Source: Pseudomonadota bacterium
GTDB lineage: Bacteria > Pseudomonadota > Gammaproteobacteria > Beggiatoales > Beggiatoaceae
Assembly: GCA_041161065.1 (NCBI GenBank)
Contig: JBEAVE010000006.1
Location: forward strand, 58,912-122,911
Length of the DNA: 64,000 nt
Direction: 5' to 3'
This document shows positions 1-64,000 of the stretch, piece after piece; within the stretch, counting starts at the first letter, position 1; each line of letters starts with the position of its first letter. Below the pieces are notes generated by a model. The model ran no database searches and was not told the origin of the DNA. It saw nothing but the letters and a program-made list of their open reading frames with translations. Made by a program: the position numbers and the translations under genes.

Positions 1-40
1 CGGTTCTTGGCAAATGCAATAAATTTCCTCTATTTAAACT

Positions 41-952
41 TCATTCAAACTGCGCAAAAAGACGAGGAACTTTCGATAATTGCCAGTTTGAAATTGCCCA
101 TTGCAACAGGGTTTCAACTTTCTCATGAAATAAGTCGATCGGCGGGGTTTGTCCCAAATAAAGCAACACTTGAAATAAAGCGGGAAGCGGATTGTGTTTA
201 TCGACGGGTTTGGCGAAGGTTTGTTTGCTGAGCTTTTGTCCTGCTGAATTGGTGAGGATTGGCAAATGGGCGTAAGTGGGAGTTGGGTATTTCAAACAGC
301 GTTGCAAATAGATTTGTCGAGGCGTGGAATCCAACAAATCACAACCCCGAACAACTTCCGTAATGTTTTGCATGGCATCGTCGATAACAACCGCAAATTG
401 ATACGCGAACAACCCGTCTGCCCGTTTGATAACAAAATCCCCGACTTCGGTAGATAAATGTTGTTTGAAATTGCCTTGAATTAAATCGTGGAAAGCAAGG
501 GTTTGATCGGGGACTTTTAGTCGAATGGCGCGCGGGGTTTTTCCATTTGGCAGACCGTTTCGACACGTTCCCGTGTAAATCCCTTGATTTTGTTGAAGTT
601 CTTTACGACTGCACCCGCAAATAAACGTCTGTTCTGTGAGTGTTTGTAGGATATTGGCATACGCTTCGCGGCGAGAAGTTTGATAAAGCACCGCGCCGTC
701 CCAGTGCAATCCCAATGCGTCCAAAGTGAACAAAATATCGTCCGCCGCGCCGAGTTGATTGCGTGCTAAATCAAGGTCTTCCATGCGGACAAGCCATTCG
801 CCATGATGCGCGCGGGCTTGCAGAAAACTCCCCACCGCCGTCACCAATGATCCGATATGCAGCGATCCCGTTGGCGACGGTGCGAAACGTCCTCGATAGG
901 TTATTTGAGTTGGTACGACCACTTTTGATTGACGGCGGGGTTGCAATCCCAC
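41..952 (-). CDS. gluQ: glutamyl-Q tRNA(Asp) synthetase (truncated GluRS paralog)
   Basis: N-terminal class-I synthetase region YRGRFAPSPTGSLHIGSL. The ~300-aa length is typical of GluQRS, which lacks an anticodon-binding domain. The start is uncertain: the longest ORF overlaps the upstream lectin gene by 52 nt, and an in-frame GTG at 922 would shorten the overlap. Confidence 0.85.
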   Translation of the reverse strand: MGLQPRRQSKVVVPTQITYRGRFAPSPTGSLHIGSLVTAVGSFLQARAHHGEWLVRMEDLDLARNQLGAADDILFTLDALGLHWDGAVLYQTSRREAYANILQTLTEQTFICGCSRKELQQNQGIYTGTCRNGLPNGKTPRAIRLKVPDQTLAFHDLIQGNFKQHLSTEVGDFVIKRADGLFAYQFAVVIDDAMQNITEVVRGCDLLDSTPRQIYLQRCLKYPTPTYAHLPILTNSAGQKLSKQTFAKPVDKHNPLPALFQVLLYLGQTPPIDLFHEKVETLLQWAISNWQLSKVPRLFAQFE

Positions 953-1410
953 GTTTGAACGTTCATGCCGTTGCGATTCCAGTTGGGATCACCGCCCGGG
1001 ACATCTAAACATTTGCCGCCGCCATTCCGCAACCGTCCGCCATCGAGCGACCATTGTTGATTGGGTGCGCCGTTGCAATCCCACAGTTGAAGCGCGTTGC
1101 CGTTACGTTTCACATCGCCCGCCACATCTAAACATTTGCCGCCGGCATTTTTGAAACGTCCGCCTTCGTGTTTCCAACGTTGAAATTCGCTGCCGTTGCA
1201 ATCCCAAATTTGGACGCGAGTGCCGTTGTTTCGAGCCTGTGCGGGCGGCACTTCCAAACAACGCCCCGCTCCATTCACTAACATTTTGTATTCGTTCAAT
1301 TTATTTGTTAAAGTTTGTTGTAGGTTTTGCAATTTGTCGGCATCAGGCAAATCCGCCCACGCCGCGCTGCTCAACCCCAAGACAATGCCCACTAACCAAC
1401 GTTGTTTCAT
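901..1410 (-). CDS. secreted ricin-B-type (QxW)3 beta-trefoil lectin domain protein
   Basis: Signal peptide MKQRWLVGIVLGLSSAAWA. Three repeats of the form C-L-[DE]-V...Q-x-W-D-C-N...Q-x-W (QIWDCNGSEFQRW, QLWDCNGAPNQQW, QTWDCNPAVNQKW). An exact 20-nt repeat, acatctaaacatttgccgcc, occurs at 1001-1020 and 1124-1143. Confidence 0.8.
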   Translation of the reverse strand: MKQRWLVGIVLGLSSAAWADLPDADKLQNLQQTLTNKLNEYKMLVNGAGRCLEVPPAQARNNGTRVQIWDCNGSEFQRWKHEGGRFKNAGGKCLDVAGDVKRNGNALQLWDCNGAPNQQWSLDGGRLRNGGGKCLDVPGGDPNWNRNGMNVQTWDCNPAVNQKWSYQLK

Positions 1411-1477
1411 GATCTGACTCCGAAGTGTAATTGCGTTCAGCCATCATAGAGGATTTTACGCGATTTACAAATAGAAA

Positions 1478-1879
1478 TTATTGCATTAACCCGTGATGAA
1501 GATTGGGGATCAAATGGTATTCAAAGATTTCATTCCAGGCTTTTTCACAGTCGGGTGTCCAGTTTTCGCCGCAGCATTCTGCGAGGGTTTTGATGAAAAC
1601 GTGCTGAAAATTATGCAAATCGGCTTCCTTCAAATGCAACGCCGACAATTGTTTGCCAATTCTCATTAAATGGGGGTGGATAATTTCGGTATCGTCGGCT
1701 GTGCACGCCGCCACGCCAAATGTGCCGACCAATCGACGGCGACGCGGTTCATCGATCTCATCAAATAAGGCGCGATATTGGGGAAATTCCGTAAATAAAC
1801 GGCTGTAAAACAATTGCACCAACGGTTGGCGCGATTGCAACACATGATCCCACACTTTGCTTGCAAATAACGTGTTCAT
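1478..1879 (-). CDS. single-domain globin-fold protein (paralog 1, canonical proximal His position is Leu)
   Basis: 133 aa. FYSRLFTEFPQYRALF resembles the B/C-helix motif of bacterial globins. It aligns almost without gaps to the ORF at 2049-2456. The F-helix reads RIGKQLSALHL. Confidence 0.6.
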   Translation of the reverse strand: MNTLFASKVWDHVLQSRQPLVQLFYSRLFTEFPQYRALFDEIDEPRRRRLVGTFGVAACTADDTEIIHPHLMRIGKQLSALHLKEADLHNFQHVFIKTLAECCGENWTPDCEKAWNEIFEYHLIPNLHHGLMQ

Positions 1880-1996
1880 AAAATAACTCCTTGCGTTTAG
1901 TCATCAATAATAAAATTGAAATTAGTATTAACGGTTTTTTGTGTAAAATCAACTCGTTATTTAGCAAATTCTAAAGTACTAATGCCCAAATGCCAT

Positions 1997-2030
1997 AAAA
2001 AAACCCACTCCATCATTTGACAAAGTGGGC
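1997..2030 (-). terminator. rho-independent terminator downstream of globin paralog 2
   Basis: On the minus strand the stem is cccact/agtggg (plus-strand 2004-2009 and 2024-2029), followed by a T7 run (plus-strand A-run 1997-2003). It lies about 20 nt after the stop at 2049. Confidence 0.6.
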
Positions 2031-2048
2031 GTACAATCGCAAAACGTT

Positions 2049-2456
2049 CTAATGCGCGACCAACCCATGATGCATATAAGGAATGATATGTTGTTCAAAT
2101 ACGCCATTCCACGCTTTTTCGCATTCTGTCGTCCACTGATCTCCGCAACACTCTGCCAATACATCGACAAATACAGTTTGAAACCGATTCAAATCCTCAT
2201 CTTTCAAATGATAAGAAGTGTGTTTTGCACCCAATCTCATCATTTGTGGGTGCATGATTTCTGTTTCGTCAGAAACTCGCGCAACTAACGCCAACGTATC
2301 CACCATTTTCTTCATGTGTCGATCCAATGATTCGGGAAATAACCGCCGATAATCAGGATATAACGAAAACAACCGCTCATAAAAACGTCTAATAACTTCC
2401 TCATGACGTTCAACGCCCACATGATCCCACGTTCTTCCAATCAACTGCATATCCAT
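2049..2456 (-). CDS. single-domain globin (paralog 2, proximal His retained)
   Basis: 135 aa. Motifs are FYERLFSLYPDYRRLF and RLGAKHTSYHL, where the His aligns with the F8 His of the IAVKH motif in Vitreoscilla-type globins. The CCG..W..CEKAW block is shared with paralog 1. Confidence 0.65.
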   Translation of the reverse strand: MDMQLIGRTWDHVGVERHEEVIRRFYERLFSLYPDYRRLFPESLDRHMKKMVDTLALVARVSDETEIMHPQMMRLGAKHTSYHLKDEDLNRFQTVFVDVLAECCGDQWTTECEKAWNGVFEQHIIPYMHHGLVAH

Positions 2457-2818
2457 CGTTCTTTCTCCCAGAAATAAAAAGGTACAAACTTCATTGCATT
2501 CTAGTATGACCGAATTTCCACAAACTTCAAGCGGTCTTTATTAGCGCATTATTAAATGCTAATGCAAGGTTTTTACTAGATTATATTTAACATCAATGCT
2601 TTATATTGGTTTTTTTAATCCAAGATTTTTTTTCAAGCATCTATTTGATTTGCTAATTGTTTTAATGATCATACCCTAAATTTTCCCATTTCCTATAATA
2701 ACGTAAGGTTATCAATTGAAATACTTTATTGATAAATACCGATCAATTACAAAAGGAAAGTTGCGAACAAAGATAAATTTTGTAAGAATGCCATTTTTCT
2801 CAAAAGATTATCTTAAAA

Positions 2819-3553
2819 ATGCTATTTATTCCTCCTCCAAAATCATTAACCCGTTTAACAGGAAAAGCCATTGGTGATTTTCAAATGATTCGTGATGGCG
2901 ATCGGTTATTATTAGGGGTTTCTGGCGGTAAAGATTCACTTTCTTTATTGCACGTTTTAAGGCACTTTCAACAACGCGCGCCGATTCGATTTGAATTGGG
3001 AGCAATTACTGTTGATCCGTGCATTGAAGGCTTTGATCCTTCTTCTCTCAAAGACTATTTCAAAATGTTAGAAATTCCTTATTTCTATCGTTCACAACCC
3101 ATTGCTGAAGAAGCTAAAACTCGTTTGCAAGGCAATTCATTTTGTGCGTATTGTGCGCGAATGAAACGGGGAATTATGTACACTACTGCGCGCCAAGAAA
3201 ATTATAATGTTTTAGTATTAGCGCAACATTTAGATGATTTGGCAGAAAGTTTCTTTATGTCAGCGTTTTTTGGTGGGCGTTTGAAAACCATGAAAGCTCA
3301 TTACCAAATTGATGCGGGAGATTTGCGGGTTATTCGTCCATTTGTGTATGTGAGAGAACGACAAACCCTCGACTTTGCAAAAAATGCGCAATTACCGCTT
3401 ATTCAAGATTCGTGTCCTGCCTGTTTCAAAATGCCTTCTGAACGTGCCGCAATGAAAACATTATTGGCGCAACAAGAACGTCATTATCCCACTTTATTCA
3501 AAAGTTTATTACACGCGATGCGTCCGCTTTTAACAACGGAGAAGATTTTGTAA
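2819..3553 (+). CDS. ttcA: tRNA 2-thiocytidine biosynthesis protein TtcA (PP-loop ATPase)
   Basis: PP-loop LLLGVSGGKDSLSLL. Cys motifs CAYCARMKRG and SCPACF are typical of the TtcA family. Confidence 0.8.
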   Translation: MLFIPPPKSLTRLTGKAIGDFQMIRDGDRLLLGVSGGKDSLSLLHVLRHFQQRAPIRFELGAITVDPCIEGFDPSSLKDYFKMLEIPYFYRSQPIAEEAKTRLQGNSFCAYCARMKRGIMYTTARQENYNVLVLAQHLDDLAESFFMSAFFGGRLKTMKAHYQIDAGDLRVIRPFVYVRERQTLDFAKNAQLPLIQDSCPACFKMPSERAAMKTLLAQQERHYPTLFKSLLHAMRPLLTTEKIL

Positions 3554-3694
3554 TCAAAAATTGAGCAAAATTCTCTTTGTGGATTATTTCAGACAGGATA
3601 ATGCTTTCTTAAATCGCTAAAATCCGCTAAACTCAAAACATGATCAACCCTTGATCATGTTAGTAATTGAAATGATGATGATTTTGGAGAGTAT

Positions 3695-4459
3695 ATGAAA
3701 CAACAACCTTATTGCATTAAATTTCCTGCGTCTGATACTGAGCAACTTGAACAAGATGAAGCCTATTTTCATCTTAAAGAACGTCAGCAAGAAATTAAGC
3801 TCCGTTTTCATGATTATGGTGAAATCTACAAACGCCCTAATTTGTATGAGCAATTGTTTTATGATCGATTGAAATGCTCATCGCCCCAAAAAGCCAAAGA
3901 AATCCTCAGTCAAGTGTTGAGAAACAACCGTGTTGAAATGACTGAATTAAGAGTATTAGATTTAGGGGCTGGAAATGGTATGGTGGGAGAAATCCTCGAC
4001 GTGGCGAGAATGATCGGTGTGGACATTAGCAAAGAAGCCTATTTAGCGTGCGAGCGCGACCGCCCAGCTGCTTATGATGCGTATTATGTTGCGGATTTGT
4101 GTCATTTAGAAAATTCCTTGCAACATGAACTCTTAAATTGGCAATTAGATTGTTTGATTTGTATTGCGGCGTTGGGGTTTGGCGATATTCCAATTAAAGC
4201 CTTTGCAACGGCATTTAATTGCATTCAATCAGGCGGTTGGATTGTTTTCAATATTAAAGAAACTTTTTTGCAAGAAAGCGATGTCTCTGGCTTTTCAAGA
4301 TTGGTGAAACATCTTTTAACCACCGACATTTTAGAAATTCATCATTTAGAACGTTATCGTCATCGAATTTCGATTGATGGAAAACCATTGTTCTATTATA
4401 TGTTGGTGGGAAAGAAATCCTTTGATATTTCCTCTGATGTATTGCTTAATTTTGAATAG
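3695..4459 (+). CDS. class I SAM-dependent methyltransferase
   Basis: Motif I VLDLGAGNGMVGE. Length 254 aa. GGAGAG lies upstream of the ATG. Confidence 0.65.
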   Translation: MKQQPYCIKFPASDTEQLEQDEAYFHLKERQQEIKLRFHDYGEIYKRPNLYEQLFYDRLKCSSPQKAKEILSQVLRNNRVEMTELRVLDLGAGNGMVGEILDVARMIGVDISKEAYLACERDRPAAYDAYYVADLCHLENSLQHELLNWQLDCLICIAALGFGDIPIKAFATAFNCIQSGGWIVFNIKETFLQESDVSGFSRLVKHLLTTDILEIHHLERYRHRISIDGKPLFYYMLVGKKSFDISSDVLLNFE

Positions 4460-4688
4460 CAATTGGTAGCGTGTATAGTCACTTTCCTAAATAAATACGC
4501 CTTTCACTCATAGAAAGAGGAAATTGACTATATATGATTAAGAAAATTATCGTATTATGAAATAATGAATAAAGATTTTTTATTACGCAGTTGCACAAAA
4601 GAATTTGCTTTTTTTAAGGGCTTCAAATGCGTTATAATTCCCACGCCTTTTCTCAAAGCACTTAATTAACCCAAAGGGGATTGTTTCA

Positions 4689-6062
4689 ATGAAAAAATAC
4701 CATAAGAAAATACTTGTATTAACGCTGTGCGCAGCCCCGACGTGGGTTTTTGCAACCAACGGTATGAATTTAGAAGGTTTTGGCGCGACCGCACGCGGAA
4801 TGGGCGGCGCATCAATGGCTTACGACAACGGGCTCGCCGCTATGATGAACAATCCCTCCACCTTAGGATTTCTCGAAGAAGGCAAACAACGCGTCGATTT
4901 GGGATTGGGTTTTTTGGCTCCAAATGTCAAAAGTTCCATCGGCGGCATGAGCAGCAAATCCTCTGCCGATAAATTCTGGATGATGCCCGCAGGCATGGGC
5001 TGGGCGGCGAAACAAAACGGCTACACTTACGGGGTCGGGCTGTTTGCGCAGGGCGGCATGGGCACAGAATACGACAGCACACCGTTAGGGTTAGGCGCGG
5101 GCACGACCCGTTCGGAAGTCGGCGTGGGGCGTTTAATTTTCCCGTTGGTCTATGATCTTGATCCACAACTCAAACTCGGCGCATCGTTGGACGTAATTTG
5201 GGCGACAATGGATTTGCAAATGGCAATGACCGGACAAATGCTCGGGTCGATGATGCAGCGCGGCGCGGGAATGGCGATTGCCGCCCCGGGTGAAGCGACC
5301 GGTTCTTTAACCCAAGCGATGGGTTCAATGGGCATCAATCCAAGCTGGGCGCGTTTTGATTTCTCAAATAATAGCGATTTCCTCGGCGAAGCCAAAGGCG
5401 CGGGTTTAACGGGTAAATTAGGCGCAGTTTATCAAATCAACAAAGAACTCAGTTTAGGCGTAACCTATCATTTGAAAAGTTACATGAGTGATTTGAGCAC
5501 CAGCAATGCAAAATTAAGCATGAATGTGGGAGGAAATGTTCAAACATTAACGGGCGATTTGAAACTCAAAAACTTTGAATGGCCCGATACCTACGGCATT
5601 GGCATTTCTTATCGCCCAACCGACCGCTTAATGCTTGCCGCTGACATTAAACAAATTCGTTGGTCGAAAGTCATGGATAGTTTCAATATGGGATTCACTG
5701 CGTCAAATGCCGCTGAAAACGGACCATTTGCAGGTAAAACATTAGATGCCAAACTCTATCAAAATTGGGACGATCAAACCGTTTATTCTTTAGGTGCTTC
5801 TTATCGCTTAGATGATAAGTGGACAGCGCGCGTCGGGGCGAATCTGGCAAATAATCCTATCCCCAGTTCAACCCTTAATTTTCTTTTCCCCGCAACCATC
5901 AAAAATCATTACAGTGTGGGCGCAGGTTATGATCTGAGCAAAAACCAAAGCATTAACGCCGCGTTCATTTACGCACCAACGGTCGATCAAACCAGTGCAA
6001 GTGGCGTAACAACTTCACACAGTCAAATCAATTGGGAAATCATGTATTCTCAGCGTTTCTAA
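4689..6062 (+). CDS. outer-membrane transport protein, FadL/TodX/OmpP1 family
   Basis: Signal peptide. N-terminal hatch motif NLEGFGATARGMGGASMAYD..NNPSTLG. Alternating beta-strand pattern. C-terminal Phe. Confidence 0.8.
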   Translation: MKKYHKKILVLTLCAAPTWVFATNGMNLEGFGATARGMGGASMAYDNGLAAMMNNPSTLGFLEEGKQRVDLGLGFLAPNVKSSIGGMSSKSSADKFWMMPAGMGWAAKQNGYTYGVGLFAQGGMGTEYDSTPLGLGAGTTRSEVGVGRLIFPLVYDLDPQLKLGASLDVIWATMDLQMAMTGQMLGSMMQRGAGMAIAAPGEATGSLTQAMGSMGINPSWARFDFSNNSDFLGEAKGAGLTGKLGAVYQINKELSLGVTYHLKSYMSDLSTSNAKLSMNVGGNVQTLTGDLKLKNFEWPDTYGIGISYRPTDRLMLAADIKQIRWSKVMDSFNMGFTASNAAENGPFAGKTLDAKLYQNWDDQTVYSLGASYRLDDKWTARVGANLANNPIPSSTLNFLFPATIKNHYSVGAGYDLSKNQSINAAFIYAPTVDQTSASGVTTSHSQINWEIMYSQRF

Positions 6063-6095
6063 CGAATTTTCCCATTTTAAATCGCACACAAAGAA

Positions 6096-6135
6096 AAACC
6101 TTCTAAGTTTCTTAACCTAGAAGGTTTCTTTTGTT
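6096..6135 (+). terminator. rho-independent terminator after the FadL-like gene
   Basis: 10-bp stem aaaccttcta (6096-6105) / tagaaggttt (6118-6127), followed by a T-rich tract cttttgtttc. Confidence 0.6.
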
Positions 6136-6199
6136 TCAGTTCTTCAATTATCTAAGCGGCTTTAGATATAAAAAAAGCTGAATATGGTTATCTCAAACT

Positions 6200-6859
6200 T
6201 TATTTAAGTGATAAAGAACCACAGCGTTCTCCGCCTGTAATGTTGCTCACCGCGAGCGTTAGTTTAGTGTTAATTTTAGCGGTTTGCCAAAGGGTTTCTG
6301 GCACTTCACAACGATAGGTTTGTTCTGCATCAGGGTCTTTCAAATTGAGAAAGTGTTTAACTACCCGTTTTCCTTCCCTTTCACAACCAAACATTTCTCC
6401 CGTGCATTTTAATGTCACTTCACCCCATTGCACCTTTTTATCATTACCCACCATTGAAACGTTCCGTAGAAATCCCCAACGGTTCACGTCATATTGACAA
6501 GAAGAATCATAAATAGGTTCATTGCGAAATGTAGGTTGGCATTCTTGTTTTTCTTTGATAGAACCATCGGGTTGTTTTATTTGTTGAGTTGAGCAAGTTT
6601 CTCCCTCTTTAATTTGTTTTTGACTGCGCACTTTCATTGACTTTTTAATATTGTACGCATCGTTTGGCATTTCATTACACCATGTTTCTTGAGCACGGGC
6701 GGCTAAGTTTTCAATTTCAATGCGGGTTTCCCATTGGTGTCCTATAACAACAACACTCACATCATGTGTCCACCAAAGTACTCCACTTCCCGCCGCGGCT
6801 GCGCCTGTTAAAGCAACTAACCAACCTTTTTTAGATGTTTTAGGGGTTTCTGATGACAT
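6200..6859 (-). CDS. hypothetical membrane-anchored Cys-rich protein
   Basis: N-terminal hydrophobic anchor WLVALTGAAAAGSGVLWW followed by ~180 aa containing about 10 Cys. I recognise no family. Confidence 0.5.
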   Translation of the reverse strand: MSSETPKTSKKGWLVALTGAAAAGSGVLWWTHDVSVVVIGHQWETRIEIENLAARAQETWCNEMPNDAYNIKKSMKVRSQKQIKEGETCSTQQIKQPDGSIKEKQECQPTFRNEPIYDSSCQYDVNRWGFLRNVSMVGNDKKVQWGEVTLKCTGEMFGCEREGKRVVKHFLNLKDPDAEQTYRCEVPETLWQTAKINTKLTLAVSNITGGERCGSLSLK

Positions 6860-6880
6860 AATAAAAATCCTCCGATTGTT

Positions 6881-7489
6881 TTATAAATTAAGACCATTTC
6901 CCCAGCGCGCCAATAAATCATGAGAAACGTTTAAATGATCTAAAATCCGCGCCACCACAAAATCAACCAGTTCTTCTATCGTTTGGGGGTGATGATAAAA
7001 TGCTGGATTTGCAGGCATAATAACTGCGCCCGCTTTCGCCAGTTTAAGCATATTTTCTAATTGAATAAGGGATAAGGGTGTTTCACGATGCACTAAAATA
7101 AGTTTGCGCTGTTCCTTTAAGACGACATCGGCGGTTCTTTCAATTAAATTACGGCTTAAACCATTTGAAATGCTCGCCAATGTTCCGTTTGTGCACGGAC
7201 AAATTACAAAGGCTTTGGGGGGGTTACTTCCACTGGCAAAAGGGGCAGTCCATTGTTGGTGTCCAAAAACCCGTAGTTGTTCCTTTGAAATATTAAAATA
7301 TTCCACGAGTTTTTCATGTATTTCGTGCGGACGGGCAGAAAGCTGCAAATCGGTTTCACTATTGATCACCATCAAACCCGCTGGAGAAATCATTAAATCC
7401 ACCGATTCATGATATTTGAACAAACACGCCAGCAATCGTAATCCATATAAAGAACCCGACGCGCCAGTTATTGCCATTGCAAATCTCAT
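6881..7489 (-). CDS. ubiX: flavin prenyltransferase UbiX
   Basis: MAITGASGSLYGLRLL N-terminus, ~200-aa flavoprotein, CPCTNGTLA region. Confidence 0.9.
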   Translation of the reverse strand: MRFAMAITGASGSLYGLRLLACLFKYHESVDLMISPAGLMVINSETDLQLSARPHEIHEKLVEYFNISKEQLRVFGHQQWTAPFASGSNPPKAFVICPCTNGTLASISNGLSRNLIERTADVVLKEQRKLILVHRETPLSLIQLENMLKLAKAGAVIMPANPAFYHHPQTIEELVDFVVARILDHLNVSHDLLARWGNGLNL

Positions 7490-7629
7490 TTATTTATCTC
7501 AACTATTGAAAAGTACAAATATCCACAGGGATTATTTTACGTTATTTTTTGAAAGTCCACGCGGTCGCGGGCAAAATTTATGATCAAGCCCGCATGAGTA
7601 AAAAATGATAATAATCTTTTATCCTGCTA

Positions 7630-7658
7630 TTGATTTGGTATGGGATTGTCTTTATAAT
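7630..7658 (+). promoter_or_regulatory. candidate sigma70 promoter of the atp operon
   Basis: TTGATT (7630-7635), a 17-nt spacer, then TATAAT (7653-7658). It lies 31 nt upstream of the atpI start. Confidence 0.5.
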
Positions 7659-7688
7659 CGCCGCTTTACCGCATAGCAGCAAAATGCA

Positions 7689-8896
<1,208 letters not shown>

Positions 8897-8973
8897 AAAC
8901 AGTCTTTTATTGGTTGTAAATTTGTTCGTTGTTGTTGTTATTTTTTACTTTTCTTTATCTAGGAGACGCTTAA

Positions 8974-9270
8974 ATGGCTTTAGACGCTCAAACAGCTAGC
9001 GCGGTGGCTAGCATTTATTCCTCAACTGCCATCGGTGCAAGCATCATTTTGGCATTGGCTGGGATCGGTTCCGCATTGGGGTGGGGTTTGATTTGTGCGA
9101 AATATCTCGAAGGGATTGCCCGCCAACCCGAGTTACGCGCCCAATTAATGGGACAAATGCTCTTTACGGGTGGTTTAATGGAAGCGTTCCCGATGATCGT
9201 ATTAGGTTTGTCGATGTGGTTTGTGACAGCTAATCCGTTTGTCAGTGCATTTTTGGCTGGCTTGAAATAA
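8974..9270 (+). CDS. atpE: F0F1 ATP synthase subunit c
   Basis: Hairpin proteolipid with loop ARQPE and carboxylate in GGLMEAFPMIVLG. At 98 aa it is longer than the E. coli subunit. Confidence 0.9.
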   Translation: MALDAQTASAVASIYSSTAIGASIILALAGIGSALGWGLICAKYLEGIARQPELRAQLMGQMLFTGGLMEAFPMIVLGLSMWFVTANPFVSAFLAGLK

Positions 9271-9319
9271 TTTTCATTAAACCGCAGTCGTTTCTACAAC
9301 CTACGGAGAATCACGACAG

Positions 9320-9790
9320 GTGAGTATTACAGCTACCCTTTTGGGGCAAATGCTAACGTTCGCAGTGTTGGTGTGGTTTATTAACCAATATTTGTGGAGT
9401 CCGCTAATCCAAGTTATGTCCGACCGCAGCAAGCGCATTGCTGAAGGGTTGAGTGCGTCGGAGCGGGGCAAACACGAATTGGAATTAGCCGAAAAACGCG
9501 CCGCCGAACGTCTGCGTGAAGCCAAACAACAAGCGGCAGACATCATTGCGCGTGCTAATAAACGGGCAACAGAAATTGTCGAAGAAGCCAAAGAAACTGG
9601 TCACGCCGAAGGGCAACGCCAACTCGATGCCGCCCGCATGGAAATCGCCCAAGAAACCAATCGTGCCAAAGAACAATTGCGCACGCAATTAGGCGAATTA
9701 GTCGTTGTCGGGGTCGAGAAAATTCTGGAACGCGAAGTGGACATTAACACCCACAGCGATTTCGTCGCAACCTTAGCAAAGAAACTGTAG
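9320..9790 (+). CDS. atpF: F0F1 ATP synthase subunit b
   Basis: Single N-terminal TM segment followed by a long charged helix. Operon position fits. Confidence 0.9.
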   Translation: MSITATLLGQMLTFAVLVWFINQYLWSPLIQVMSDRSKRIAEGLSASERGKHELELAEKRAAERLREAKQQAADIIARANKRATEIVEEAKETGHAEGQRQLDAARMEIAQETNRAKEQLRTQLGELVVVGVEKILEREVDINTHSDFVATLAKKL

Positions 9791-9799
9791 GCGGCTATC

Positions 9800-10348
9800 A
9801 TGGCAGAACTTGCAACACTTGCTCGTCCTTACGCTGAAGCGGTTTTTCAACTGGCGGTCAAAGCGGACAATCTTGCGCAATGGTCAGCATTGCTCGATTT
9901 TTTAAGCAACACGGTGCAAGACCCCCAAATGGTTGCCTTAACCGCTAATCCTAGCGTCGATAAAGCAACCGTCGCCAACTTTCTATGCGAACTTTGCGCC
10001 GCACAGCCTTCTTTGGCTTTTGATGAACAAGGCAAAAATTTTATCCATCTGCTAACTGCAAATCACCGATTGGCAGTTATCCCACCCCTTTTCAAACAAT
10101 TTGAAACGCACCGAGCCGCTCACGAAAACTACTTGAAAATCAGTTTAGTATCGGCATACGAGGTTTCCCCAGAACAAGAAGCGAGCATCGAAGCTATGCT
10201 CGAAAAACGTTTTGGTAAAAAAACAGAACTCGATATTTCTGTCGACCAAAGTTTGATTGGCGGTTGGGTGGTGCGTACCGATAACCAAGTCATCGATATG
10301 TCGGTGCGCGGGCGGCTTCAACAATTAGCAGCCGAATTGCACGGTTAG
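9800..10348 (+). CDS. atpH: F0F1 ATP synthase subunit delta
   Basis: ARPYAEAVF N-terminus and OSCP-like length. Operon position fits. Confidence 0.9.
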   Translation: MAELATLARPYAEAVFQLAVKADNLAQWSALLDFLSNTVQDPQMVALTANPSVDKATVANFLCELCAAQPSLAFDEQGKNFIHLLTANHRLAVIPPLFKQFETHRAAHENYLKISLVSAYEVSPEQEASIEAMLEKRFGKKTELDISVDQSLIGGWVVRTDNQVIDMSVRGRLQQLAAELHG

Positions 10349-10418
10349 GGGTAAAACACCCCAATTGCCTGCGGTCAAAACCGTCGGCAAGTCCCTATAA
10401 CAAGGCTTTTGAGAGATT

Positions 10419-11963
10419 ATGATGCAGCTAAATCCCTCTGAAATCAGTGAACTGATTAAGAAAAAAATTCAAGATTATGCGTTAACCACCCAAGCGCGCA
10501 GTGAAGGCATGGTGGTCAGCGTTACCGACGGTATTGTGCGTATTCATGGGCTTGCCGATGCGTTGCAAGGCGAAATGCTAGAATTTCCCAACAATACCTT
10601 CGGCATGGCGTTGAACTTAGAACGCGATTCCGTCGGCGCAGTTATTTTAGGTCCTTACGAACACATCACGGAAGGCGACTGGGTCAGATGTACCGGTAAA
10701 GTATTGGAAGTCCCCGTCGGTCCCGAATTATTGGGGCGCGTGGTCAATTCGTTGGGCGTGCCCATCGATGGCAAAGGTCCTGTCAATACCAAATTATCCG
10801 CACCAATCGAAAAGGTTGCGCCCGGTGTTATTACCCGTCAATCCGTGAGTCAGCCTGTTCAAACCGGCTTGAAAGCGATTGATACCATGGTGCCAATCGG
10901 ACGCGGACAACGCGAATTAATCATCGGCGACCGTCAAACCGGTAAAACCGCCCTCGCGGTCGATGCCATCATCAACCAAAAAGACACTGGCGTAAAATGT
11001 ATTTACGTGGCGGTCGGTCAAAAAGCGTCTTCTATCGCCAACGTGGTGCGTAAATTAGAAGAACACGGCGCAATGGCTCACACGATTGTGGTCGCCGCTT
11101 CCGCTTCTGATCCCGCGCCAATGCAATTTATCGCGCCTTATGTGGGTTGTTCGATGGGCGAATATTTCCGCGATCGCGGCGAAGATGCGTTGATCGTTTA
11201 TGATGATTTAACCAAGCAAGCATGGGCGTATCGCCAAGTTTCCTTATTATTACGTCGTCCTCCCGGTCGTGAAGCCTATCCCGGTGACGTTTTCTACTTA
11301 CATTCCCGTTTGTTGGAGCGTTCCGCACGAATCAACGCAGCGCAAGTGGAAAAATTAACCAACGGCGAAGTGAAAGGTAAAACCGGTTCTTTAACCGCCT
11401 TACCCATCATCGAAACCCAAGCGGGCGACGTGTCTGCATTCGTTCCGACCAACGTCATTTCGATTACGGATGGACAAATCTTTTTAGAAACCGATTTGTT
11501 CAACTCAGGCATTCGCCCAGCGATTAACGCGGGTTTGTCGGTTTCACGGGTCGGTGGTGCTGCACAAACCAAAATCATCAAAAAACTGGGCGGCGGTGTG
11601 CGTTTAAGTTTGGCGCAATATCGTGAATTAGCGGCGTTTGCGCAGTTTGCTTCGGATTTAGATGATACGACTCGCAAACAAATCGAACGGGGTCGTCGCG
11701 TCACTGAGTTGATGAAACAAAAACAATATTCGCCTTTAACAGTGGGTGAAATGGCGGTGTCGTTGTTTGCCGTTGATCGGGGTTATTTGGACGATGTGGA
11801 CGTGAAAAAAGTGGGCGATTTCGAAGCCGCTTTACACAATCACATGCGCACGAATTATAAGGTGCTGATCCACAAAGTAAATACCTCTGGCGATTTTAAC
11901 GATGAGATCGAAGCGGAGTTTAGAAAAGCTCTCGACGATTTCAAAGCCAACCATACTTGGTAA
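10419..11963 (+). CDS. atpA: F0F1 ATP synthase subunit alpha
   Basis: Walker [10 protein letters not shown]. Highly conserved alpha-subunit sequence throughout. Confidence 0.97.
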
Positions 11964-12014
11964 TTCGTGAGTTCAGGGGAGCGTGGTCTTCCCTGAAACA
12001 TTAGGAAAAAAGAC

Positions 12015-12875
12015 ATGGCAGGCAAAAAAGAAATCCGTACCAAGATTGCGAGCGTTAAAAATACGCAGAAAATTACCCGCGCGATGGAAATGGTCGCCGC
12101 CAGTAAAATGCGTAAAGCCCAACAGCAAATGGAACGTTCTCGACCTTACGCCAAAAAAATTCTTCAAGTTATCGGACATTTGGGGCACGCGCGCCCAGAT
12201 TACCAACACCCCTACATGATCGAACGTCCAGTGAAACGGGTCGGCATGATCGTGATTTCTTCGGATCGGGGTTTGTGCGGCGGATTGAACACCAACCTAT
12301 TCAAAACCGCGCTTCACCAACTGAAAGCCTGGAAGAAAGATAACGTTGAGTTTGATTTGTGCACGATTGGTAATAAAGCCAATATGTTCTTCAAACGGGT
12401 CGGTGGAAATTTGGTCGCCGAAGCCTCTCATTTAGGCGATGCACCCACGATTGAAGCCCTTATCGGGATCGTTCGGGTCATGTTAGATGCGTACAGCGAC
12501 GGCAAAATCGACCAATTAGTGGTGGTTTATAATCGCTTCGTGAACACCATGACGCAAGAACCGCAAGTAGAAACGCTATTACCCGTCGCCCCCGTCGATG
12601 ACGACAAATTGAAACATCACTGGGATTATATTTACGAACCGTCGTCGGAAGAAGTTTTAAATTATTTGTTAGTGCGTTATGTTGAATCGCGGGTTTATCA
12701 GGGCATTGTTGAAAATATTGCTTGCGAACAAGCCGCTCGAATGGTCGCGATGAAGAACGCTTCCGAAAATGCGGTGTCGTTAATTGGAGAATTGCAATTG
12801 GCTTATAACAAAGCGCGTCAAGCCTCCATTACCCAAGAATTGTCAGAAATCGTTTCTGGTGCTGCCGCCGTTTAA
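12015..12875 (+). CDS. atpG: F0F1 ATP synthase subunit gamma
   Basis: N-terminus [28 protein letters not shown]-terminus [14 protein letters not shown]. Confidence 0.95.
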
Positions 12876-14282
<1,407 letters not shown>

Positions 14283-14351
14283 TCCACTTTTTCTTTCTCG
14301 TTCCTATGCGTTTTCGGGTAGGAACTGAAAGAAGTTGAAACAGGTGAAAAT

Positions 14352-14774
14352 ATGGCAATGACCATTCATGTTGATATTGTAAGTGCGCAAGAATCCATCT
14401 ATTCAGGATTGGCAGAATTGGTTTCTGCGCCGGCAATTATGGGTGAAGTGGGGATTACGCCGCGCCACGCCCCGTTGCTCACATTTTTAAGACCCGGCGA
14501 AGTGCGCATTAAAACCGACACGAACCGCGAAGAGTTTTTTTTCATTTCGGGCGGCGTGTTAGAAGTTCAACCGCATTTAGTGACGGTGTTGGCGGATACC
14601 GCGTTGCGCGCCAAAGACTTAGATGAAGCCAAAGCCCTCGAAGCCAAAGAACGTGCCGAGAAACTTTTAGCGGACAAAAAAGGCGATTTTGATTACGCCA
14701 AAGCCCAAGCCGAACTTATCGAAGCCATGGCACAAATCCAAGCGATTCAAAAACTTCGCAAAATCAAAAAATAA
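14352..14774 (+). CDS. atpC: F0F1 ATP synthase subunit epsilon
   Basis: 140 aa. Last gene of the operon, with a typical epsilon N-terminal beta-sandwich sequence. Confidence 0.93.
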
Positions 14775-14795
14775 TATATCTCCTAAAAAACCTTC

Positions 14796-14830
14796 AAACT
14801 AAAACGTCTCTCTGATGTTTTAGTTTTTTT
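14796..14830 (+). terminator. rho-independent terminator of the atp operon
   Basis: 10-bp stem aaactaaaac (14796-14805) / gttttagttt (14817-14826) running into a T tract. Confidence 0.65.
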
Positions 14831-14937
14831 ATGCCATCGTAAAAAGTGGAACAGTGACCAAATTAAATGTTAATTAAATCTATAGTTTGCTGAAAATAAA
14901 CACAAAATAGACAAAAAACCATCGCTTTTTCTGATTT

Positions 14938-16359
14938 TTAAGCAGTTTCTTCAGATTCCACTTCCATGCCTAACTCTTTGATTTTGCGGGTGACGGTATT
15001 TCTTCCCCAACCCAATAGTTTTGCGGCTTCTTGTCGCCGTCCTCCCGTAAATTGTAATGCCGTATCAATGAGTATTTTCTCAAAACGTGGGGCGGCTTCG
15101 TTTAATAAATCTTTACAACCGGAATGCAAGCGTTGTTCTGCCCAACGTCGTAAAAGTTGTTCCCAATCGTGGGTTTCTGAGGAAGAAGATTTTGAGCGTA
15201 ATTCTGGAGGAAGATCATCGGGTAAAATATCCTGACCCGAAGCCATCACCGTTAGCCATCGACAAGTGTTTTGTAATTGCCGAACATTACCCGCCCAATC
15301 TAATTGACTTAAATAACGTTCTGTTTCGGGTTGAAGTTTTTTCATTTCTACGTCGAGTTCTTTTGCCGCAGAGTGAAGAAAATGCTTTGCTAATAAAGGA
15401 ATATCTTCACGTCTTTTTCTCAACGGTGGCAAATGAATTCTAATCACGTTCAAACGATGATACAAATCCTCACGAAACTTGCCTTCTTTAACTCGTTGCT
15501 CTAAATCTTGATGAGTGGCGGCAATGATTCTGACATCGACTTTCAAAGGCGTATGACCACCCACACGAAAGAACGTTCCGTCCGCTAAAACTCTTAACAA
15601 ACGGGTTTGTAATTCGGCGGGCATATCACCAATTTCATCTAAAAACAACGTCCCCGAATCGGCTTGTTCGAAACGCCCACGACGTTGTTGCAATGCGCCG
15701 GTAAATGCGCCGCGTTCGTGCCCAAACAGTTCAGATTCAAGGAGTTCGCGGGGAATTGCCGCCGTATTCAACGCAATAAATGGATTTTGGGCGCGCGGGC
15801 TGTGTCGATGCAGGGCTTGCGCGACTAATTCTTTGCCAGTCCCCGATTCGCCGGTGATTAATACCGTGATATTTGAACGACTTAACCGCCCAATTGCTCG
15901 AAACACTTCCTGCATTGCGGGCGCAGACCCAATAATTTCGCCGCTTTGTTGAATGGCTAACGCACTCGGGTCAGTTTCCTGCTGTTTGCGGCGATTGACC
16001 GCGCGTTGCACCAAATCCACCGCCTCATCGACATCAAAAGGTTTGGGCAAATACTCAAACGCCCCGCCCTGATACGACGCGACCGCCGACTCCAAATCCG
16101 AATACGCGGTCATCACAATCACCGGCACTTGCGGATAATGGTCGTTTAGGTGGCTCAAAAGGCTCAATCCGTCCATGCCCGGCATTCGAATATCCGTAAT
16201 CACCGCATCGGGCGCGGGTTTTGCCGAACGCTGAACCGCCAAATCGGCGCGCTCAAACACCGTCACATCGATGCCCGCTTGCGTGAGGGCTTTTTCCAAC
16301 ACCCATCGAATCGCCCGATCATCATCAATTACCCACACATGGTTCTTTTTCATTTTCAT
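14938..16359 (-). CDS. glnG: nitrogen regulation protein NR(I), sigma54-dependent response regulator NtrC
   Basis: REC domain (VIDDD, ITDIRMPGMDG). AAA+ sigma54-activator motifs GESGTGKE and GAFTGA. C-terminal Fis-type HTH. Confidence 0.9.
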   Translation of the reverse strand: MKMKKNHVWVIDDDRAIRWVLEKALTQAGIDVTVFERADLAVQRSAKPAPDAVITDIRMPGMDGLSLLSHLNDHYPQVPVIVMTAYSDLESAVASYQGGAFEYLPKPFDVDEAVDLVQRAVNRRKQQETDPSALAIQQSGEIIGSAPAMQEVFRAIGRLSRSNITVLITGESGTGKELVAQALHRHSPRAQNPFIALNTAAIPRELLESELFGHERGAFTGALQQRRGRFEQADSGTLFLDEIGDMPAELQTRLLRVLADGTFFRVGGHTPLKVDVRIIAATHQDLEQRVKEGKFREDLYHRLNVIRIHLPPLRKRREDIPLLAKHFLHSAAKELDVEMKKLQPETERYLSQLDWAGNVRQLQNTCRWLTVMASGQDILPDDLPPELRSKSSSSETHDWEQLLRRWAEQRLHSGCKDLLNEAAPRFEKILIDTALQFTGGRRQEAAKLLGWGRNTVTRKIKELGMEVESEETA

Positions 16360-16364
16360 TCAAC

Positions 16365-16481
16365 CTAATGTTCTATATTTAAGTCGGGAATCCTAGCCAT
16401 TTCTTTGACGTTATTGGTAACAAGAATATAACGTTCTATTAAAACATGCTCAGCAATCCACAAATCATTTGTACCAATCGG
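16365..16481 (-). pseudogene. truncated vapC (PIN-domain toxin) C-terminal remnant
   Basis: My own translation of the minus strand gives PIGTNDLWIAEHVLIERYILVTNNVKEMARIPDLNIEH followed by a stop. This matches the typical VapC C-terminus (IG.NDLWIAA.A......LVT.N..EF.R.P.L). There is no start codon or N-terminal two thirds. It starts right after the RM gene stop and ends 5 nt before the ntrC ATG. Confidence 0.6.
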
Positions 16482-16489
16482 TTTTCCTT

Positions 16490-19400
16490 TTATTGAATAG
16501 GAAAATCGCTAATCGTTTCATCGATTTTTTTCATAAGTTGTTGGGTTTTTGTTATCGCTGCTAAAATATACAAATAATGCGCGCAATCTTCATAACTTAA
16601 AATAAGATTTTTACGATCTTTTAACCATTTTTGACACACTTGATAACCTCCAATATGAAATCCCCAAATATCTAGTTTTACATTATCAAAATACTGGGTT
16701 TTGTTGATATAAACTTTGTCATTTTTGTATTCCACTTTCTCGACAATATTATTTCCTTCAATTGGGAAATTATGTTCATAATCCAGATCGGTTTGCATTA
16801 AATGTAAATTTACCAGTTGTTCTCCAAAAATAGCTAATTGTTGAAATAAATTTTTATCATTCGTTAAAGGCAAACGTGGAAAATCCATTTTGAGAAACTC
16901 TGCATATCTTTTTCTATACATTGGGCTATGAAATATCGCATACATATAATGAAAGACATCTAACGCGCTAATTGTTTGTTTGAAATCACCTTTATTTTCA
17001 GAAATAAATTGTAACTTTAATTTAGTTTCTAATTCCACAATAAACTCAGGCGAAAAATTAGGTTTTCTCGGTAATTCTTTATGATGTCCATTACCGCTCC
17101 CATTTCCATTCACAAAATGATCTTTCTCTGAAGACGAAAGATAAAGTGGAAAGAAATTATTACCGCCACGTCTAAATAAATTAAGTTCTGTCATTATGTT
17201 TGAACAGAAGATTATATCCCATTCATTAGAACCAACAACTTGACCTGCTCGTCTAACAGCTAATCCTAAGTTACTTTCTTGCAATATATGTTGCATAACT
17301 TCATATCGCGGTCTCGTTACAACTTGCCCATCATAAATAATGTAATTTATATCAAATGGGCGATAAAGAATTGGTTTAATAACATCTTCTTTTAGATTAT
17401 GTTTTTTAGCCAATTTTTTAGCTATTTGGTAATCAGATGTAATGGTTTCTTTATCTTGTCCAGTTACAATTCCAACCGAATTAATCGGCATCATATCGGT
17501 AACTTTCCAACCTTTTTCATATTCACTTAACAAATCAATATTTTGAGGAACAAATAAATAAAATGGCGATTGTGGTTTCAAAATTGTCCAATCAGTTGTT
17601 TTCAAATCGTTTGCAGATAACCACTGATATTTTGTTTTACGTTCACCATACAAATGCGCATGATAAACGGTCGCAATTTTGTTTTTTCTTTGTTGATGCT
17701 TAATAAAAATGCCAACCGCTACACCTTGTTGAATATCAAAAACATTTTTATCGTTTGAACCATCGGGAGATTGTTCTTTTTTCTTTGAATTTCCATGCAA
17801 ATCTAAAATGTAAATTTCATCAAAATCTTCCATCAATGATTGACGCATTCCTCTAAAAGTTGGATTATCCAAATAACCATGATTTGTTACAAATCCTAAA
17901 ACGCCATAACCTGTTTGTTGAATGCGCCAATGCGCAAAGCGAATAAATTTCACATAATCGTCATTTAACCATTTGGGATTTCTTTCATTCAAAGATTGAC
18001 CATCGACCATAAAATAATTGGCTTGATTTCCTATCCCACGCAATAAATCAGAAATCCATTCACCCGTATTTGCAGAATGTCCAGAATAAGGCGGATTTCC
18101 TAAAATAACCATTACAGGAGATTCTGCTTTAACAAAACTTGCTGCATTTGCTTCGTTTGATAGCCATTTTGCTAACAAAGTTTCTTCATTTTCATGCGGT
18201 TTATCTAAGGTATTAGTTAAGAAAATATTTAATCGTTCATTGCTCTTAAAATCATAACCATATTCTTTTAATTGCAAACCTAATTTCATATGCGCAACGG
18301 TATAAGCCGCCATCAATAATTCAAAACCATGCAGTCGTGGTAATAAATGCTTTGAAACATAATCCGACCACATTCCTTTATTATTTTTGAATTGCTCAAA
18401 TATTTTTGCAATGACTGAATAAAGAAAAGTACCTGTTCCCGTTGCTGGATCGAGGATTTGAACTCGATGGGTTTTATCATCAATTTTTGAACTATCTGCT
18501 AAACCTTTTTTCAAATTAAATTTTTCTTTCAAAATCAAATCAACTGATCGCACAATATATGAAACAACGGGTTCTGGCGTGTAATAAACACCACGTATTT
18601 CTCGTAATTTAGGATTGTATTGGGCAAGAAATGTTTCGTAGAAATGAACCACGGGGTCTTCTTGGCGCGTTTGTTTGCCAAAATCGGCTAAAATTGCTCC
18701 AATATCTGCACGATTCAAAACGGCAACCAAATGCTCAACCATCCACACCAATCGTTCATCTAAATCAATTCCCGCGATTTGATTAAATAAGTTTCTCAAA
18801 AAAGGGTTGGTTTTTGGCAAATAAAATCCTGCATGAATTCGAGAAAAAGGTTGATTGAGTTCTGCACTACATTTTGCTGCAAATAATCCATAACAAATGG
18901 TTTGAGCAACCATATCGCTAAATTGTTCAATGGTCAGCGTATCAATTAAAACAATTCTAAAACTATCTAATTGGCTGTGTATATTGCCACGATTATCTTC
19001 ATTTTGATAAGCCAATTCAATAGAACGTTTGATTTCATTAGCAATATGTGCCATTTTAGCGGCAAGTTCTTCGGGTGTGCGTAAGGTTAAAATTTTTGAT
19101 TCAACAAAAGATTTGATTAAATTTTCAAAACGATTAAATTGATCTTTATTTATGGATAATTTCTTATTTTTAGAATCCCATGTTCCTAACACAACCGTCA
19201 TTTCAAGTTGTTTGTTTTTTTCTATAAACCAGCGAAATTCCAAATAATCGGTTAAAATCAAATTATTTAAGGCGGGTAAATAACGTTGGATTTGTTCTGA
19301 TTGCTCAGTTTTATCTAAATCAATTCCAATATCTTTTGCTTCAAGATGACCAATCGGTTCTTCCCCTTTCGCGATTTCAAAATCGGGCGATCCACATTGA

Positions 19401-19549
19401 ATTCGACGCGGTTCATTTGTAATGCGATAATCGGGTAAAAAGGCTTTCAAAAGCGCAAACAACGCGGGGCGATGCGTATGTTCAGTAGCATTTCCAATTT
19501 GTAAATCATGTTCTATTTGATTTAAATAAGTTTCTATGGCGTTTAACAT
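16490..19549 (-). CDS. MmeI-like single-polypeptide type IIG/IIL restriction-modification enzyme (PD-ExK nuclease + gamma-class N6-adenine methyltransferase + specificity domain)
   Basis: N-terminal GSPDFEI...LEAKD...DLDK...LILTDYLEFRWF follows the MmeI-type D-x(n)-E-x-K nuclease pattern. Methyltransferase motif I is ILDPATGTGTFL and motif IV is GNPPYSG. C-terminal blocks FHYMYAIFHSPMYRKRYAEFLKMDFPRLPL and GGYQVCQKWLKDRK are as in type ISP/IIG specificity domains. The preferred start is ATG 19549 (MLNAIETYL), 1 nt after the ntrB stop. The longest ORF starts at 19621, inside ntrB. Confidence 0.75.
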   Translation of the reverse strand: MLNAIETYLNQIEHDLQIGNATEHTHRPALFALLKAFLPDYRITNEPRRIQCGSPDFEIAKGEEPIGHLEAKDIGIDLDKTEQSEQIQRYLPALNNLILTDYLEFRWFIEKNKQLEMTVVLGTWDSKNKKLSINKDQFNRFENLIKSFVESKILTLRTPEELAAKMAHIANEIKRSIELAYQNEDNRGNIHSQLDSFRIVLIDTLTIEQFSDMVAQTICYGLFAAKCSAELNQPFSRIHAGFYLPKTNPFLRNLFNQIAGIDLDERLVWMVEHLVAVLNRADIGAILADFGKQTRQEDPVVHFYETFLAQYNPKLREIRGVYYTPEPVVSYIVRSVDLILKEKFNLKKGLADSSKIDDKTHRVQILDPATGTGTFLYSVIAKIFEQFKNNKGMWSDYVSKHLLPRLHGFELLMAAYTVAHMKLGLQLKEYGYDFKSNERLNIFLTNTLDKPHENEETLLAKWLSNEANAASFVKAESPVMVILGNPPYSGHSANTGEWISDLLRGIGNQANYFMVDGQSLNERNPKWLNDDYVKFIRFAHWRIQQTGYGVLGFVTNHGYLDNPTFRGMRQSLMEDFDEIYILDLHGNSKKKEQSPDGSNDKNVFDIQQGVAVGIFIKHQQRKNKIATVYHAHLYGERKTKYQWLSANDLKTTDWTILKPQSPFYLFVPQNIDLLSEYEKGWKVTDMMPINSVGIVTGQDKETITSDYQIAKKLAKKHNLKEDVIKPILYRPFDINYIIYDGQVVTRPRYEVMQHILQESNLGLAVRRAGQVVGSNEWDIIFCSNIMTELNLFRRGGNNFFPLYLSSSEKDHFVNGNGSGNGHHKELPRKPNFSPEFIVELETKLKLQFISENKGDFKQTISALDVFHYMYAIFHSPMYRKRYAEFLKMDFPRLPLTNDKNLFQQLAIFGEQLVNLHLMQTDLDYEHNFPIEGNNIVEKVEYKNDKVYINKTQYFDNVKLDIWGFHIGGYQVCQKWLKDRKNLILSYEDCAHYLYILAAITKTQQLMKKIDETISDFPIQ

Positions 19550-19550
19550 A

Positions 19551-20636
19551 TTAAGTTGTAATGGGTAATGAAATCGTAAAAACGGTTTTAGTGGGGCGAC
19601 TTTCACAAGAAATTGTTCCACCGTTTCTATGGACTAAATTTTGAGCAATTGTTAAACCTAACCCCGTTCCTTCGGCGCGTCCTGTCACCATTGGATAGAA
19701 AATATGCTCAAAAATTTCTTCTGGAATTCCCGGTCCATTATCTTGAATATCTACCCGCACCGCCATTTTGTGCAATTTATTATCTAATTTAACCCGATGT
19801 TCAATGCGCGTTCTTAACGTTAAAACGCCTTGTCCATTCATCGCTTGCACTGCATTTCTTAGCAAATTTAGAAATGCTTGGTGTAATTGATCGGGGTCAG
19901 CAAAAATATCTGGGACGCTCGGATCATAATCTTCAATGATTTCAATCAGTTCACCCGATTCATTGGTAATTAACTGCCGTCCTAAACATAAAACCTTATG
20001 AATATTAATCCATTCTTTGCGTGGAGGTGTTCGCGGTCCCAACATTCGGTCGAGCAAAGTCTGCAAACGATCCGCCTCGCCGATAATAATGTCAGTATAT
20101 TCACGCTGTTGCAGCGGAAGTTCGCGCGCCAACAATTGTGCCGCCCCGCGCAAACCGCCGAGTGGATTCTTGATTTCGTGCGCCAAACCCCGCAACAAAT
20201 TGTGCACCGCGCGCCGCCGCAACGACAAATCTTCCTCGCGCGTGAGTCGCAATTGTTGATCAACATTGACCATTTCCACCAAAAACGCATCAGGCGGAAT
20301 AATACCTAACCCGTTGTTATTGTTAGGATAAAAATGTGGGTTGCGAATAGGCGTAATGCTACAATCGACGGTCATTTGCGAACCGGTCAATGTCCCGATT
20401 TTCAAGCCATGTTCGGTGAGTGTGCGGGGCTCTGTTATAAGTCGTTGAAAACACGGACAATCAGGAAACAATATTTCCGCGTGCAAACCACAAACCTGAT
20501 TCGCGCTCAGTTGCAATAAAGTTTCGCCCGCCGGATTGATATATTGCAACGACAAATCACGATCAAACCACAAGACCGCCGTCATTAAATTGTCAAGAAT
20601 ACGCTGTGCAAGTTCCATAGAAGTTTTCACGGGCAA
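19551..20636 (-). CDS. glnL: nitrogen regulation sensor histidine kinase NtrB
   Basis: N-terminal PAS domain. H-box HEIKNPLGGLRGAAQLL. HATPase motifs DNGPGIP and GTGLGL. Confidence 0.9.
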   Translation of the reverse strand: MPVKTSMELAQRILDNLMTAVLWFDRDLSLQYINPAGETLLQLSANQVCGLHAEILFPDCPCFQRLITEPRTLTEHGLKIGTLTGSQMTVDCSITPIRNPHFYPNNNNGLGIIPPDAFLVEMVNVDQQLRLTREEDLSLRRRAVHNLLRGLAHEIKNPLGGLRGAAQLLARELPLQQREYTDIIIGEADRLQTLLDRMLGPRTPPRKEWINIHKVLCLGRQLITNESGELIEIIEDYDPSVPDIFADPDQLHQAFLNLLRNAVQAMNGQGVLTLRTRIEHRVKLDNKLHKMAVRVDIQDNGPGIPEEIFEHIFYPMVTGRAEGTGLGLTIAQNLVHRNGGTISCESRPTKTVFTISLPITT

Positions 20637-20712
20637 ATTTTATACCGATTAAGTTTTAGGTTGTTTTTCAAAGAGATAGGTTCAATAACCATATCTTTTA
20701 TTTGAGATATTT

Positions 20713-20748
20713 TGCACTACTTTAGTTCAAATGCCTTATTATAGTGCA
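20713..20748 (-). promoter_or_regulatory. two adjacent NtrC-like binding sites upstream of ntrB
   Basis: TGCACTA-CTT-TAGTTCA (20713-20729) and TGCCTTA-TTA-TAGTGCA (20732-20748) resemble the enterobacterial NtrC site TGCACYA-N3-TGGTGCA. They lie 77-112 nt upstream of the ntrB start. Confidence 0.4.
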
Positions 20749-20856
20749 ATTAGGTTTTTATTTCGTAAAGAAAGGGGCTTTTAAAGAGGAAAACTGAAAC
20801 CCTTCCGCCGCCGTAAAATAAGGAGGAAATGATTTCATTAAATGGTGAGTTGTTCT

Positions 20857-21405
20857 TTAGCGCACGAGAGTATTTTCAACCTGAATTTTCTTTTCTTTTC
20901 CACACAATGTTTCAATAATTTCCAATGCAAAATCGATAGCTGTTCCAGGTCCGCGAGAAGTAATAACCAATCCATCTTTTACAACCGCTTCATTTGAGCA
21001 AATGGTATTAGCTAAATGTAATGATTTTAGAACAGCTGGATAACTGGTTGCTTTCTTATTTTCCAATAAGCCCGCCGTTGCTAAAACTTTAGGTGCAGCA
21101 CAAATGGCAGCCGTATATTTTCCTCGACGAGCAGTGTTTTGTAAAAGCGTTAAAATTCTTTGATCTTTGTTTAAGTGATCCGCCCCCGGCAAACCACCCG
21201 GTAAAACAATCATGTCAAATGGTTCATTTATAATAGAATCTAAGGTTGTATCGGGTATTAAAACCACGCCACGACTCGCTTTGACAGGTTTATCATCTAA
21301 TCCTGCAGAAATCACTTCAATGTTAGCACGCCGTAATAAATCAATAATGGTCACGGCTTCAAGTTCTTCACAACCTTGTGCTAAAGGGACTAATACTTTT
21401 GGCAT
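20857..21405 (-). CDS. DJ-1/PfpI family protein (YajL/ThiJ-like)
   Basis: Nucleophile elbow AAICAAP. Length ~182 aa. The start is set at MPKVLV (ATG 21405), which has GGAGG 8 nt upstream. Confidence 0.8.
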   Translation of the reverse strand: MPKVLVPLAQGCEELEAVTIIDLLRRANIEVISAGLDDKPVKASRGVVLIPDTTLDSIINEPFDMIVLPGGLPGADHLNKDQRILTLLQNTARRGKYTAAICAAPKVLATAGLLENKKATSYPAVLKSLHLANTICSNEAVVKDGLVITSRGPGTAIDFALEIIETLCGKEKKIQVENTLVR

Positions 21406-21425
21406 AGCAAGTTCCTCCAAAAAAT

Positions 21426-21668
21426 TTAATGTTTGCAATGCTGATGTTTAGAGCATTTTTCTGGAACAGGATCATATCCTCCTTCATGAAAAGGGTGACA
21501 ACGTCCTAAACGTTTCAAACCCATCCAGAAACCCGTCAATGTTCCATACTTTTCTATCGCTTCATACATATAAGCAGAACAAGAAGGATAATAGCGACAA
21601 TGATTTCCCAACAAAGGGCTAATCGCATAACGATAGAAACCGATCAAATGTAAGAAAAGTTTTTGCAT
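21426..21668 (-). CDS. yidD: membrane protein insertion efficiency factor YidD
   Basis: [31 protein letters not shown]...[14 protein letters not shown]. Confidence 0.9.
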
Positions 21669-21802
21669 TTTTAGATTAAGTCTAATAAACCAAATGGTTC
21701 AATTATACGGGAGTTTCTCATTAAAACCAACATTCACGATCAAATACTTGCAAACAATTAAATAATTACCTACAATGAAACCCGTCGCTATAAAATATAT
21801 CT

Positions 21803-24463
21803 ATGAAAATATCTTTTCTAAAGGGGGAGAAAACAGTGGAAACAAATACAGTGCAAACGCTTACAAAAGTCGGTTTTTTTCATTCATTACGCACCCGTTT
21901 GATGGGTATTTTATTATTGATTTCATCGATACCGTTAATTATTGCGGGAATTGTTGGTTATCACTATGTAAAAATTGAGTTAGAACATGAAATCTCCAGT
22001 AAGTTAGTGGCGGTTCGTGATATTAAAGCTGCTCAAATCAAAAAGTACTTTGAAGAGCGTGTAACAGATATTAAAGTTTTAATTAAAAATAGTCAAACAA
22101 AAGATGCCATACAAAATTTCACGCAAGCGGTTTTGGAAATGCCAGATTATCGCGCTTTGTATTTGAACAAACCCGAGATAGAAACAGCTAATGATGGTAG
22201 TCGATATACGAAAGTACATAGTTATTATCATCCTATACTCCGTGATTACACAACTAGTTATGGCTACAACGATTTAATGCTTATAGAACCAGAACAAGGT
22301 ACGATTATTTATAGTGTAATGAAGGAGGAAGATTTTGGTACTTCTTTGCGCACAGGAAATTATGCAGATAGTAATTTGGCAGTGGTATTTCGTGAAGTTA
22401 TTAATACGAGAGAAACTGTTGTAAAAGATTATGCGTATTACAAACCCTCAAAAGCTCCCGCTTCGTTTTTAGCTGCACCGATATTAGAAGGAAACAAATT
22501 ATTAGGCGTTTTAGTTATACAACTTTCAACAAAACAACTGGACGAAGTCATGCAAGAAAATACGGGAATGGGTGAAACAGGAGAAACCTATTTAATTGCA
22601 GAAGATCATTTGATGAGATCAGATTCTCGTTTTAGCAAAACATCAACTATTCTTAAACAAAAAGTGGAATCTGTTGCAGTTAGTGAATCATTACAAGGTA
22701 AGAAAGATATTAAAATAGTTAAGGATTATCGTAATAAATTGGTTTTATCCGCCTATCGTCCGCTCGATTTACCCAATTTGCATTGGGCTTTGTTATCCGA
22801 AATAGATGAAGAGGAAGCGTTTGGAAAAATCAATTATTTGCTTTATGGATTGCTTGGGTTGATGGCGATTTGTGGTATGGGAGTTTTAATAGTTGCAATT
22901 CCTCTCAGTAATTCTATTGCAAAACCTGTTCAAAATATTACAAATGTTGCATTACAACTTGCGAAAGGAGATTTAACTCAAGTTATCAATATTCAGCGTA
23001 AAGATGAGATTGGATTAATGGCGGAAGCATTGCGTCAAATGCTTAATACTTGGCGGGCAATGGTTTGGGATTTGTCACAGGTTTCACGTCTTATGTCGGA
23101 AGGCAATATGTCGGTGCGTATTCAAACCGATTTTACGGGTGAATTTGTGCAATTAAAACAGAGCATCAATGAAATGGGTGAACGATTACAAAGTGTCATT
23201 AGTGAAACGGCTAATATCATGACAACTTTAGCAAAAGGCGATACTAAAGCTCGAATTATTAATAATTTTCCGGGTGATTTTTCTGAAATTAAACGCGCCA
23301 CTAATCACATGGCGGAAAACTTCCAATTTATTATTCGAGAAAGTAATAGCAAATTTACTGATTTATCGGAAGGAAAGTTATCGTCAAGGATTTTAAGTGA
23401 TTTCCCGGGTGATTTCTCTGAAATTAAAGTTGCTTGTAATCAAATGGCGGAGAAACTTCAAAATTTATTGATAGAAACAAGCCTAAAAATGACGGATTTA
23501 GCCAATGGTGATCTGCGGGTAAATATTCATAATGATTTTCCCGGTGATTTAGCTGAAATTAAGAATGCTTTAAATCGCACGGTTGAAAAGTTAGAAAACA
23601 TTATTCGAGAGGTTTCAAATACTGCTGAGCAAATTGCAGGTGCAGCAGAGGAACTTAGTGCAACCGCGCAAGGATTATCGATTGGAAATAATAATCAAGC
23701 CTCTGGTTTGGAAGAAACCGCGTCCGCAATTGAACAAATGAGTGCAACGGTCGCGCAAAACGCCCAAAATGCCGCGCATACCAATCAAAGTGCTTTACAA
23801 GTTGCTCAAATGGCAGAGGAAGGTGGAAAAGCGGTTTTAGATACGGTTTCTGCCATGAATCAAATCACCAAACGTATTTCAATTATTGAAGATATTGCTT
23901 ATCAAACAAATCTGTTGGCTTTGAACGCCGCCATTGAAGCCGCGAGAGCAGGTGAGCACGGGCATGGTTTCAGCGTGGTTGCAATGGAGGTGCGCCGCTT
24001 GGCAGAACGCAGCAGAACAGCGGCAGAAGAAATCAGTACGCTCGCCGACAGCAGTACAAAAATCGCCGAATATGCAGGGGAGTTGCTCAAAAAAATTGTT
24101 CCTTCTGTGAAGAAAACTGCCGAATTAGTGCAAGAAATTTCTCTCGCCAGCACAGAGCAAAATAATAACATTTCTCAAATCAACCAAGCCGTTCAACAAT
24201 TAGATCAAATTACCCAACAAAATGCGTCTGCTTCAGAGGAACTCGCCGCCGCCAGCGAACAACTTTCTTCTCAAGGGGCGCAATTACAAAAAATAATGGG
24301 GTATTTCAAATTGCTAGAAACCCCCGATGACATAGAAAATAATCCTAAAAATGAGTCCGTTCTTCCCAAACATCAGCCCGTAACAACACGTGTGACGCAC
24401 ATTAAAATCGCTAAAAAATCAAATCCTTCGCAGCGCAGTGAAGATGATTTTAAACGTTTCTAA
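21803..24463 (+). CDS. methyl-accepting chemotaxis protein with periplasmic Cache-type domain and poly-HAMP array
   Basis: Two TM segments flank a ~300-aa periplasmic domain. One HAMP domain plus 4 HAMP-like repeats follow. The conserved signalling hairpin reads [39 protein letters not shown]. An alternative start is the GTG at 21836, behind AAGGGGGAGA. Confidence 0.85.
23132..23671 (+). repeat. four tandem 135-nt (45-aa) coding repeats (HAMP-like units)
   Basis: Units start in frame at 23132, 23267, 23402 and 23537, each with F-[TP]-G-[ED]-[FL]-x-[EQ]-[IL]-K ([36 protein letters not shown]). Confidence 0.8.
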
Positions 24464-26769
24464 TTCAACCATTTCTTCAACATATTGTTTAAGGAAGTGG
24501 GCGTGACAGGCTTTGCTAAAAAATCATTGATACCCACTATTTTCAATTTGTTTTGTTCTTTAGCAAAATCCAAAGATGAAACCGCAATAATAGGTAATTT
24601 TTCTAAACTCAGTTCCTTTCGTAAATGTTTAGCCGTTGTGTAACCGTCCATGATGGGCATAATAATATCCATGAGAATTAAATCATACTCGTTTTTCTCA
24701 ACCATGATTAAGGCTTTTCTACCATTATTTGCAGTATCAACTTTGAAACCAATTTTCTCTAACATAATTTGCATGAATTTTTGAGTGGTCAAATCATCTT
24801 CAACCACCAGAATATGTTTAGGCTGTTGAAACGCTATTTTATGTTGAATTTTTAGGGTTTCAATCTTCTTTTCAGGAATCGCAATGGGTAAAGAAAGTTG
24901 TATCCAAAAAGTGCTCCCTTGATTTAATTCTGAAATAACGCCAATTTTACCTTTCATCAAAGAAACAATTTTATGACAAATAAATAAACCAATGCCTGCT
25001 CCATTATAGCTTCGACTGGTTATATTTTCTATCTGATTAAAATACTTAAATAAGAGCAGTTGTTTCTCTTTAGAAATCCCCATTCCGGTATCTATTACAT
25101 TAATTTGAAAGGTAACTATTTCTTTGTTATCTTCAAGAATATCGGTACGAACAATGATTTCTCCCTGCTCGGTAAATTTAATGGCGTTAAGCAATAAGTT
25201 AAGAATAATTTGTCGTAATCTTTGCACGTCGCCCACTAAATATTGTGGCAATAATGGTGCTGTATGTAGTTGTATTTTCAAGCCTTTTTGTTGAGCTTTG
25301 GTATGCACTAAATTAACGCTATCACGCAATGTTTGGCGAATATCAAAAGGTTGATGTTCTAATATAATACTGCCCGCATCTAATTGCGCAACATCTAATA
25401 ATTCTTCAATTAAAACAAGCAAGGTATTTCCACAATCATAAATGATTTTAACTTGCTGCCGAAGTTCTTCATCAGTTTCTACTTTTGAAATCACTTCTGA
25501 CATTCCCAAAATACCGTTGAGGGGCGTGCGAAATTCATGGCTTAAATTAGCGATAAACGTGCTTTTAATTCGATTGGCTTCCTCTGCATCTTGTCTTGCT
25601 AAAATTAATGCCGCATTAGCTTGTTCTAAGTCTGCTGTACGTTCTCTAATTTTTCTTTCTAATGTTTCATTGGTATTTTCAACTTCATTTAACATTTTAC
25701 GCAAATTTTTTACCATATAATTAAATGAAATGTACAAATACCCAATTTCATCTTTTGATGGAGGAGTAATATCTAAAGATAAATTTCCTGTTTTTAATTG
25801 GCGAGCAATGAGAGATAATTTATAAATAGGATTAACGATTAAATAGTGCAACAACAAATACAATAAAATGAAAGTTAAAATAGCACTTACAATAGCAGTT
25901 ATAATCAGTGTTCGTTGCAAAAATACCCCTGTTTCTAATACTTCATATTCGGGCAAATAAGCAATCACATACAGGTTTTCATTGAGTTTCAAACCTTCAA
26001 TATAGAAAGGATCACTGTGAGAAATTCTAATCGCTTTTTCTGGAAGATTTATTGCCTGTTTAATGGCGGATATTGTCGGGAGTTTTTGATTGACAGGTTG
26101 AAAGACAATGTGCCCTTGTTTATTGGTTAAAAACAAATAGCCTGTTTTACCCAAAATTTTATTTTTTACCATATTAAATAAAAAGTTAGGTTGAATAACA
26201 ATATTCAAATAACCGCGTAAAGATTGATTGTCATTTTTGTTTTGAGCCTTATAATCATCTAACAAATGCAATTTATAGGATAACAAAAAGAAACTTTCTT
26301 CCTCTGAAATAAATAACTCCGTTAAAATACTTTGACTGTTTTTAATTGCTCCAAAATAGGACGGGGTTTGTTTATTTATAAAATAGACTTCTTTATCCTT
26401 TGTCAAATGGCTATCTTCTGAACCATCAGGTAATAGCAAATTGATTTCTTTGTAATCGGTATTGTTACGTTGATAACTAGAGAATAAACTCAAAATACTG
26501 CTCTGCAATAAAGCATAACGCAAAGGAGGTTCTGTTAATAAGTAATCACGCAACATTTCATTTGACGCTAGAATACGCAATTGATCGTGTGTTGAATGCA
26601 AATAAGAACGCATATTTTGTTGCGTTTGCTCTAAAGTATTATGCACCCTTCCTAAAACTTCTTGGCGAAATGTTGTTATCAAATGCTGATAAACAACATT
26701 ACCAAAAATAAGTAGTGGTAATATCGATAACGGCATTAAAATTAAAATCAGTTTTGTTTTAAGTTTCAT
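24460..26769 (-). CDS. hybrid sensor histidine kinase/response regulator
   Basis: TM - ~250-aa periplasmic region - TM - HAMP. H-box [13 protein letters not shown]. HATPase motif GAGIGL. C-terminal REC domain ([20 protein letters not shown]). Confidence 0.85.
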
Positions 26770-26775
26770 ATAGGA

Positions 26776-27816
26776 TTATTGTTGAAGCAATTTAATGAGA
26801 ATGTGATTATAACTTTTTAGAGCATGAATATCATCAATAGAATGCAAATGTTCACAATTTTTAGTCATTTTTTCATTAGGATAAATAACGGAGTTTTCAA
26901 GATATGTTTTAGGTAGCAATTGTAATGCCGTTTGATTAGTTGTTGCATAGTTTAAATTAAGCGAATTTAGAGCCGCATTTTTAGGCTGAATCAAATAATC
27001 TAGAAACTTATAAGCCAGTGCTTTATTTTGGGAAGAAGGTAGCACCACCCAGTAATCCATCCACATTAAACAACCTTCGCGAGGAAAAACGTATTCAACA
27101 TTGGCATTTTCTCTATGCAAACTTACCGCATCGCCATTATAATTTATTCCCATTATTTCTCTCCCTGTTAATAAACCACTCGTTGGCGTAGAAAACCAAA
27201 TAGCATAACGTTTAACAAAAGGTTTTTGTTTGAGAAGTATTTGTTGTGCTTGATAAAGTGCATCTTCATTTGTTTCATTTGCAGAATAACCTAATGATTT
27301 CAATGCAATTGCCGTCAAATCAAACCCTTCTTTAATCGACGATATTTTATTCTTTAATTCATTGGAAGGCTCGAGTATTTGTTTCCAAGAAACAATGGGT
27401 TTGTTCACCAAATCTTTGCGATATGCAATCCCCAGTGTTCCCCAATGATAAGGAATACTAAATAACTGATTTGAAATATACTTAATATAGCGTTTTTCTA
27501 TATGCTTTAGATTAGGTAATAATGAAATATCCAAAGGCATTGCCCACCCCATTTTTATATAATCTAACAAATAATGTTCAGAAACATTTGTAATATCAAA
27601 TCCTTTGCCTCTATTTGCAAATAAGTGTTTATTACGTTCGGAGGAAGAATCAAAATAAAGTTGCTTAATTGTAACCTGATTTTCTTTTTCAAATTGCTCG
27701 ATAACTTCTTTAGATAAATAATCGGGCCAGTTCAAAATAATCAACTCATTATCCGCTGCCCAGCAATAAGGTTGGTAAAACCATAATCCCACCCACAAAA
27801 AATAAAGTTTTTTCAT
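26776..27816 (-). CDS. periplasmic substrate-binding protein, PotD/PotF (polyamine-binding) family, no cognate ABC genes adjacent
   Basis: Signal peptide. ELIILNWPDYLSKEVIEQFEKENQVTI...GFDITNVS...LDISLLPN matches the N-terminal signature of the PotD/PotF family. Confidence 0.75.
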   Translation of the reverse strand: MKKLYFLWVGLWFYQPYCWAADNELIILNWPDYLSKEVIEQFEKENQVTIKQLYFDSSSERNKHLFANRGKGFDITNVSEHYLLDYIKMGWAMPLDISLLPNLKHIEKRYIKYISNQLFSIPYHWGTLGIAYRKDLVNKPIVSWKQILEPSNELKNKISSIKEGFDLTAIALKSLGYSANETNEDALYQAQQILLKQKPFVKRYAIWFSTPTSGLLTGREIMGINYNGDAVSLHRENANVEYVFPREGCLMWMDYWVVLPSSQNKALAYKFLDYLIQPKNAALNSLNLNYATTNQTALQLLPKTYLENSVIYPNEKMTKNCEHLHSIDDIHALKSYNHILIKLLQQ

Positions 27817-30035
27817 TTCATATTACCCGTATTATTTTGTTGATTGAGCATTTGTTCTGCTCTCGTTTTTAGGATACGAAAATAACGTTCTATTTTAAGA
27901 TAAATGATTTCCCATAAAGGCTGAGGTGTGCTTTTAATTACAACCCGCCCGGTTTCTCCTGCTTTGAAATGATTACTTTGAAGATTATTTAGTACAATTA
28001 AACCATTAAAACGGGGTTCAAGATATTCATATTGTGCACCTGTTTCTATTTGATTTTTCTCAGTTGAAGATTTAGGGTGAATTGCGATTTCTCCACCCGC
28101 CAATGCCGTTAAAGAAGGGTGCATAATTTCTTTACTGGCAGCGGGATTTACTTTCTTTAATAATGCTTCAATTTTTTGAAAAGGCTGTCCATTAGAATAG
28201 AAATACGCCGTTTTGTTTTCATGGGCGCGGAAATAATCAATGTCTTGTTGATCAATAGAAAAACGAATTTCCATGCGTTGAATATCGCCGATGCTCAAAA
28301 TTTCTTTACCGCGTGGTAAAAATGCACCTTCCAACATTTTCAAATCTTCTGCAATTACATAACCACTAATAGGTGCTCGAATAGTTAAATGCTCTACTTC
28401 TTGAGAAATTTTGCGGTATTTGTTTTCAGTATCTTGACGTTTTTCTTGTTCAACTTGCGCTGCTGTTAATAAGTTTTCTTTCATTAAATATTGTTGGTAT
28501 TTTTGTTGGTGAATTTTAAGTTGTAATTCAAGTTGTTTTAACTCTGTTGTTAATTCTTGGTTTTCTAGTTCTAATAAAAGATCACCCGATTTTACAAAAT
28601 CACCGTTTTTAATAGCAATACTTTTTACAAATCCCGCTGTTTGAGCATGAACAACCCCATTATCCGCATATTCTAATACCGCTGGTGCACTCCAATGTGG
28701 TGACCATTGTATTTGTGTTAAAATAAAGAAAAGCATCAAAGTTGTTCCACTTAAAACTAAAAATAAATGTCGCACAATTGCACCTGATCGGGGTTGTTTA
28801 GGCAAAGTTTTTACGAATCGAATCAAAGGCATACCTAACCAAGAAAATAAACCAATTACAGCCATAATTACGCCTGCACCGTGCATCATCAAATGGGCAG
28901 TTACTAAAATACCTACCATAATTAAAATACGCCACCCAAAAGACGCAATTCCATAAATTTTTATAATCCATTTTTGATGAGTATTCCAAGCGGGCAGGGG
29001 TTCAAATTGTCCTTGCAAATAACGCTTGTTCAAATACTGCATATATTTCTGTCCAGCAACATATAAATTAGGAATATTCAACGCATCAGATAACACATAA
29101 TAACCATCAAAACGCATGAGAGGATTTGCATTAAAAAGCAACGTGCCTAAACCTGCAGTTACAATAACGTTATAAGCAAAGAAATTCAACGCGCCTTGCT
29201 CCGTGTAAGCCCACACCCATACAAATACCCCTGCAATTAACAAATCGACAAACATTCCTGCTAAAGAAACATGAATGCGTTGCCATTTGTCGGAGAAACG
29301 CCACACAGAACTTGCATTTACATAACCGCCAATGGGAGCAAGTAGAACTAAAAATAAACCCGCTTCGTGAATATGTCCGCCGTATTTCTTGCAAACCAAT
29401 CCGTGAAATACTTCATGAATGAATTTTGTAATCGCCCAAATTACTATTAAATAAAAAGCATTATTGATAGAAAGTAATCCCATTGATGCAAGGATTAAAC
29501 GATCGGATTCTGCCGCTAATAAATATAAGCTAGAAATCACAATAGGCAACCACGCAATCCAAAAGAATTTCCAACCCAACATCCAGCGCGTTTTCTTTAA
29601 TAAGTTGCTCAACCATTCATCGGGGCTGACTAAGTTAATTTTTACAAATAACGGATTCCACCATTGTGTTTTCTGCTGGGGGTTTTCTGGGAGATTAAAT
29701 AATTGCCATGTTTTTCTTTCAGGCGGTTGAAAATAAGCTAATTGAGAATGCATTAACCAATAAGCCAATGTTTTCAATTCTTGTTCGGTTAATAAAGGGG
29801 CTTGTTCTGGGTAAGCATGATTTAAGCGTTCTAATGCTTCGGGTAATTGAATTGTACCATCTAATTGTTGGATTAATTCGTGTTCTAACCAACCGATTCT
29901 GAAATACTGTTCATTCACTGGGTCTTCTATTAAAAACGCGGGTTCATCGCCTTCATTTTGAAAAGAAAAAAACAAATCTTTCCTCAATTTCAAAGGGGGC
30001 GGTTCTTCTGTTGGCAAGGCATTGGTGGTTTCCAT
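27813..30035 (-). CDS. fusion protein: cytoplasmic N-domain + M50 (site-2 protease type) metalloprotease + HlyD-type periplasmic adaptor
   Basis: HEVFHG (HExxH, aa 207-211) and NANPLMRFDGYY (NxxPxxxxDG) lie within a polytopic region. The C-terminal half has the barrel-sandwich/coiled-coil signature GFVKSIAIKNGDFVKSGDLLLELENQELTTELKQLELQL. An ATGA overlap links it to the downstream SBP gene. Confidence 0.65.
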   Translation of the reverse strand: METTNALPTEEPPPLKLRKDLFFSFQNEGDEPAFLIEDPVNEQYFRIGWLEHELIQQLDGTIQLPEALERLNHAYPEQAPLLTEQELKTLAYWLMHSQLAYFQPPERKTWQLFNLPENPQQKTQWWNPLFVKINLVSPDEWLSNLLKKTRWMLGWKFFWIAWLPIVISSLYLLAAESDRLILASMGLLSINNAFYLIVIWAITKFIHEVFHGLVCKKYGGHIHEAGLFLVLLAPIGGYVNASSVWRFSDKWQRIHVSLAGMFVDLLIAGVFVWVWAYTEQGALNFFAYNVIVTAGLGTLLFNANPLMRFDGYYVLSDALNIPNLYVAGQKYMQYLNKRYLQGQFEPLPAWNTHQKWIIKIYGIASFGWRILIMVGILVTAHLMMHGAGVIMAVIGLFSWLGMPLIRFVKTLPKQPRSGAIVRHLFLVLSGTTLMLFFILTQIQWSPHWSAPAVLEYADNGVVHAQTAGFVKSIAIKNGDFVKSGDLLLELENQELTTELKQLELQLKIHQQKYQQYLMKENLLTAAQVEQEKRQDTENKYRKISQEVEHLTIRAPISGYVIAEDLKMLEGAFLPRGKEILSIGDIQRMEIRFSIDQQDIDYFRAHENKTAYFYSNGQPFQKIEALLKKVNPAASKEIMHPSLTALAGGEIAIHPKSSTEKNQIETGAQYEYLEPRFNGLIVLNNLQSNHFKAGETGRVVIKSTPQPLWEIIYLKIERYFRILKTRAEQMLNQQNNTGNMK

Positions 30036-30107
30036 AGGAGTTATTATAAGCGCATTTGTCGAAATTCGGCTAAAATAGGGCGTATTTTACAGAAAAAGGC
30101 ACAAATC

Positions 30108-30383
30108 ATGGCGGAGATTCGCATCGAACATCAGCCCTCGCCCGCAAAATTGGACGTGATGGGCGTTTTTGAGTGGGCAATTTGGCAAAAAGAAATTTCA
30201 ACCTTTTCATGGCATTACGAACGTGGAGAGACTTGCTATATTGTCGAGGGCGACTGTGTGATTACCCCAGAAAAGGGTGAGGCGGTGGTTTGCAAACGGG
30301 GGGATTTGGTGCATTTTCCGGCGGGCTTGAGCTGTCAATGGGAAATTCGCCAACCCATTAAAAAACACTATATTTTTGAGTAA
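30108..30383 (+). CDS. small cupin-fold protein (DUF861/EutQ-like)
   Basis: 91 aa with GETCYIVEGDCVITPEKGEAVVCKRGDLVHFPAG. The start is set at ATG 30108 because the longer ORF overlaps the opposite-strand gene. Confidence 0.65.
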   Translation: MAEIRIEHQPSPAKLDVMGVFEWAIWQKEISTFSWHYERGETCYIVEGDCVITPEKGEAVVCKRGDLVHFPAGLSCQWEIRQPIKKHYIFE

Positions 30384-30386
30384 GTT

Positions 30387-31475
30387 ATGATGGCTAATCG
30401 TGATTTAAAAGCGGTACGAACGGATATTGACGCGATTGATGCACAACTTCAATCGTTAATGACGCAACGCGCAAATTTAGCACAAGAAGTCGCTCGCGCA
30501 AAATATGCTGTTGAATCTAATCCAGTTTTTTTCCGTCCTGAACGCGAAATTGAAGTCTTACGCAATGTCGAATTACGCAATCAAGGTCCTTTATCTAATG
30601 AAACGTTGACGCGCTTATTTCGTGAAATCATGTCGGCGTGTTTAGCATTACAAAAACCTTTACAAATCGCGTATTTAGGACCCGAAGGAACGTACTCTCA
30701 AGCCGCTTTAATTAAACATTTCGGACACGCCGCGCAAGGATTGCCCACCCAAAGCATCGACGACGTGTTTCGTGAAGTGATCGCCGACCGCGCGCATTAC
30801 GGCATCGCCCCCGTCGAAAATTCCACCGAAGGCAGCATCAAATCCACACTGGATATGCTCTTAAACAGCCCTCTAAAAATCTGCGGCGAAGTCGAATTAC
30901 CCATTCATCATTGTTTGATGTCCGCACAACCTCTTGAATTTTCAGCAATTAAAAAAGTTTATTTGCACCCGCAATCCTTTGGACAATGTCGCCAATGGTT
31001 GGCAAAAAACCTCCCGCACGCCGATTGTTTGGCAATCGCCAGCAGCAATGCCGATGCCGCCCGTCGCGCCGCGAATGATGCCCAATCTGCCGCCGTTGCG
31101 GGTCAAAATGCCGCCGAACTCTATCATTTACAAATACTTGCCGCTCAAATCGAAGACGAACTCGATAACACCACCCGCTTTGTCATTTTGGGCAAACACG
31201 CGGTCGCGCCAACGGGTCGGGACAAAACCTCGTTGGTTTTATCGGCGGCAAATAAACCGGGTGCGTTGTATGACGTGCTCGCGCCTTTCAAAGATAACGC
31301 CTTGAATTTAACCCGAATTGAATCGCGTCCGTCGCGGCAAGGCACTTGGGAATATATGTTTTTCGTCGACGTTGAAGGGCACATTGACGAATCACCGCTG
31401 GCAGAAGCAAGCCAATTAATTCAATCACATAGCAAGTTTTTTAAACTTTTAGGTTCTTATCCTCGTGCAAATTAA
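30387..31475 (+). CDS. pheA: bifunctional chorismate mutase / prephenate dehydratase (P-protein)
   Basis: N-terminal CM helix pattern, a PDT domain (TRFVILG, TRIESRPS) and a C-terminal ACT region. Confidence 0.93.
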   Translation: MMANRDLKAVRTDIDAIDAQLQSLMTQRANLAQEVARAKYAVESNPVFFRPEREIEVLRNVELRNQGPLSNETLTRLFREIMSACLALQKPLQIAYLGPEGTYSQAALIKHFGHAAQGLPTQSIDDVFREVIADRAHYGIAPVENSTEGSIKSTLDMLLNSPLKICGEVELPIHHCLMSAQPLEFSAIKKVYLHPQSFGQCRQWLAKNLPHADCLAIASSNADAARRAANDAQSAAVAGQNAAELYHLQILAAQIEDELDNTTRFVILGKHAVAPTGRDKTSLVLSAANKPGALYDVLAPFKDNALNLTRIESRPSRQGTWEYMFFVDVEGHIDESPLAEASQLIQSHSKFFKLLGSYPRAN

Positions 31476-31986
31476 GTTTTTGGGAATGATCGCAATAAGT
31501 TGTTGTTTTATTGCACAAAAAGTATCAGCCGGTGTTGAAGGAGAATGGGTGCGGGTTTCGCATGGTGAAATTCCTGAACACGCTTTTTTACTTGAAAATC
31601 AAAGTGTTATCTGCCGCGCACCGCAAAGTAAAGGCGTTTATCCGGGTTATTTAATCCACGAAAGCCGCGCGTGTATTTTAAATGTCGCAGGACGCGCGGT
31701 GAAAGCCATTTTTTACGAAGTGTTATTGGGTGACAATTATCAATGGCAGCCATTTTCAAGAGGTTACGTTGAAACAATCCCGCCAAACGCCGTGTTAGGC
31801 GGCACAGAAGACCCTCATTACGATCGAGCGTTGTATATTTGTCGTGCAAAAATGCAGCAAAAAGAATGGGTTATTGGAAAATTAAGCAATCCCTTGCGCG
31901 GCTGTCAAATTAACCACAACAATCGCGAACATAGCAGCTTAGATTTTGAAATCCTCATCTCAACTAGCACCACACAAATGAAATAA
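31465..31986 (+). CDS. secreted DM9-repeat (DUF3421) protein
   Basis: Signal peptide. Two repeats of the pattern IP..A...........CRA......PG.L......C.......A....YEVL (GEIPEHAF..ICRAPQSKGVYPGYL..FYEVLL and IPPNAVLGG..LYICRAKMQQKEWVIGKL..DFEILI). An alternative ATG at 31486 removes the 11-nt overlap with pheA. Confidence 0.55.
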   Translation: MQIKFLGMIAISCCFIAQKVSAGVEGEWVRVSHGEIPEHAFLLENQSVICRAPQSKGVYPGYLIHESRACILNVAGRAVKAIFYEVLLGDNYQWQPFSRGYVETIPPNAVLGGTEDPHYDRALYICRAKMQQKEWVIGKLSNPLRGCQINHNNREHSSLDFEILISTSTTQMK

Positions 31987-32039
31987 AGTCTGAGCAAGTT
32001 GTTCTCAATTTTATTTCAAATGATGCGCTCATTTTCTTC

Positions 32040-32636
32040 TTAATTCCTTAATAACAATTGCTCGTGTAATAAACGCAGGGCTTTACCTCGATGACTTAAG
32101 GTATTTTTGATTTCTGGAGAAAGCTCTGCGGAAGAACAATTGTATTCAGGTACATAGAACAACGGATCGTATCCAAAACCATTTGTTCCTTGCGCGGCAA
32201 ATAAAATCCGTCCTTCCCAACTTCCTTGACAAATTAAAGGTGTGGGATCAAGCGCATGGCGCATATAAACGAGCACACACTGATAACGGGCGGTACGTTG
32301 TTCTTCGGGAGTTTCTTTGAGTTTTTCTAATAATAAAAGGTTATTTTGCTCATCGGTGGCGTTTTCTCCTGCAAACCGTGCAGAATAAATTCCCGGCGCG
32401 CCTTGCAATGCGTCGATTTCAATGCCCGAATCATCTGCCAATGCGGGCAAATTCGTGGCTTGACAAGCCGCTCGTGCTTTCAAAATAGCGTTTTCAACAA
32501 AGGTCAAACCGGTTTCTTCGACAGAAGCAAGATTGAAATGTCCTTGCGGCAAAACTTCAAATCCCAAATCGGATAACAACGCATTAAATTCGCGCACTTT
32601 TCCTGCATTATTGCTCGCCAAAACTAAAGATTTCAT
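32040..32636 (-). CDS. rdgB: dITP/XTP pyrophosphatase RdgB (HAM1 family)
   Basis: LASNNAGKVREF, DDSGIEIDALQGAPGIYSARF, GFGYDPLF. Confidence 0.9.
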   Translation of the reverse strand: MKSLVLASNNAGKVREFNALLSDLGFEVLPQGHFNLASVEETGLTFVENAILKARAACQATNLPALADDSGIEIDALQGAPGIYSARFAGENATDEQNNLLLLEKLKETPEEQRTARYQCVLVYMRHALDPTPLICQGSWEGRILFAAQGTNGFGYDPLFYVPEYNCSSAELSPEIKNTLSHRGKALRLLHEQLLLRN

Positions 32637-32791
32637 AAATGTCCTTTGTATTCAAAAATAGTGATTATATTCAAAACCTTTGTAAAATAAAAATCACTTT
32701 ATAATTTCAAATAAAATCAGTGCATTATTGCATAAAAGACTTAAACTATGGTAAGTTAGGCGTTTTTTGAAGCCGTTTTTACATTTAATCA

Positions 32792-34120
32792 ATGTCTGGA
32801 AAAGTTTATATCAAAACCTTTGGTTGTCAGATGAACGAATATGATTCTGACAAAATGGCGTTAGCATTAGAAACCGCTTACGGTCTGCAACGCACTGATT
32901 TACCTGAAAATGCTGACGTTTTATTACTCAACACTTGCTCAATTCGTGAAAAAGCCCAAGAAAAAGTTTTTTCTCAATTAGGGCAATGGAAAGACCTTAA
33001 AAAACAAAACCCTAGCGTAATTATTGGCGTGGGTGGTTGCGTTGCCAGTCAAGAAGGCGCGGCAATTCGTTCTCGTGCGCCGTTTGTGGATTTGATCTTC
33101 GGTCCTCAAACATTACATCGTTTGCCACAAATGCTTAAAGAAACGCGAGAGAAACATCAAACAATTGTCGACGTTTCTTTCCCCGAAATTGAAAAGTTTG
33201 ATCATTTGCCAAAACCCCGCGCAGAAGGTGTAACTGCTTTCGTTTCAATCATGGAAGGTTGTAATAAATATTGCACTTATTGTGTTGTTCCTTATACTCG
33301 AGGAACTGAAATCAGTCGTCCTTTTGATGATGTATTGCATGAAGTCGCGCAATTGGTCGAGCAAGGTGTAAAAGAAGTTAATTTGTTAGGACAAAATGTT
33401 AATGCTTATCAAGGGCTAATGCACAATGGAGAATATGCGGATTTAGGATTGTTAATTATGTATTTGTCAGAAATAGAGCAACTGGGTAGAATTCGTTATA
33501 CCACTTCTCACCCGTCAGAAATGACAGATGCGTTAATTGAAACCTATTACCATGCGCCCAAATTAGTGAGTCATTTGCATTTGCCGATTCAAAGCGGTTC
33601 TGATCGAGTTTTAGCTGCCATGAAACGGGGTTATACCGCATTAGAATACAAACAAAAAATTCGCAAATTACGTCAAGCACGCCCGAATTTAAGTCTTTCT
33701 ACGGATATTATTGTAGGCTTCCCTTCAGAAACCGAGCAAGATTTCCAAAAAACATTAGAACTCATTGAGGAAATCGGCTTTGATCACTCTTTCAGTTTTA
33801 TGTACAGTGCTCGCCCCGGAACACCCGCCGCAGAAATGCCTGATTCTATCGATTTAGAAACCAAAAAACGGCGTTTAGCTGAGGTACAAACTCGCTTAAA
33901 TCAACAAGCTCAACATATCTCTGAGCAAATGGTTGGAACAAAGCAAACTATTTTAGTGGAAAAACCCTCGAAAAAAGACCCGCAACAATGGGCAGGACGC
34001 ACTGAAAATAATCGCGTTGTAAATTTTGTAGGAACGCCTGATTTGATAGGGCAGTTTGTCACGGTAATCATCACCGAAGCCTTACCTAATTCATTACGCG
34101 CAACGCTTGTGGAGCAATAA
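32792..34120 (+). CDS. miaB: tRNA-2-methylthio-N6-dimethylallyladenosine synthase MiaB
   Basis: [14 protein letters not shown]-terminus, radical-SAM motif [11 protein letters not shown] and a C-terminal TRAM domain. Confidence 0.95.
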
Positions 34121-34126
34121 AATCAT

Positions 34127-35107
34127 TTGAATACCGACATAATATCCCAAGATATTACCTTAAATCCTGTTAATAATCAGCGGTTAGCAAATCTTTGTGG
34201 ACAATTTAATGAACATTTGCGACAAATAGAGCAACGTTTTGGTGTTGAAATCAATCAACGCGGACACCATTTTAAAGTAATTGGTGCATTTCAATCTGTT
34301 TTAGAAGTCGTAGAATTATTAAAGAAACTATACGATGCAACGCTTCAAGAAACCCTCAATCGGGAGCTAATTCATTTGTTTTCTCAACCTGCTAGTCTTG
34401 TTACCCATTTTTCTCACAATGAATCATCTCATCAAGATGAAATAAGTGTGAAAACAAAACGCGGTTTTATTAAAGGACGGGGCTCAAATCAAACCCGTTA
34501 TATTCAAAACATTTTAAGTCATGATATTAACTTTGGAATTGGTCCGGCAGGAACTGGTAAAACTTATTTAGCGGTTGCTTGTGCTGTTGAAGCCTTAGAA
34601 AAAGAAAGCGTGCGGCGATTAGTTTTAGTGCGCCCAGCCGTTGAAGCAGGTGAGAAACTAGGATTTCTACCCGGAGATTTGGTTCAAAAGGTTGATCCTT
34701 ATTTGCGACCTTTATATGATGCGTTATTTGAAATGCTCGGTTTTGATCGGGTTACAAAGTTATTAGAACGCAATATTATTGAGGTTGCACCGCTGGCTTA
34801 TATGCGGGGAAGAACATTGAATGAATCTTTTATTATTTTGGACGAAGCACAGAACACCACTATTGATCAAATGAAAATGTTTCTAACACGCATTGGATTT
34901 GGTTCAACAGCGGTGATTACAGGTGATGTAACACAAGTGGATTTGCCGCGTGAAAGAAAATCGGGTTTGCGCCACGTAATTGATGTATTGCATGAAGTGG
35001 AAGGCATTAGCTTTTCATTTCTAACGTCGCAAGATGTGGTTCGACACCCTTTGGTTGCAAAGATTATCGATGCGTATGAACGGGTAGAAAAGAAACGCGA
35101 TTTATGA
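34127..35107 (+). CDS. ybeZ: PhoH-like ATPase YbeZ
   Basis: Walker [13 protein letters not shown], and position in the conserved miaB-ybeZ-ybeY-corC order. Confidence 0.9.
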
Positions 35108-35565
35108 ATATAGAACTTGATTTACAACTGGTAGCAACTTTTCCTTATTTACCCAGTGAAAAGCTATTTTATGATTGGGTAGAAAAAACATTAGAACTTG
35201 TCCAATTTCCAACAGAAGAACCCCCACAATTAACTATTCGAATTGTTGATCGAGCAGAAGGATTAGAATTAAATCAAACATGGCGACATAAGAACTATGC
35301 AACTAATGTTTTATCTTTTCCATTTGATGCGCCGCCAGAAGTGGATATTCCGTTGTTAGGTGATATTGTGATTTGTGCGCCGGTTGTTTTTGAAGAATCT
35401 GTAGAGCAACAGAAAGCGATTGAACACCATTTTGCGCATTTAACAATTCATGGCGTATTGCATTTGTTAGGTTATGATCATATTGAGGAAAAAGAGGCGG
35501 AAGAAATGGAAACACTAGAAATAAAAATTTTAGGGGCTTTAGCGATTTCAAATCCGTACCTGTGA
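35104..35565 (+). CDS. ybeY: rRNA maturation endoribonuclease YbeY
   Basis: Zinc motif [11 protein letters not shown]. An ATGA overlap links it to ybeZ. Confidence 0.9.
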
Positions 35566-36398
35566 ATGATATGAAAGCAGCGACAACTTTATTTCTACAA
35601 AATAGATTAAACCAGTTTTTAGATTTACCCAATGATCGGGAACACTTGTTATCTATTTTACAAAATGCGCGCCGTAAAAATTTGATTGCATTAGATGCCA
35701 TGAAAATGATGGAAGGTGCATTGCAAGTTTCTCAAACACACGTTCATGAAATTATGACACCGCGTGCGCAAATGATTGTTATTTCTCAAAATGATCGACC
35801 AGAAGATTTTTTATCAACGGTTATTAATTCCCAACATTCACGATTTCCAGTGATTGGAGAAAGCCGTGATGAAGTGGTAGGCATTTTGTTAGCAAAAGAT
35901 TTACTCAGCTATTTAGTTGAAGAAAAAGATAGTCGGCATTTTAATATGCGAGATTTGCTACGTCCTGCGTTTTTTATTCCTGAGAGCAAACGATTAGATG
36001 TTTTATTACGTGAATTTAGAACAAATCGTAATCATATGGCGATAATTGTTGATGAATATGCGGGGGTTGCGGGATTGGTCACTATTGAGGACGTAATTGA
36101 AGAAATTGTGGGTAATATTGAAGATGAATATGATTTAGAAGAAGCGGTTTATATTAAACCTCGAGAAGAAGGATTTTACACGGTAAGAGCATTAACGCCC
36201 GTTGAAATATTTAATCAGTATTTCAAAGTTAATTTTAGTGATGCTGAATTTGATACGATTGGAGGCATTTTAACGCAAACATTTGGTTATTTGCCAAAAC
36301 GGGGAGAAACGTTAGAATTAAAGGGTTTGAATTTTGAGGTTGTTCGAGCGGATAAGAAACGTTTGCATTTGCTGCGTGTGCATCAGGTAATTCCTTAG
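35562..36398 (+). CDS. corC: CBS-pair / CorC_HlyC domain magnesium-cobalt efflux protein CorC (YbeX)
   Basis: CBS pair followed by the C-terminal transporter-associated domain. Conserved operon position. Confidence 0.85.
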
Positions 36399-36453
36399 GC
36401 ATTGTTTTTGCTGTATCCTTACAATTTTTATATCATTTTTAGGGAGAAAAGTC

Positions 36454-36816
36454 ATGCGTGAAGAAGTGATTTCCACGATATTACATCAACTTAATGGCAG
36501 CTCTGCCGATATTGAAGCCTCTGCGGTGATTTCAATCGATGGGCTGGTCATCGCGTCGTTGTTGCCGAAAAGCATAGACGAAGACCGCTTGGGCGCGATG
36601 GCGGCGGCAATGCTGTCATTGGGCGAACGCACTGCCGAGGAATTGGCACGCGGCGACCTCGAACAAGTCCTCATCAAAGGCAGCAAAGGGTACGTTTTAA
36701 TGGCGCACGCCGGCGAAGATACCGTCATCTGCGTCATCGCCAAATCCACCGCTAAACTCGGAATGGTGTTCTTAGATGTGAAGCGTAGTGCCGAAGCAAT
36801 TGCTAAGACATTGTAA
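36454..36816 (+). CDS. Roadblock/LC7 (MglB/CvnB-like) domain protein
   Basis: 120 aa. AVISIDGLVIAS...DEDRLGAMAAAMLSLGERTAEELARGDLEQVLIKGSKGYVLMAHAGEDTVICVI fits the Robl_LC7 pattern. Confidence 0.75.
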   Translation: MREEVISTILHQLNGSSADIEASAVISIDGLVIASLLPKSIDEDRLGAMAAAMLSLGERTAEELARGDLEQVLIKGSKGYVLMAHAGEDTVICVIAKSTAKLGMVFLDVKRSAEAIAKTL

Positions 36817-36844
36817 TAACTAACTTAATTTAAGGAGTCATTCT

Positions 36845-37204
36845 ATGGCGGGCAAAGCATTTTTCCTCATTCGCATTAACGATCACGTGCAATATCTGAA
36901 GAAAATTAATCGTACATTAGACGGGCAGGATACTTTTCAAGGTTGCAGTCATTCTGAGTGCAAATTAGGCAAATGGATTTACGGTGAAGGAGAAAGCGAA
37001 GTTGCTGCATTAAATAATCCTCGAGCAATAGAACTTTTTGAAGCCCTCAAAGAACCCCATCTGCAATTTCACAACATGAGCCAACTTGCTTTAGAAAAAA
37101 ACCTCGCCGGCGATAAGATCGGCGCGCAACAAGCCATCACAGAAATGCACAAACTTTCAACTATTGTTTATAACAGGCTATTAGATTTAGATAAAATAGC
37201 TTAA
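36845..37204 (+). CDS. stand-alone chemoreceptor zinc-binding (CZB) domain protein
   Basis: The full CZB signature H-x2-Y-x21-C-x-L-G-x-W-x27-H-x3-H is present (HVQY ... CKLGKW ... HLQFH). I counted the spacing by hand and it falls inside the published ranges. Confidence 0.7.
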   Translation: MAGKAFFLIRINDHVQYLKKINRTLDGQDTFQGCSHSECKLGKWIYGEGESEVAALNNPRAIELFEALKEPHLQFHNMSQLALEKNLAGDKIGAQQAITEMHKLSTIVYNRLLDLDKIA

Positions 37205-37258
37205 CTTTTTTCTTTCTCCAAACGACATGGGTAATTTGGAGAAAGTGAGGACTCTCCT

Positions 37259-38422
37259 ATGAAGAAAAATACCATCAATATTTGTGCAGTGGGTTTAGAA
37301 ATCCAGTTTGAAAAAATGCTTCATTGGGTGTTTGAACACAAAGCAAATAACTTTGTACTGTCGTCAGAAGAAAACGCCGATGCTTGCATTTTTGATTTCG
37401 ATAGTTTGCACGCCAAAGAACGCTGGCACACTTACCGCAAACATTATCCACACCTTCCCGCCATTATTTTGTCATTGCATGATAACGTGCCTGAGAAACA
37501 GTTTTTTATTAAGAAACCCGCCGAGCTTGACCAATTTATTAATGTATTACATAAATTAGAGAAAGTGGTTATACAAAATCGCCGATCCCTCCCGATAAAA
37601 AACGATTTACCACCCCCCAAAGAAGAACTCATTTTAAGAATTCGCTCTTCCGAAAAAAAATCGCTTCATCAAGCAAATAAAACATTTGGAAATGAACAGC
37701 TTAAAACCTTGTCGAATTATGCAGAATCTTCCGTTTGCGGATTTGAATCGGATATCAATCCACAAGATGAACAGGCGGTTTTAAAAGTTAGTTATGAGCG
37801 GTCGAGACGCTTGCAAGGTTTGATAGAAAAATCCTTAGAAACGGCTAAAAATAGTGGTTGTGTTAATCGTTTGAAAGGCACAATGGGAGAACTCTTGCTT
37901 GATCCTCTGAATCAGCGCGTGTTGTGCGGCGTTAAAGAACAAACTTTGAACAGTTTAATGCTGCTGCCGGCAAAAAATCTCGCTATAGAAACCCAATTAC
38001 TTTCTCCAAATCAAGCCAAAGAATACATTAAAACCTCTAATATCCCTTTTCATTATGAAAAACTAGATGCTTTTCTTTGGAAAGTAGCGATTTTAACTGC
38101 TCACGGAAGAGTACCCACCGGAACAGACTTAAATGCCCCCGTTATTCTCATGCGATGGGCTAATTTTACTCGTTTGATGATTACGCCTTATGCTTTACAA
38201 ATCAATGCGTTATGGTCTGATTCGCCTTATTCTTTAATAGAAACCGCCGCTTTACTAAAAATCCCCCAGCGTTATGTTTTTTCATTGTACAGTGCAATGT
38301 TTGCGCTTAATTTAGCGTGCGTCACTTCTAATATTTCTCCGCATAAGAAACGGACGCTTTCAACCATTTCTCCAGAAAAACGGGGCTTATTTCAACGTTT
38401 ATTAGCAAAACTGTCTTTTTAG
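37259..38422 (+). CDS. hypothetical protein (possible degenerate receiver-like N-domain, possible winged-helix-like C-terminus)
   Basis: 387 aa between the CZB and GTPase genes, with 5 nt before the GTPase start. The N-terminus INICAVGLE...ADACIFDFDS...PAIILSLHD has a receiver-like beta-alpha rhythm but no DD pair. The C-terminal SLIETAALLKIPQRYVFSLYSAMFALNL resembles the DUF742 type. Confidence 0.45.
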   Translation: MKKNTINICAVGLEIQFEKMLHWVFEHKANNFVLSSEENADACIFDFDSLHAKERWHTYRKHYPHLPAIILSLHDNVPEKQFFIKKPAELDQFINVLHKLEKVVIQNRRSLPIKNDLPPPKEELILRIRSSEKKSLHQANKTFGNEQLKTLSNYAESSVCGFESDINPQDEQAVLKVSYERSRRLQGLIEKSLETAKNSGCVNRLKGTMGELLLDPLNQRVLCGVKEQTLNSLMLLPAKNLAIETQLLSPNQAKEYIKTSNIPFHYEKLDAFLWKVAILTAHGRVPTGTDLNAPVILMRWANFTRLMITPYALQINALWSDSPYSLIETAALLKIPQRYVFSLYSAMFALNLACVTSNISPHKKRTLSTISPEKRGLFQRLLAKLSF

Positions 38423-38427
38423 AAACC

Positions 38428-38961
38428 ATGAGCGATTACAAAATTATTTTTACCGGTCCAACAGGCGCGGGCAAATCAACTGCGATCGCCGCCTTGAGCG
38501 ATGTGCCCCCCGTTAAAACTGAAGCAAAGTCCAAAGAAACAATAGGTTACGTCGGAAAAAACGGGATCACCGTCGCACTAGATTACGGGATTTTGAAATT
38601 GTCCGATCACGATAAAGTGCATTTGTTCGGCACGCCGGGACAGGAACGCTTTGATTTTATGTGGGATATTTTGACGGAGGGCGGATTGGGGCTTATTTTG
38701 TTGATCAACAACACCCGACCTGATCCTTTGCAAGATATGACATTTTTTTTACAGGCTTTTCAAGGATTTATCAGCAAAACAAAACTGGCGGTCGGCATCA
38801 CTCGAATGGATTTGCAAGCCACGCCCACGTTGGAGGATTTTCACCAAATCCTGCGTGAACACCACTTGAATCCTCCGTTGTTTGAAATAGACGCGCGCTC
38901 AAAACACGACATTACGTTGTTATTGCAGGCGTTGCTGTATTCGTTGGATTGCGGATTGTAA
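38428..38961 (+). CDS. small Ras-like GTPase of the CvnD/MglA-like (ATP/GTP-binding protein) type
   Basis: P-loop GPTGAGKST. The G3/switch II block HLFGTPGQERFDFMWDIL followed by LILLINNTRPD is as in conservon CvnD proteins. Length 177 aa. Confidence 0.75.
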   Translation: MSDYKIIFTGPTGAGKSTAIAALSDVPPVKTEAKSKETIGYVGKNGITVALDYGILKLSDHDKVHLFGTPGQERFDFMWDILTEGGLGLILLINNTRPDPLQDMTFFLQAFQGFISKTKLAVGITRMDLQATPTLEDFHQILREHHLNPPLFEIDARSKHDITLLLQALLYSLDCGL

Positions 38962-38982
38962 AACAAGAGGAAAACAAAAAAG

Positions 38983-39017
38983 AAAAAAGGCGCTGCTTTT
39001 AAAACAACGCCTTTTTT
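38983..39017. terminator. bidirectional rho-independent terminator between convergent genes
   Basis: Stem aaaaaaggcg (38983-38992) / cgcctttttt (39008-39017). The A-run and T-run allow function on both strands. Confidence 0.6.
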
Positions 39018-39034
39018 AGCTACCAATAAGGAGA

Positions 39035-39397
39035 TTATTGTGCGGGATTTGCAGCAGGTGCAGGCTCAACAGCTTTGGCTTTAGCTTTTTTAGCCTTTTT
39101 GCTGTATTTTTTCTTAGCTTTTTTGCCTTTTTTAGACTTTTTGCCTTTTTTAGACTTTTTGCTCTTCTTAGCTTTTTTCGCAGGCATTTCTTCTACGATT
39201 TTAGCTCTAGGAGCTGGGACTGCTTCAGATTTTACCGCAGGAGCTACAGGAGCAACTGGGGTAGCTTTTTCTACTTTGGTAGTAGCTTCAGCTTTAGGAG
39301 CGTCTTCAGGTTTTGCAGTTTTGCTGCAAGCACCAACTAACAACAACGCAGCAATACTAACTGCTGCACCAAGTAATTTAAGAGATTTGCTTAACAT
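39035..39397 (-). CDS. lipoprotein with Ala/Pro-rich linker and polylysine C-terminal tail
   Basis: The start is set at MLSKSLKLLGAAVSIAALLLVGAC (lipobox VGAC). The C-terminal tail is KKAKKSKKSKKGKKSKKGKKAKKKYSKKAKKAKAKA. Confidence 0.6.
   Translation of the reverse strand: MLSKSLKLLGAAVSIAALLLVGACSKTAKPEDAPKAEATTKVEKATPVAPVAPAVKSEAVPAPRAKIVEEMPAKKAKKSKKSKKGKKSKKGKKAKKKYSKKAKKAKAKAVEPAPAANPAQ
39125..39160 (-). repeat. perfect 18-nt tandem duplication inside the polylysine tail coding region
   Basis: gccttttttagacttttt occurs twice in tandem (39125-39142 and 39143-39160), embedded in a longer imperfect ttttt-ag-c repeat tract. Confidence 0.85.
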
Positions 39398-39609
39398 TAA
39401 CGAAATTTCTCCATGCACGGGGTTGTGATCAAAAATGCAACATACTCGCTGGTGAGCTTGTATGCTACGCCCTTGAAGCAATTGTACGCTTCAGGTGTTA
39501 AGATTTTGGCACAATAGCTTATTTAACGCAAGTGAAAAGTTTAATTTTTTTGAATCGGGGGGCAGCGATCGGGTTGTCCCAATTTCCCTAAAACCTAGAT
39601 ATTTATCAA

Positions 39610-41715
39610 ATGGATACCTTAAAAACGACTGATTTATGCAACATTTTTGTAGCACTGGCGCGCTTTTACAACAAACCTCTCTCTGCGGGTGTGCTTTGTC
39701 GGGAGGTGATTGGCGAAGAATTAACCCCTAATAAATTCAAAGAGATAGCCCATAATGCAGGGTTTAGCAGTGCCTTTGTGAAGCGAACAATCTCCAATTT
39801 TCAACCCTTTGAATTACCTGCTATTTTAATTCTCAATAATCAGCAGTCAGTTTTGTTGCTAAAATACAACGATACAACCTGCCAGATTTTGACCGCCGAT
39901 CACCCCGACACGCCCCAAACGATTTCAACCCATGACTTAAATTACAGTGGTCATAGTTTTTTGGTGCGTCCGCGCCGTTGGTTTGACCTGCGCAGTGCCG
40001 ATTTTTTCACCCCCCGCGCGCATTGGTATTGGCAAACCATTTGGCAAGCGTGGGCATTGTACGGGGAAGTGGTGCTTGCTTCCTTAATAATCAATGTGTT
40101 GGGATTAGCGATCCCGTTATTTGTGATGAATGTCTACGATCGGGTCGTGCCAAATCAAGCCCTAGAAACATTATGGGTTTTTGCGATTGGCATTGGAATC
40201 GTGTTAATTTTTGACGGAATTTTGCGAGGATTGCGCGGCTATTTCATTGATATTGCAGGAAAACGCGCGGATCGACAATTATCAAGACGGGTATTATCGC
40301 ATTTGTTGCACACCCCGCTCGCCAATCAACCGCCGTCCATCGGCAGTTTTGCCAGCCATTTGCACGAATTTGAAAGTTTCCGCGATTTCTTCACGTCCGC
40401 CGTCTTATCAACGTTAATTGATATTCCTTTTAGTGCATTGTTTATAATCGTTATTTTTATTTTAGGCGGACAATTAGCAATCATTCCGTTATTTGCAATG
40501 TTACCTGTTTTATTGTTTAGTATTTTGTTACAATTCCCTTTGCAAAAAAACATTGGAGAAACCCTGCGTGCTTCAACTCAAAAACAAGCAATGTTAATTG
40601 AAACATTGAACGGTTTAGAAACCATTAAAACGCTAGCGTCTGAACAGAGCATTTTGCAACGTTGGGCGGGTTTAATTGATCACGCTGCGAAATACAGTTT
40701 GCGTTCAAAAAGTTGGTCGGCAATGAATGTTCACGTTGCGCTATTTGTTCAACAGTTTTCTTATGTTTCAATGGTCGTTTTTGGGGTTTATTTAATTACT
40801 AATGGTGCATTAACGGTTGGGGGTTTGATTGCGTGCACGATTTTGAATGGACGCGCCCTTGCACCTCTAACTCAAATTGCGGGTTTATTAATGCGTTATC
40901 AACAATCAAAAACGGCATTTCAAGCGTTAAATAAAGTCATGGCGCAACCTCAAGAACATTCTATAGAACAATCTACCTTAGAAACGCCCATTTTAACAGG
41001 AGAACTTACCTTTAAACAACTGCATTTCATTTATCCTAATGCACCTCAACCCAGCTTAAAAGAAATAAACTTACATATCAAAAGCGGAGAAAAAGTGGGT
41101 ATCATTGGGCGCACAGGTTCAGGTAAAAGTACTTTAGCAAAATTATTATTAAATTTATATCAACCTTCAGAAGGAAATGTATTAGTCGATGGATTAGATG
41201 TGCGACAATTTGATCCCATAACTATTCGCCAGCAATTAGGTTATGTTCCTCAAGAAATTACGCTGTTTTATGGAACAATTCGTGATAATTTAATTATGGG
41301 TTCTCCTTTGGTCACTGATCAACAATTATTGCAAGCAATTCGGATTGCAGGCATAGAGGAATGGTTGCAACGTTATCCGTTAGGTTTAGAAATGCCCATT
41401 GGAGAAAATGGACGGGGTTTATCAGGAGGACAACGCCAAAGCATTGCATTAGCCAGATCATTAATCAATAATCCTAATATTTTATTATTTGATGAACCCA
41501 CCAACGGATTAGATAATCAAGCGGAAGAACAATTCAAACAACGATTACAACCTTATTTGGTGACTAAAACATTATTGTTAATTACCCACCGTGCAAGTTT
41601 GTTAAATTTGGTCGACCGATTGATTGTACTCGATAATGGAAAAATTATCGCTGATGGTGCTCGAGACGTTATTTTACAAGCTCTTTCAAATGGACAGATA
41701 AAAACTCATGCGTGA
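39610..41715 (+). CDS. type I secretion system permease/ATPase with N-terminal C39-like domain (HlyB/LssB type)
   Basis: The N-terminal ~125 aa are C39-like (ALARFYN ... YSGHSFLV). Six TM segments. Walker A GRTGSGKST, signature LSGGQRQ, Walker B ILLFDEPT. Confidence 0.85.
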   Translation: MDTLKTTDLCNIFVALARFYNKPLSAGVLCREVIGEELTPNKFKEIAHNAGFSSAFVKRTISNFQPFELPAILILNNQQSVLLLKYNDTTCQILTADHPDTPQTISTHDLNYSGHSFLVRPRRWFDLRSADFFTPRAHWYWQTIWQAWALYGEVVLASLIINVLGLAIPLFVMNVYDRVVPNQALETLWVFAIGIGIVLIFDGILRGLRGYFIDIAGKRADRQLSRRVLSHLLHTPLANQPPSIGSFASHLHEFESFRDFFTSAVLSTLIDIPFSALFIIVIFILGGQLAIIPLFAMLPVLLFSILLQFPLQKNIGETLRASTQKQAMLIETLNGLETIKTLASEQSILQRWAGLIDHAAKYSLRSKSWSAMNVHVALFVQQFSYVSMVVFGVYLITNGALTVGGLIACTILNGRALAPLTQIAGLLMRYQQSKTAFQALNKVMAQPQEHSIEQSTLETPILTGELTFKQLHFIYPNAPQPSLKEINLHIKSGEKVGIIGRTGSGKSTLAKLLLNLYQPSEGNVLVDGLDVRQFDPITIRQQLGYVPQEITLFYGTIRDNLIMGSPLVTDQQLLQAIRIAGIEEWLQRYPLGLEMPIGENGRGLSGGQRQSIALARSLINNPNILLFDEPTNGLDNQAEEQFKQRLQPYLVTKTLLLITHRASLLNLVDRLIVLDNGKIIADGARDVILQALSNGQIKTHA

Positions 41716-44032
41716 ATTAGAAAAAGTAGCTTATTTAGTTGAATCTTTAAATCCTCAACAACGCGAAGCGGTAACATCGCCCGCTGGAAATGTTTTAGTG
41801 TTAGCGGGAGCAGGCAGTGGAAAAACTAAAGTTTTAACGCATCGTTTTGCGTGGTTAATGGAAGTAGAAAAGATTTCTCCACAAGCCATTTTAGCGGTAA
41901 CATTTACCAATAAAGCTGCAAATGAAATGCGGGAGCGTTTGAACAAACTTTTACATTTGAATCCGCGTAATTGGTGGGTAGGAACTTTTCATGGTTTGGC
42001 GCACCGTTGGTTGCGACAACATTGGCAGGAAGCAAACTTACCACAATCATTTCAAATCCTCGATAGCGATGATCAATTACGCATTATTAAGAAAATATTA
42101 AAAGAAAGTTTGAAATTAGATGAAAAAGTGTGGATTCCTGTGCAAATTCAAGGTTACATTAGTCGCGCTAAAGATCAAGGATTTCGTCCGCCTTATGTAG
42201 AAACCTTTGATAATTATTCTCGAACGATGAAAATGATTTATGAAACCTACCAACAATATTGTGATCAAAATGGTTTAGTAGATTTTGGTGAATTATTACT
42301 AAGAGTGTATGAACTTTGGCATTATAATCCTAATTTATTAGCATATTATCAGCAGCGTTTTCCTCACATTTTAGTCGATGAGTTTCAAGATACTAATAAT
42401 ATTCAATATGCGTGGTTGCAACAGTTAATGGGACAAACAGGTTACGCATTTGTCGTGGGTGATGATGATCAATCAATTTATGGTTGGCGTGGTGCAAAAG
42501 TAGGTAATGTTCGGCGATTTCAAAAAGATTTCTCAAATGTGCAATTAGTGCGTTTAGAACAAAACTACCGTTCTACTAAAACTATTTTAGCAGCGGCGAA
42601 TGCATTAATTGAGAAAAATAATTCAAGAATGGGTAAGAAACTGTGGACTGAAGGTCATGCGGGTGAACCATTACGTTTGTTTAATGCAATGGATGAAAAA
42701 GAGGAAGCTCGTTTTATTGGTGAACGCATTCAACAATGGGTTTCTCAGAACAAACAACATAAGGATTGCGCGATTTTATATCGTTCTAATGCACAATCGC
42801 GAATTTTGGAGGAAACGTTAATTCAACTGCGGTTGCCGTATCGAATTTATGGGGGATTACGTTTCTTTGAACGTCAAGAAATCAAAGATGCTCTCGCTTA
42901 TTTGCGTTTATTAACGAATCAAAATGATGATACTTCCTTTGAAAGAGCAATTGCAGTTCCTCCACGTGGCATTGGCGATGTGACAATGGAAAAATTGAGA
43001 GAATACGCTCGCCAACATCAAGTTTCTTTATGGCAAGCAACTGATGCTTTAGTTCAAGAAAAACGTTTTTTTCAAAACTTAAAAAGCCAAGTAAATCAAC
43101 CGCTTTCATTATTAGAGGATACAGAAAACGCTAGTTTAATTTCTCACGAACTAAATCCGAGAGCAATTAATTTATTGCGCAATTTTTTAGAAATGATTTT
43201 AACTCTGCGTAAAACAACTGCACAAATACCTTTACATCAATTAGTCTCAGCCGTTTTAATTCAAACAGGATTGCTCAAATTTTATCAAGAAAAAAAAGGC
43301 GAAAAAGAACAAATGCGTGCAGAAAACTTACAAGAGTTAATTAATGCTGCAAAAGGATTTGAAGTTGATAGCACGGAGGGTTTGATACCCTTAATTGCAT
43401 TTTTGAGCAACGCCGCATTAGAATCGGGAGAAAAACAAAGTGATCCCAATCAAGATGCAGTGCAATTAATGACATTACACGCGGCAAAAGGTTTGGAGTT
43501 TCCAGTGGTGTTTCTTTGTGGATTAGAAGAAGGTTTATTTCCTCACATAATGTCTTCACAAACAGTTGAAGATTTAGAGGAAGAACGCCGCTTATGTTAT
43601 GTTGGAATTACTCGAGCAATGCAGCATTTGTATTTGAGTTATGCAGAAAGCCGTTCAATGCGTGGTTCAACCAGTTTTACTCGCCCATCTCGATTTCTAG
43701 GAGATATTCCAAAAACTTTGATTGAGGATATTCGTTTAAAAACCCCCATTGTAAAACAAAATGCCTTTTCACCTGCTCCGCCACGTTGGGAAAATAAAAA
43801 TCGGTTTGAATCCTATAAATCTCAGATAGATCAATCTATAACTAAACCTCAAGCATGGGTTGATCCGAAAGCTAGTTTTAGAATTAACCAAAAGGTTAAA
43901 CATGAGAAGTTTGGGGTTGGAATCGTACTAGCAAATGAAGGAAAAAATGAACAAGAGCGAGTATATATTGATTTTGGAAAACAGGGTAAGAAATGGCTGG
44001 TTTTAAGTTACGCAAATTTGCAACTTGTATAA
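41708..44032 (+). CDS. uvrD: DNA helicase II (UvrD/PcrA family)
   Basis: AGAGSGKT, DEFQDTN, LEQNYRS, TLHAAKGLEFPVVF, CYVGITRA. The C-terminal ~100 aa extension contains HEKFGVGIV. It overlaps the preceding ABC gene by 8 nt. Confidence 0.9.
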   Translation: MRELEKVAYLVESLNPQQREAVTSPAGNVLVLAGAGSGKTKVLTHRFAWLMEVEKISPQAILAVTFTNKAANEMRERLNKLLHLNPRNWWVGTFHGLAHRWLRQHWQEANLPQSFQILDSDDQLRIIKKILKESLKLDEKVWIPVQIQGYISRAKDQGFRPPYVETFDNYSRTMKMIYETYQQYCDQNGLVDFGELLLRVYELWHYNPNLLAYYQQRFPHILVDEFQDTNNIQYAWLQQLMGQTGYAFVVGDDDQSIYGWRGAKVGNVRRFQKDFSNVQLVRLEQNYRSTKTILAAANALIEKNNSRMGKKLWTEGHAGEPLRLFNAMDEKEEARFIGERIQQWVSQNKQHKDCAILYRSNAQSRILEETLIQLRLPYRIYGGLRFFERQEIKDALAYLRLLTNQNDDTSFERAIAVPPRGIGDVTMEKLREYARQHQVSLWQATDALVQEKRFFQNLKSQVNQPLSLLEDTENASLISHELNPRAINLLRNFLEMILTLRKTTAQIPLHQLVSAVLIQTGLLKFYQEKKGEKEQMRAENLQELINAAKGFEVDSTEGLIPLIAFLSNAALESGEKQSDPNQDAVQLMTLHAAKGLEFPVVFLCGLEEGLFPHIMSSQTVEDLEEERRLCYVGITRAMQHLYLSYAESRSMRGSTSFTRPSRFLGDIPKTLIEDIRLKTPIVKQNAFSPAPPRWENKNRFESYKSQIDQSITKPQAWVDPKASFRINQKVKHEKFGVGIVLANEGKNEQERVYIDFGKQGKKWLVLSYANLQLV

Positions 44033-44068
44033 CCTAAAAAGCCATTTGTAAATATTGTTAAAGTTATT

Positions 44069-44233
44069 TTATTTTTCTTGGGTATCATTGGTGTTGTGTT
44101 CGGGGAGTTGTTTCTCGACTTCTTGTTCCAAAGATTTGATTTGACGTTCTAAGCACAGTTGCTCAAATTCTAGGCGTTTAATCCTTTCTTGTAAGGCTTT
44201 CTGAATGATATTTGGTGCGGATTTGAGAGACAT
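44069..44233 (-). CDS. unlisted small ORF, 54-aa coiled-coil protein
   Basis: My own translation is MSLKSAPNIIQKALQERIKRLEFEQLCLERQIKSLEQEVEKQLPEHNTNDTQEK. GGAGG lies 7 nt upstream of the ATG, which is 21 nt downstream of the moeB stop on the same strand. It falls below the 60-aa cutoff of the ORF track. Confidence 0.4.
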   Translation of the reverse strand: MSLKSAPNIIQKALQERIKRLEFEQLCLERQIKSLEQEVEKQLPEHNTNDTQEK

Positions 44234-44254
44234 CACCTTTCCTCCATTAAATGA

Positions 44255-45007
44255 TCATTTGAATTGTGAAGAACAAATTGGGCAATCTGCATCTTTTGGG
44301 ACTTTAATTGTGCGCCATTCCATTGTGAGCGCGTCCATAATTAAAAGTTTTCCACATAATGTGTCGCCAATGTCGAGTAAAATCTTAAGTGTTTCAGCGG
44401 CTTGCAAACTTCCAATGACCCCTGTTAAAGGTGCAAAAATGCCCAACCGAGAGCAAGTGTCGCCTTCACCCCCTATATCTTTATAAATACATTCATAACA
44501 AGGACTTAGCGGTTGTTGGGGATTGAAAACGGTGAGTTGGGCTTCAAAACGAATTGCCGCGCCAGAAACTAAGGGTTTTCTCGCTTTAACGCACGCCCGA
44601 TTGATTGCAAAACGGGTTGGAAAATTATCACTGCAATCTAAAACAACATCGGCTAAAAAAACTTGTTTCTCCAACATTTCATCGTCTAATAAATAATCTA
44701 GTGCAATGATGTCAATATCGGGGTTTTGAGCCTTTAAACGTTGTAAAGCAGAGGAGGCTTTTGTTTGACCCAAATGATCCGTGGTGTGTAAAATTTGTCG
44801 TTGTAAATTAGAGAGTTCCACGCGATCGTAATCACAAATCACTAATTGTCCAATGCCCGCCGCCGCTAAATAAAGGGCTGCCGGCGACCCTAAACCGCCT
44901 AATCCAATGATAAGAACGCGCGATTTCAATAATTTCATTTGACCGATTTCTCCAACTTGAGGAAGAAGGATTTGACGGCTATAACGTTGTGTTTGTAATT
45001 CGTTCAT
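44255..45007 (-). CDS. moeB: molybdopterin-synthase adenylyltransferase MoeB (ThiF/HesA family)
   Basis: RYSRQILLPQVG, Rossmann motif IIGLGGLGSP, and Cys pairs CYEC and CPIC. Confidence 0.85.
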   Translation of the reverse strand: MNELQTQRYSRQILLPQVGEIGQMKLLKSRVLIIGLGGLGSPAALYLAAAGIGQLVICDYDRVELSNLQRQILHTTDHLGQTKASSALQRLKAQNPDIDIIALDYLLDDEMLEKQVFLADVVLDCSDNFPTRFAINRACVKARKPLVSGAAIRFEAQLTVFNPQQPLSPCYECIYKDIGGEGDTCSRLGIFAPLTGVIGSLQAAETLKILLDIGDTLCGKLLIMDALTMEWRTIKVPKDADCPICSSQFK

Positions 45008-45058
45008 AATATGATTTCTGTGTTATGCTTTTGGGCTATTTTAATCAAGGAAAATAAT

Positions 45059-45781
45059 ATGCGACAAGTCGTTTTGGATACCGAAACAACCGGTTTAGAC
45101 CCTAAAAATGGTCATCGTATCATTGAAATTGGTTGCGTTGAACTTTTTAATCGTCAAATTACCGGGCAAACTTTTCATACCTATTTGCAACCAGAGCGCG
45201 AAGTCGATCCAGACGCAATGAAAGTGCATGGAATTACCAATGAATTTTTATTGGACAAACCTCTTTTTAACGATATTGTAGATTCATTTCTGAATTTTGT
45301 AAAAGATGCCGAATTAATTATTCATAATGCACCTTTCGATGTGGGGTTTCTCAATCATGAATTAAAACAGTGGAAAACAGAACAACTACCTATCGATAAA
45401 ACAAATCAAATTTTGGATACATTAGTATTAGCTAGAAAATGGTATCCCGGGCAAAGAAATAGTTTAGATGCTCTGTGCAAACGTTTTAATATTGATAACA
45501 CCCAACGTCAATTACACGGCGCATTACTCGATGCACAAATTTTAGCAGAAGTTTATTTAGCAATGACAGGTGGACAAGTTGTTTTATTAGCCCACAGCGA
45601 AAATGCCCAACATATTAAAAATACTGAAATTCGTCGAATTGACAAAAACCGCTCACAGTTGCCAATTGTTTTACCAACACCTGAAGAACTCGCAGAACAT
45701 CATCAACGTTTATCGGTAATTAATAAAAAGAGCAACGGACAATGTATATGGTTGCAACAATTAGAACAACAGGTGCATTAA
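45059..45781 (+). CDS. dnaQ: DNA polymerase III epsilon subunit (3'-5' exonuclease)
   Basis: Exo I VLDTETTGL, Exo II HNAPFDVGFL, Exo III HGALLDAQILAEVY. The start is ATG 45059 behind AAGGA. Confidence 0.9.
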   Translation: MRQVVLDTETTGLDPKNGHRIIEIGCVELFNRQITGQTFHTYLQPEREVDPDAMKVHGITNEFLLDKPLFNDIVDSFLNFVKDAELIIHNAPFDVGFLNHELKQWKTEQLPIDKTNQILDTLVLARKWYPGQRNSLDALCKRFNIDNTQRQLHGALLDAQILAEVYLAMTGGQVVLLAHSENAQHIKNTEIRRIDKNRSQLPIVLPTPEELAEHHQRLSVINKKSNGQCIWLQQLEQQVH

Positions 45782-45786
45782 TTTTT

Positions 45787-47025
45787 ATGAAAAAAGGGTT
45801 ATTACTTTTAATATTTTTTGCATCAATACAAACAGTGCAAGCAATCCAAATTTATCAATGGAAAGATGTGAAAGGAACATGGCAATTTACAGAATATCCT
45901 CCTTTGGCAGGTGTTCCCTATCAATTAAAAGAACTACCCGATAATGTAACGGTTTATAAATCAGAGGAAAAACCCGCCGATGAGAAATCAAAAGATATTG
46001 AAAAAATAGGAAAACCTGTGGCGATAGAAAAAGTAGAAAAGTCTGAAGAAATCATTAAACCCGTAATTATTCCTGATGCGCGCACGGAAAAAATTTCTCC
46101 CATTTCAAATGAAAAAAAAGTGCCTGAAACGAAACAACCTATTTCTGAAGAACCTGTCGTTGTTATAAAAAAACCTTCTTTAATTAAGGCGCAACGCCAA
46201 AGCCGTTATGTGTCCGATTATGCGCAATTATTATTGTTAGAAGATCGCCAACGATTGCAAGAAATTTTAGAACAATTTGAACGACAAACAGGCATAGAAA
46301 CTACCATTTTTACTTGTTATACCTTGGCAGATTATGAAGGGGGTTTGACAGGTGTCGATAATTTTAGTGCACAGCTTTTGAAAGAATGGCAATTAAAGCA
46401 GGGGATTTTAATCGTAATTGTTTTATTAGACAAACAGTTACACATTAAAACTACTTCACAATTTAACAAAGAAGAACAACATAAAATTCAAAATATTCGG
46501 GAGGAAATTTTAATTCCAACGTTTAAACAAGGACATTTCAGTGAGGGTTTGTTAAAAGCAGTGCAACAAATCATTTATTTATTAAAACCGCCGCCTGTTT
46601 TGAAAAATAAAGAACAGACCGCCGATAATAGAAAAGAAACTTATTATAAAAGAGAGGATTATTGGTTAGAAATGGTTTTAATATTGGGTTTGTCATTATG
46701 GTGGGCGATCATTCGTTTGTGGCGGCGGAGAAAAAATCGTTGTCCACAATGCGCCGGAAAATTACAAAAAGTTAAATTAAATCAAGAGTTTATTGCTTTG
46801 CGTTGTACGATTTGTGGCACACAATTAATTTTAGCTCCCGCCCATTCACCTCGATATTGGCAACGTTGCCCTTCGTGTAGTAATTCTGCTTTTCATGTAA
46901 AATCATGGTGTTGGGATAATAATGAACGGCTTATTATTGCGCGAGAGTGCCAAGTGTGTGGTTTTAAGCGTCAGGAAAAAGTAAGGTTTTTATCGGCGCA
47001 AAACTCCGTCGATGATGCGGCGTAA
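45787..47025 (+). CDS. DUF4124 - TPM domain - TM - double zinc-ribbon protein
   Basis: Signal peptide MKKGLLLLIFFASIQTVQA. DUF4124-like IYQWKDVKGTWQFTEYPP. E/K/P-rich linker. TPM-like YVSDYAQLL..DRQRLQEILEQFERQTGIETTIF. TM segment WLEMVLILGLSLWWAIIRLW. Four CxxC pairs: CPQC..CTIC and CPSC..CQVC. Confidence 0.6.
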   Translation: MKKGLLLLIFFASIQTVQAIQIYQWKDVKGTWQFTEYPPLAGVPYQLKELPDNVTVYKSEEKPADEKSKDIEKIGKPVAIEKVEKSEEIIKPVIIPDARTEKISPISNEKKVPETKQPISEEPVVVIKKPSLIKAQRQSRYVSDYAQLLLLEDRQRLQEILEQFERQTGIETTIFTCYTLADYEGGLTGVDNFSAQLLKEWQLKQGILIVIVLLDKQLHIKTTSQFNKEEQHKIQNIREEILIPTFKQGHFSEGLLKAVQQIIYLLKPPPVLKNKEQTADNRKETYYKREDYWLEMVLILGLSLWWAIIRLWRRRKNRCPQCAGKLQKVKLNQEFIALRCTICGTQLILAPAHSPRYWQRCPSCSNSAFHVKSWCWDNNERLIIARECQVCGFKRQEKVRFLSAQNSVDDAA

Positions 47026-47611
47026 CACCTTGTTTTTGAAGAGCTTGTCGATGTTCAAGTGTGCCATAACCCGCATTGCGATCCCAGCCATATCCCTGAT
47101 AAATTTGCGATAATTGCCGCATTAAACGATCTCTGGAAACTTTTGCGATAATTGACGCACAAGCAATGCTATAACAGTGTTGATCACCGCTAATAATTGG
47201 CGTAATTTTTTTTCCAAACGGATGATTTTTAGGAAGTTTTCCGTCCATCAAAATATAATCAATAGGTTGCAAACGTTGTAATGCACGCTGCATTGCCAGA
47301 AAAGTTGCCCGCAGAATATTTAGGCGATCAATGTCGGCAACCGACGCAATACCAATTGAAAACGCAAGGGATTGTTGTTTGATCAAGGGGCACAGTTGTT
47401 CGCGTTGTTTGGCAGAAAGTTTTTTAGAATCCGTTACTTGCGAAATTGGCGTGCAATCGGCGGGTAAAATGACGGCGGCGGCGATCACGGGTCCGCTCAA
47501 ACAGCCGCGCCCCACTTCGTCGATGCCGACCACGCGCGTCAAACCTGTTTTCCAAAGATTTTGTTCGTAATGAAGGGTGGGTGGGCTGCTTTTTAACATG
47601 ATTTCTGGCAC
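46964..47611 (-). CDS. rnhB: ribonuclease HII
   Basis: GIDEVGRGCLSGPV and C-terminal HRRSFAPIK. The start may be at the internal Met5. Confidence 0.9.
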   Translation of the reverse strand: MPEIMLKSSPPTLHYEQNLWKTGLTRVVGIDEVGRGCLSGPVIAAAVILPADCTPISQVTDSKKLSAKQREQLCPLIKQQSLAFSIGIASVADIDRLNILRATFLAMQRALQRLQPIDYILMDGKLPKNHPFGKKITPIISGDQHCYSIACASIIAKVSRDRLMRQLSQIYQGYGWDRNAGYGTLEHRQALQKQGVTPHHRRSFAPIKTLLFPDA

Positions 47612-47642
47612 ACTATCAATTTTGAGGAGTTTTACGCATCAA

Positions 47643-48155
47643 ATGGCGAGCATTCATCAAATGCAAATGAGTTTTGTCCCGCAGCAAGATCGGTTATTAT
47701 TTCGTTTGAGCACGACTGATCACGCGGAGTTTCGTTTTTGGCTAACGCGCCGTTATGTTAAGTTGCTCTGGTCTGGGTTATTGCAACAGTTAGAAATGGC
47801 GCAACCGTATCAAAACCCCGATATTAGAGCAACAGTGGCAGCAACTCAGCATCAACAAGTGATTGCAAATACTGATTTCAAAACGGAATATCAAGAGAAA
47901 GAAATTACGCATTTTCCTTTAGGTGAAGAAACCATTTTAGCCCCGCGTCTGCAGTTTAAACGAACCCCTCAAGGAACGCAAATATTGTGTATTCACCCAA
48001 CTGAAGGACAAGGATTGGAAATCGCGGTTGATAACCGTTTGATGCACTCTTTGTGTAATCTGCTTTCACAGTGTTTGAAAGTTACCAATTGGGATTTATC
48101 TTATGAGCTTACAACCTCATTTCCCGTTCCTAAACCTTTTCAAAACAACCCTTAG
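47643..48155 (+). CDS. hypothetical protein A of orphan cassette
   Basis: The ORF is open from 47577. The start is uncertain: ATG 47643 is preferred because it avoids overlap with rnhB and has GAGGAG 13 nt upstream. The sequence contains QQDRLLFRLSTTDHAEFRFWLTRRYVKLLW. I recognise no family. Confidence 0.45.
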   Translation: MASIHQMQMSFVPQQDRLLFRLSTTDHAEFRFWLTRRYVKLLWSGLLQQLEMAQPYQNPDIRATVAATQHQQVIANTDFKTEYQEKEITHFPLGEETILAPRLQFKRTPQGTQILCIHPTEGQGLEIAVDNRLMHSLCNLLSQCLKVTNWDLSYELTTSFPVPKPFQNNP

Positions 48156-48166
48156 AGGAAATCACC

Positions 48167-48547
48167 ATGGGAATTAGTTTAGAAGACATTAAAAATGCAA
48201 TGAATAATTTAATCAATTTAGACATAAGAACTATTGTAGGAGAAGTCGATTTTGATAGCAAAGGAAAAATGCAACCCACCGCAAACTCAAAACAAATGGT
48301 GAGTCGGTTGAATTTATTAGACGGCGACATTACAACCGCATTTCCCGAAGACTTTTTACAAATGCCATTAGATAGTGTTAGAAGTTTTCATGCGTTGCGT
48401 GAACGTCAAGCAATGGAAATTGTGCAAGGAAATATTAGAGCATTGCAACATCTTGTGGGTTTGATAGATACCTTAGATCGCCAAGAAAAAGCCGATAAAA
48501 ATGATCACAAACCGCGTGTAGAAACGCCACCCACTCAACCTATTTAA
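48167..48547 (+). CDS. hypothetical protein B of orphan cassette
   Basis: 126 aa, with AGAGGA 8 nt upstream of the ATG. It shares the motifs L-x2-L-[DE]-[IV]-x-T-I-V and DGDITT with protein C. Confidence 0.5.
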   Translation: MGISLEDIKNAMNNLINLDIRTIVGEVDFDSKGKMQPTANSKQMVSRLNLLDGDITTAFPEDFLQMPLDSVRSFHALRERQAMEIVQGNIRALQHLVGLIDTLDRQEKADKNDHKPRVETPPTQPI

Positions 48548-48551
48548 TCTT

Positions 48552-49370
48552 ATGGCTGAATTTTCGTTTAAAACGCTCGCGGAAGATCTTTTAACTTTAG
48601 AAGTTAATACCATTGTTAAGGCAAACATGATGGCGATTAAAATGCCTTCAAATCGGCGTGAAGCATTATTAGAAATTGCCCGAGATTATCACCTTGCTTT
48701 GGTTGAATTGGGTTGCCGAGAACCGCTTGTTTGGACTTCGGGAGGAATAATGGCTTTTTTTGAACTGCGAAGTCGAGCAATTCAAGGTGCAAAAGTCATT
48801 AGTGATTTGGAACATTTGATGACTAAAACAGAGCACCAAAAATATTTTGAGAAAAAGGTCATTCTCGATCGCATTCAATCTCAATCAGAACAGCTTATTT
48901 CTCTATTTGTATCTTTAGCCAAAAATGTCAATGCTAGTTTTGATTTACAAGCCTATCGACATGAAATGAATACTAAGGCTAATGATCTGGCAAAAGAGAA
49001 AGAAAAACCTTTAGAAGAACTGTATAAATTTTGTGATTTACATGATGAAGAAAATCAGGTTTGGAATAATGATTTACCCCGTTCAAAAATGCAGGATATT
49101 GAAGATTTGGATTTAAGTGCAGCACAAATCAGTTTAATTCGTAAAGTTTGGGAAATTGGCACAGAGCAAGTGGTATTACAAACGGTTATTCATGCCGATG
49201 GAGATATAACCACGAGAATTTCTGAACGGTTGCTCGAAAATCCAAATCAAATACTCTTTCAAATTCATCACGAATCCGTGCAAGGTGCAGTGGGTTTCTG
49301 GACAAATTTAGTAGAAACCATTGGTAAAATGGCAGCACATTTCTTTCAAACCAAAATACTTAAAAAATAA
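48552..49370 (+). CDS. hypothetical protein C of orphan cassette (long paralog of B)
   Basis: 272 aa, starting 4 nt after the B stop. LTLEVNTIV lies at the N-terminus and HADGDITTRISERLL near the C-terminus, with a ~170-aa largely helical-looking insert between them. Confidence 0.5.
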   Translation: MAEFSFKTLAEDLLTLEVNTIVKANMMAIKMPSNRREALLEIARDYHLALVELGCREPLVWTSGGIMAFFELRSRAIQGAKVISDLEHLMTKTEHQKYFEKKVILDRIQSQSEQLISLFVSLAKNVNASFDLQAYRHEMNTKANDLAKEKEKPLEELYKFCDLHDEENQVWNNDLPRSKMQDIEDLDLSAAQISLIRKVWEIGTEQVVLQTVIHADGDITTRISERLLENPNQILFQIHHESVQGAVGFWTNLVETIGKMAAHFFQTKILKK

Positions 49371-49372
49371 TA

Positions 49373-49879
49373 GTGATAAATACCCCATTACAAGGCATTC
49401 AATTTTTGCGTCAATTCATTAAAGAAGGTGGTTTGACGATAAGTACAGAATGTTCAATCAATAACTCATTCATAAATATGAGAACAAGTATTCAATTAGA
49501 TGGTAGCGTAATTAACTTTGTTCCTGATATTAACTGTTTTTCACAGGAGGAACAACGGTTATTGCAAAATGATTTGAGTCGGCATTTGGATAAAATAAAG
49601 CAACTCTTAGAAAAAATGAATAGTTTTTCATTATTTTTGCAACGAATATTTGTTGGACTGTCTATTGGAAATGGGATAATAGGTACATTAGTTGTTGATA
49701 TTCATAATAGTTTAGGAAAATTTCACCCGTTTTTATCTTATTTGTATGAAATAAATCCCTATCTAGTTAATTTATTTTGGTTTATGATAAGCAGTGCTAT
49801 GGGAGGTTTGATTTTCCATTATATTGTACAACCTTTAATTTGGCGTTTTATTGCGAAGAAAGTGAGAGAAAAACTTTGA
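49373..49879 (+). CDS. hypothetical membrane protein D of orphan cassette
   Basis: 168 aa, with a GTG start 2 nt after the C stop. The soluble N-domain contains RTSIQLDGSVINFV. There are two C-terminal hydrophobic segments. The stop TGA overlaps the TTG start of lptF. Confidence 0.5.
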   Translation: MINTPLQGIQFLRQFIKEGGLTISTECSINNSFINMRTSIQLDGSVINFVPDINCFSQEEQRLLQNDLSRHLDKIKQLLEKMNSFSLFLQRIFVGLSIGNGIIGTLVVDIHNSLGKFHPFLSYLYEINPYLVNLFWFMISSAMGGLIFHYIVQPLIWRFIAKKVREKL

Positions 49880-50931
49880 TTTTTACCCGCTATTTATATC
49901 GAGAAATTATTACCACTGCATTAGCATTATTGTTAATTATTGTATTGATTTATTTGAGTCAGCGTTTTATTCAATTTTTAGCCGAAGCAGGTAGTGGTCA
50001 ATTACCCTTAGAATATGTTTTTAAGTTGTTAGCATTAAAGCTATTATGGGTGTTTGTTGTTCTTATACCTTTAACGTTTTTTCTGGCGATTTTAATGGCG
50101 TTAGGACGCTTATATAGCGAAAATGAAATAATGGCGATGTTTGCTTGTGGTTTAGGCACACCTTTTTTGATAGGAAAAATTCAACAATTAGCGATTACAA
50201 TTGCGGTAATTGTAGGTGTTTTAAGTTTTGTATTAGCACCTTGGTCTGAAGCAAAACAAGAGCAGTTGCGCCAAGAAATTCGCCAGCAATCTGATATTGG
50301 GGTTTTAACAGCGGGGCGTTTTCAAAGTTTTAATCAAGGACGCGGGGTTTTTTATATTGAACATTTTGATAAGAAAAATACCGTAATGAAAAATGTTTTT
50401 GTTTCATTAGAAAGAGAGGGTAAAAATATTTTAATCTCTGCGGATCGTGGGTATTTGAAAACTGAAGAAAATACTAATGCAAAATATATTATGTTGTTCG
50501 ATGGTTATCGTTATGATATTACGCATGGTTCTGCGGAACTCATAGAAACTAAATTTGCTCAACACGCAGTTTTAATTTATATTGAACCCATGCCGCTTCC
50601 AAATGCCTTTAAATCTCAACACAATATTGATTTGTGGAATTCTAATCAAGCGGGTGCAATGGCTGAATTACAAATGCGGATTTCTGCGCCTTTGTCAATT
50701 TTATTGCTTGCGCCGTTAGCAGTTCTAATGTCGCACACAACACCTCGACAAGGACGTTATAGCAAAATAATCATTGCATTGTTGATTTATTTTATTTATG
50801 TAAATGGGTTAGAAGTTGCTCAAAAATGGTTAGAACGGGAATTACTGTCTGCTTGGTTAGGTGTTTGGTGGGTGCATGGTATTTTAGCAATGTCGGTTTT
50901 AATAACATTTCTTTATCGAGAACGGCGTTAA
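49876..50931 (+). CDS. lptF: LPS export ABC transporter permease LptF
   Basis: (L)IFTRYLYREIITTALALLL aligns with the E. coli LptF N-terminus MIIIRYLVRETLKSQLAILF. The LGRLYSENEIMAMFACG motif is present. The start is set at TTG 49876. The longer ORF from 49777 runs inside gene D. Confidence 0.8.
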   Translation: MIFTRYLYREIITTALALLLIIVLIYLSQRFIQFLAEAGSGQLPLEYVFKLLALKLLWVFVVLIPLTFFLAILMALGRLYSENEIMAMFACGLGTPFLIGKIQQLAITIAVIVGVLSFVLAPWSEAKQEQLRQEIRQQSDIGVLTAGRFQSFNQGRGVFYIEHFDKKNTVMKNVFVSLEREGKNILISADRGYLKTEENTNAKYIMLFDGYRYDITHGSAELIETKFAQHAVLIYIEPMPLPNAFKSQHNIDLWNSNQAGAMAELQMRISAPLSILLLAPLAVLMSHTTPRQGRYSKIIIALLIYFIYVNGLEVAQKWLERELLSAWLGVWWVHGILAMSVLITFLYRERR

Positions 50932-50993
50932 AGGTATTTAAAAACTAGAAAGAATCCTTATTTCTTTCTCTATAAAAACTGGAAAGCTATAAA

Positions 50994-51629
50994 ATGTTAG
51001 GTATTTTAGGTGGGACGTTTGATCCCATTCATCATGGACATTTGAGATTGGCATTAGAAATATATGAACGGTTGGGGTTACAAGCAGTGCATTTGATGGT
51101 TTCTGCAAACCCGCCCCATCGTCAAACACCACAAACGCCAGCTTCCATTCGTTTTGAAATGTTAAAATTGGCAATTAATGATATAACTGGGTTAGTTGCC
51201 GATAATCGAGAATTAAAGCGTCAGCAGGTTTCTTATACGGTAGAAACATTATTGGAAATGCGCCAAGAATTTGGAGAACAACTGCCAATTTGTTTAATTT
51301 TAGGAATGGACGCTTTTTTGAGTTTGCCAACGTGGTTTGAATGGGAGAAAATAATTCATTTGACGCATTTAGTTATTACCTCGCGCCCTGAAATTGAACA
51401 AGTCTTTTCTCAACCCTTACAAATGCTTTTACAAAAACACCGAGCTAAAACAATCCGTGAATTAAAAGAAAAACCAGCCGGTTGTATTTGGTTTGAAAGT
51501 GTGCCGAAGTTGCATATTTCTGCCACACAAATTCGCCAATGTTTTTTAGAGCAACGTGACCCGCATTATTTACTGCCAGAAATGGTTTTAAGATTCATTT
51601 ATCAACGAGGTTTGTATAACGTATGTTAA
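50994..51629 (+). CDS. nadD: nicotinate-nucleotide adenylyltransferase
   Basis: GILGGTFDPIHHGH motif, 211 aa. Confidence 0.9.
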   Translation: MLGILGGTFDPIHHGHLRLALEIYERLGLQAVHLMVSANPPHRQTPQTPASIRFEMLKLAINDITGLVADNRELKRQQVSYTVETLLEMRQEFGEQLPICLILGMDAFLSLPTWFEWEKIIHLTHLVITSRPEIEQVFSQPLQMLLQKHRAKTIRELKEKPAGCIWFESVPKLHISATQIRQCFLEQRDPHYLLPEMVLRFIYQRGLYNVC

Positions 51630-51973
51630 ATTCAGAACAATTATCTAAAGTTGTGGTTCACGCAATGGAAGAACTGAAAGCACAAAACATTAAAGTTTTA
51701 GATGTGCGACGGATTTCTGGCGTGACGGATTATTTGGTTATTTCTAGTGGAACAAGTAATCGTCAAGTTTCTGCTATTGCAGATAAGGTTGTTGATGATG
51801 CAAAAACAAATGGACAACGGGTTCTAGGCATTGAAGGAAAAAATCCAAGTGAATGGATTTTAGTGGATTTGGGTGATGTAGTTGCACATATCATGCAGCC
51901 GCATATTCGGGATTTCTACCAGTTAGAAAAACTTTGGAGCAACTTAGAAGAAACTTCTCACACAGAGCACTAA
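51623..51973 (+). CDS. rsfS: ribosome silencing factor RsfS
   Basis: 116 aa with DYLVISSGTSNRQV and WILVDLGDVVAHIM motifs. Follows nadD as in many bacteria. Confidence 0.9.
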   Translation: MLNSEQLSKVVVHAMEELKAQNIKVLDVRRISGVTDYLVISSGTSNRQVSAIADKVVDDAKTNGQRVLGIEGKNPSEWILVDLGDVVAHIMQPHIRDFYQLEKLWSNLEETSHTEH

Positions 51974-51976
51974 AAA

Positions 51977-52330
51977 ATGACAACAGATAGTTTAGAAAAT
52001 TTAAATCAAAAAATTGCCCAATTTGCAAAAATTCGTGATTGGGATCAATTTCATAATCCAAAGAATTTGGCAATGGCGTTGATTGGTGAAGCGGGAGAAT
52101 TAGTAGAGCATTTCCAATGGCTCACGTTTGAGCAAAGTATGCAATTATCTCCAGAGAAACGTCAAGCCGTTAGTTATGAATTGGCGGATATTTTAATTTA
52201 TTTGTTGCGCATGGCAGATAGATTAGAAATAGATATATTGCAAGCGACGCAGGATAAAATGGCAATTAATGAGCAACGTTATCCAGTAGAAAAAGTGCGC
52301 GGTGATGCTAGAAAAGCTAATGAATATTGA
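51977..52330 (+). CDS. MazG-like nucleotide pyrophosphohydrolase (small all-alpha NTP-PPase)
   Basis: FAKIRDWDQFHNPKNLAMALIGEAGELVEHFQW and ELADILIYLLRMADRLEID (EExxE/D-type metal motifs). Confidence 0.75.
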   Translation: MTTDSLENLNQKIAQFAKIRDWDQFHNPKNLAMALIGEAGELVEHFQWLTFEQSMQLSPEKRQAVSYELADILIYLLRMADRLEIDILQATQDKMAINEQRYPVEKVRGDARKANEY

Positions 52331-53360
52331 AAACAACTTTAGTGCAAATTTGCTTGCATGGTTTGATAAATACGGACGTAAGAATCTTCCTTGGCAATCT
52401 CCTCGAACAGCTTATCGAGTATGGATTTCTGAAATCATGTTACAACAAACACAAGTTGCAACCGTTATTCCTTATTTTGAACGTTTTATTCAAACCTTTC
52501 CCAACATAGAAACCCTAGCAAATGCACCTTTGGATCAAGTATTACAACTGTGGACAGGTTTAGGTTATTATGCACGGGCAAGAAACTTACATAAAACCGC
52601 ACAAATAATCGTTAATGAATTTAATAGACAATTTCCTAATAATTTAGAGCAACTCACGAAATTATCAGGGATAGGAAGGTCGACGGCGGGAGCAATTTTA
52701 GCGTTAGCATTTGATCAATCTCAACCGATTTTAGATGGTAATGTTAAACGGGTTTTATGTCGTTTCTACGCATTAGAAAATCCTCATCAAAATGATTTGT
52801 GGATTTTAGCAAAACAACATACCCCACAACAAAGAACCGCAGATTATACGCAAGCAATTATGGATTTAGGTGCAACGATTTGTACAAGATCACGTCCACG
52901 TTGTTTAGAATGTCCTCAAAAATTAAGCTGTTGCGCGCATACAAAAGGATTGGAAATAAACTTTCCAACGCCTAAACAACGTAAAACATTACCCATCAAA
53001 GAAACACAAATGTTAATAATACAAAATAAACAACAAGAAATTTTATTAGAACGTCGACCATTAAAAGGATTATGGGGAGGTTTGTGGGTATTTCCAATGT
53101 GTGAGGAATCGGTAGAAAAATGGTGTGAGAAACATTGTCAAGAAAAGATTTCTGAAAAATATATTTGGTCATCATTGCGTCATAGTTTTACACACTTTCA
53201 TTTAGATATTACACCTATTCACGTTATAATGGACAATTCTTCCACATTTGAATTACCAAATAGTCGGTGGTTTCTACCTGAGAAAATAGAGGTAGGAAGT
53301 GCTGCACCCGTTATGAAACTTTTACAGCAATTAACTTCATTTCAATTGATAGGAGCATAA
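52302..53360 (+). CDS. mutY: A/G-specific adenine DNA glycosylase MutY
   Basis: HhH-GPD motif LSGIGRSTAGAILA. Fe-S cluster loop CTRSRPRCLECPQKLSC. NUDIX-like C-domain. The start may be ATG 52320 (MNIENNF). Confidence 0.9.
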   Translation: MMLEKLMNIENNFSANLLAWFDKYGRKNLPWQSPRTAYRVWISEIMLQQTQVATVIPYFERFIQTFPNIETLANAPLDQVLQLWTGLGYYARARNLHKTAQIIVNEFNRQFPNNLEQLTKLSGIGRSTAGAILALAFDQSQPILDGNVKRVLCRFYALENPHQNDLWILAKQHTPQQRTADYTQAIMDLGATICTRSRPRCLECPQKLSCCAHTKGLEINFPTPKQRKTLPIKETQMLIIQNKQQEILLERRPLKGLWGGLWVFPMCEESVEKWCEKHCQEKISEKYIWSSLRHSFTHFHLDITPIHVIMDNSSTFELPNSRWFLPEKIEVGSAAPVMKLLQQLTSFQLIGA

Positions 53361-53363
53361 AAG

Positions 53364-53633
53364 ATGAGCCGAGTAGTTCAATGCGCAAAATTAAGCAAGG
53401 AAGCTGAAGGTTTGAAAGCACCACCTTATCCCGGCGAATTAGGGAAGAAAATTTTTGAGCATATTTCTCAAGAAGCGTGGCAAATGTGGTTACGTCATCA
53501 AACCATGTTAATCAATGAATATCGGCTTTCTCCGCTTGATCCACGCGCGAGGAAAATGATTGAAACTGAAATGGAAAAGTTCTTTTTTGGCGAGGGTTCA
53601 ACGCCGCCGCAAGGATTTAAGCCTGAGAACTAA
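53364..53633 (+). CDS. yggX: oxidative-damage protection / Fe(2+)-trafficking protein YggX
   Basis: 89 aa with [36 protein letters not shown]. The mutY-yggX order is conserved. Confidence 0.85.
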
Positions 53634-53635
53634 TT

Positions 53636-53660
53636 AAAAAGGCTGGAATAAAACCCAGCC
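53636..53660 (-). terminator. hairpin terminator (T-run on minus strand; serves trpA, possibly also yggX)
   Basis: Stem ggctgg (53641-53646) / ccagcc (53655-53660). The A5 run at 53636-53640 gives a U-tract only for the minus-strand transcript. Confidence 0.5.
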
Positions 53661-53731
53661 GTGAAATGAATATTGAAAGGTTTTTTTGTAGAAACGTTGA
53701 AAGCAATGATCATTTCTACGCATTTCAAAAG

Positions 53732-54532
53732 TTAGTGGTTGTCGATCCCGCGTCGAATGTCGGCGAGTGTATGGGAAAGCGCGGAGATAAGTTGAGATTC
53801 TTCTGTAGTTTCAATGAGTTGTACTAATGCGCTCCCGACAATGATGGCATCGGCAATTTTGGCAACGTTGGCGGCGGTTTCCGCGTTTTTTATGCCAAAA
53901 CCCACACCAATTGGGAGGGTTGTGTGGGCGCGAACGGTCGCCAATTTATCGCTAACTGCTTGAATATCCAAGTCTGCGCTCCCCGTCACGCCTTTCACCG
54001 ACACGTAATAAATAAATCCGCTGGCTTGGTTGGCGATTAATTTGATTCGATCCACATCGGTGGTGGGTGAAATTAAAAAAATGGTATTTATTTCATAGGG
54101 TTGTAATGCTTTAACGAAAGCGTCGGCTTCTTCGGGCGGTAAATCGACAATCAAAAATCCATCAACGCCTGCATTTGCGGCATCTTTTGCAACTGCTTGA
54201 TAAGTGTAGGCTTCGAGCGGATTTAGGTAACCCATTAAAACAATCGGTGTTTGGGTATTTTGAGTTCGAAATTCTTTAACCATTTCAAAAACTTGTCGAA
54301 GCGAAACTTGGTATTTTAGGGCACGTTCGCTCGCACGTTGAATAACGGGTCCGTCCGCCATCGGATCAGAAAATGGCACACCCAATTCCAAAATATCCGC
54401 GCCCGCCGCCACCAATGCGTGCAGAAAAGAAACGGTTAAAGTCGGGTTTGGATCGCCCGCTGTTATGAATGGAATCAAGGCTTTACGTTGTTTGGCGCGG
54501 CAATCGGCGAAACACGTTTGAAGTCGGTTCAT
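53732..54532 (-). CDS. trpA: tryptophan synthase alpha chain
   Basis: LIPFITAGDP, ELGVPFSDPMADGPVIQ, GFGI motifs, 266 aa. Confidence 0.93.
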   Translation of the reverse strand: MNRLQTCFADCRAKQRKALIPFITAGDPNPTLTVSFLHALVAAGADILELGVPFSDPMADGPVIQRASERALKYQVSLRQVFEMVKEFRTQNTQTPIVLMGYLNPLEAYTYQAVAKDAANAGVDGFLIVDLPPEEADAFVKALQPYEINTIFLISPTTDVDRIKLIANQASGFIYYVSVKGVTGSADLDIQAVSDKLATVRAHTTLPIGVGFGIKNAETAANVAKIADAIIVGSALVQLIETTEESQLISALSHTLADIRRGIDNH

Positions 54533-54620
54533 TTTTTCTTCCTTTTTGAAATGAAATCTATTGACAGCCTATTGTAACTAAATATAGAGTGAATACAACT
54601 TTAACTGATAAAGAAACCTA

Positions 54621-55946
54621 ATGAAACGACGCAGAAAAACTTTACCCGCAGAAACCATTACCTTAACTATTGAACGTTTGTCACACGACGGACGCGGGAT
54701 TGCAATTAATAATGGAAAAACCGTTTTTGTTAGTGGTGGACTACCTGAAGAAACCGTGATTGCAAAATACACCGATATTCATAGCAAATTTGATGAAGTT
54801 GATGCCATAGAAATTATTAAAGCATCACCACTAAGAACCGCTCCCATTTGTTCTCATTTTTTAATTTGTGGCGGGTGTAATTTACAGCATTTGAATCATG
54901 GGGCACAATTGCAATTAAAACAACATAATTTATTAGAGCAACTTCAACACATTGGTAAAACCACGCCAGAAACCATTTTACCGCCTTTGCAGGGATTACA
55001 AAAGGGGTATCGTTGTAAAGCCCGTTTGGGTGTAAAACTTGTTCCCAAAAAAGGTGGCGTTCTTGTTGGATTTAGAGAACGAAGAAGCAATTTTTTAGCT
55101 GAATTACAACATTGCCCAATATTACATTTTTCGGTTGGTGAACGCATTGTAGATTTGAGAAACTTGCTTTCTACTTTTGAAGGTGCAGCAACCATTGCTC
55201 AAATAGAAGTTGCCGTTTGTGAAACGCATACTGCTTTAATCTTTCGTAATTTGCAGCCATTAGTGGAAAGTGATCAAGAAAAACTCAGAATATTCGCAAA
55301 GGAAACCGGCTTACATATTTATTTGCAACCTAACAAAATAACTAGCATAACACCATTTTACCCGATCCCCGCTGAAAAACTGTTTTATTCTCCAGAAGAA
55401 AATATAAATATTTATTTTCAACCCAGCGATTTTACGCAAGTAAATCCACAAATGAATCGACAAATGGTTCAGCAAGCAATTTCTTTGTTGAATCCTTCAA
55501 AAGAAGATCATATTTTAGAACTATTTTGTGGATTAGGTAATTTTACTGTTCCGTTTGCTAAAAGAGCAGGTTTTATTACCGCCGTTGAAGGGGAACAAAT
55601 GCTTATTCAACGTGCAAAAGAAAATGCTCAACGATTAGGGGTTGAAAATATTGAATATCATGTTGCAAATTTGCAGCAAGAAAACCTTAATGAGAGTTGG
55701 TTGAAAAAAACTTATAATAAAATATTCCTTGATCCACCTCGTAGCGGCGCAATTGAAATTATCCGACAATTACCATTACACAATGTAAAGCAACTGGTTT
55801 ATGTATCGTGTAATCCCGCAACGTTATCGCGTGATGTAGAAACTTTGGTGCATGAGAAAGGTTTTTGCTTAAAGAAAACAGGCATTATGGATATGTTTCC
55901 ACACACAGCACACGTTGAATCTATTGCGCTATTTGAAAAGGATTAG
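54621..55946 (+). CDS. rlmD: 23S rRNA (uracil1939-C5)-methyltransferase RlmD (RumA)
   Basis: N-terminal TRAM domain. Fe-S motif CSHFLICGGCNLQH. SAM-MTase motifs ELFCGLGNF and VYVSCNPATL. Confidence 0.9.
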   Translation: MKRRRKTLPAETITLTIERLSHDGRGIAINNGKTVFVSGGLPEETVIAKYTDIHSKFDEVDAIEIIKASPLRTAPICSHFLICGGCNLQHLNHGAQLQLKQHNLLEQLQHIGKTTPETILPPLQGLQKGYRCKARLGVKLVPKKGGVLVGFRERRSNFLAELQHCPILHFSVGERIVDLRNLLSTFEGAATIAQIEVAVCETHTALIFRNLQPLVESDQEKLRIFAKETGLHIYLQPNKITSITPFYPIPAEKLFYSPEENINIYFQPSDFTQVNPQMNRQMVQQAISLLNPSKEDHILELFCGLGNFTVPFAKRAGFITAVEGEQMLIQRAKENAQRLGVENIEYHVANLQQENLNESWLKKTYNKIFLDPPRSGAIEIIRQLPLHNVKQLVYVSCNPATLSRDVETLVHEKGFCLKKTGIMDMFPHTAHVESIALFEKD

Positions 55947-55952
55947 AACTTC

Positions 55953-56852
55953 ATGCGAATTTTGACTTGGTTTCAAGCGACTCGTCCTCAATTTTTGACT
56001 GTAATTATTTTACCAATTTTCTTAGGAAATTCGATTGCTTGGTACGATAAGAAAATCTTTTCTGGTGAATATTTCATTTTGTCATTATTAGCAGGGATTT
56101 TGTGTGCAGCGGCGGCTAATGTTTTAAATGATTATTTTGATCATTTGAACCAAACAGATGTTTTAAATACTGACCCTTTAACACCATTTGCGGGTGGTAG
56201 TCGAATGATTCAAAATGGGGTTTTAAGTGCGGAACAAACACTTCATTATGGAATGGTTCTACTGACATTAGCCGTTATGTTAGGTCTTTTCTTAATTATT
56301 GAGAGAGGACTTCCTCTGTTTTTAATGGGTTTAATTGGGGTTTTATCCATATATTTCTACTCCGCTCCGCCATTATTACATAGCTTTGGTTTAGGAGAAA
56401 TCACAATTGGTTTGAACTATGGTATTTTAGCGGTGGCTGGATCATATTTCGTACAAACCCAAGACTACAGTGCAACAGCTTTCTTTGCTTCTCTACCTAT
56501 TGCAGGTTTTGCAACCGCAATTCTATATATTAATCAATTTCCTGATTATGAAGCAGATCGCGCCGCTGGTAAAAACAATTGGGTGGTTAGATTGGGTAAA
56601 GAAAAAGCTAAAAATTACTTTAATTATCTGTTGGTTAGCAGTTTTAGTTTATTATTTTTAGGGATTATTTTACAATATCTACCGCTGTGGTCTATTTTGG
56701 TTGTATTAGTTTTACCAATTGCGTTAAAAGCGATGTATATTTTGAAACAACATTATCACCAAAAACAGGCTTTAATTCCTGCGATTCAAAATACCATTGC
56801 ATTACATAGTTTGGCAACGATTTTATTAACAGTCGCTTTTCTTTTATCTTGA
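55953..56852 (+). CDS. UbiA-family prenyltransferase, MenA-like
   Basis: Polytopic, with first Asp-rich motif NVLNDYFDHLNQTD and a second region QFPDYEADRAAGKNN. Confidence 0.65.
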   Translation: MRILTWFQATRPQFLTVIILPIFLGNSIAWYDKKIFSGEYFILSLLAGILCAAAANVLNDYFDHLNQTDVLNTDPLTPFAGGSRMIQNGVLSAEQTLHYGMVLLTLAVMLGLFLIIERGLPLFLMGLIGVLSIYFYSAPPLLHSFGLGEITIGLNYGILAVAGSYFVQTQDYSATAFFASLPIAGFATAILYINQFPDYEADRAAGKNNWVVRLGKEKAKNYFNYLLVSSFSLLFLGIILQYLPLWSILVVLVLPIALKAMYILKQHYHQKQALIPAIQNTIALHSLATILLTVAFLLS

Positions 56853-56861
56853 GGGAACAAC

Positions 56862-57410
56862 ATGAGCGTATTAAAAATTTACAACACCGAGAATACTCAA
56901 TTATTAGAAACAGTAGAAAATTGGGACGATATTTCAGCCCGTTTAAACAGTTTAGGATTGCGATTTGAACGTTGGAAAACGGAACAATTTTTGGAGGATA
57001 ATTCAACCCAAGAAACGGTTTTAAATGCGTATAAAGATGATGTTTCAAAATTAAATCAAGAATATGGTTTTCAATCCATCGATGTTGTTAATTTAACACC
57101 CAATCACCCAGATAGAGCAACTTTACGTGCAAAGTTTTTAGATGAACATACCCATGATGATAATGAAGTTCGGTTTTTTGTCGATGGTTGTGGATTGTTT
57201 TATATTCATTTAGAGGAAAAGGTTTTTAGTTTGTTATGTGAAAAGGGGGATTTAATCAATGTTCCAGCTCATATTAAACATTGGTTTGATATGGGAGAAA
57301 CTCCCTATTTCAAATGTATTCGTTTCTTTACGCGACCTGATGGTTGGGTTGGGCATTTCACGGGTGAAAAAATTTCTGAGCGATTTCCTAAATTAGGGGA
57401 AGAAAAATGA
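56862..57410 (+). CDS. mtnD: acireductone dioxygenase (methionine salvage)
   Basis: ARD cupin: DEHTHDDNEVRFFVDGCGLFYIH and PAHIKHWFDMG. Confidence 0.85.
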   Translation: MSVLKIYNTENTQLLETVENWDDISARLNSLGLRFERWKTEQFLEDNSTQETVLNAYKDDVSKLNQEYGFQSIDVVNLTPNHPDRATLRAKFLDEHTHDDNEVRFFVDGCGLFYIHLEEKVFSLLCEKGDLINVPAHIKHWFDMGETPYFKCIRFFTRPDGWVGHFTGEKISERFPKLGEEK

Positions 57411-58087
57411 TTACAGCCATCTTAACTGATATTGAAGGAACAACCTCATCACTTTCTTTCGTAAAAGAAGTTTTATTTCCTTATGCAAGAAAGCATTTAG
57501 CCGATTTTATTAGGAATCATCGAGAAATGCCTGAGGTATTGCATTGGCTTGAGGAAACCCGTAAAGAAGTTCAACAACCTGATTTAGATGAACAAGGTGT
57601 TATAGAAATCTTAATTCAATGGATTGATCAAGATAAGAAAATTACACCACTAAAAGCCTTACAAGGGTTAATTTGGGAAAAGGGTTATCAAAACAACGAT
57701 TATCAAGGACATCTTTATCAAGACGCATTTGAATGTTTGCAAAAATGGAAACAAAATGGTTTGAAATTATATGTTTTTTCATCGGGTTCAATTAAAGCCC
57801 AACAATTATTATTTGCACATACTGCATTTGGTGATTTAACGCCGTTATTTTCGGGTTATTTTGATACCACTATTGGTGCAAAACAACAGCCAGAATCCTA
57901 CCAAAGAATTGCAAAGGAAATAGGGATTACAACTGAAAACATTTTGTTTTTGTCGGATATTCTAGGTGAATTAGATGCAGCAAAAACTGCAGGCATGCAA
58001 ACAACCTGTTTGGTGCGTGAAGGAACTTTACATAACAACTGTGAGCATTCTCAAGTGAGAAACTTTAATGAGTTGGAGTTTTCATAA
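57407..58087 (+). CDS. mtnC: enolase-phosphatase E1 (methionine salvage)
   Basis: HAD motif I ILTDIEGTTSS. YVFSSGS and FLSDILGELDAA. An ATGA overlap links it to mtnD. Confidence 0.85.
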   Translation: MITAILTDIEGTTSSLSFVKEVLFPYARKHLADFIRNHREMPEVLHWLEETRKEVQQPDLDEQGVIEILIQWIDQDKKITPLKALQGLIWEKGYQNNDYQGHLYQDAFECLQKWKQNGLKLYVFSSGSIKAQQLLFAHTAFGDLTPLFSGYFDTTIGAKQQPESYQRIAKEIGITTENILFLSDILGELDAAKTAGMQTTCLVREGTLHNNCEHSQVRNFNELEFS

Positions 58088-58646
58088 GCAAGCGTTCAAG
58101 ACGTTTCTCTAATCGAGCAACATCGGAACGCAACACATCAATCTCATCGCAAAACAAAGCTAATTCTGGGTGGGTTGGTAAAAAGCGAGTTTCTTCTTGC
58201 AAGTATTCAATGGTATTTTGTTGTAAGGTTTGAACGGTTTTTTGAGTGTATTGTTGGGCATTTCTTGCAAGGTTTCCCATTTGGTGAGCAACGACATCAC
58301 CGACTAAGCGAGAAAGTTGTTCTTCCCAATCGATTTGTAGTTGAGCAAATATCGTCATGAAATTTTGAGCAACTTGCATTTCTCCACTTAAAGTAGCAAT
58401 GCCCGTTGTTAATAAAGTAGGCTCGTTCAATAAACGTAGCAAAGAAAATGGCATTCCAGAAATAATAACATCGGGTTGAGTGATTTCTGTTGGCATTTGT
58501 AAAAAACCATCAGATTTTGGAGCAAAACACCACGACAAAGGCGTGCCTTCGATTTGAATTAGCAGGGTTTTATCTTTTAATTTAGCCATTGATTGCCGCG
58601 CGACTTCATCTAATGCTAAGGCTTGATTGATCAGGATTTCTAACAT
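58065..58646 (-). CDS. ubiJ: SCP2-domain ubiquinone biosynthesis accessory factor UbiJ-like
   Basis: N-terminal ILINQALALDEVARQSMAKLKDKTLLIQI (SCP2-like) and a C-terminal amphipathic LRSDVARLEKRLERL, as in UbiJ/YigP. Confidence 0.6.
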   Translation of the reverse strand: MLEILINQALALDEVARQSMAKLKDKTLLIQIEGTPLSWCFAPKSDGFLQMPTEITQPDVIISGMPFSLLRLLNEPTLLTTGIATLSGEMQVAQNFMTIFAQLQIDWEEQLSRLVGDVVAHQMGNLARNAQQYTQKTVQTLQQNTIEYLQEETRFLPTHPELALFCDEIDVLRSDVARLEKRLERLLMKTPTH

Positions 58647-58835
58647 GATATTCTCCTTTATTTTCCATGCAGTTATCTTATCATGACTGCTGCTTTATTA
58701 TAAAACAATTTAATTTTAGAGCAAATTATTCAACAGTGGTAGTGATGTAGAACAACGTGAAATCCCTTTCTAACTTCTTAAAGTATAAAGACCATTATTC
58801 ACTAAATGCACCACTACCAATAATAATTAAATCAA

Positions 58836-60110
58836 CTAATTAGCGGCGGTTAAGGCTTGATCGATGTCTTCTAAAATATCGTCCAAATGCTCAATGCCAA
58901 TGGATAAGCGAATCATATCTTCAGAAACGCCCGCTTTCTTCATTTCATCGGGAGAAAGTTGGCGATGAGTAGTGGTCGCGGGGTGGCAAGCAAGCGATTT
59001 CGCGTCCCCAATATTCACCAATCGTACAACCAATTTCAATGCATCAATGAATTTTGCGCCCGCTTCTTTTCCGCCTTTAATCCCAAAACTTAAAATCCCC
59101 GATGCTTTCCCGTTCATATATTTGTCGACTAATGGTTTGCTCGGATTATTTGCTAAGCCTGCGTATTCAACCCACGAAACATTTGAATGGTTTTGTAAAT
59201 GTTGAGCAACGGCTAAGGCGTTCTCACAATGTTTCTCCATTCTTAACGGTAAAGTTTCTATCCCTTGCATGATTAGAAAACTATTAAACGGAGAAATCGC
59301 CGCGCCCATATTTCTCAAGGGAACAACCCGTGCTTTTCCAATATAAGCCGCTGCCCCTAATGCTTCCGTGAAAACAACGCCATGATAAGAAACGTCAGGT
59401 TCATTTAAGTTTTTGAAACGTTCTTTGTGTTCTGCCCAAGGAAATTTACCCGAATCAACAATGATTCCACCAATAGAAGTACCATGTCCGCCCATGTATT
59501 TCGTTAAAGCGTGAACAATAATATCTGCGCCATGCTCAAAAGGTCTGCACAAATAAGGGGTTGGAACGGTATTGTCCACAATTAAAGGTACGCCGTGTTT
59601 GTGAGCAACTTCGGCTAATAAACCAAAATCAACAACATTTCCCAGTGGGTTTCCAACGGTTTCACAATAAATGGCTTTGGTATTTGCGTCGATGTGTTTC
59701 TCAAAAGCGAGAGGATCACGATAATCGACAAACCGAACATCAATACCAAATTTGGGTAATGTGTGCGCAAACAAATTATAAGTTCCACCATATAAAGTAC
59801 TTGAGGAAATAATGTTATCGCCTGCTTGAGCAATGGTTTGAATGGCGGCGGTAATGGCTGCCATGCCCGATGCAAAAGCTAATGCACCCACGCCACCTTC
59901 CATCATTGCAACCCGTTGCTCGAGCATTTCGGTGGTTGGATTCATCATGCGGGTGTAAATATTTCCTTTGACTTTCAAATCAAACAAATCTGCGCCGTGT
60001 TGGGTATCATCAAACGCATAAGAAGTGGTTTGATAAATGGGGGTTGCAACGGATTTAGTGGTGGGTTCGGGCGAATAACCGCCGTGAATCGCAATGGTTT
60101 CTAAACGCAT
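58836..60110 (-). CDS. metY: O-acetylhomoserine sulfhydrylase (PLP-dependent, Cys/Met metabolism family)
   Basis: TPIYQTTSYAF and the PLP-lysine region HALTKYMGGHG, 424 aa. Confidence 0.9.
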   Translation of the reverse strand: MRLETIAIHGGYSPEPTTKSVATPIYQTTSYAFDDTQHGADLFDLKVKGNIYTRMMNPTTEMLEQRVAMMEGGVGALAFASGMAAITAAIQTIAQAGDNIISSSTLYGGTYNLFAHTLPKFGIDVRFVDYRDPLAFEKHIDANTKAIYCETVGNPLGNVVDFGLLAEVAHKHGVPLIVDNTVPTPYLCRPFEHGADIIVHALTKYMGGHGTSIGGIIVDSGKFPWAEHKERFKNLNEPDVSYHGVVFTEALGAAAYIGKARVVPLRNMGAAISPFNSFLIMQGIETLPLRMEKHCENALAVAQHLQNHSNVSWVEYAGLANNPSKPLVDKYMNGKASGILSFGIKGGKEAGAKFIDALKLVVRLVNIGDAKSLACHPATTTHRQLSPDEMKKAGVSEDMIRLSIGIEHLDDILEDIDQALTAAN

Positions 60111-60235
60111 ACAGACTCTCCTGTTTTTATGGTAAATGTGATAAAAAAGTCCATTCTACGTTCTTTTTTAAGCCTCATTATAAAAATCTTTAACATTCAC
60201 AATAAATAAATCTGTTTGGGTTGTGGCGTAAAGAG

Positions 60236-60265
60236 AAGAAAAAAGCCACCTTTGATTGGGTGGCG
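60236..60265 (-). terminator. rho-independent terminator of the nap operon
   Basis: On the minus strand the stem is gccacc/ggtggc (plus-strand 60245-60250 and 60259-60264), followed by a T6 run. It lies ~30 nt after the napC stop. Confidence 0.65.
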
Positions 60266-60292
60266 ATAGATTTGAAAGTATTTGAAAAAAGG

Positions 60293-60916
60293 CTATGGTT
60301 TTTGAGGAACTTCTTGAGCATTAACGACCGCGCTCGGATCAACATTTGCCATTGGAGGAAGTGAATGCGCAATCCCTTTGTGACAATCAATGCAAGTTTT
60401 CTTTTCATCAACGGCTTTAATATGTTGCGCCATGCTACGCCGTCCTTGTTTGGTGTAATCCATTGAATCAAAACTGTGGCAGTTTCTACATTCACGTGAA
60501 TCTGTTTTCTTCATAGAATCCCAAACGTGTCCCGCTAATTCTAGACGTTTTGCTTCGAATTTCTCACGGGTGTTAATTGTGCCGAGAATTTTGTGAAGAA
60601 CTTCATTACTCGCTTGCACCTTTCTAATCATTTTGTGCGTCCAATCTTTGGGGACATGACAATCAGGGCAAGTTGCTCTCACTCCGGTGCGATTGGAATA
60701 GTGGACAGTTCTTTTGTATTCTTGATAAACATTTTGCTCCATTTCATGGCAAGAAATACAAAAGGTTTCGGTATTTGTCGCTTCCATTGCCGTATTAAAG
60801 CCGCCCCAAAAGATAATTCCACCCAAGAAACCGATAACAACTAACCCTAAAATCGACCAAGTTGCACTCGGTGAACGGAGTTTCTGCCAGAGTGTTTTTT
60901 GTTGATGATCATTCAT
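60293..60916 (-). CDS. napC: tetraheme cytochrome c NapC (NapC/NirT family)
   Basis: N-terminal TM anchor and four CxxCH motifs (CISCH, CPDCH, CRNCH, CIDCH). Confidence 0.9.
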   Translation of the reverse strand: MNDHQQKTLWQKLRSPSATWSILGLVVIGFLGGIIFWGGFNTAMEATNTETFCISCHEMEQNVYQEYKRTVHYSNRTGVRATCPDCHVPKDWTHKMIRKVQASNEVLHKILGTINTREKFEAKRLELAGHVWDSMKKTDSRECRNCHSFDSMDYTKQGRRSMAQHIKAVDEKKTCIDCHKGIAHSLPPMANVDPSAVVNAQEVPQKP

Positions 60917-60925
60917 AACAAACCC

Positions 60926-61363
60926 TTATTGTGATTGTAAAGATTGAATGGGTTTGAAAGTGTTTTCAACTAATGGTTTGGCATCGGTTTGTGGCACATG
61001 ACATTGTGTGCAAAAATAACGTCTTCCAGACACATTTGCCAAATCAACGCCGTCACGATTGGTGAAATGCGTGGTGCTAATTTTGGTGGCTTTATTTTGT
61101 TTATAATTTGCCCAACTATGACAAGTTAAGCATTTATTCACTTTGAGATCGATTTCATAGTTTTCAATCAAGTGAGGAATTAAAGGAGGTTGTTGAACAT
61201 AATTGCGTTCTAAAGGCTCTTGATCTTTCCATTTTCTTACTTCAGGCATAGGGGTTGGATCGTCGGGTTTCAAACCGCCGCTTAAACTGCCTAATTCTTC
61301 TGCGAAAACGGGATTAAATCCCAAACAAAATAAGAGTCCTATTTTTAAGAAAGTTGCTTTCAT
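60926..61363 (-). CDS. napB: diheme cytochrome c NapB
   Basis: Signal peptide and two CxxCH motifs (CLTCH, CTQCH), 145 aa. Confidence 0.85.
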   Translation of the reverse strand: MKATFLKIGLLFCLGFNPVFAEELGSLSGGLKPDDPTPMPEVRKWKDQEPLERNYVQQPPLIPHLIENYEIDLKVNKCLTCHSWANYKQNKATKISTTHFTNRDGVDLANVSGRRYFCTQCHVPQTDAKPLVENTFKPIQSLQSQ

Positions 61364-61368
61364 GGATA

Positions 61369-62208
61369 TTATTTCTCCTGCCGATGAATAGTTTGTTGAG
61401 GGTGCGTTTCAAGTTGAGAAAGTTTGTGAGAAAAACGATGGCTGTATTCAAACACTTGCTTATTACAAACATCAATACAACGCCCACAATTTGTGCAATT
61501 CGCCGCTAAAATCAATGGATTAGAACCTTTTGCCGCCCCTTTCAACGGTAATTTAATAACCTGATGTTCGGGACAAACAATAAAACAATCTAAGCAATCA
61601 TCGCACGCATTTCTTCGCGTCGCTTTGACTCGTATCAGACTGATTTTATTGATTAAACTGTAAAAAGCACCCACTGGACACAAATGCCCGCACCAACCAT
61701 TTTTGATAACCAATAAATCAAAGAAAAAAATCGCTAAAACAATGAACCACATTGCAACGCCGCCAAAAATCAAACCGCGTTGAAACATTGAAACGGGATT
61801 AACCAATTCCCACGCTAATGTGCCGCTAAAAAGCCCAATAATCAATGACATGGCTAATATCCAATAACGAGTTTGCCGAGAAAAACTGCTGGTATTTTTA
61901 ATGCCCAAACGGTTTCTCAACCAACCCGCCGCATCGGTAATGATGTTTATTGGACAAACCCACGAACAATACACTCGTCCGCCCACAATGAAATAAAAAA
62001 TCAAAACAATCATTGCGCCAATTAAAGCCGTTTTAGCGAGCGAATGTCCCGCAAAGAAACTTTGTAACAACACATAAGGATCGGTCAAAGGAATGGTATT
62101 AAAAAGCACGCTGGAACTTAGATTTCCTTTAATAATCCCAACCGGTGCAAAAATAAACAATCCTAAAATGCTAAGTTGCGAAAAACGCCGCAGAATTAAC
62201 CATTTCAC
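61369..62208 (-). CDS. napH: membrane-bound ferredoxin-type protein NapH
   Basis: Four TM segments. CxxxCP motifs ([14 protein letters not shown]) and C-terminal 4Fe-4S motifs ([23 protein letters not shown]). Confidence 0.85.
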
Positions 62209-62987
62209 GGTTTAAATCCTTGTAACGGAAGTGGTTGAAAGTCAGCGGGTTTGTCAGGCATTCGATCGGGTAAATCCAGTTGCTCTGGAATTAAACTGTG
62301 TCCAGCCTTGTGTTTTTCTTCCCAACCCAAACGGTAATGTTCGCCTAATTCGCCGCGAGCAAGTTGTCGAGGAATAACCTTAATTGCCGCGATTTCTAGC
62401 ACGCAGGCTTTCTCACATTTTCCGCAACCCGTGCACGCATTTGAATGTACCGTTGGCATAAACATCGCGTGTTTAGTAGTACGTTGATTATGTTGAATAT
62501 TTAAGGTAATTGCCTTATCAATTAACGGACACACTCGATAACAGACATCACAACGTAACCCTAAGAAATTTAAGCAATTTTCCTGATCGATCAACACCGC
62601 CAAACCCATTCGAGCGTCATCGATGTTTTTCAACGACGGATCGAGCGCGCCGGTCGGGCAAATTTTCACGCACGGAATGTCATCGCACATTTCACAAGGC
62701 ACGTCGCGGGCGGTAAAATAAGGCGTACCATTTGCAACAAAATCAGTAAGTTGTGCTAATTTCAGGGTATGATACGGACAATCCCGCACACACAGCCCAC
62801 AACGCACACACGCCGCTTGAAAAGCCTGTTCAGACAACGCCCCGGGCGGTCGCAAAGCCTGCGGAGGAAGCGATTGGGCTTGACGCGCATAAATCCCCAC
62901 GCCAATCCCGATCAAACCCGCCTGACACGCTAATTTCGCGCTTTCCGTGAGAAACTGCCGCCGTGCGTGGTTCATTTTTGAAATCAC
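62205..62987 (-). CDS. napG: periplasmic ferredoxin-type protein NapG
   Basis: Tat-type signal ARRQFLTES and four CxxCxxCxxxCP-type clusters. Confidence 0.85.
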
Positions 62988-63006
62988 CTTTTCAAATCAT
63001 TTCAAA

Positions 63007-64000
63007 TCAAGCGCGCGTCACTTTTACCGCACACTTTTTGTAATCCGTTTCTTTAGAAATCGGACAGGTTGCATCTAAGGTAACTTTATTGATCAAACGT
63101 TGCTCGTCAAACCAAGGTACATATACTAATCCTTTCGGTGGGCGATTACGACCTTTGGTTTCTACAGAAACAACAATTTCTCCCCGACGACTGGCAATTT
63201 TGGCAGCCATACCGCGTTTCAAACCCCGCGCCTCTGCGTCATCTGGGTGCATAAAGATCACTGCATCGGGAAATGCACGATGTAATTCTGGCACACGCCG
63301 CGTCATTGAACCCGAATGCCAATGTTCCAATACTCTTCCAGTACATAACCACAAATCAAATTCTTTATCAGGAGATTCTGCGGCGGCTTCATAAGGTAGA
63401 GCAAAAATGCGCGCTTTTCCATCAGGATTTCCATAGAATTTCAAACCCTCACCTTCTTTAATATGCGGGTCGTATCCTTCACGATAACGCCATAAAGTTT
63501 CTTTACCCTCAATAACGGGCCATCTCAAACCGCGTGCTTGATGATACAAATCAAATTCGCCTAATTCATGACCTTTCTTGCCTTGCAAACCAAACTGACG
63601 ATATTCCTCAAATAATCCTTTCTGCAAATAGAAACCAAAACTTTCCATTTCATCATTGCTATACACATTACCTGCTTGGTCTTTAACGTCTTGCTTTTCA
63701 AACTTATTCACCATGCCATTTGCAAAAAGGACTTCAAATAAGGTTTTTCCTTTCAATTCGGGCTTTTTGTTCAAAAGTTCTTCAGACCACACTTCCTCTG
63801 TTTTGAAACGCTTTGAAAACTCGACAATTTGCCAAACATCAGAACGCGCTTCACCTTGAGGTTTAACTTGTTGTCTCCAAAACTGGGTTCTTCTCTCAGC
63901 ATTACCATACGCACCTTCTTTTTCTACCCACATTGCAGTCGGTAAAATCAAATCCGCAGAAAGCGCAGTCACGGTTGGATAAGGATCAGAAACTACAATA
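63007..64000 (-). CDS. napA: periplasmic nitrate reductase catalytic subunit NapA (3' part, gene continues beyond window end)
   Basis: The frame stays open to position 64000 ([20 protein letters not shown]...). The molybdopterin-oxidoreductase C-terminal domain ends in CAVKVTRA. Confidence 0.9.

Follow-up and report, generated by a model that had tools for sequence, protein, structure and literature searches.

The cassette arrays of chromosomal integrons consist of promoterless-looking, co-oriented and tightly packed genes behind an upstream promoter, and they hold many toxin–antitoxin (TA) cassettes and defence genes. In these respects they resemble the genes found between ntrB and ntrC in the locus described here, but the latter has no integrase, and its junctions of 0–25 nt are too short for attC sites. 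[quoted passage not shown] 2010, PMC2853133). Furthermore, variable defence genes occur between conserved core genes, often without recognisable mobile-element genes, as in E. coli hotspot #37 and the core defence hotspots of P. aeruginosa (PMC10121019). We analysed a stretch of 64,000 nucleotides (the window) from a metagenome assembly, in which an RM gene lies between ntrB and ntrC. The explanation that we consider likely as a whole, on the basis of sequence and predicted fold, is that this open reading frame (ORF) encodes a functional DrdV-like RM enzyme and sits in a hotspot for cargo between the two nitrogen regulatory genes. The elements of the locus are as follows.

20713 to 20749, minus strand: block upstream of ntrB, TTGCACTATAAT...GTGCA, from an alignment of five loci
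19551 to 20618, minus strand: ntrB (glnL), nitrogen sensor histidine kinase of 355 aa, from HMMs and gene call
19547 to 19553, minus strand: junction TAA-T-ATG, i.e. ntrB stop, 1 nt and RM start codon, from the sequence
16490 to 19549, minus strand: intact single-chain Type IIL/IIG RM gene (DrdV-like) of 1019 aa, from ORF, HMM and fold
16365 to 16487, minus strand: 3' stub of a vapC/PIN toxin gene, last ~40 codons and TAG, from tblastn
14938 to 16359, minus strand: ntrC (glnG), sigma-54-dependent response regulator, from NCBIfam TIGR01818 and junction sequences

A first-pass annotation had placed ntrB and ntrC on the same strand at a distance of about 3.2 kb, and by measurement ntrC starts 3191 nt from the ntrB stop (TAA, 19551–19553). 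Both proteins pass the NCBIfam equivalog cut-offs, NtrB with 321.8 bits against NF008293 (5.6e-96; cut-off 240) and NtrC with 746 bits against TIGR01818 (1.2e-224; cut-off 558.6), and Pfam finds PAS, HisKA and HATPase_c domains in NtrB. The start of ntrB is the ATG chosen by gene callers and in relatives (355-aa gene call); for ntrC, the ATGs at 16359 and 16353 are both in frame, the second being the one used in relatives and giving a protein of 471 aa. The block upstream of ntrB is kept in all five aligned loci while its flanks diverge, and it may be the promoter/operator of the ntrB operon. The RM ORF of about 1019 codons reported earlier is present and intact. In the ORF list its frame (16490–19621, minus strand) opens at a GTG further upstream; the start that is conserved is the ATG at 19549, and homologues open with the same M-x-N-x-I-x-x-Y-L.

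The domain organisation of the encoded protein is summarised below.

19145 to 19549, minus strand: N-terminal PD-ExK nuclease domain, residues ~1–135, from motifs, AF2 and Foldseek
18665 to 19144, minus strand: all-helical connector from nuclease to methyltransferase, residues ~136–295, from AF2 secondary structure
17570 to 18664, minus strand: gamma-class N6-adenine DNA methyltransferase domain, from Pfam, DrdV/LlaBIII alignments and invariant motifs
16529 to 17464, minus strand: C-terminal TRD (Type_ISP_C), residues 696–1007, from Pfam PF18135 (9e-72)
17153 to 17461, minus strand: swapped TRD core, residues ~697–799, from alignment to orthologues and paralogues

The motifs that had been read by eye could all be located: PDFEI at residues 55–59 (19373–19387, with P55-D56 at 19382–19387), LEAKD at 69–73 (19331–19345, with E70-x-K72 at 19334–19342), DYLEFRW at 101–107, methyltransferase motif I DPATGTGTF at 367–375 (18425–18451) and motif IV NPPY at 485–488 (18086–18097). 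The architecture of nuclease, gamma-class m6A methyltransferase and TRD in one chain also stood up to HMM searches, with Pfam matches to Type_ISP_C, N6_Mtase (2.7e-11) and MmeI_Mtase (3.2e-08) and a match to the PADLOC model REase_MTase_IIG PDLC03610 (5.3e-292). The AF2 model of the full-length protein is poor (pLDDT 64), whereas that of the nuclease domain reaches pLDDT 85.6. The best Foldseek match of this domain is DrdV 7lvv_C (TM 0.75, target-normalised; rmsd 3.5), with Hjc-type PD-(D/E)xK nucleases ranking after it.

The closest described enzyme is DrdV (Type IIL, PDB 7LO5/7LVV; bioRxiv 10.1101/2021.01.06.425610), which is the top match by sequence (E = 2e-42; 5.5e-61 in a profile search) as well as by full-length fold (Foldseek E = 3.4e-27). 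It has practically the same size (1029 aa vs 1019 aa) and the same order of nuclease, helical connector, methyltransferase and TRD without ATPase, although identity is only ~18–19% and the match of the N-terminal domain is undetectable from sequence alone. The protein had been called MmeI-like, and this holds for the architecture but is too loose as a family label. Like members of the MmeI family (PMC2731913, PMC4833311), with which it would share the logic of one-strand modification, it is encoded by a solitary gene with no second methyltransferase, and in the AF2 model beta-2 begins with the PD and beta-3 ends with the ExK, in agreement with the description of MmeI (PMC2731913). Full-length sequence similarity is nevertheless lacking: MmeI is missing among the PDB sequence hits, the MmeI_Mtase match is weak (33.5 bits), no MmeI TRD or N-terminal model is matched, and Foldseek gives E = 4e-7 with TM 0.22–0.29, so that the MmeI family proper was rejected.

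It is very improbable that the protein is a Type ISP enzyme, which like LlaGI and LlaBIII would depend on ATP and translocate. The strong Type_ISP_C match points that way, as do the homology of the methyltransferase–TRD part to LlaBIII and LlaGI (E = 1e-40 to 1e-56) and the names given to relatives, which PGAP annotates as Type ISP and JGI as 'predicted helicase'. However, the RecA-like ATPase/translocase that defines this type is absent: Pfam found no helicase or ATPase domain in the protein, and the connector that joins nuclease to methyltransferase is purely helical in the AF2 model and lacks ATPase motifs. The chain is also shorter (1019 aa vs 1406–1578), and its methyltransferase part, which aligns to DrdV residues 282–625, aligns to LlaBIII residues 842–1173, the LlaBIII alignments beginning only at residue ~836–842, past its ATPase. 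The most fitting description is that of a DrdV-like Type IIL/IIG enzyme that has a methyltransferase–TRD module of the Type ISP kind and no ATPase. Judging from its homologues DrdV and MmeI, a single chain would most likely recognise an asymmetric site via its C-terminal TRD and protect the host by methylating one adenine on one strand, without ATPase activity or translocation.

Another view would be that the protein is mainly an orphan, regulatory methyltransferase with a dead nuclease, serving nitrogen-dependent epigenetic regulation instead of defence. This fits a solitary gene within a regulatory operon, and nuclease activity is indeed missing in some MmeI homologues (PMC2731913), but we regard it as improbable. 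P55, D56, E70 and K72, together with the methyltransferase motifs, are invariant among 34 homologues, the nuclease fold resembles the active DrdV domain, and the nuclease-plus-methyltransferase part (codons 1–580, compared with same-site orthologues) has a dN/dS of 0.03–0.09, next to 0.05–0.11 for ntrB. An intact ORF is present in six assemblies, which, with the low dN/dS, was counted as evidence of function; the gene is evidently kept by selection. Swapping of TRD alleles, which is typical of defence enzymes, also argues against an orphan methyltransferase, as does the neighbouring cargo of RM and TA genes. The TRD core cannot be aligned to same-locus orthologues but is ~74% identical in nucleotides to paralogues elsewhere (L014/P0007). 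Outside this core, identity to P0002–P0005 is 85–100% per 40-column alignment block (except in the first block of the P0002 comparison, where the P0002 gene call begins upstream), compared with 5–50% within it. Three TRD alleles occur at one locus, which fits diversification of specificity. The allele in the window is ~35 residues shorter than in most relatives, and its activity is assumed from the similar full-length allele in P0007.

The 130 nt between the end of the RM ORF and ntrC (16360–16489), taken earlier as a plain spacer, contain the vapC stub. Its translation gave 60% identity to the C-termini of annotated VapC toxins in a tblastn search against plasmids (E = 7e-8; >5000 records), and intact antitoxin–PIN pairs occupy the same position in loci L010, L011 and L012. 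The stub is evidently the remnant of a TA cassette that decayed in the window, with loss of its antitoxin gene and of two-thirds of the toxin at the N-terminal side.

That the RM gene was inserted between otherwise adjacent genes is borne out by relatives. Two distant ones have empty sites in which ntrB adjoins ntrC (L004, 30-nt gap; L020, ~34-nt gap), and L017 and L018, with ~90% NtrB identity, carry TA cassettes only. Differing vapBC-like cassettes accompany the RM gene in L010, L011 and L012, and L016 combines a Type II M+R system with this RM gene. Four kinds of cargo occur in the spacer among relatives at ~90% NtrB identity, that of the window being the RM gene plus the 40-codon stub. The RM gene is retained in at least three lineages whose ntrB nucleotides differ by ~15%, and the block from ntrB and the RM gene to ntrC is kept while the outer flanks differ among the window, L010 and L011. 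This retention and the varied cargo rule out a one-off recent insertion. Low GC was discarded as a sign of foreignness, because many other genes in the window have GC3 values in the same range as the 0.227 of the RM gene. Between lineages, dS of the RM gene falls below that of ntrB, but in the pair L003/L011 it exceeds it; since the relation differs by pair, the gene has not followed plain vertical descent, and the time of its insertion is uncertain. An assembly chimera could be suspected in a contig of metagenomic origin, but it is hardly conceivable, because an independent assembly (Logan SRR30127085) contains the identical protein in an identical context and the same ntrB–RM junction is found in NCBI, JGI and Logan assemblies of other samples.

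Because cargo differs between relatives, with empty sites and co-orientation, the ntrB–ntrC gap is evidently a small defence/TA hotspot within a two-component operon, hosted by a clade of Thiomargarita-like Beggiatoaceae (sulfur bacteria). As in the core-gene-flanked hotspots of PMC10121019, variable defence genes lie between conserved genes, and no integrase or transposase is present at the site in the loci examined; however, the site is much smaller (0.6–4.7 kb), lies within an operon and, in these loci, carries only RM and TA genes. All three forms of RM mobility distinguished by Furuta et al. have a counterpart: different cargo at one site corresponds to allelic substitution, the swapped TRD core to TRD substitution, and flanking copies to long target duplications. 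Of these copies, a 62-nt direct repeat flanks the L013 paralogue, which resides at a second site and includes 27–33 nt from the tail of ntrB. The second module in L010 is bordered by a duplicated stretch of ~33 nt from the 5' end of ntrC. What differs is the position between the genes of a sensor kinase and its cognate response regulator, the strict co-orientation and the putatively coupled start codon. Ancestrally, ntrB would have been followed directly by ntrC, after which the RM gene would have been captured right behind the ntrB stop codon and vapBC-type cassettes in front of ntrC, with later exchange, addition and deletion of cargo. The probable route would be illegitimate insertion in which the target was duplicated, and then homologous recombination via conserved flanks.

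The start of the RM gene (ATG, 19547–19549) at 1 nt from the ntrB stop, as first annotated, was confirmed and is shared by five loci: TAA-T-ATG is identical in L003, L010, L011 and L012, and in L016 the same ATG opens the Type II methyltransferase. No SD-like sequence was found upstream of this ATG (anti-SD duplex energy +1.9 kcal/mol), which is weak evidence because a clear SD is also missing from ~60% of the crude ORF starts in the window. A scan found no terminator-like site at any junction. Since the match counts of the consensus promoter and terminator scans are at chance level, an internal promoter for ntrC or the RM gene is possible. The six to seven independent cargo units are all co-oriented with ntrBC (chance with random orientation 2^-6 to 2^-7, ~0.01), and because of this co-orientation and the short junctions, transcription starting at the ntrB promoter would most likely still read through into ntrC. 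Translation of the RM gene would most likely be at a low level and proceed by termination–reinitiation at TAA-T-ATG.

It is possible, though rather unlikely, that the RM gene is transcribed and translated from a promoter of its own, independent of ntrB, and that an internal promoter inside the vapC stub or the 3' end of the RM gene drives ntrC. The L013 paralogue carries a 200-nt leader with TTTACA-18-TATAAT, and the coding strand of the RM gene has several internal sigma-70-like matches. TA cassettes usually bring their own autoregulated promoters, which could drive ntrC in sister loci. In the window, however, the TA promoter region is deleted and the consensus scan gave no promoter-like match in 16360–16560 on the minus strand; the 1-nt gap leaves no room, so that an RM promoter would need to lie in the ntrB coding sequence, and the conserved junction was reused by another cassette in L016. 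If separate promoters were nevertheless used, the site would be a neutral landing place without regulatory link to nitrogen status. Co-transcription of ntrB, the RM gene and ntrC, with translational coupling and nitrogen control, is plausible from the arrangement of the genes, and in that case expression of this RM enzyme would follow that of ntrBC.

The products of ntrB and ntrC score above the NCBIfam equivalog cut-offs (NF008293 and TIGR01818, respectively), and in the window their genes lie on the same strand at a distance of 3191 nt, close to the 3.2 kb estimated in the first-pass annotation; direct adjacency, not found here, is seen in L004 and L020, two of the loci from other assemblies with which the window was compared. 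The intervening sequence holds an intact gene for a single-chain restriction-modification (RM) protein of the predicted length, and the gap of a single nucleotide that had been proposed between the ntrB stop and its start codon is borne out by the sequence:

19551-19553, minus strand: ntrB stop codon TAA, 1 nt before the RM ATG
16490-19549, minus strand: RM gene, uninterrupted open reading frame of 1019 codons from ATG 19549
16365-16487, minus strand: vapC stub, ~40 codons from the 3' end of a vapC toxin gene, forming the RM-ntrC 'spacer'

An in-frame GTG at 19621, upstream of the RM ATG, overlaps ntrB; by comparison with homologues, the start conserved elsewhere is ATG 19549. For NtrB itself, gene callers use a 355-aa ATG form, and an exact-match look-up of a 361-aa form starting at TTG found no record. 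The RM reading frame ends at 16490 and ntrC starts at 16359 or 16353, where two in-frame ATGs are present (16353-16359, minus strand, ATGAAAATGAAAAAG). The window belongs to a contig from a JGI metagenome (3300045532), and an identical RM gene in the same context occurs in an independent Logan assembly (SRR30127085).

The N-terminal part of the RM protein is a PD-(D/E)xK nuclease of which P55, D56, E70 and K72 are invariant in an alignment of 34 homologues, and it is followed on the same polypeptide by two methyltransferase motifs that are likewise invariant:

residues 367-375 of the RM protein: methyltransferase motif I, DPATGTGTF, before motif IV
residues 485-488 of the RM protein: methyltransferase motif IV, NPPY

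All motifs quoted in the first-pass annotation were found where it had placed them. A gamma-class N6-adenine methyltransferase is identified by the Pfam N6_Mtase match and by alignment to the methyltransferase of DrdV, and a target-recognition domain (TRD) is fused at the C-terminus (Type_ISP_C, 9e-72). The neighbouring genes are ntrB on one side and the vapC stub and ntrC on the other, and neither a separate S subunit nor a second methyltransferase gene is found next to the RM gene in the window. The PADLOC Type IIG model matches at 5e-292 and Pfam adds a weak MmeI_Mtase match; a specific NCBIfam model was not matched, and neither Pfam nor NCBIfam detected an ATPase or translocase domain. In a PDB sequence search the best match was DrdV (2e-42, rising to 5.5e-61 with a profile of the 34 sequences), followed by LlaBIII and LlaGI, and these matches span the methyltransferase and TRD only.

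Residues 136-295 are all-helical in the AF2 model. The full-length model is poor (pLDDT 64), so that its TM-scores of about 0.3 are meaningful for ranking only; Foldseek ranked DrdV first (3e-27), then Type ISP enzymes (~1e-20), MmeI (4e-7) and BrxX. A separate model of residues 1-200, built to replace it, reached a pLDDT of 85.6 and best matches the isolated DrdV nuclease domain (7lvv_C, TM 0.75, rmsd 3.5), with Hjc-type PD-(D/E)xK nucleases next. In this nuclease model beta-2 begins with the PD motif and beta-3 ends with ExK. Given the HMM and PDB matches, the invariant motifs, the modelled nuclease fold and the lack of an ATPase, the RM protein is best described as a DrdV-like Type IIL/IIG enzyme. 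From its homology with DrdV (bioRxiv 10.1101/2021.01.06.425610), it would recognise an asymmetric site, methylate one strand and cut at a fixed distance, requiring several bound sites.

The earlier label 'MmeI-like' was right as to architecture and does not hold as to family membership. MmeI (5HR4) was not retrieved by PDB sequence search at E <= 0.01, neither with the single sequence nor with the profile, and whole-length similarity at E < 1e-20 is lacking; Foldseek gives E = 4e-7. Compared with the published description of the MmeI family (PMC2731913; PD-ExK residues D70/E80/K82 in MmeI), in which PD opens beta-2 and ExK closes beta-3, the motif and its placement in our model agree. Type ISP enzymes (LlaGI, LlaBIII) share a homologous methyltransferase-TRD module, as seen from the LlaBIII match (E = 1.2e-40 by sequence, 1.2e-56 by profile) and from Type_ISP_C, but have a RecA-like ATPase motor between nuclease and methyltransferase that is absent from the RM protein, the alignments of which to LlaBIII and LlaGI begin past their ATPase. 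The names that relatives carry in public databases, 'type ISP restriction/modification enzyme' (PGAP) and 'predicted helicase' (JGI), thus do not fit a domain content without an ATPase, and may mislead automated counts of defence systems. Identity with BREX PglX/BrxX was also rejected, as the RM gene has no brx neighbours and the fold similarity is distant (E = 1e-6). The family is very large: at least 8000 matches were obtained, a large share of which come from Beggiatoaceae, where one genome often has several. Three homologues (P0028, P0054 and P0064) are 66-72% identical in the methyltransferase-TRD part, over 61% of the query, and combine it with a different N-terminal module (PF04480 DUF559 + PF18741), which indicates shuffling of nuclease domains within the family.

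The host of the window is close to Thiomargarita sp. MAGs from sulfidic caves, and comparison of the ntrB-ntrC spacer among relatives supports the proposal that the RM gene was inserted between two normally adjacent genes, since the spacer is empty in two loci and contains other genes without the RM gene in two more.

Content of the ntrB-ntrC spacer, with NtrB identity to the window
L004 (Thiomargarita sp.), 64%: empty, 30 nt
L020, 36%: empty, ~34 nt
L017, 90%: antitoxin and PIN pair only, RM gene absent
L018, 90%: only an antitoxin and PIN pair, different from that of L017; RM gene absent
L003, 90%: RM gene at the same TAA-T-ATG; contig ends within the RM gene
L011 and L012, 90%: RM gene and a third antitoxin/PIN pair abutting the ntrC ATG
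L010, 92%: RM gene, L017-type toxin-antitoxin (TA) pair, duplicated ntrC 5' end, two MITE copies, DUF2281 gene and decayed L018-type TA pair
L016, 93%: Type II methyltransferase and endonuclease exactly at TAA-T-ATG, then RM gene
Window, 100%: RM gene and the 3'-terminal ~40 codons of a fourth vapC type

In L016 a complete Type II system (3657-5626), consisting of an N6_N4 methyltransferase (PADLOC 3e-138) and a 369-aa endonuclease (PADLOC 5e-155), lies upstream of the Type IIG gene, so that two RM systems separate ntrB from ntrC in this locus. Each of the 6-7 independent cargo units points the same way as ntrBC. Outside ntrB and ntrC the loci carry different genes, for ATP synthase in the window, citrate synthase in L010 and IGPS in L011, and the block of ntrB, cargo and ntrC is therefore older than these rearrangements. 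Judged by this comparison, the RM insertion is old and part of a hotspot.

The fourth vapC type is represented in the window by a remnant. Its translation is 60% identical to annotated VapC C-termini (E = 7e-8, tblastn against plasmids), whereas a Pfam scan of the 40 residues gave no match; a complete PIN domain with the N-terminal acidic residues is not present, only the C-terminal ~40 residues. The antitoxin gene and the part encoding the catalytic N-terminus are deleted. Directly behind the RM stop, 8 nt (AAAGGA...) are similar to the Shine-Dalgarno (SD) region of the L011 antitoxin. Upstream of ntrC, the native sequence AAAGGTAAGAACAA, present in L010, L017 and L018, is replaced by vapC-stub sequence in the window, and the ribosome-binding region of ntrC has therefore been remodelled by cargo.

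Traces of mobility were found outside the window. Two loci carry an RM paralogue at another conserved site, flanked by a VWA gene and a Fer4_5 gene:

L013, 5739-9216: paralogue with 75% amino acid identity to the RM protein
L023, 4001-7186: paralogue with 71% amino acid identity to the RM protein

The L013 paralogue keeps 27-33 nt of the ntrB 3' tail ahead of its ATG, has TTTACA-18-TATAAT in its leader, is flanked by a 62-nt direct repeat (5739-5800 / 9156-9216) and was probably copied from the ntrBC site. In L010 a duplication of ~33 nt of the ntrC 5' end (9871-9903 / 10768-10800) flanks the second module, in which two MITE-like copies of 151 nt (9965-10115 and 10556-10706, 99% identical, with 17-nt terminal inverted repeats ACCCGAGTTCGGGATAA) break up the DUF2281 gene and the decayed PIN gene; this MITE is absent from the window. 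The duplications in L013 and L010 have the appearance of insertion with long target duplication, by which RM genes lacking a transposase are known to move (PMC2853133). Flanking duplications were seen only in these two loci, and direct repeats around the RM gene in the window are short chance matches. Rfam and tRNA scans around the insertion site gave nothing, and the site is therefore not one of tRNA-linked integration. An integron cassette array was considered and rejected, because junctions of 0-25 nt leave no space for attC sites and no integrase was called in any locus. Elsewhere, L014 (1-8075) has two RM-family paralogues 3.9 kb apart, one of them carrying the TRD allele closest to that of the window, with an AAA_15/DUF3696 ATPase gene, an HTH/Peptidase_M78 gene and a DUF3368 gene between them, and this region looks like a defence island.

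The RM gene is under constraint similar to that of its neighbour, with dN/dS of 0.03-0.09 against orthologues (codons 1-580) and 0.05-0.11 for ntrB. Outside residues ~697-799, its product is 85-100% identical per 40-column block to the homologues P0002-P0005, except for the first block in the comparison with P0002, a protein called from an upstream start. Residues ~697-799 cannot be aligned with P0002-P0005 and resemble instead the short TRD allele of P0007 (~74% nt), a paralogue in a defence-island-like context; by this alignment there are three TRD alleles at the ntrB-ntrC locus, one in the window, one shared by L003 and L011, and one in L010. Substitution of the TRD in Type IIG genes has been described before (PMC2853133). 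Between the window and other loci, dS is 0.40-0.45 for RM, below the 0.69-0.92 for ntrB, whereas between L003 and L011, 99% identical in ntrB, the order is reversed (0.176 for RM, 0.034 for ntrB), a pattern indicative of allelic exchange and not of strictly vertical inheritance. For L003 and L011, near-identical in ntrB and far more divergent in RM, it suggests replacement of the RM allele by recombination between close lineages. Base composition was rejected as a sign of foreign origin: the RM gene (GC 0.326, GC3 0.227) is below ntrBC, but many other window genes have GC3 values of 0.22-0.30.

Regarding expression, we infer read-through from ntrBC and coupling of RM to ntrB: the cargo would be transcribed as part of the operon, and the RM start would be coupled to the ntrB stop. 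The 1-nt TAA-T-ATG junction is conserved and was reused by another cassette in L016, all cargo shares the orientation of ntrBC, and no terminator-like sites were detected at spacer junctions in the window, L010, L011 and L017. In scans of the same four loci, sigma-70 promoters and intrinsic terminators occurred at or below shuffled expectation, with none at junctions. The TA promoter region is lost in the window, so ntrC is preceded only by a 130-nt stub. The RM ATG has no SD sequence (anti-SD duplex energy +1.9 kcal/mol, the weakest of 39 ORFs), a weak argument for coupling as most crude ORF starts in the window also have no clear SD. A search for the sigma-54 consensus gave 31 matches versus 36.5 expected, none of them upstream of ntrB or ntrC. 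Two conserved blocks upstream of ntrB could form the operon promoter or operator:

20713-20749, minus strand: TTGCACTATAAT...GTGCA, kept in 5/5 aligned loci while the surrounding intergenic sequence diverges
about 20639-20671: second conserved block

The TGCAC/GTGCA half-sites in the first block resemble NtrC sites, although their spacing is non-canonical. A further-reaching reading, which we consider rather improbable, is that the spacer is a dedicated intra-operon capture site, integron-like without an integrase, in which promoterless RM and TA genes are driven by the nitrogen-regulated ntrBC promoter. Levels of restriction and toxin would then track nitrogen status and could, for instance, adjust defence or the uptake of DNA when nitrogen runs short, and the cargo would be protected against loss, since a deletion or polar mutation might also damage ntrB or ntrC.

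Defence-gene hotspots flanked by core genes have been described (PMC10121019), and so have the insertion of RM genes with target duplication, their allelic substitution and the swapping of TRDs (PMC2853133); the enzyme itself is one more member of the very large DrdV-like Type IIL/IIG family. What is new is the location within a two-component operon, where the cargo is strictly co-oriented, the junctions are minimal and the start is probably coupled. Here ntrB and ntrC are held 0.6-4.7 kb apart by defence and addiction genes that turn over between close relatives, and the three TRD alleles at one locus offer a ready set for mapping specificity determinants in the little-characterised Type IIL branch. 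If read-through indeed occurs, nitrogen would control an anti-phage nuclease, selfish cargo would influence the NtrB:NtrC ratio, and the locus would serve as a small natural model in which to study the exploitation of host operons by mobile defence genes.

Follow-up and report, generated by a model that had tools for sequence, protein, structure and literature searches.

A Group 3 MglA-type GTPase module with a stand-alone CZB protein as its presumed sensory input

Four plus-strand genes at positions 36454-38961 of the window, which is the whole 64,000-nucleotide stretch of Pseudomonadota DNA analysed here, from a sulfur-bacterium-like genome, encode in this order a Roadblock/LC7 protein, a protein consisting only of a CZB domain, a protein designated here as protein X and a small GTPase. 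Judged by motifs, identity ranking and gene content, the unit is a Group 3 MglA system and not a derivative of the conservons. We consider it probable, with moderate confidence, that the genes form one operon, in which a minimal Group 3 MglA-type module carries an added stand-alone CZB zinc-thiolate sensor feeding a kinase-free GTPase switch. The GTPase system itself is already known; the new part is apparently the stand-alone sensor slot.

What is understood of bacterial small Ras-like GTPases comes mainly from polarity control in Myxococcus and, more recently, from the conservons of actinobacteria. Neisseria, Xanthomonas and Stenotrophomonas have Group 3 systems, as do many sulfur-oxidising symbionts and the giant sulfur bacteria. 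Zinc- and HOCl-dependent switching of CZB domains is known for DgcZ and TlpD (PMC8262984), and the CZB-only proteins, which comprise 27% of the CZB sequences counted, were given no partner or function in that count. The conserved pairing described below offers a testable hypothesis for both the input of the Group 3 switch and the downstream partner of free CZB sensors. If true, it would provide a first partner and function for the large CZB-only class, as well as a direct metal, redox or gas input to bacterial small GTPases.

Gene order and flanks

The initial annotation described four closely spaced co-directional genes, and the coordinates and intergenic gaps (28, 54 and 5 nt, by ORF reading) are exactly those it gave. 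The block miaB-phoH/ybeZ-ybeY-corC lies directly upstream, again as described (Table 1). A weak sigma-70-like site between corC and the Roadblock gene may be the operon promoter, and read-through from corC may also occur; promoter-like sites are no commoner in this region than in shuffled sequence. The terminator scan assigns the hairpin beyond the GTPase gene to the minus strand, and a T6 run also trails the same hairpin on the plus strand. It is thus likely, from this arrangement, to be a bidirectional intrinsic terminator that ends both the operon and a convergent lipoprotein-like gene, in keeping with the bidirectional terminator annotated there.

Table 1. Features of the module and its flanks, with positions counted from the first nucleotide of the window
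Feature	Position	Strand	Basis or remark
Candidate sigma-70-like promoter, TAGGCA-18-TACAAT	36396..36425	+	Between corC stop and Roadblock start; 9/12 match, weak
MglB-type Roadblock/LC7 protein, 120 aa	36454..36816	+	Pfam Robl_LC7
Stand-alone CZB protein, 119 aa	36845..37204	+	Pfam CZB PF13682
Protein X, whole gene, 387 aa	37259-38422	+	No Pfam or NCBIfam family
Protein X residues 1-110, receiver (REC) fold	37259..37588	+	AlphaFold, Foldseek
Protein X residues 111-154, disordered linker	37589..37720	+	AlphaFold pLDDT <50
Protein X residues 155-359, alpha/beta domain with winged-helix-like unit	37721..38335	+	AlphaFold
Protein X residues 374-387, basic amphipathic C-terminal helix	38378..38419	+	Predicted helix and family conservation
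Group 3 MglA-type small GTPase, 177 aa	38428..38961	+	Pfam ATP_bind_1, motifs
Hairpin between A6 and T6	38983..39017	.	Terminator scan and sequence reading

No kinase was found inside the four-gene unit; in the window the closest histidine kinase, a hybrid kinase unrelated to the unit, is encoded some 10 kb upstream on the minus strand (24460-26769). The window holds elsewhere no second copy of any module gene and no gene for accessory protein A or B, protoglobin, PAS or PBP. The module has no similarity to plasmid DNA, and PADLOC, used to look for membership of an anti-phage defence system, returned nothing but a trivial P-loop match.

Assignment to the Group 3 MglA systems

Group 3 systems are found in beta- and gamma-proteobacteria and combine an MglA-like GTPase with one or two MglB proteins (Wuichet and Sogaard-Andersen 2014, PMC4316618). 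Their GTPase lacks the NKxD lysine at G4 and carries DAR at G5, their partner protein has a receiver-like N-terminus, a variable linker and a wHTH C-terminus, and no kinase is listed for them (PMC4316618). The window GTPase matches Pfam ATP_bind_1 (PF03029; 48.7 bits versus a cut-off of 27), and its Ras score of 20.6 bits falls just under the cut-off. Its motifs are G1 GPTGAGKS (residues 10-17), G3 TPGQ (69-72), an atypical G4 T125-R-M-D128, without the NKxD lysine, and G5 D155-A-R157; the last two agree with the published description of Groups 2 and 3 (PMC4316618). The G-I-T-R-M-D context of G4 and the DAR of G5 are conserved among the relatives, Neisseria included. The top tblastn match is from Neisseria gonorrhoeae (49% identity, E 6e-35), and identity declines from Neisseria through Ralstonia to Streptomyces, whose CvnD proteins are 33-37% identical (33-35% by tblastn). 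The earlier description of this protein as a CvnD-type GTPase therefore holds in part: GPTGAGKST and HLFGTPGQERFDFMWD are both present and the protein belongs to the MglA/CvnD branch, but TRMD is not the CvnD-type N-x-F and the Neisseria protein is the closer relative.

The single MglB-type gene of the module encodes a Roadblock protein that scores 66.2 bits against Robl_LC7 (cut-off 23), well past the threshold on which its annotation depended. Its PDB relatives include 7f8m (E 6.8e-24), CvnB5 (3leq, E 1.5e-9) and MglB (3t1s, E 1.4e-3). It is the best conserved of the module proteins (mean p-distance 0.26 over 21 systems, namely the window and 20 loci) and, from its fold family and its coupling in the operon, is presumed to be the GTPase-activating partner of the GTPase.

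Protein X had been annotated as belonging to no recognised family, and indeed no Pfam or NCBIfam family matches it. Its own family, which numbers 1,619 representatives of 50% identity clusters, has no Pfam model (17 homologues scanned), although some homologues match Pfam FleQ at 5e-7. In the AlphaFold model, residues 1-110 adopt a receiver fold in which D46 ends strand 3, S72 ends strand 4 and K86-P87 follows strand 5. The top 50 Foldseek matches of this segment in the PDB are almost all receiver or receiver-like domains, at target-normalised TM-scores of <=0.63. Among 60 diverse homologues, the residues are conserved in 54 (D46), 59 (D48), 54 (S/T72), 59 (K86) and all 60 (P87) sequences; only one acidic residue of the pair that follows strand 1 is usual, at position 14 (43/60). 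The N-terminus, which had been called degenerate, thus has the fold and the conserved active-site residues of a putatively phosphorylatable receiver domain.

The linker that follows has a pLDDT below 50, and its length in homologues is between about 40 and about 300 residues. The C-terminal half, an alpha/beta domain conserved across the family, is modelled well (pLDDT 88, pTM 0.80) and contains a winged-helix-like unit of three helices (312-321, 326-333 and 337-349) and a strand (353-355), within which lies a near-invariant IPQRYVF motif. Foldseek found no structural match for this half in the PDB at E<=1e-3, and a profile search of PDB sequences yielded just a non-significant, generic HTH match. 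In these respects, namely no Pfam family, a receiver fold, a variable linker and three helices plus a strand at 312-355, protein X matches the published Group 3 partner. It ends with the helix KRGLFQRLLAKLSF, predicted by AlphaFold at 377-386 after a disordered stretch and conserved family-wide with the consensus RGLFxRILxxL. The mean hydrophobic moment of this helix is 0.42, and the membrane-targeting sequence of E. coli MinD, calculated in the same way, gives 0.45; the helix may be a membrane- or partner-binding peptide.

The relatives of the module reside in Gammaproteobacteria, plus Dechloromonas and Methylophilaceae. Together with the N. gonorrhoeae locus, in which the GTPase (167 bits), the Roadblock protein (146 bits), protein X (in two fragments) and the accessory proteins A and B all have homologues, these hosts agree with the distribution of Group 3. 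The GTPase type, a coupled Roadblock gene, an X-type partner and the lack of a kinase are common to the Group 3 loci of Neisseria, Xanthomonas, Stenotrophomonas and Snodgrassella (mgl). Most relatives also encode a TPR-like protein A and a divergent second MglB-like protein B (weak Robl_LC7 match, 19.6 bits), whereas the window has a single MglB and neither accessory protein. The second difference is the extra CZB gene between the Roadblock and X genes; the published account of Group 3 makes no reference to CZB, PAS, globin or any other sensor (PMC4316618). In the literature we found no biochemical study of any Group 3 system, only colonisation genetics in Snodgrassella, whose mgl genes are reported to aid gut colonisation and to be linked to pilus-dependent behaviour (PMC11112851).

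The CZB protein and the sensor slot

The second protein scores 48.6 bits against Pfam CZB (PF13682; cut-off 29.4), and its translation reads H14-x2-Y17-x21-C39-x-L-G-x-W44-x27-H72-x3-H76, with the zinc ligands H14, C39, H72 and H76. The initial annotation was accordingly correct in describing a CZB-only protein with a complete 3His/1Cys signature. All 43 module-associated homologues retain the full motif and every ligand, and all 33 database relatives are likewise CZB-only proteins (82-128 aa). Each of the three contigs inspected from the CZB-side search again held such a module, and no sequence relative was found in the PDB at E<=1. The domain family, the 3His/1Cys site and the C-x-L-G-x-W motif are shared with DgcZ of E. 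coli and TlpD of Helicobacter pylori, but both of these are fusions of the CZB domain with a diguanylate cyclase or chemoreceptor signalling domain. The window's CZB protein, of 119 aa, stands alone, and the genes conserved next to it encode a Roadblock protein and a small GTPase.

In species-representative genomes 179 relatives of X were found, and 80 loci were kept for the counts. The GTPase gene directly follows the X gene in 65 of the 80, with a median gap of 8 nt. The order Roadblock-CZB-X-GTPase recurs in Thiomargarita, Beggiatoa, Thioploca, Parabeggiatoa and Marithrix-type genomes and in metagenome contigs. Conservation of the four-gene order had been proposed as a check, and its presence in many Beggiatoaceae-type genomes with different flanking genes is synteny far beyond chance. 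Stand-alone sensors in the 80 loci are CZB (36), protoglobin (16) and PAS (12). Immediately downstream of the Roadblock gene there is a CZB gene in 27 cases and a PAS gene in 10, and a protoglobin gene is immediately upstream of it in 14. No sensor gene was found in 23 loci, some of which are truncated contigs or contain genes missed by ORF calling. The Neisseria locus has none, and such sensor-less loci suggest that the core works without a dedicated sensor.

No kinase gene was found in any of the 80 loci, which extends to the relatives the annotated lack of a sensor kinase (CvnA equivalent) in the window unit. Since none is listed for Group 3 either, the CZB protein appears to have been added, not swapped in for a conservon kinase as the initial annotation had proposed. 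The presence of protoglobin or PAS in the same slot of sister operons points to an exchangeable one-domain sensor that requires no kinase. A free CZB protein is thus a genuine and conserved member of a Roadblock-GTPase module, for which, as first noted, no description was found in the searchable literature.

The distances between CZB proteins co-vary with those of the other three module proteins (mirror-tree, 21 systems, r 0.72-0.85), indicating that the CZB gene was inherited with the module. Partial correlations, for pairs that are not independent, are -0.16 with Roadblock, 0.56 with X and 0.33 with the GTPase, and weakly favour X over Roadblock as the CZB partner. The CZB protein is presumed to be the sensory input of the module. 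The alternation of CZB, protoglobin and PAS suggests a redox- or oxygen-related cue, which would fit life at oxic-sulfidic interfaces. The CZB oxidant that has been studied best, HOCl, is improbable as a cue for sulfur bacteria with a free-living habit.

Possible mechanism and competing readings

In the mechanism that we infer, with its protein-protein contacts, direction of regulation, physiological ligand and output, the CZB protein would change conformation upon loss of zinc from the Cys-His3 site or oxidation of the cysteine, as is established for the CZB domains of DgcZ and TlpD. One of its states would then bind a core component, for which gene order points to the Roadblock GAP and co-divergence weakly to X. 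Binding would alter how GTP hydrolysis is balanced against nucleotide exchange on the GTPase, which in its GTP-bound form would act through X, the gene of which is translationally coupled to its own. The output of X would be either transcription via the winged helix or a localised, membrane-associated activity. A broader proposal, which we judge slightly less likely than not, is that Group 3 modules are widespread kinase-free switches in which interchangeable CZB, protoglobin or PAS proteins dock on the Roadblock GAP or on X and thereby gate the GTPase.

The output may be polarity or motility, as in the Myxococcus MglA/MglB/RomR system, with the module setting gliding direction or type IV pili relative to oxygen or redox gradients and the CZB, protoglobin or PAS protein serving as the gradient sensor. 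We regard this as unlikely but worth serious consideration; it concerns output and is compatible with a CZB-gated Group 3 switch. Both systems combine a GTPase, a Roadblock GAP and a receiver protein with a long disordered linker, and in the MglA/MglB paradigm RomR (with RomX in M. xanthus) has a receiver domain and acts together with MglA. The hosts are mainly sulfur oxidisers that live in gradients, and many of these are gliding Beggiatoaceae; CZB, protoglobin and PAS are all typical redox or gas sensors, and the Snodgrassella genes are reported to be tied to pilus-dependent behaviour (PMC11112851). However, the hosts also include many symbionts that do not glide, among them Thiodiazotropha and those of tubeworms, no conserved motility genes adjoin the module in the related loci, and the authors who described Group 3 favoured a transcriptional output (PMC4316618). 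The M. xanthus system also differs in that its GTPase belongs to Group 1 of the MglA proteins and has a canonical G4, its genes are dispersed and its input is the Frz chemosensory system, not a one-domain sensor; the homology seen between RomR and X is limited to the receiver fold.

Because the receiver active site of X looks phosphorylatable, the main input might be phosphorylation by an unlinked kinase, with the CZB protein only a modulator. In its full form this reading makes X a true response regulator, phosphorylated at D46 and acting on transcription via its winged helix, while the GTPase and Roadblock protein tune it and the CZB protein has a minor or unrelated role such as zinc buffering. 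The strong conservation of the receiver residues, the combination of a receiver fold with a wHTH-like C-terminal unit and the existence of sensor-less loci all favour it. We nevertheless consider it rather improbable. A linked kinase gene occurs in no locus, and the tight, often overlapping pairing of the X and GTPase genes argues that the GTPase is central. Three unrelated sensor folds in one slot are hard to reconcile with a zinc buffer, the recognition helix of X (IPQRYVFSLYSAM) consists mostly of hydrophobic residues, and soluble transcription factors do not usually end in a conserved amphipathic helix.

The view that the module is a conservon-like CvnA-D system, with the CZB protein replacing the CvnA kinase and X acting as a CvnC/DUF742-type exchange factor with a degenerate receiver, is very unlikely. 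It draws on the grouping of a Roadblock protein, an MglA-branch GTPase and a third, helix-turn-helix-containing protein in one operon, as in conservons and the Mfp operon, on the match of the Roadblock protein to CvnB5, on the PGQxRFxFMW and DAR motifs common to the GTPase and CvnD, and on the report that the DUF742 protein MfpC is a GEF (PMC11343762). Of the conservon components, only a CvnB-type Roadblock protein is found: there is no CvnA kinase, no DUF742 CvnC and no G4 of the N-x-F-D type. The annotated resemblance of X to DUF742/CvnC does not survive comparison, since an hhalign comparison of profiles from 60 X and 34 DUF742 sequences gave a probability of 0.6% (E 0.1) over 21 columns, and this sole, non-significant match covers only a generic helix-turn-helix stretch of DUF742. 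None of the 17 X homologues matched DUF742, even at E<=10, and X itself lacks any Pfam match; homology to DUF742/CvnC has no support. The conservon used for comparison, from Streptomyces, has a CvnA-type kinase and NRF at G4 where the window GTPase has TRMD. Sensor-less versions such as that of Neisseria imply that nothing was 'replaced', and conservons are described as restricted to Actinomycetota, another phylum.

Stand-alone sensors do have parallels. CvnF-type proteins feed actinobacterial G-protein systems (PMC13343842), and some conservons use stand-alone accessory sensors (CvnF, CvnE), but there the sensor acts on the kinase, which the window module lacks. A precedent for a gas or redox sensor acting on a Roadblock protein is HGbRL of Methylacidiphilum infernorum, in which a globin is fused to Roadblock/LC7 (PMC4476040). 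HGbRL differs from the module in being a fusion, in using a globin instead of CZB and in having no X-type partner described, and only M. infernorum and two closely related Methylacidiphilum species have it.

The gene unit and its relatives

The four genes of the unit lie on the forward strand directly 3′ of miaB, phoH/ybeZ, ybeY and corC, with intergenic gaps of 28, 54 and 5 nt, and their coordinates agree exactly with those of the initial annotation. The first two proteins exceed the curated Pfam cut-offs for Robl_LC7 and CZB, which confirms both family assignments, and the complete 3His/1Cys signature ascribed to the CZB protein is present (H14-x2-Y-x21-C39-x-L-G-x-W-x27-H72-x3-H76). A hairpin closes the unit, as had been proposed. 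The G+C content of the window is 39.6%, and no defence-system family was detected by PADLOC.

Features of the window
Feature	Position	Strand	Description
Type ISP restriction-modification enzyme	16490-19621	-	
HAMP-rich methyl-accepting chemotaxis protein	21803-24463	+	
dCache-HAMP hybrid histidine kinase	24460-26769	-	
DM9-repeat protein	31465-31986	+	173 aa; PF11901, 85 bits
Roadblock protein	36454-36816	+	120 aa; Pfam Robl_LC7 66.2 bits (cut-off 23)
CZB protein	36845-37204	+	119 aa; Pfam CZB 48.6 bits (cut-off 29.4)
X	37259-38422	+	387 aa; no Pfam or NCBIfam match
C-terminal helix of X	38378-38419		residues 374-387
GTPase	38428-38961	+	177 aa; Pfam ATP_bind_1 48.7 bits (cut-off 27); Ras match sub-threshold
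Hairpin	38983-39017		between A6 and T6; closes the four-gene unit
Lipoprotein-like ORF	39035-39481	-	148 aa; no Pfam family

Relatives of the third protein, X, were sought in one genome per species. This yielded 179 relatives, of which the best 80 were analysed as loci; ORFs were called in all 80 and labelled with HMMs from the window proteins and Pfam-identified accessory proteins. The hosts of these best 80 include Thiomargarita, Beggiatoa, Thioploca, Parabeggiatoa, Marithrix, Candidatus Thiodiazotropha, Sedimenticolaceae, tubeworm endosymbionts, Competibacteraceae, Methylophaga, Dechloromonas and Methylophilaceae. An exhaustive profile search returned 1,619 cluster representatives at 50% identity, and X therefore constitutes a large family without a Pfam model.

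Two layouts are found among the best 80 loci. In Beggiatoaceae-type genomes the order is Roadblock-CZB-X-GTPase, often with a second CZB gene on the 3′ side. The nearest relative, a Thiomargarita MAG (65% identity in X), has this layout and the same flanks, and in the related locus L001, which encodes a close X homologue, the arrangement from miaB to corC and on through the four genes is as in the window. The gene order recurs in other genomes. Most other genomes carry a second layout: a TPR-like protein of about 250 aa (A), X, GTPase, a protein of about 213 aa with a weak Robl_LC7 match (B), an optional protoglobin, Roadblock and then a sensor end, which is either CZB or a PAS protein with a phosphonate-binding-type protein. 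In 65 of the 80 loci the very next gene after X is that of the GTPase, at a median distance of 8 nt.

Several variants were observed. The second CZB-only gene lies directly 3′ of the GTPase gene in loci L014, L016, L017, L019, L023, L025, L026 and L093; it follows the GTPase in many Beggiatoaceae-type modules and is absent from the window, where the terminator comes directly after the GTPase. Two tandem X genes precede a single GTPase gene in L080 (2789-5202) and L086, both from Methylophaga-type MAGs. Two separate X-GTPase pairs occur on one contig in L004 (1487-3228 and 4938-6756), with a cNMP-binding protein between them.

Stand-alone sensors of the module

Among the best 80 of the 179 loci, stand-alone CZB proteins are encoded in 36, protoglobins in 16 and PAS proteins in 12; seven loci have two sensor types, and no sensor was detected in 23, some of which are truncated contigs. 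The positions recur: CZB is directly 3′ of the Roadblock gene 27 times and directly 3′ of the GTPase gene 13 times, PAS directly 3′ of the Roadblock gene ten times and protoglobin directly 5′ of it 14 times. The full zinc-ligand motif is retained in every one of the 43 CZB proteins associated with the module. A search seeded with the window CZB protein returned 33 proteins, every one of them CZB-only; the module was present on all three of the contigs inspected from it, and its genomic surroundings differed from one to the next. Pairwise distances of CZB correlate with those of Roadblock, X and GTPase (r = 0.72-0.85); therefore, CZB is inherited with the module.

The free CZB protein embedded in a Roadblock/GTPase module, as originally described, is real and recurrent. 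In the survey of CZB domains, CZB-only proteins comprise 27% of CZB sequences and are given without a partner, and neither GTPases nor Roadblock proteins are mentioned (PMC8262984). The paper on Group 3 MglA systems makes no mention of CZB, zinc, PAS, globin or sensors (PMC4316618). Among the top-ranked full-text matches, no paper linked Roadblock, MglA or MglB to protoglobin or to 'chemoreceptor zinc-binding'. Within these matches the suggestion of novelty was upheld, and a free CZB sensor within such a module appears to be undescribed so far.

The 157-aa PAS sensor is followed in ten of 12 cases by a periplasmic phosphonate-binding family protein of ~248 aa (PF12974, 112 bits; loci L045, L052, L062, L065, L078, L080, L083, L085, L086 and L088).

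Family assignment and architecture of X

'Group 3 MglA' systems were defined in a 2014 survey of prokaryotic small GTPases and are nearly confined to beta- and gamma-proteobacteria (PMC4316618). Their GTPases lack the NKxD lysine in G4 and have DAR as G5, and their partner protein has a predicted receiver-like N-terminus, a variable-length linker and a predicted wHTH-containing C-terminus (PMC4316618). The window module agrees on every one of these points; motif alignment gives G-I-T-R-M-D as G4 and D-A-R as G5. Of the GTPases in annotated collections, that of Neisseria gonorrhoeae is closest (49% identity, E = 6e-35); identity to Streptomyces CvnD proteins is 33-35%. In the Neisseria locus, homologues of A, X, GTPase, B and Roadblock follow one another in the order of the wider family. 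Because of this agreement, the proximity of the GTPase to that of Neisseria and the homology of the Neisseria locus, the window module may be filed, as judged from sequence and structure prediction, as a Group 3 MglA system of the one-MglB form.

The initial annotation had placed the module in a conservon-like family, which is rejected since the defining features are absent: the CvnA kinase, DUF742 and a CvnD-type G4, the motif of the window GTPase being unlike that of CvnD. No CvnA kinase is encoded in the window unit or in any of the best 80 of the 179 related loci. The DUF742/CvnC-like C-terminus attributed to X likewise finds no support, as Pfam scans of 17 X homologues gave no DUF742 match and profile-profile comparison of 60 X proteins with 34 genuine DUF742 proteins gave a probability of 0.6% (E = 0.1), the alignment covering 21 columns, just the turn of the helix-turn-helix.

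In the AlphaFold model, residues 1-110 of X form a receiver fold, for which Foldseek retrieved almost exclusively receiver domains from the PDB. This domain had been considered degenerate; among 60 diverse homologues, however, its active-site residues are kept: D46 at the end of strand 3 (54/60), D48 (59/60), S/T72 (54/60), K86 (59/60) and P87 (60/60). An acidic residue after strand 1 is found in 43 of the 60. Residues 111-154 are disordered and differ in length among homologues. The C-terminal half is modelled confidently (pLDDT 88, pTM 0.80), and no significant PDB relative of it was found by structure or sequence search. The model ends in three helices and a strand around a near-invariant IPQRYVF motif, and the recognition helix is rather hydrophobic. 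The C-terminus of X, beyond a disordered stretch, is a basic amphipathic helix, KRGLFQRLLAKLSF, that is conserved in the family (consensus RGLFxRILxxL); its mean hydrophobic moment is 0.42 over 60 homologues, compared with 0.45 for the membrane-targeting sequence of Escherichia coli MinD.

Among solved structures, 7f8m ('Robl_LC7 domain-containing protein', 120 aa; E = 6.8e-24) is nearest to the Roadblock protein, well ahead of every MglB and CvnB structure. The N. gonorrhoeae record (L090; NZ_CP119140.1; 2.17 Mb) is listed as a plasmid in PLSDB yet is chromosome-sized. In its mgl locus A, X, GTPase and B each seem to be broken into two ORFs, whether through pseudogenization or through sequencing errors that introduced frameshifts.

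Proposed signalling and neighbouring genes

Roadblock dimers of the MglB type act as GAPs on GTPases of the MglA type. CZB domains bind zinc via three His and one Cys and shift conformation upon zinc loss or cysteine oxidation (PMC8262984). Sensor coupling has precedents in a globin-Roadblock fusion protein (PMC4476040) and in stand-alone CvnF sensors feeding actinobacterial G-protein systems (PMC13343842). From the anatomy of the module, the CZB protein would bind one of the core components, depending on zinc or redox state; this binding would shift the GTP/GDP state of the GTPase, which would then signal via X. Gene order favours Roadblock as the CZB partner, and partial mirror-tree correlations with CZB (X 0.56, GTPase 0.33, Roadblock -0.16), a weak analysis, would favour X.

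Transcription was suggested as the output by the Group 3 authors, based on the winged helix (PMC4316618). An amphipathic C-terminal helix would be unexpected in an ordinary transcription factor, and a membrane-associated or protein-binding role for X is equally possible because of its hydrophobic recognition helix and the MinD-like C-terminal helix. The conserved active site of the receiver would also allow a second input, in which an unlinked kinase phosphorylates X. Redox or gas sensing is typical of all three sensor types, CZB, protoglobin and PAS, and most hosts are sulfur oxidizers living at oxic-sulfidic interfaces; on this basis we speculate that the cue is redox- or oxygen-related. Group 3 MglA systems are known but experimentally unexplored; the CZB pairing offers a testable input for these GTPase switches and provides CZB-only proteins with a candidate function.

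The lipoprotein-like ORF is convergent with the module. Its lipoprotein-like signal (LLVGAC) precedes an Ala/Pro/Lys-rich region, and its tail is of the KKSKKGKK type; a similar-sized reverse-strand ORF occupies the same place in the related loci L001 and L010. The DM9 domain is better known from insects, and the window protein has two DM9 repeats after an N-terminal signal-like segment. The Type ISP enzyme, the chemotaxis protein and the hybrid kinase lie 10-20 kb 5′ of the module, and L001, the one locus followed that far in this direction, ends short of them.
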